Translations under genes and position numbers: made by a program | Notes under the pieces: model-generated | What the model was told of the DNA's origin: nothing | The model's database searches: none | Seen by the model: only the letters and a program-made list of their open reading frames with translations | Assembly (NCBI GenBank): GCA_004524535.1 | Contig: SDNY01000097.1 | Span: 1-13,840, forward strand | Length of the DNA: 13,840 bases | Source of the DNA: Promethearchaeota archaeon | GTDB lineage: Archaea > Asgardarchaeota > Lokiarchaeia > Sigyniarchaeales > SOKP01 | Direction of reading: 5' to 3' | Shown here: positions 1 through 13,840 of the stretch, in pieces | How positions within the stretch are numbered: the stretch's first letter is position 1 | Layout: each line of letters opens with the position of its first letter

Positions 1-1
1 A

Positions 2-331
2 TATACTCAAAATGATTTGTTAATCATGATTAGCGGAAGTGGTGAAACACCTTCATCTGTCGCAATTACCCAAAAAGCGAAAGAAATCGGCGGTAAAATT
101 GCATTCTTCACAACAAACATAACCAGCACTATTGGAAAATTATCAGATTGTATTATCAGAATTGAAGGAAAAAGCAAGGATAAAGCTATTTCTGAAAAAA
201 CATTAGCTCCCTATACGAGTTTATTTGATATATCATCTTTATCGGTTTTAGATTCAATTGGAGCAATATTAATGAATATTTTAGGTGTAAGTGAAGAAGA
301 TATTGATAAACGCCATGCATCAATAGAATAA
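2..331 (+). CDS. hxlB: 6-phospho-3-hexuloisomerase (SIS domain, RuMP pathway), 5'-truncated by window edge
   Basis: Frame is open from base 2 (YTQNDLLIMISGSGETPS...). DLLIxISGSGET sugar-phosphate loop, APxxSLFD motif and C-terminal RHASIE match Phi/HxlB (RHANLE-type end). Confidence 0.88.
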   Translation, partial: YTQNDLLIMISGSGETPSSVAITQKAKEIGGKIAFFTTNITSTIGKLSDCIIRIEGKSKDKAISEKTLAPYTSLFDISSLSVLDSIGAILMNILGVSEEDIDKRHASIE

Positions 332-510
332 GAATAATAATAAGGCAAAAAAAGAATAAATAATTTATTTAACTAAAGTATAAAATATTTTAAACTTCCT
401 TCCTTGTAAAATGATGATTTTATGAATGAATATATTGAAATTTTATTAATTTTAAATTTTATTACCCTAAAATTATTTATTTACATATCTCACTTTAATT
501 TGTGATTTCG

Positions 511-912
511 ATGCATGATTTTATTGAAATAAAACGAATAAAAAATTCTAGAAAAGGAAGAGGAGCATTCGCAAAAAAAAGTATCAAAAAGGGGACACTC
601 GTCGAGGTGGCTCACATATTATTGATCTCAAATAAGGACTATGAAAAATTAGCGGATACCATCTTTTGGTCATATTGCTTCGAATGGGACGACCCCAAAT
701 ATAACGGAGAGAACCCAGCCGCAGTACCATTAAGTTTATGCCAATTCATCAATCATTCATATTCTCCGAATTTAAGATATGAATACGATTACAAAAATTT
801 AACCATTAAGTATTATGCCGAACAGGATATTGCAAAAGACAAAGAGCTAACAGTAAATTACAATGGAGTCGTAGATGATAAGAGTGCCTTGTGGTTTGAA
901 GTTGAGAATTAA
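511..912 (+). CDS. Stand-alone SET-domain protein (putative protein lysine methyltransferase)
   Basis: SET motifs: GRGAFAKKSIKKG (motif I), FINHSYSPN (NHSxxPN), DIAKDKELTVNY (ELxxxY). ATG at 511 preferred over GTG at 502. No pre- or post-SET Cys clusters. Confidence 0.9.
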   Translation: MHDFIEIKRIKNSRKGRGAFAKKSIKKGTLVEVAHILLISNKDYEKLADTIFWSYCFEWDDPKYNGENPAAVPLSLCQFINHSYSPNLRYEYDYKNLTIKYYAEQDIAKDKELTVNYNGVVDDKSALWFEVEN

Positions 913-1784
913 ATCTTTTTACTTTTTCTTAAAGATTTTAAAATTTTTAAATTCATTACATCTTCTTTCATATCTTTACCTTTTGGAGTTTCTAGAATAC
1001 CAGGGTGATCTTTAAATCTGTCATCATTAAGAAAGAAGCCAAATGGTTCTTTTCCTATTTTTCCTTGTCCTATATGAGTATGTCTATCTACTCTAGATCC
1101 ACACTCTTTATCTGTATCGTTTAAATGGAAGGCAAATAAATAGTTTAATCCTATTATATCATCAAATTCATTCCACATATTATTATATTTTGTTTTAGTT
1201 GTAAAATCGTAACCTGCTGCAAAGGAATGACTAGTATCAAAACATACTCCTATTCTATCTTTATTTTTAATTTTATCTATTAACTCTTTTATATGATGAA
1301 ATTTATGACCCAAACCTGTTCCTTGACCAGCTGTTGTTTCCAATAAAATTCTAACTTTAGATATCTTAGTTGCCTCAATCAATTTATTTAATTGTTCAGC
1401 AATCTGATTTAATGCTTCTTTTTTTGTAAGTTCCTCTTCATCTTTAGGAATAACTCCTGGATGCATGTTTTCATATTCTAATTTTAATTGATCTGCTTTT
1501 ATAAGTTCGTCTAACATTGCGTTATATGATTTTTCCAACTTTTCTTTATCAGTACTTGCGAGATTAATAAGATAGCTATTGTGACTTATAACTGGCCAAA
1601 TATCATTTTCTAATTCATTTCTTTTTTTCAAAAATTCGTATATTTCTTCTTGTGTTAATGGACCCGATGACCAACCACGTACATTTCTAATAAAAACTTG
1701 TATGGCTTCACATCCAAGTTCTTTACCTCTAACTAAAGCCATATATTTTCCGCCAGAAACGCTCATATGGGCGCCCACTCTCAT
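909..1784 (-). CDS. nfo: Endonuclease IV (AP endonuclease family 2)
   Basis: Motifs GAHMS, HNSYLINLAS, HPG, LETTAGQG, CFDTSHSFAAGY, FHLND, DRH, ILETP cover the metal-binding residues. ATG at 1784; the track's TTG at 1787 is one codon upstream. Confidence 0.96.
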   Translation of the reverse strand: MRVGAHMSVSGGKYMALVRGKELGCEAIQVFIRNVRGWSSGPLTQEEIYEFLKKRNELENDIWPVISHNSYLINLASTDKEKLEKSYNAMLDELIKADQLKLEYENMHPGVIPKDEEELTKKEALNQIAEQLNKLIEATKISKVRILLETTAGQGTGLGHKFHHIKELIDKIKNKDRIGVCFDTSHSFAAGYDFTTKTKYNNMWNEFDDIIGLNYLFAFHLNDTDKECGSRVDRHTHIGQGKIGKEPFGFFLNDDRFKDHPGILETPKGKDMKEDVMNLKILKSLRKSKKI

Positions 1785-1790
1785 CAATAT

Positions 1791-1798
1791 CTCACCTT
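1791..1798 (-). promoter_or_regulatory. Shine-Dalgarno-like site for nfo
   Basis: Minus strand reads AAGGTGAG-atattg-ATG, an archaeal GGTGA-type SD 6 nt before the ATG. Confidence 0.55.
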
Positions 1799-1886
1799 AA
1801 AAAATTACTATTATAATTATATTAGGTTTTTAATCTAAATATTATTATATTTAAATTAAATAAATATCTAATTAAGGTTATTCTTC

Positions 1887-2627
1887 ATGACAATGGGTGG
1901 ACTACATTTATTATCTGGGCTTGTCATTGCCAGTTTTATTAGAAATGAGAAATATAAAAAAGCCAAGTGGGGTATAGTATGGGGGAGTATCTTTCCCGAC
2001 ATAGATATACTTGCAAGTATTATTATATTTCTATTCACAGGGAATCTTAATAACGCAATGTTCATTCATCGAACAGTAACTCATGGTTTTTTCGCAATGG
2101 GACTAGTTGTGCCCATTGGATTTTTAATTTCTCGAACGCGTACGGACTTTAAATGGGTATTTTTATTTTCTCTTGCGTTTGCATTTGGAATGTTAACTCA
2201 CATCTTTTATGATTTATTGGACGGGTATGTTGCGATTTTTGCCCCATTTTCGTACTCGAAATACTCAATTACAAACATTACTGATCCAGACCTCTTGACC
2301 CTAGGTACTTTTTTCAAAATTTATAATTCAATAGATGGAATGAGTGATGTTATCTTTTATCTCTCATTATGGTACTGGGCAACTCGTAAAGCAAATATCA
2401 CGAATGAACTAAAATTTGCGAAAAAATTGTTAATTGTGTCTTTTATTTCAATTGTGTATTTTAGCTGTCTTTTAGTGCTTGCCTTCACTGATATCAGCGT
2501 TGAAATGCATATTATACTAGTTTATGCTTACTGGGGAATAATTCATCTCCCTCTATCTACTTTAATTGTCCAAATAAAGATGAAAGAAACCATCCAAGAT
2601 TTTAGTTTCTTAAAGTTGAGAGAATAA
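1887..2627 (+). CDS. Membrane-bound metal-dependent hydrolase (YdjM/DUF457-like)
   Basis: N-terminal His (GLHLLSG), GSIFPDID, HRTVTHG and THIFYD motifs within multiple hydrophobic helices. Confidence 0.82.
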   Translation: MTMGGLHLLSGLVIASFIRNEKYKKAKWGIVWGSIFPDIDILASIIIFLFTGNLNNAMFIHRTVTHGFFAMGLVVPIGFLISRTRTDFKWVFLFSLAFAFGMLTHIFYDLLDGYVAIFAPFSYSKYSITNITDPDLLTLGTFFKIYNSIDGMSDVIFYLSLWYWATRKANITNELKFAKKLLIVSFISIVYFSCLLVLAFTDISVEMHIILVYAYWGIIHLPLSTLIVQIKMKETIQDFSFLKLRE

Positions 2628-2685
2628 CAAAAGAGAATATATAGAAAAAGAATAATTATATTAAATTTAAAAGATATAATAAAAT

Positions 2686-3240
2686 ATGCAAAACATTAAA
2701 GCCAAAAAAGAAAGCCTAATACGCTTATTAGGTATGGTTTTAATTCTTTTTGGTCTATTAATTACGCTTGTTGTTGATATTATTTTCCTTATATCAAACA
2801 TTGCCTTATATCTTCTAATTATAATTCCATGGCTTTTGCTGATTATCCTATTGAAGCTGGAGATTGATTTTGTTGTTGATCGTACCATAATATTTTTCAT
2901 AATTATCTGCGTATACACAATAATAATGAGTTTAGTAGCATTACTATTTAGTTCTAATGAAACAGCTTCAATACTATTTATCATGTTGGTGTTATCTGAT
3001 ATTTTACTATTGATATGCTGGCACTTTGCGATTTCTATTTTTAAAAGAAAAAAAATTTTATCTATCTTATGTGGAATTGGTTATTTAATAATTACTTTTA
3101 TTTTCCGCCTTTTACCTATTATGATTACTTGGCCTTGGCTCCTTAACCTTGCATCAGCAGCAATTGTTCTTCTTGGAATGGTTTTGATACTCTTTGCAGA
3201 AATGAGAATGAAAGGGAAAGGGTTATTAAATTATATTTAA
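2686..3240 (+). CDS. Hypothetical polytopic membrane protein (about 6 TM)
   Basis: 184-aa ATG-initiated ORF, almost all hydrophobic helices with short basic loops, 58 bp downstream of the hydrolase on the same strand. No family recognised. Confidence 0.7.
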   Translation: MQNIKAKKESLIRLLGMVLILFGLLITLVVDIIFLISNIALYLLIIIPWLLLIILLKLEIDFVVDRTIIFFIIICVYTIIMSLVALLFSSNETASILFIMLVLSDILLLICWHFAISIFKRKKILSILCGIGYLIITFIFRLLPIMITWPWLLNLASAAIVLLGMVLILFAEMRMKGKGLLNYI

Positions 3241-3333
3241 TCCATATTACTTTATGCTGGTTGCTCTATAAAATAACAATAACCCACTGCATCTAAGAAA
3301 GCTGAATATTTATTTGTAATTCATAAGATAAAT
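3241..3333 (-). pseudogene. Degenerate fragment of an aldehyde:ferredoxin oxidoreductase gene (imperfect direct repeat of 4289-4376)
   Basis: Exact shared blocks: TCCATATT (3241-3248 / 4289-4296), CTATAAAATAACA (3266-3278 / 4311-4323) and ATTTGTAATTCATAAGATAAAT (3312-3333 / 4355-4376). Minus-strand translation YSAFLDAVGYCYFI versus AOR YTTVLDSMGCCYFI; a 2-nt indel breaks the frame. Confidence 0.85.
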
Positions 3334-3342
3334 ATTTATATT
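3328..3342 (+). promoter_or_regulatory. Candidate TATA box for a leaderless TA operon, overlapping a 12-bp palindrome
   Basis: TTTATA starts at 3335, 26 nt before ATG 3361. Palindrome ATAAATATTTAT at 3328-3339. The AT-rich background weakens this call. Confidence 0.35.
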
Positions 3343-3360
3343 AACAATGATATTAAAATA

Positions 3361-3612
3361 ATGATGGATATGCCTCAAGTAAAAATAGAAAAGGAATATT
3401 TAGCTCAATTAGTAGATTTCAAATTAAATCATTTAAGAAAAAGAATTGAAAAAATCTTAAAAAAGTGGGGATACACCTCTTCTAATAAGTTCTTAGGAGA
3501 TGCTAAAAAAGGAACAATTTCTGAGGCAGAAGAGGAGGCAATAATTTTAAAAAATCTTGAAGATGAAATTGATAGATTAGAGCATCGAAAAGCCATTTGG
3601 TTAAACCAATAA
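3361..3612 (+). CDS. Small charged helical protein, putative antitoxin of the downstream DUF6516-like toxin
   Basis: 83 aa. IEKILKKWGYTSSNKFL...GTISE resembles the 'E.KYGM.S.EF...G.L.E' pattern of partners of DUF6516 proteins. Its TAA overlaps the next ATG (TAATG). Confidence 0.6.
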   Translation: MMDMPQVKIEKEYLAQLVDFKLNHLRKRIEKILKKWGYTSSNKFLGDAKKGTISEAEEEAIILKNLEDEIDRLEHRKAIWLNQ

Positions 3613-3986
3613 TGAAAGCAATTACTAAATTAACCATTGCTAAAGATCTTTTCGAGCAAAATTTATCAAATGAAATAAAAACTATATCTATAAATGTAGA
3701 AGATAAACAACTTCATATTATTTTTCATGATGGAATACATGTTTACATTGTATATAATGATTATGAAGAATATAGCTATTCAATTATTTTTTCAAAATTA
3801 GAATTAGACAGATGTAGATTTGATAATTATGATAATCGTTGGGAAGTATCTAGTCGCCCTCATCATTTTCATCCTCGGAAAACAGAGGATGCAATTGAAA
3901 GCCCAATGAAGGGATCTCCCAGACAAGATATTAAAAATTTGATAGAATTATTAAAATCGGGAAAATTAAAAGAAATTCCATCATAA
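3612..3986 (+). CDS. DUF6516-like (TumE-like) putative toxin
   Basis: YSYS...RFDNYDNRWEVSSRPHHFH matches the R(Y/F)DN...PHHxH signature. ATG at 3612 is translationally coupled to the upstream gene (track start is TTG 3597). Confidence 0.75.
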   Translation: MKAITKLTIAKDLFEQNLSNEIKTISINVEDKQLHIIFHDGIHVYIVYNDYEEYSYSIIFSKLELDRCRFDNYDNRWEVSSRPHHFHPRKTEDAIESPMKGSPRQDIKNLIELLKSGKLKEIPS

Positions 3987-4050
3987 CTTTCTCTAATATA
4001 ATTTGACGGTTTGAATTGAAAAAAAAAGATAAATTATATTATCTATAATC

Positions 4051-5772
4051 CTATTCATCTAATTTTTTCCAAAAATCTTTAAATTCTTCCTTAGAAATCG
4101 AAACCGTTAAATTCATTGGATCTGAGGGTTCTTTTCTTAAAAATTCAGGAAGATCGTTTATATTTTGAGAAATTCCAGCTTTATCGTTAAATTCTATCTC
4201 ATTTTTTATAATTTGTTTTCCGATGTTAATTACATTTTCCCTCGTTAAATTTGTATTATACATCGCATTAATTACACCCGCAATTAATTCCATATTTTCG
4301 TAGCTTGGGCCTATAAAATAACAGCAACCCATTGAATCTAAAACCGTTGTATAAATTTGTAATTCATAAGATAAATCTAATTTGCTTTGATTATCAGTAA
4401 TTTCACCATAATCTCTATTACTTCTTGCGGATCTTCCAGCAATGGCAGCTCCCGCTGTATGGTCTGCTCCCATTGGAGAGGTTGCGTAAGTTACGCTCAT
4501 TGCTTTAAAGACTCGAGGATCATAAGCTGATATTCCTTGTCCCTTCACATGAGGTATTCTCTTAAAATTCAATTCTCGTCCTAAATGACAAACTCCATTT
4601 CCATAAAGTTTACCTGTTTCTGAGCCTTTCCTAATTTCTTCTAAGATTTCAAAAACTTTTTCAGCATCACCCCAATTTATTTCTTTATCACTATCCATTG
4701 CAACACCCATAGTAACACCAAACTCAATTGTATCGATACCAATATCGTCGCATAAGTGATCAATTTTCGCTAAACTATCAATATCATTAATCATACAATT
4801 AGAACCGTTCATAGCCATTGTTTCATATTCAAGACTAGATGTAATATGATTACCATTCTCGTCAACAAAAAGATTTGAGCATTTAATAACGCATGTTGGA
4901 CTACATGCTAAACGTTTTTTTCCACCCCGAGCTATGACGATATCGTGAAGTTTTTCTCCAGATATGTTTTCAATTTCTTCATATGAACCTTTTCTAAAAC
5001 TTTTAGTAGGTAAACCACCATATTCACTCATAGCTTTCATCATCAAGGGAGTTCCATAAGTTGAAAAAGTTTGTCTTGTTTCGAATAAATACTTAGCAAA
5101 AGGTTTGGATAATTCCCTGAATTTTTCAATATCGTGGATTTTAGCTTTTGATTTTTTTGGGGGACTAATAACTACAGCTTTTATTCCTTTAGAGCCCATA
5201 ACAGCACCTAATCCGCCTCGCCCAGCATGTCGGCTCGGATATCCTTCCAAATCATTAGCTGCTACACTAGAATTCTTTAACATCATTTCTCCAGCTGGAC
5301 CGATTGAATAGATTCCAATTCGCTCACCATACTTTTCTCTTAATCTCTCGTGCAATTCATAATTACCTAATCTCTTGTATTCTTTGGCAGATTCAAATTT
5401 AATCCCGTCTTGATTTATTAAAATGAGTTTTAAATCATTAGAAATGCCCTCTAAAACTAAAGCCCTAAATCCATGAGAAGCTAACATCATTGAAGGTCTG
5501 CCACCTATATTCGATTCTTTTATGCCATTAGTTAAAGGGCTCTTAGCACCTACAGATGTGCGTGCTGAATTTGGAAATGGGCTTCCTGTTAATAATCCAC
5601 TGGCGATAATAAGTTTATTTTTCTCTCCTACAGGATCGCAAGAAGGATCTACTTCATCATGAACTATTTGGGAACTTAAACCCCGTCCTCCCATAAGAAA
5701 ATATTTTGAATCACTTGTAATATCTTCAAATTCAATTGCTTCTGTATTTACATTAATTCTTGCTAATCTCAT
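4051..5772 (-). CDS. aor: Aldehyde:ferredoxin oxidoreductase family protein (tungstopterin, 4Fe-4S)
   Basis: GGRGL, KSPLTNGIKESNIGG, IGPAGE, AGRGGLGAVMGSKGIKAV, Cys cluster CSPTCVIKC, EYET, CDDIGIDTIE and distal DSMGCCYF. Confidence 0.95.
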   Translation of the reverse strand: MRLARINVNTEAIEFEDITSDSKYFLMGGRGLSSQIVHDEVDPSCDPVGEKNKLIIASGLLTGSPFPNSARTSVGAKSPLTNGIKESNIGGRPSMMLASHGFRALVLEGISNDLKLILINQDGIKFESAKEYKRLGNYELHERLREKYGERIGIYSIGPAGEMMLKNSSVAANDLEGYPSRHAGRGGLGAVMGSKGIKAVVISPPKKSKAKIHDIEKFRELSKPFAKYLFETRQTFSTYGTPLMMKAMSEYGGLPTKSFRKGSYEEIENISGEKLHDIVIARGGKKRLACSPTCVIKCSNLFVDENGNHITSSLEYETMAMNGSNCMINDIDSLAKIDHLCDDIGIDTIEFGVTMGVAMDSDKEINWGDAEKVFEILEEIRKGSETGKLYGNGVCHLGRELNFKRIPHVKGQGISAYDPRVFKAMSVTYATSPMGADHTAGAAIAGRSARSNRDYGEITDNQSKLDLSYELQIYTTVLDSMGCCYFIGPSYENMELIAGVINAMYNTNLTRENVINIGKQIIKNEIEFNDKAGISQNINDLPEFLRKEPSDPMNLTVSISKEEFKDFWKKLDE

Positions 5773-5825
5773 AAGAAGAGATATTAATTATTTTTATTTT
5801 AATTTTTCATTTCTTTTTGAATTGT

Positions 5826-6356
5826 TCAGAATTTTTCGTAATGAACAATTTCTTCAAGTGGTTTTCGGTCTTTTACTTCACTTTTCTCCTTGACAGGAAA
5901 TCCTAAGGGAGTTAATCCCATAACGCGATATTCTTCGGGAATCTCTAAAATTTTCTTTACTTTATCTTCATTAAACCACCCTATCCAACACGTTGCTAAA
6001 CCCTCAGCTGTAGCTGCTAAAATTAAATGCTCAAAACAAATACCAAAATCAACAGGATAGTATTTTTGGCCATTAGAATTTGTACCTGAACGTTTTTCAG
6101 TGATAATACCCACAATAAACATAGGAGCTTCGGCAAACTTCTTTCTCTGCCCTACGGCACTCCATATATTTTTCACTTTCTCTGAATCTTGAACAATTAT
6201 ATAATGAACGCCCTGCATATTTGCCCATGTGGGTGCGAGCCTTGCAGCTTCTAATATTCTTTCTATTTTTTCCATTTCGGGCATTTCTGGCTTATATATC
6301 CGAAAACTCCTTCTCTTCTTAACTACATCGTAAAAATCCATCTTAAATTGCCTCAT
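5826..6356 (-). CDS. Nitroreductase family flavoprotein
   Basis: KRRSFRIY, ILEAARLAPTWANMQ, LAATAEGLATCWIG, LGFP and C-terminal RKPLEEIV FMN-binding motifs. Confidence 0.93.
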   Translation of the reverse strand: MRQFKMDFYDVVKKRRSFRIYKPEMPEMEKIERILEAARLAPTWANMQGVHYIIVQDSEKVKNIWSAVGQRKKFAEAPMFIVGIITEKRSGTNSNGQKYYPVDFGICFEHLILAATAEGLATCWIGWFNEDKVKKILEIPEEYRVMGLTPLGFPVKEKSEVKDRKPLEEIVHYEKF

Positions 6357-6866
6357 AATTATTTTGATTCTATATATCTTTTAATTAACTTTTATTTATT
6401 ATTTCTATTTATATTTCAAAAATTTTGAAAAACATCAAAAGAATTAAGAAATTATATACTATTTTTACTTCTTTTTCCTTATTATATTTATATATTAGAT
6501 TTTTGATAATTGAGAAATAATTAAAACAAAAAAAAAATACTTATTCATATGCTTACCTCTAAAAAAAAGAGGGAGCATAACACTCAACTAGTTTGATTGG
6601 AACTTGAAAAATTTTATGTGTTATTTTTATATTTTACTGAACAAAATAAGTAAAAATCACCGGAAAAATTGAATAATTTTAAAAACCTCAAATAAATATT
6701 TAATTAATTAGATAAACAAATTACAATTAAATAGATATATTTAAAAATGTGACTTGTGTAACATATTCTTATTATAAGAAGATCAAAAAATTGGTATCTT
6801 ATATAGAACATTTATTTCGCAGTTAATTTAGCATTTTTTTTTAATAAAATTTATAGTGGTTAAAAT
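6357..6866. promoter_or_regulatory. 510-bp AT-rich divergent intergenic region between nitroreductase/aor and tfb
   Basis: No ORF in the track and the flanking genes diverge, so both promoters should lie here. Contains a hairpin at 6548-6579. Individual TATA boxes cannot be assigned with confidence. Confidence 0.5.
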
Positions 6867-7799
6867 ATGAATCAGCAACAGCGAGAATTTTTAAGATTTA
6901 ATAGAAATGAAGAAAATTTAGATTTACTAAAAACAAACGAATGCTGTGAAAAGCCGTTAATTCAAATTAGAGATGGGAACCGTTTATGTTTAAATTGTGG
7001 CATGATTTATCAAAAAGAGTTTGTGGGAAATGAGAGACGGGCTTACACAGTGGAAGAAATCCAGAGTCGAAAACGGACAGAACCTCGTTGGCGTGACTTC
7101 GGTCCGCGCACGATGCTCCCGAATACCAAAACGGATAGCAAGGGTAAATCTATAGGTGCAAAAGAGCAAGCTCTTTTTTCACGTTTATCAAAAATTCAAA
7201 ATTCGCTAATATCAAGTATTGAAAGAAATTTTTGGGAAGCAAAACCAAAATTAAAAATGTTATGTTCCAAATTAAATATCCCTGAATATATATCAGATAG
7301 TGCTTGGAAGATTTATTCAATTGTGGCTAAAAAGAAGTTAACAATGGGGAGATCAATTAATGGATTCATCTCCGGTGCTTTATATGCGGCGATTAGAGTT
7401 CATGATTTCCCACGTTTGCTCGACGAGGTTTGTGAAGCATCGTTAACACCTAGAAGAACAGTTCATAGAAGTCTCGCTATGATTATTCGGGAGATATTAC
7501 CTGAATTAAATTTAAAATACCAACCAATCACCGCTGAATGTTTAGTTTTTCGTTTTGGCAATGAATTGGAGTTACCGATGCAAATTCAAAAATGCGCTAT
7601 TAATATGTTGATACAAGCATCACAAAACGGTTTAAAGAGAACAGGGAAGGATCCGAAAGGTCTCGCAGCAGCATGTATTTATATTGCTGCTAAAGATGGG
7701 GCTATGCGTAAAACCCAATCACGAGTTGCGGAAATTGCGAAAATTACTGAAGTTACTCTTCGAAGTCGAGCTAAACAAATCAGAAATAAATTATATTAA
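6867..7799 (+). CDS. tfb: Transcription initiation factor IIB (TFB) paralog
   Basis: Zn ribbon (CC...CLNCG), B-reader-like ERRAYT, SSIERN, cyclin repeat 1 (MGRSINGFISGALYAAIR, PRLLDEV), repeat 2 (GKDPKGLAAACIYIA) and BRE-binding HTH TQSRVAEIAKITEVTLRSR. Confidence 0.93.
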   Translation: MNQQQREFLRFNRNEENLDLLKTNECCEKPLIQIRDGNRLCLNCGMIYQKEFVGNERRAYTVEEIQSRKRTEPRWRDFGPRTMLPNTKTDSKGKSIGAKEQALFSRLSKIQNSLISSIERNFWEAKPKLKMLCSKLNIPEYISDSAWKIYSIVAKKKLTMGRSINGFISGALYAAIRVHDFPRLLDEVCEASLTPRRTVHRSLAMIIREILPELNLKYQPITAECLVFRFGNELELPMQIQKCAINMLIQASQNGLKRTGKDPKGLAAACIYIAAKDGAMRKTQSRVAEIAKITEVTLRSRAKQIRNKLY

Positions 7800-7850
7800 A
7801 AAAATTTTATAAATTTTTAATTATCAAATAATTATGGGTTAAGGGTAGAT

Positions 7851-8414
7851 TTAATCTACTGCTTCTTCTTTTTCAAGTTCTAAAATCCAATGTAGCCCTA
7901 AAGCTCCAAATACTAATCCAACCATTAAATAATAGCAAACAACCCCCGTAAAAAATAGCCAAATAACTACGACATAAAAAGGAGCTAAATTTGCGCTAAA
8001 AATAATGTGTTGGAATGTTTTTAATTTCCCGCCAATTGTAATTTCAGTTCTACCTAATAACGTTATATATCCTAATTTCATGAAGGAAAAAATTAAAATT
8101 AAAATACCAAACATAAGCATGCTTTTAGCTCTACTTTTATTATCAATTTTTCTTGAAGATAATTTCAGAAGAAGTAGTCCAATTATAAAAAAGAAACAAA
8201 TTGAGCTAATTAGAAATATAAATATTAACGTACCCGAGAGTGAAACGTAAGTTGAGTTAAATATAAATTCCTGAAAAAGCATTTTCTTGCCATATAGATT
8301 AATTTGTGTGGCTAATAATAGAAATATATTAAATAACTCGATAGATGAGAGAAAGATAAAAAGTAGACCAAAAACTATAAGAGCTTTTTTATAATATTTT
8401 TCTTTATATACCAA
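7851..8414 (-). CDS. Hypothetical membrane protein (about 4 TM)
   Basis: 187-aa ORF with four long hydrophobic segments, filling the gap between the two TFB-like genes. TTG start is uncertain. Confidence 0.68.
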   Translation of the reverse strand: MVYKEKYYKKALIVFGLLFIFLSSIELFNIFLLLATQINLYGKKMLFQEFIFNSTYVSLSGTLIFIFLISSICFFFIIGLLLLKLSSRKIDNKSRAKSMLMFGILILIFSFMKLGYITLLGRTEITIGGKLKTFQHIIFSANLAPFYVVVIWLFFTGVVCYYLMVGLVFGALGLHWILELEKEEAVD

Positions 8415-8570
8415 TTGGGGCCACTATTTTTATTTTCTAAAATTAAAAATATAATTAATAATTATAATTTGATCGATTTCTTATAAAAATTCTTATAGAA
8501 ATTTTACTTCTAATGCAATTGAAAGTATAATAATTTATGATCAAAAAATTTTTATAAATGGGCTATTTCA

Positions 8571-9542
8571 TTGAAAAAACTGAGACAAGATAATTCAAAT
8601 AACGAATGTCCTCATAAAAATATTAAGAGTGAGGGAGGATTTCTTGTTTGCCAAGATTGTGGCTTAACATTAGATGATAATTACGAATTTGAAACTTCCA
8701 TTAATGGTATATATAAAGAATCTCAGTTAGATTATGAAAGAAATATTAGAATAAGAGATTCAAAAGCTATACAAGATCCTATTATCAAAAAGAAATATGA
8801 TAGAATCCAAACGCTCGAAAAATGGTATCGAGATTACGAAACTAGTTTTACAGAACAACGAAAAACGATTGTATTGTTAAAAAATTATGGATTTAATATA
8901 GATCAAGTTAAATCTCAAGCCATTAGAAAGAGATATCTCAAATATAATAGAAAACATCGGCGTACATATGAAAATATGGTCATTATGCTTCTTGCAATCG
9001 TATGGTTAGAAATTAAAGAAACTACTAATGTGCGTGTAGAAAGATATATAGAAGTATCTAATGAGTTAGGACACAAAATTAATAAAAAAATGCTTAATAA
9101 TGCAATGCTCAAGATAAAGAAAACTGAGAAAATGTGGAAAAAATTAAAATCTCAAATTGATATTGAAAAAGAGATAAAGGAAAAAATCAAAATTTTATAT
9201 CAAAAGGATTTAAATAGTATTTCTTACGATAAAGTTAAAGAAATTATTCCTCACAAATCGGATTTCGAAAAATTAAAGATTGAAATGCAAATATTGGCGG
9301 ATGATTTACTTAAGAAAATACCTTATAAAGATTTAAAAAACTTAAATTATAAAGCATTCACAGCGGGATTGATTTATTATATAGGACAAACTTTAGAAAA
9401 TCCTAAAAACCGTAAAATTTTTACTCAAAGTCTTATTGAAGAATCAACGAATTTTTCCAGTACAACCATAAGGAAAAAGTTTAACATTTTAAAGGATATT
9501 TTAGGGCTTCCAAATAGCCAAAACAAATTAGCTGTAAATTAA
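8571..9542 (+). CDS. Divergent TFB-like protein (TFIIB-type Zn ribbon plus degenerate cyclin folds and C-terminal HTH)
   Basis: CPH...GFLVCQDCGLTL Zn ribbon; YDRIQTLEKW linker-like helix; NYKAFTAGLIYYIG aligns with DPKGLAAACIYIA; FTQSLIEESTNFSSTTIRKKF aligns with KTQSRVAEIAKITEVTLRSRA. TTG start. Confidence 0.72.
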   Translation: MKKLRQDNSNNECPHKNIKSEGGFLVCQDCGLTLDDNYEFETSINGIYKESQLDYERNIRIRDSKAIQDPIIKKKYDRIQTLEKWYRDYETSFTEQRKTIVLLKNYGFNIDQVKSQAIRKRYLKYNRKHRRTYENMVIMLLAIVWLEIKETTNVRVERYIEVSNELGHKINKKMLNNAMLKIKKTEKMWKKLKSQIDIEKEIKEKIKILYQKDLNSISYDKVKEIIPHKSDFEKLKIEMQILADDLLKKIPYKDLKNLNYKAFTAGLIYYIGQTLENPKNRKIFTQSLIEESTNFSSTTIRKKFNILKDILGLPNSQNKLAVN

Positions 9543-9651
9543 CTCTAATTTTTTATAAATTCTATTGATTTAATCTGAAAATAAATCATTATAAAGACTT
9601 AAACCCTTTAATAATTATCATTAGGTTTTTTCAAATTTATTAAAAAATAAA

Positions 9652-12540
9652 ATGTCTATTGCAGAAATTACAGAAAGAAATTATTATAATAAAACCATAG
9701 ATGAGTTACTAAAAGAATTTAATTCTGATCCCGAAAACGGATTGAAAACTTTAGAATTAGAGAGTCGTCTTAATGAATTTGGATACAATGAGCTTCCCAA
9801 AATTAAGAAATCAATCGTCAAAATATACCTCTCCCCAATATTTAACTTTTTAATCGTTATTTTAATTATTACAGGGATTATTGTTATTATTCTAGGGAGT
9901 CCAGAGAACACAATTATTACGTTTACAGTGGTGGGCATGAATTCGTGTACAGCAATAATTCAATCCTATCGGGGACAAAAAGCTCTAGAGTCCCTAAGGC
10001 AAATCTCAGCATTAAAGGCAATTGTAATACGTGATGGAAATAAATTTGGACAAGAAATACAAACAAGAGAATTAGTTCCTGGAGATATTGTAATTTTAAA
10101 TCAAGGATCAAAAATTCCTGCTGATGGTCGAATATTAGAATCTGTAAATTTAACCATAGACGAAGCTCCTTTAACAGGTGAGAGCGAACCTGAAGAAAAA
10201 AATAACTTGATGATTGAAAAAGAAAATGTTCCTATTCAGGATCAATCCAATATGGTTTTCATGGGTACATATGTCCATACAGGAAGAGCTAAAATTTTAA
10301 TTACTGGAACAGGTATCAATACTGAAATTGGAAAAATCTCTATCCAATTAAATGAGATGGGATCCATTGAAGACATCCCTTTAACTCACAAATTAAATAG
10401 ATTAGGTTATATCTTAGGAACTGTGGTAATTATAAATCTCATAGTACTTATCGTTTATAAATTCACGATATTAAATCTTTGGAGCGAGATAATTAAAGGA
10501 AATTTTGAAAATGAAAATATTGGTATAGCACTTGTGAGCTCAATATTAAGGGCAATGAATATCATGCCTATTAATTTACCTCTATTAACCACTTTAGTTC
10601 TCGTTACAGGAGTACTGAATATGGCACAAAATGGAGTAATAATTAAAAATTTATCAGCTATAGAATCTCTCGGGCGCGTCTCTGTTGTGTGCTCTGACAA
10701 AACTGGAACAATAACTAAAAATGAAATGGCGGTTGAAAAATTTTGGATAAATGAAGAAGAATACGATGTATCTGGTTCTGGTTATGATGCTCAAGGTGAA
10801 ATTCAAAAAGATGAAAAAGAAATTAATTTAAACGAGGATCCAACATTTCAACGATTTATTAATTCAATAATTATAAATAACAACTCAAAACTTATATTTG
10901 AAAACGTTAAAGTTAAAATTGGAGAAACTAGAGAAAAAACGGTACGAAGAGCTTTAGGATCTCCTACAGAAGCTGCATTATTAGTATTGGCTGAAAAAGC
11001 TGGGTATAATCCTACTGAAACTAAGAATAAATTTGAGATTATGAAAGAATATTCGTTTAGTTCTGAATTTAAAAGAATGACTACAGTTTGCAGCTTATTT
11101 GAAGACAAATTCGAAATTTATGCATTTTCAAAAGGTGCACCTGAAAGGATTTTAGATATATCTGATAAAATCGAAATAAATGGACAGCAGAAATCTTTTA
11201 AAAATAAACAAGAGATATTAAATAGAATTAACGATCGAGCCAATCAAGGTTTCAGAATACTAGCTATTGCATATAGAAAATTAAAAGAATTTGATAATCC
11301 TAAAAGAGAAGATATTGAGAGGAATCTGACATTTTTGGGTTTTGTGTCAATAATGGATCCCCCTCGAATTGGAGTTAAAAAATCTGTTGAAGATTATCAA
11401 TCTGCCGATATTAAAGTTATAATGATTACTGGTGATCATCCAGCAACTGCCCAAACTATTGCATCTGAGATGGGAATATATAAAGAGGGAGATTTTGTAG
11501 TTGAAGGTAGGGAAATTAAAAATCTTAGCAACGATAAATTTAATAAAGTTTCTGTATTTGCTCGTGTAGCTCCTGCTGATAAAGAAGTTATTATTGAAAA
11601 ATACCAAAGCCAAAATAGAGTTGTAGCAATGACGGGTGATGGAATCAATGATTCTCTTGCCTTAAAAATGGCAAATGCGGGTATAGCAATGGGGATAACT
11701 GGAACGGATGTTGCTAAAGAAACGGCAGACATGGTAATTTCAGATGATGACTTTACTTCAATAGAGCAAGGTGTAAAAATTGGAAGAGGGCTTTTTTCTA
11801 AAATAAGAACAATAATTTATTTTTTCATTTGTTTAAATATAATGGAAGCTGTAATATTCTTTGGATATGAATTCATACCAACTTTCGTATTATTTAAGTC
11901 AGAATGGCAACATATTTATATCTTTGGTGTAGTTCATTCACTTCCATCCTTAGCTTTAGTTATTGATAAGCATCCAAAAAATATAATGAAAGAACCTCCA
12001 AAAGACGAAGAAGAATTGTTAAATAAAAATATGTGGGTAATGTTATTACTTCAAGCGTTCTTAATGGGATTGGGGTTAATATTGGCTATTCAATTAACAT
12101 TAGGCGGGGGAATATTCGGCCTAAATGAGTGGAATGTCAATCCAAATTTAAGCTATATTCCCAAGAATACTTCAAATGATGAGTTAGTTGCTATGAAAGC
12201 CCGAACGATGTTTATGACTACATTATATATAGTAGAAACATTTTTTATCTGGACCTTTCGCCGACCTAATCAATCCGTTATTGAAAGCATTAAGGATGAA
12301 GATATGGGAAAAACATTACTTGTTATTTGTTTGATTACATTATCTCTACATGTTTTAATTATATGTTTTTCTTATCATTTCAATAATGCTGTAAATAATA
12401 CGCTAGGATTGAATTTTCAGCTGAATTTTATGTTTCTGAGTGCACTGGATTGGTTAATTTGTATTTTGTTTGCTCTACCTGGCTTAATTGGAATTGAAAT
12501 CTTCAAATATTATGCAAGAAAAAAGGAAATAGTTTTCTAA
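9652..12540 (+). CDS. P-type ATPase, type II-like scaffold with non-canonical transport site (TM4 PINLP)
   Basis: GYNEL, PGD, PADGR, TGES, CSDKTGT (D349), KRM, KGAPE, DPPR, MITGD, FARVAP, MTGDGINDS and GTDVAKE are all present; about 10 TM segments. Confidence 0.95.
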   Translation: MSIAEITERNYYNKTIDELLKEFNSDPENGLKTLELESRLNEFGYNELPKIKKSIVKIYLSPIFNFLIVILIITGIIVIILGSPENTIITFTVVGMNSCTAIIQSYRGQKALESLRQISALKAIVIRDGNKFGQEIQTRELVPGDIVILNQGSKIPADGRILESVNLTIDEAPLTGESEPEEKNNLMIEKENVPIQDQSNMVFMGTYVHTGRAKILITGTGINTEIGKISIQLNEMGSIEDIPLTHKLNRLGYILGTVVIINLIVLIVYKFTILNLWSEIIKGNFENENIGIALVSSILRAMNIMPINLPLLTTLVLVTGVLNMAQNGVIIKNLSAIESLGRVSVVCSDKTGTITKNEMAVEKFWINEEEYDVSGSGYDAQGEIQKDEKEINLNEDPTFQRFINSIIINNNSKLIFENVKVKIGETREKTVRRALGSPTEAALLVLAEKAGYNPTETKNKFEIMKEYSFSSEFKRMTTVCSLFEDKFEIYAFSKGAPERILDISDKIEINGQQKSFKNKQEILNRINDRANQGFRILAIAYRKLKEFDNPKREDIERNLTFLGFVSIMDPPRIGVKKSVEDYQSADIKVIMITGDHPATAQTIASEMGIYKEGDFVVEGREIKNLSNDKFNKVSVFARVAPADKEVIIEKYQSQNRVVAMTGDGINDSLALKMANAGIAMGITGTDVAKETADMVISDDDFTSIEQGVKIGRGLFSKIRTIIYFFICLNIMEAVIFFGYEFIPTFVLFKSEWQHIYIFGVVHSLPSLALVIDKHPKNIMKEPPKDEEELLNKNMWVMLLLQAFLMGLGLILAIQLTLGGGIFGLNEWNVNPNLSYIPKNTSNDELVAMKARTMFMTTLYIVETFFIWTFRRPNQSVIESIKDEDMGKTLLVICLITLSLHVLIICFSYHFNNAVNNTLGLNFQLNFMFLSALDWLICILFALPGLIGIEIFKYYARKKEIVF

Positions 12541-12665
12541 CATTTTATTTATACAATCTTTTTGTTAAAAAAAAATAATTAAAAATAATAAATATTATAG
12601 TCTTATTATAAAAAATTATTATTTACTAAAATTTAAACAATAATCACAATTACTTCTATTTATCA

Positions 12666-13840
12666 ATGACAGTTGCGGAAGATACTCCTGTAGAAATAAA
12701 TTATTATAACTTAAAACTAGAGGAAATCTACAAAAATCTTCAAACTGATCCAAATAAGGGATTAAGTGAAGAAGAAGCTATAAGAAGATTAGAGCAGTAT
12801 GGTCCTAATGAAATTCCAAGAGTTTCTAAAGGTTTTATTAAGATTTATCTAGCCCCTCTCTTCAATTGGCTCATTGTTATTTATCTTATAGGCGCATTGA
12901 TATTATTCTTGGCTTGGTTCTTTGGAGAAGGGGGCAATATGACTTTTATCGCTCTTACACTTGGCATCGTTTTTCTTAATTGTTTAATAGCTATTTTTCA
13001 ACAATATCGTGCCACTAAAAAATTGAAAGCTCTCCGAGAACTTACTGCACCTACATCAACGGTAATTAGAAATGGACAGAAAAAAGATATCCCAACGAAA
13101 GAAATTGTAAGAGGAGATTTAATGGCTATAAATCAAGGTGATAAAATTCCTGCTGATGGAAGAATAATTAGTTCAACCATTCTTGAAGTTAACGAGGCGG
13201 CTCTAACTGGTGAAAGTGAATCAGTACTAAAGCTTCAACAGGGTGAAGCATTGGACGGGGTAAAAATACCCATAGGCGCCCGAAAAAATATGGTTTATTA
13301 TGGTACATACGTAGCAATGGGGAATGGAATCGCAATAGTAGTAGAAACGGGTGGAAATACAGAAATTGGTAAAATTTCTCAAGGATTAGAAGAAGCTGGA
13401 ACTAGTGAAATACCAATACGTAAAAAAATGAATAATTTTGGAAAATGGTTGGGACTAATAGTTATGTTATTTTGGTTTATAATTTTAATGATTATTTGGA
13501 TTGGAAGTGGTTTTAAAAAGCTAGAAATAGTCAAGAGTCTTAATTCGGCAATGGACATAATGCCCATTAATATTCCATTATTGACAACCATTGTTCTATT
13601 GACTGGTGTTTTAGCAATGGCTCATCATGGTGTCATCGTTCGAAATCTTGCATCAGTTGACAGTTTAGGGCGAGTTAGCGTAGTTTGCAGCGATAAAACA
13701 GGGACCTTAACCAAGAATCAAATGGCAATTGAATATGTTTGGACAGATAATTCTTTATTTAAAGTAACTGGAAGTGGTTATGATCCTGAAGGTGATATTT
13801 TTTTAATGGATGATCCTAAAAATCTCGTAATAGTAACCCG
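12666..13840 (+). CDS. Second P-type ATPase paralog (TM4 PINIP), 3'-truncated by window edge; absent from the ORF track
   Basis: Translated by hand from ATG 12666: MTVAEDTPVEINYYN...GLSEEEAIRRLEQYGPNEIP...IPADGR...LTGESE...TEIGKI...SAMDIMPINIPLLTTIVLLTGV...SLGRVSVVCSDKTGTLTKNQM. Open to the window end. Confidence 0.93.
   Translation, partial: MTVAEDTPVEINYYNLKLEEIYKNLQTDPNKGLSEEEAIRRLEQYGPNEIPRVSKGFIKIYLAPLFNWLIVIYLIGALILFLAWFFGEGGNMTFIALTLGIVFLNCLIAIFQQYRATKKLKALRELTAPTSTVIRNGQKKDIPTKEIVRGDLMAINQGDKIPADGRIISSTILEVNEAALTGESESVLKLQQGEALDGVKIPIGARKNMVYYGTYVAMGNGIAIVVETGGNTEIGKISQGLEEAGTSEIPIRKKMNNFGKWLGLIVMLFWFIILMIIWIGSGFKKLEIVKSLNSAMDIMPINIPLLTTIVLLTGVLAMAHHGVIVRNLASVDSLGRVSVVCSDKTGTLTKNQMAIEYVWTDNSLFKVTGSGYDPEGDIFLMDDPKNLVIVT

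Follow-up and report, generated by a model that had tools for sequence, protein, structure and literature searches.

A clade of P-type ATPases in Asgard archaea with rewired cation-site residues: candidate single-site pumps for an ion other than calcium

Two P-type ATPase genes stand in tandem in the window (the whole stretch of DNA analysed, 13 840 nucleotides from a Promethearchaeota archaeon). Both belong to a clade in which, as read from the alignments, the isoleucine at the TM4 glutamate position belongs to a set of linked changes by which the group is defined. The clade is best explained as an old one that branched from the P2A (SERCA/SPCA/LMCA1-like) calcium-pump lineage. Its members were tentatively assigned, with a probability of roughly 0.45, as single-site pumps for a small cation other than Ca2+; a monovalent cation appears most likely, with H+ as the leading candidate.

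Genes and catalytic motifs

The coordinates of both genes and of the motifs discussed below are given in Table 1. Five Pfam domains were found in copy 1 (Cation_ATPase_N, E1-E2_ATPase, Cation_ATPase, Hydrolase and Cation_ATPase_C). The reading frame of copy 2, which is 44% identical to copy 1, resumes on a second contig, C128, to give a total of 967 aa; the end of the window and the reverse complement of C128 share an exact 149-nt overlap.

Table 1. Positions in the window of the two genes and of their catalytic and membrane motifs
Feature	Position	Strand	Basis
Copy 1, full-length P-type ATPase gene, PINLP subclade	9652–12540	+	ORF and translation, 962 aa
Copy 1 TM2 cytoplasmic end, QSYRGQ, without both acidic residues of canonical 'QE..AE'	9961–9978	+	Alignment
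Copy 1 A-domain dephosphorylation motif TGES (P2/P3 type)	10174–10185	+	Motif location
Copy 1 TM4, P306-I307-N308-L309-P310, site of canonical PEGLP	10567–10581	+	Sequence and LMCA1 alignment
Copy 1 phosphorylation motif DKTGT (D349)	10696–10710	+	Motif location
Copy 1 TM5, N729-I-M-E732, canonical site I Asn and Glu ligands kept	11836–11847	+	381-protein alignment
Copy 1 TM6, F758-G-V-V-H762, Asn to Phe and Asp to His	11923–11937	+	LMCA1/SPCA1 alignments
Copy 1 TM8, E862, kept	12235–12237	+	Alignment
Copy 2, second P-type ATPase gene, PINIP subclade	12666–13840	+	391 codons to contig end
Copy 2 TGES	13206–13217	+	Motif location
Copy 2 TM4, P300-I301-N302-I303-P304	13563–13577	+	Sequence
Copy 2 phosphorylation motif DKTGT (D343)	13692–13706	+	Motif location

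An earlier reading of this DNA from the sequence alone (the sequence-only reading) had described the catalytic motifs as intact on a P2-type scaffold with a TGES A domain, and both statements hold. The further motifs of copy 1 are KGAPE, DPPR, TGDH and GDGIND, and the remaining ones of copy 2 were located on C128. TGES was present in both copies; of 122 sequences compared, 113 have it. With TGES, DKTGT, KGAPE, DPPR, TGD and GDGxND present, the ATP-driven E1/E2 machinery is unaltered, and the best explanation is that both genes encode working P-type ATPases. Three canonical PEGL[P/V] pumps are also encoded in this genome, together with two P1B pumps of CPC type, so the PINLP and PINIP genes are not redundant with its calcium or heavy-metal pumps. 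The supposition that the host might be an Asgard archaeon was borne out: every organism named among the 120 closest homologues, 31 names in all, belongs to an Asgard lineage.

Residues of the transport sites

Residue-linkage statistics were taken from 381 aligned full-length proteins, 278 without and 103 with the TM4 glutamate (E309 of SERCA). The sequence-only reading had given TM4 as AMNIMPINLP in copy 1 and AMDIMPINIP in copy 2, at the positions listed in Table 1, with the isoleucine 42 residues ahead of the phosphorylated aspartate in each (I307/D349 and I301/D343); all of this was correct. Its conclusion that the gating glutamate had been replaced by isoleucine agreed with alignments to Listeria LMCA1 and to SPCA1, which put the isoleucine on the PEGL/PEAL glutamate (I307 on that of PEAL in LMCA1). 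Among the 274 clade proteins with the TM6 histidine described below, position 307 was Ile in 95%, Phe in 3%, Val in 1% and Leu in 1%, and position 308 was Asn in 99%, against Gly in 90% of canonical pumps. Clade-wide, PEGLP has become P-[I/F/V/L/W]-N-[L/I/F]-P, a pattern far beyond chance, with Trp or Phe at the isoleucine position in basal subclades (PWNFP, PFNFP). One family of the phylum (f5) has Thr or Met at the TM4 asparagine position; this asparagine is therefore not essential.

In TM6, IFGVVHSLP of copy 1 lies opposite INLVNDSLP of LMCA1 and INIIMDGPP of SPCA1, so that the asparagine and aspartate ligands (N796 and D800 of SERCA) are replaced by Phe and His; copy 2 has Ser and His at the same places. 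Clade members have F, V or Y at position 758, where 95% of canonical pumps have N. Histidine occupies position 762 in 274 of the 278 proteins lacking the TM4 glutamate; of the 103 with the glutamate, none has this histidine (0/103). These two TM6 changes, Asp to His and Asn to Phe, which the sequence-only reading had missed, tell more about the rewiring than the isoleucine does.

Other ligand positions have been retained. The TM5 position of N729 holds Asn in 97% of clade proteins and in 95% of canonical ones, that of E732 holds Glu in 100% and 92%, respectively, and the position of E862 in TM8 is Glu in 99% of the clade versus Gln in 51% and Glu in 45% of canonical pumps. The clade has no acidic residue in TM1. 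At the cytoplasmic end of TM2 the first glutamate ('QE'), which is acidic in about 100% of canonical pumps and present in P3A pumps, is never acidic in the clade.

Phylogeny, selection and distribution

In a tree calculated with IQ-TREE (LG+C20), the 32 rows without the PE motif, out of 71 in all, made up one side of a single branch (SH-aLRT 99), which also received a support of 99 in FastTree. The clade was separate from, and adjoined, 36 canonical PEGLP pumps; copy 1 fell in a four-row PINLP subclade (support 100) and copy 2 in an 18-row PINIP subclade (support 98). The motif is thus the mark of a clade rather than a scattered trait, as shown by this single supported branch together with the linkage to the TM6 histidine (274/278).

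It had also been argued that selection is evident from codons that differ around a motif that is kept. This stands for the proline codons and the flanks, which do differ; the Ile and Asn codons themselves are identical between the copies (ATT AAT). What argues for selection is instead the conservation across the clade (Ile 95% and Asn 99% in 274 proteins), together with dN/dS values of 0.084 and 0.081 in comparisons with orthologues of the same genus, measured at a dS of 1.3–1.45 and hence near saturation. The clade is under purifying selection.

In an archaeal genome survey, the clade was present in 282 of the 399 genomes of the host phylum, and none of the 553 genomes taken from three further archaeal phyla had it; as far as these 399 + 553 genomes reach, it is restricted to Asgard archaea. 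No published description of the clade was found in the literature searched.

Relation to P2A calcium pumps

By profile and by fold the clade groups with the P2A Ca2+-ATPases, yet it lies below every curated cut-off for them. TIGR01494 (HAD-IC P-type superfamily) was the sole model passed (261.5 bits versus a cut-off of 62.3). The best NCBIfam models were TIGR01522 (PMR1-type; 427.2 bits versus 798.3) and TIGR01116 (SERCA-type; 423.1 versus 703.4), on which four other clade members scored 396–522 bits and the three canonical PEGL[P/V] paralogues of the genome 588–746 bits. The closest solved structures by sequence were P2A pumps (E values of 2e-118 to 1e-96), with LMCA1 (6zhf, 9euq), SPCA1/PMR1 (8iwp, 7yag) and SERCA (1iwo, 6ln6) serving as the P2A references. 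An AlphaFold model (pLDDT 81.4, pTM 0.73) had TM4 unwound at residues 305–308 and TM6 broken at residues 762–763, and the best 50 Foldseek matches to it were all SERCA, SPCA, LMCA1, Na,K-ATPase or H,K-ATPase (TM-score up to 0.81).

The clade thus shares with P2A Ca2+(/Mn2+)-ATPases the domain order, the catalytic motifs including TGES, the fold, the TM5 Asn and Glu and the TM8 Glu, and, as predicted by the model, ten TM helices, TM4 and TM6 being unwound where they are in P2A pumps. It differs from them in TM4 (Glu to Ile, Gly to Asn), in TM6 (Asn to Phe/Val/Tyr, Asp to His) and in the loss of the acidic residues of TM1 and TM2.

Proposed transport site and ion

Alignment to solved pumps, rather than measured geometry, would place the conserved side chains of the clade around one pocket. 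The site of one-ion Ca2+ pumps (TM4 Glu, TM6 Asn and Asp) would now be hydrophobic, lined by Ile, Phe or Trp from TM4 and by Phe, Val or Tyr from TM6. The other site would keep the TM5 Asn and Glu and the TM8 Glu, with a TM6 histidine gained for Asp and mostly also a TM4 Asn for Gly. A small cation could be bound in this Glu-His-Glu-Asn pocket in the E1 state and released to the outside after phosphorylation of D349; we infer all three points, namely that this pocket carries the ion, which way the ion moves and which ion it is. If the ion is H+, the His-Glu pair might bind and release the proton, or a protonated histidine might act as a built-in counter-ion. A histidine serving as internal counter-ion at the transport site is described for P1B-4 pumps in PMC10654040. 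In favour of H+ are the Val/Ile in TM4 of P3A pumps, the lack of acidic residues in TM1 of the clade and the loss of its TM2 'QE' glutamate.

The P3A proton pumps (AHA2/Pma1 type), with the site II region filled and a single central protonatable site, are the nearest analogy for the way in which the clade may work. They too carry a hydrophobic Val or Ile after the TM4 proline, and four P3A genes passing the TIGR01647 cut-off read IPVALP or IPVAQP. The likeness is limited because P3A pumps still have the TM6 Asp and the TM2 Glu, both lost in the clade; they further differ in having Arg at the clade's TM5 Glu position (in the P3A references the TM6 sequence is LNDAP or LDDIP and the TM5 sequence AETIR, where the clade has His and Glu at the aligned places). 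On TIGR01647 itself copy 1 scored 306.3 bits and the copy 2 fragment 171, against a cut-off of 615.5, and the P3A reference fell outside the P2-like group of the tree, on a long branch.

No P3A gene was found in the host genome. True P3A pumps occurred in 67 of the 399 genomes of the phylum, with archaeal members also in Methanobacterium, and their distribution across genomes was not complementary to that of the clade: in family f1, 29 of 34 P3A-positive genomes also carried the clade. This speaks against H+: if that assignment is true, the clade would provide P3A-carrying genomes with a second, partly redundant proton pump.

Alternative substrates

Glu, Glu, His and Asn together are also classic ligands of transition metals, an observation that tells against H+. 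The proteins might accordingly be exporters of a divalent metal (Mn2+, Fe2+, Zn2+, Co2+, Ni2+ or Mg2+), binding a borderline or transition metal in the Glu-Glu-His-Asn pocket and carrying out P1B-like export on a P2 scaffold. Metal sites typically combine a histidine, two carboxylates and carboxamides, H762, E732, E862 and N729 are conserved, and SPCA-type relatives carry Mn2+ according to structure titles (7yaj and similar). A TM histidine at the transport site is reported for P1B-4 pumps (sCoaT type) in PMC10654040; this likeness would be one of analogy, as P1B-4 pumps differ from the clade in class, topology and TM4 motif and the sites are not homologous. P1B models scored 159–226 bits on the window proteins, under their cut-offs. 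Against metal export, two CPC-type P1B pumps are already present in the genome, and the translation has neither a cytoplasmic metal-binding domain nor a Cys- or His-rich stretch. The absence of TM1 acidic residues and the loss of the TM2 Glu would also be unlike a divalent-cation funnel. Lastly, among 21 clade loci no conserved neighbour gene, metal-related or other, was found, no other ORF family occurring in more than four (≤4/21). We regard metal export as rather unlikely, and retain the small, probably monovalent cation as the preferred assignment.

That the proteins still pump Ca2+ (or Ca2+/Mn2+) through leftover site I residues is what databases imply ('Ca2+-transporting ATPase', TC 3.A.3.2.21-like). 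The nearest solved and profiled relatives are indeed Ca2+ pumps, the SERCA site I ligands in TM5 (Asn/Glu) and TM8 (Glu) are kept, and both JGI annotations and PMC7997004 label Asgard homologues as putative Ca2+-ATPases. This reading is nevertheless very improbable, since all three side-chain ligands of the site found in every one-ion Ca2+ pump have been replaced, the Asp common to both sites being His in 274 of 278 proteins. In addition, the Ca2+-pump equivalog models are missed widely (for example 427 bits versus 798), whereas the three canonical pumps of the genome reach 588–746 bits on the same models. In known one-ion P2A-class pumps site II is kept and site I is lost, the reverse of what is seen in the clade; according to PMC4937031, the Ca2+ site that is conserved is site II rather than site I.

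P4 pumps are eukaryotic. The sequence-only reading had proposed an unusual substrate and had linked the isoleucine to the P4 lipid flippases. The first part survives: with the canonical Ca2+ ligands lost, the substrate is likely to be a non-canonical one. The lipid/P4 link is not supported. A pump for a lipid or a bulky non-metal substrate, convergent with or ancestral to P4 and with the TM4 isoleucine as a hydrophobic gate, is the least probable of the readings considered, and very improbable. It can draw on an isoleucine exactly at the PISL/PEGL position, as in ATP8A2 and Drs2, on Trp or Phe there in the basal subclades, on a hydrophobic site II and on the Asgard host. The isoleucine is, however, the sole link to P4 pumps, and it does not mark them, as P3 pumps, P3A proton pumps included, have Ile or Val at the PEGL glutamate position (PMC4937031). 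Unlike the clade, P4 pumps have DGET as the A-domain mark and a TM5 Lys beside the conserved Asn (K873/N874 in ATP8A2), both according to PMC4937031. The clade has TGES, and the residue before N729 (position 728) is Ile in 48%, Leu in 43%, Val in 4% and Thr in 3%, Lys being absent from these four commonest residues.

Profile scores agree: on the P4 model TIGR01652 (cut-off 431) copy 1 reached 110.8 bits, the copy 2 fragment 43.6 and four other clade members 86–147, about the level of the genome's ordinary PEGL[P/V] pumps (93 and 109 bits, the third lying under the listing threshold of E ≤ 1e-20), and no match in the genome exceeded the cut-off. No P4 structure was among the best 50 Foldseek matches, the tree puts the clade beside prokaryotic PEGLP pumps, no conserved partner gene occurs at the 21 loci, and the buried Glu, His and Glu are strongly conserved, as in ion sites. 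P4 pumps also have a CDC50 subunit; PF03381 (CDC50/LEM3) gave no match in the genome or in 14 control genomes, a search made without a positive control. Between PISL and PINL/PINI, the P-I pair and the fourth residue agree and Ser is changed to Asn.

Transport-site residues

The two tandem P-type ATPase genes of the window (copies 1 and 2; residue numbers refer to copy 1) were found to carry five cation-pump Pfam domains and all P-type ATPase catalytic motifs, copy 2 being read across the window and contig C128. The sequence-only reading had described the catalytic motifs as intact, and every one was located in both copies; its TM4 motifs and their positions were likewise exact in both, as was the distance of 42 residues to the phosphorylated Asp. 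Alignment with solved Ca2+ pumps (Listeria LMCA1 and SPCA1) placed I307 at the PEGL/PEAL glutamate and F758 and H762 at the Ca2+-binding Asn and Asp of TM6; the TM5 Asn-x-x-Glu (N729, E732) and the TM8 Glu (E862) are retained in copy 1.

Residue statistics were derived from an alignment of 381 full-length proteins, taken from the homologue searches and from the genome's own paralogues. His occupies position 762 in 274 of the 278 proteins without Glu at 307 (of the other four, two PVSIP proteins have Gln and two PSGLP proteins Asp there) and in 0 of the 103 related canonical pumps with Glu at 307, which have D in 94%, E in 3%, S in 1% and A in 1%, and position 307 of the 274 clade proteins is I in 95%, F in 3%, V in 1% and L in 1%; the groups were set by positions 307 and 762, so that the percentages at these two columns are partly produced by construction, whereas the 307–762 association and the percentages at all other columns are not. 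Elsewhere in the site, the 274 clade proteins have N at 308 in 99% (canonical G, 90%), N at 729 in 97%, E at 732 in 100%, F, V or Y at 758 in 45, 39 and 8%, respectively (canonical N, 95%), and E at 862 in 99% (canonical Q, 51%; E, 45%). Throughout the clade, TM1 (about 9800–9860 in the window) has Pro in place of the canonical Gln and lacks acidic residues, and the first Glu of the TM2 motif QE..AE (9961–9978) is lost; the second is lost in the PIN subclades and kept by basal PWNFP and PFNFP members. The TM4 Ile is one member of a set of linked changes, and the usual Ca2+-pump pattern of which Ca2+ site survives is inverted in the clade.

Three loci of one family of the phylum (f5; L137–L139) read PITIP or PIMIP in place of PINIP. 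The TM6 His was seen in both PITIP members, TM6 of the PIMIP member lying outside the reading of the pattern, and the TM5 Glu is kept in all three; one lineage thus does without the TM4 Asn.

Family placement and structure model

Curated NCBIfam profiles were used in place of a P1–P5 tree with eukaryotic references. The top models for copy 1 were of the P2A type (PMR1-type, 427 bits; SERCA-type, 423 bits), followed by fungal Na/K (386 bits), PMCA (385 bits), Na,K (320 bits), P3A (306 bits), P3B (301 bits), P5 (265 bits) and P4 (111 bits), all specific models scoring below their cut-offs; the P2A models give 588–746 bits for the canonical paralogues of the genome. An AlphaFold model (pLDDT 81.4, pTM 0.73) has TM4 unwound at 305–308 and TM6 broken at 762–763. 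Its fold matches are SERCA, SPCA, LMCA1, Na,K-ATPase and H,K-ATPase, with TM-scores of up to 0.81, and no P4 pump structure was among the top 50.

Phylogeny and distribution

When 1.84 billion representatives were searched, the TM4 motifs of matches above ∼530 bits were of the P-[I/L/V/F/W]-N type, with the TM6 His wherever the pattern read TM6; from ∼500 bits down the representatives are almost all PEGLP and '..TD..P'. A 71-row tree was built from the two window copies, 30 non-PE representatives (840–1100 aa), 33 canonical representatives (every third), the three PEGL[P/V] paralogues of the genome, one P3A pump and two P1B pumps as an outgroup; representatives outside 840–1100 aa, two PSGLP rows and eukaryotic sequences were left out. 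The 32 non-PE rows all fell on one side of a branch (SH-aLRT 99 in IQ-TREE with LG+C20 PMSF and a short search; 99 in FastTree), and the motif, whose possible sporadic occurrence had been raised earlier, thus marks one clade. Copies 1 and 2 belong to different subclades (PINLP and PINIP), so that their duplication is old; they share 44% identity, and adjacent same-strand pairs occur in at least 17 genomes among the phylum matches listed at E ≤ 1e-150. Against same-genus orthologues dN/dS was 0.084 and 0.081 for the two copies, with dS near saturation. The clade is old and under selection.

On a clade profile, members score 1100 bits or more, against 750–880 bits for ordinary PEGLP pumps. A looser search of the phylum (E ≤ 1e-150) gave 140 of 151 genomes, a tally that includes any P2-like pump, and was replaced by one at E ≤ 1e-290 because of the scores reached by the ordinary pumps. 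At this threshold 282 of the 399 phylum genomes have the clade; among high-quality genomes the count is 69 of 90, and among genera 63 of 85. Families in which it is common are f1 (118/133), f2 (13/14), f5 (27/31), f14 (11/12), f22 (16/22) and f12 (14/19); at the same threshold, which misses fragments, it was not found in f27 (0/12), f20 (0/7), f19 (0/6), f8 (0/5) and f17 (0/5). Genome-by-genome searching covered this phylum and three other archaeal phyla, the entry points to the latter being a Methanosarcinales-labelled MAG, a Methanobacterium and a Halobacterium; in these three phyla the clade profile had no match at E ≤ 1e-270 (0/201, 0/151 and 0/201 genomes). All 31 named rows among the best 120 homologues are Asgard (Promethearchaeota, Loki-, Thor-, Hermod- and Hodarchaeota), as are 26 of 27 in a second homologue set. 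Seven of 20 representatives that were looked up had an organism name, six being Asgard (including Hel- and Odinarchaeota) and one 'Korarchaeota'; the nearest named relative of the last is from Promethearchaeota (55% identity). A contig search with the generic patterns CSDKTGT and GDGVND was uninformative on distribution: the 72 pump frames read from 80 loci were all ordinary (70 PE..., two with other motifs) and none was of the clade. The clade is Asgard-centred.

True P3A pumps (over the TIGR01647 cut-off; e.g. L154–L156) are present in 67 of the 399 phylum genomes, sometimes in two copies; one match (G360:C11) lies within a 1731-aa open frame. A complementary distribution of the clade and these pumps was considered and rejected, as the two mostly co-occur in the phylum. 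Four proteins of 1549–1706 aa (P0170, P0188, P0212 and P0251) have their P2-like match to copy 1 in the C-terminal half (e.g. residues 788–1573), together with an upstream DKTGT that follows a non-PEGL TM4; they resemble fusions of two P-type ATPases.

Transported substrate

An ordinary E1/E2 catalytic cycle is expected. The site common to all one-ion Ca2+ pumps would be filled by hydrophobic side chains, and the pocket left over would contain two Glu and one His together with one or two Asn; the best reading is that the proteins have a single transport site and move a small cation that is not Ca2+. The leading guess for the cargo is a monovalent ion, H+ above all, because the pocket would offer only two acidic ligands and a titratable His, the clade shares a hydrophobic TM4 with P3A pumps, TM1 and TM2 have lost their acidic residues and pumps of the Ca2+ type and for heavy metals are encoded separately in the genome. 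The main rival is a transition-metal pump, since these ligands would also suit Mn, Fe, Zn, Co or Ni. A precedent for a His serving as a built-in counter-ion is found in P1B-4 pumps (PMC10654040).

We consider it very unlikely that the pumps form a functional class of P-type ATPase that is new and specific to Asgard archaea, with a cargo outside the cations known for P2 pumps. Candidates for such a cargo would be organic cations, polar lipid head groups or other bulky solutes, and the TM4 residue, hydrophobic or aromatic (Ile; Phe or Trp in basal members), would handle it together with a Glu-His-Glu pocket; the pumps would then be the first of the P-type in prokaryotes to move a non-metal substrate, and would have converged with P4 or P5 pumps.

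The sequence-only reading had taken the TM4 Ile as a mark of P4 lipid flippases. The Ile of the flippase PISL motif does occupy the position of the PEGL Glu, and Ile or Val is also found at that position in P3 pumps, AHA2 among them (PMC4937031); four archaeal P3A genes over the TIGR01647 cut-off read IPVALP or IPVAQP in TM4 and keep the TM6 Asp. The Ile therefore does not set P4 pumps apart. The proposal that the pumps are precursors of, or convergent with, P4 flippases is not supported by the A-domain motif (TGES, not the P4-type DGET), by the residue before the TM5 Asn (Ile or Leu in the clade, not the P4 Lys) or by the P4 profile, with which clade members score 86–147 bits, far below the cut-off of 431 and with no excess over the listed ordinary paralogues (93 and 109 bits); a search of the genome for CDC50, run without a positive control, found nothing. 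The clade has no bearing on the origin of lipid flippases, and the suggested link to eukaryogenesis is not supported.

Annotation

A 'putative Ca2+ ATPase (TC 3.A.3.2.21)' orthologue is given for all five Asgard proteomes surveyed in PMC7997004, the available text of which does not comment on the site; 'Asgard' does not occur in the available text of the 2023 review PMC10654040. No description of the clade was found in the literature searched, mostly open-access main texts. The observation is real and well conserved. Judged by its aligned residues, the clade is an Asgard-centred P2A-pump variant with a seemingly rebuilt transport site, undescribed in that literature, and the Ca2+-pump label in databases and in the published Asgard transporter survey is probably wrong. 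Both the classification and the annotation of P-type ATPases rely on a few residues of the transport site, and the clade is large, strongly conserved and often present as a tandem pair; mislabelling would bear on calcium-signalling arguments for the archaeal relatives of eukaryotes. A specificity that is new, or a new way of carrying protons on the SERCA scaffold, could come to light in the clade.

Genome and locus

Besides the two window copies, the source genome (3.66 Mb, 99% complete) encodes three pumps with PEGL[P/V] and two P1B pumps of the CPC type; no P3A pump was found in it. The window is one entire contig (C30; 13 840 nt, G+C ∼29%), with both pump genes on the same strand in its 3′ third. 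Its last 149 nt (13692–13840) match the start of the reverse complement of C128 exactly, and C128 carries the remaining codons of copy 2; the contig break starts at the DKTGT region common to the paralogues.

Features of the window
Feature	Position	Strand	Remarks
SET-domain protein, archaeal genome	502–912	+	136 aa; PF00856, E 4e-18
83-aa ORF and the TumE-like toxin-domain ORF whose start it overlaps	3361–3612 and 3597–3986	+	TumE-like ORF: PF20126, E 6e-6
TFIIB homologue	6867–7799	+	PF00382, E 2e-33
323-aa ORF after TFIIB, directly upstream of copy 1	8571–9542	+	Weak TFIIB zinc-ribbon match, E 0.008
Copy 1, P-type ATPase	9652–12540	+	ORF, 962 aa
Copy 2, P-type ATPase, cut by contig end	12666–13840	+	ORF, 391 codons; 967 aa with C128

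In 21 loci from nine families of the phylum, 345 ORFs (70 aa or longer) were compared for a recurrent neighbour or accessory subunit; no ORF family except the pump recurred in more than four loci, so that there is no conserved operon partner. The other window genes (a SET-domain protein, a xylose-isomerase-like TIM barrel, YdjM, a TumE-like protein, an aldehyde:ferredoxin oxidoreductase, a nitroreductase and TFIIB) gave no hint of function. The 323-aa ORF, which is not a conserved neighbour in the other loci, may be a divergent second TFB, and the TumE-like ORF and the 83-aa ORF may form a toxin–antitoxin pair.
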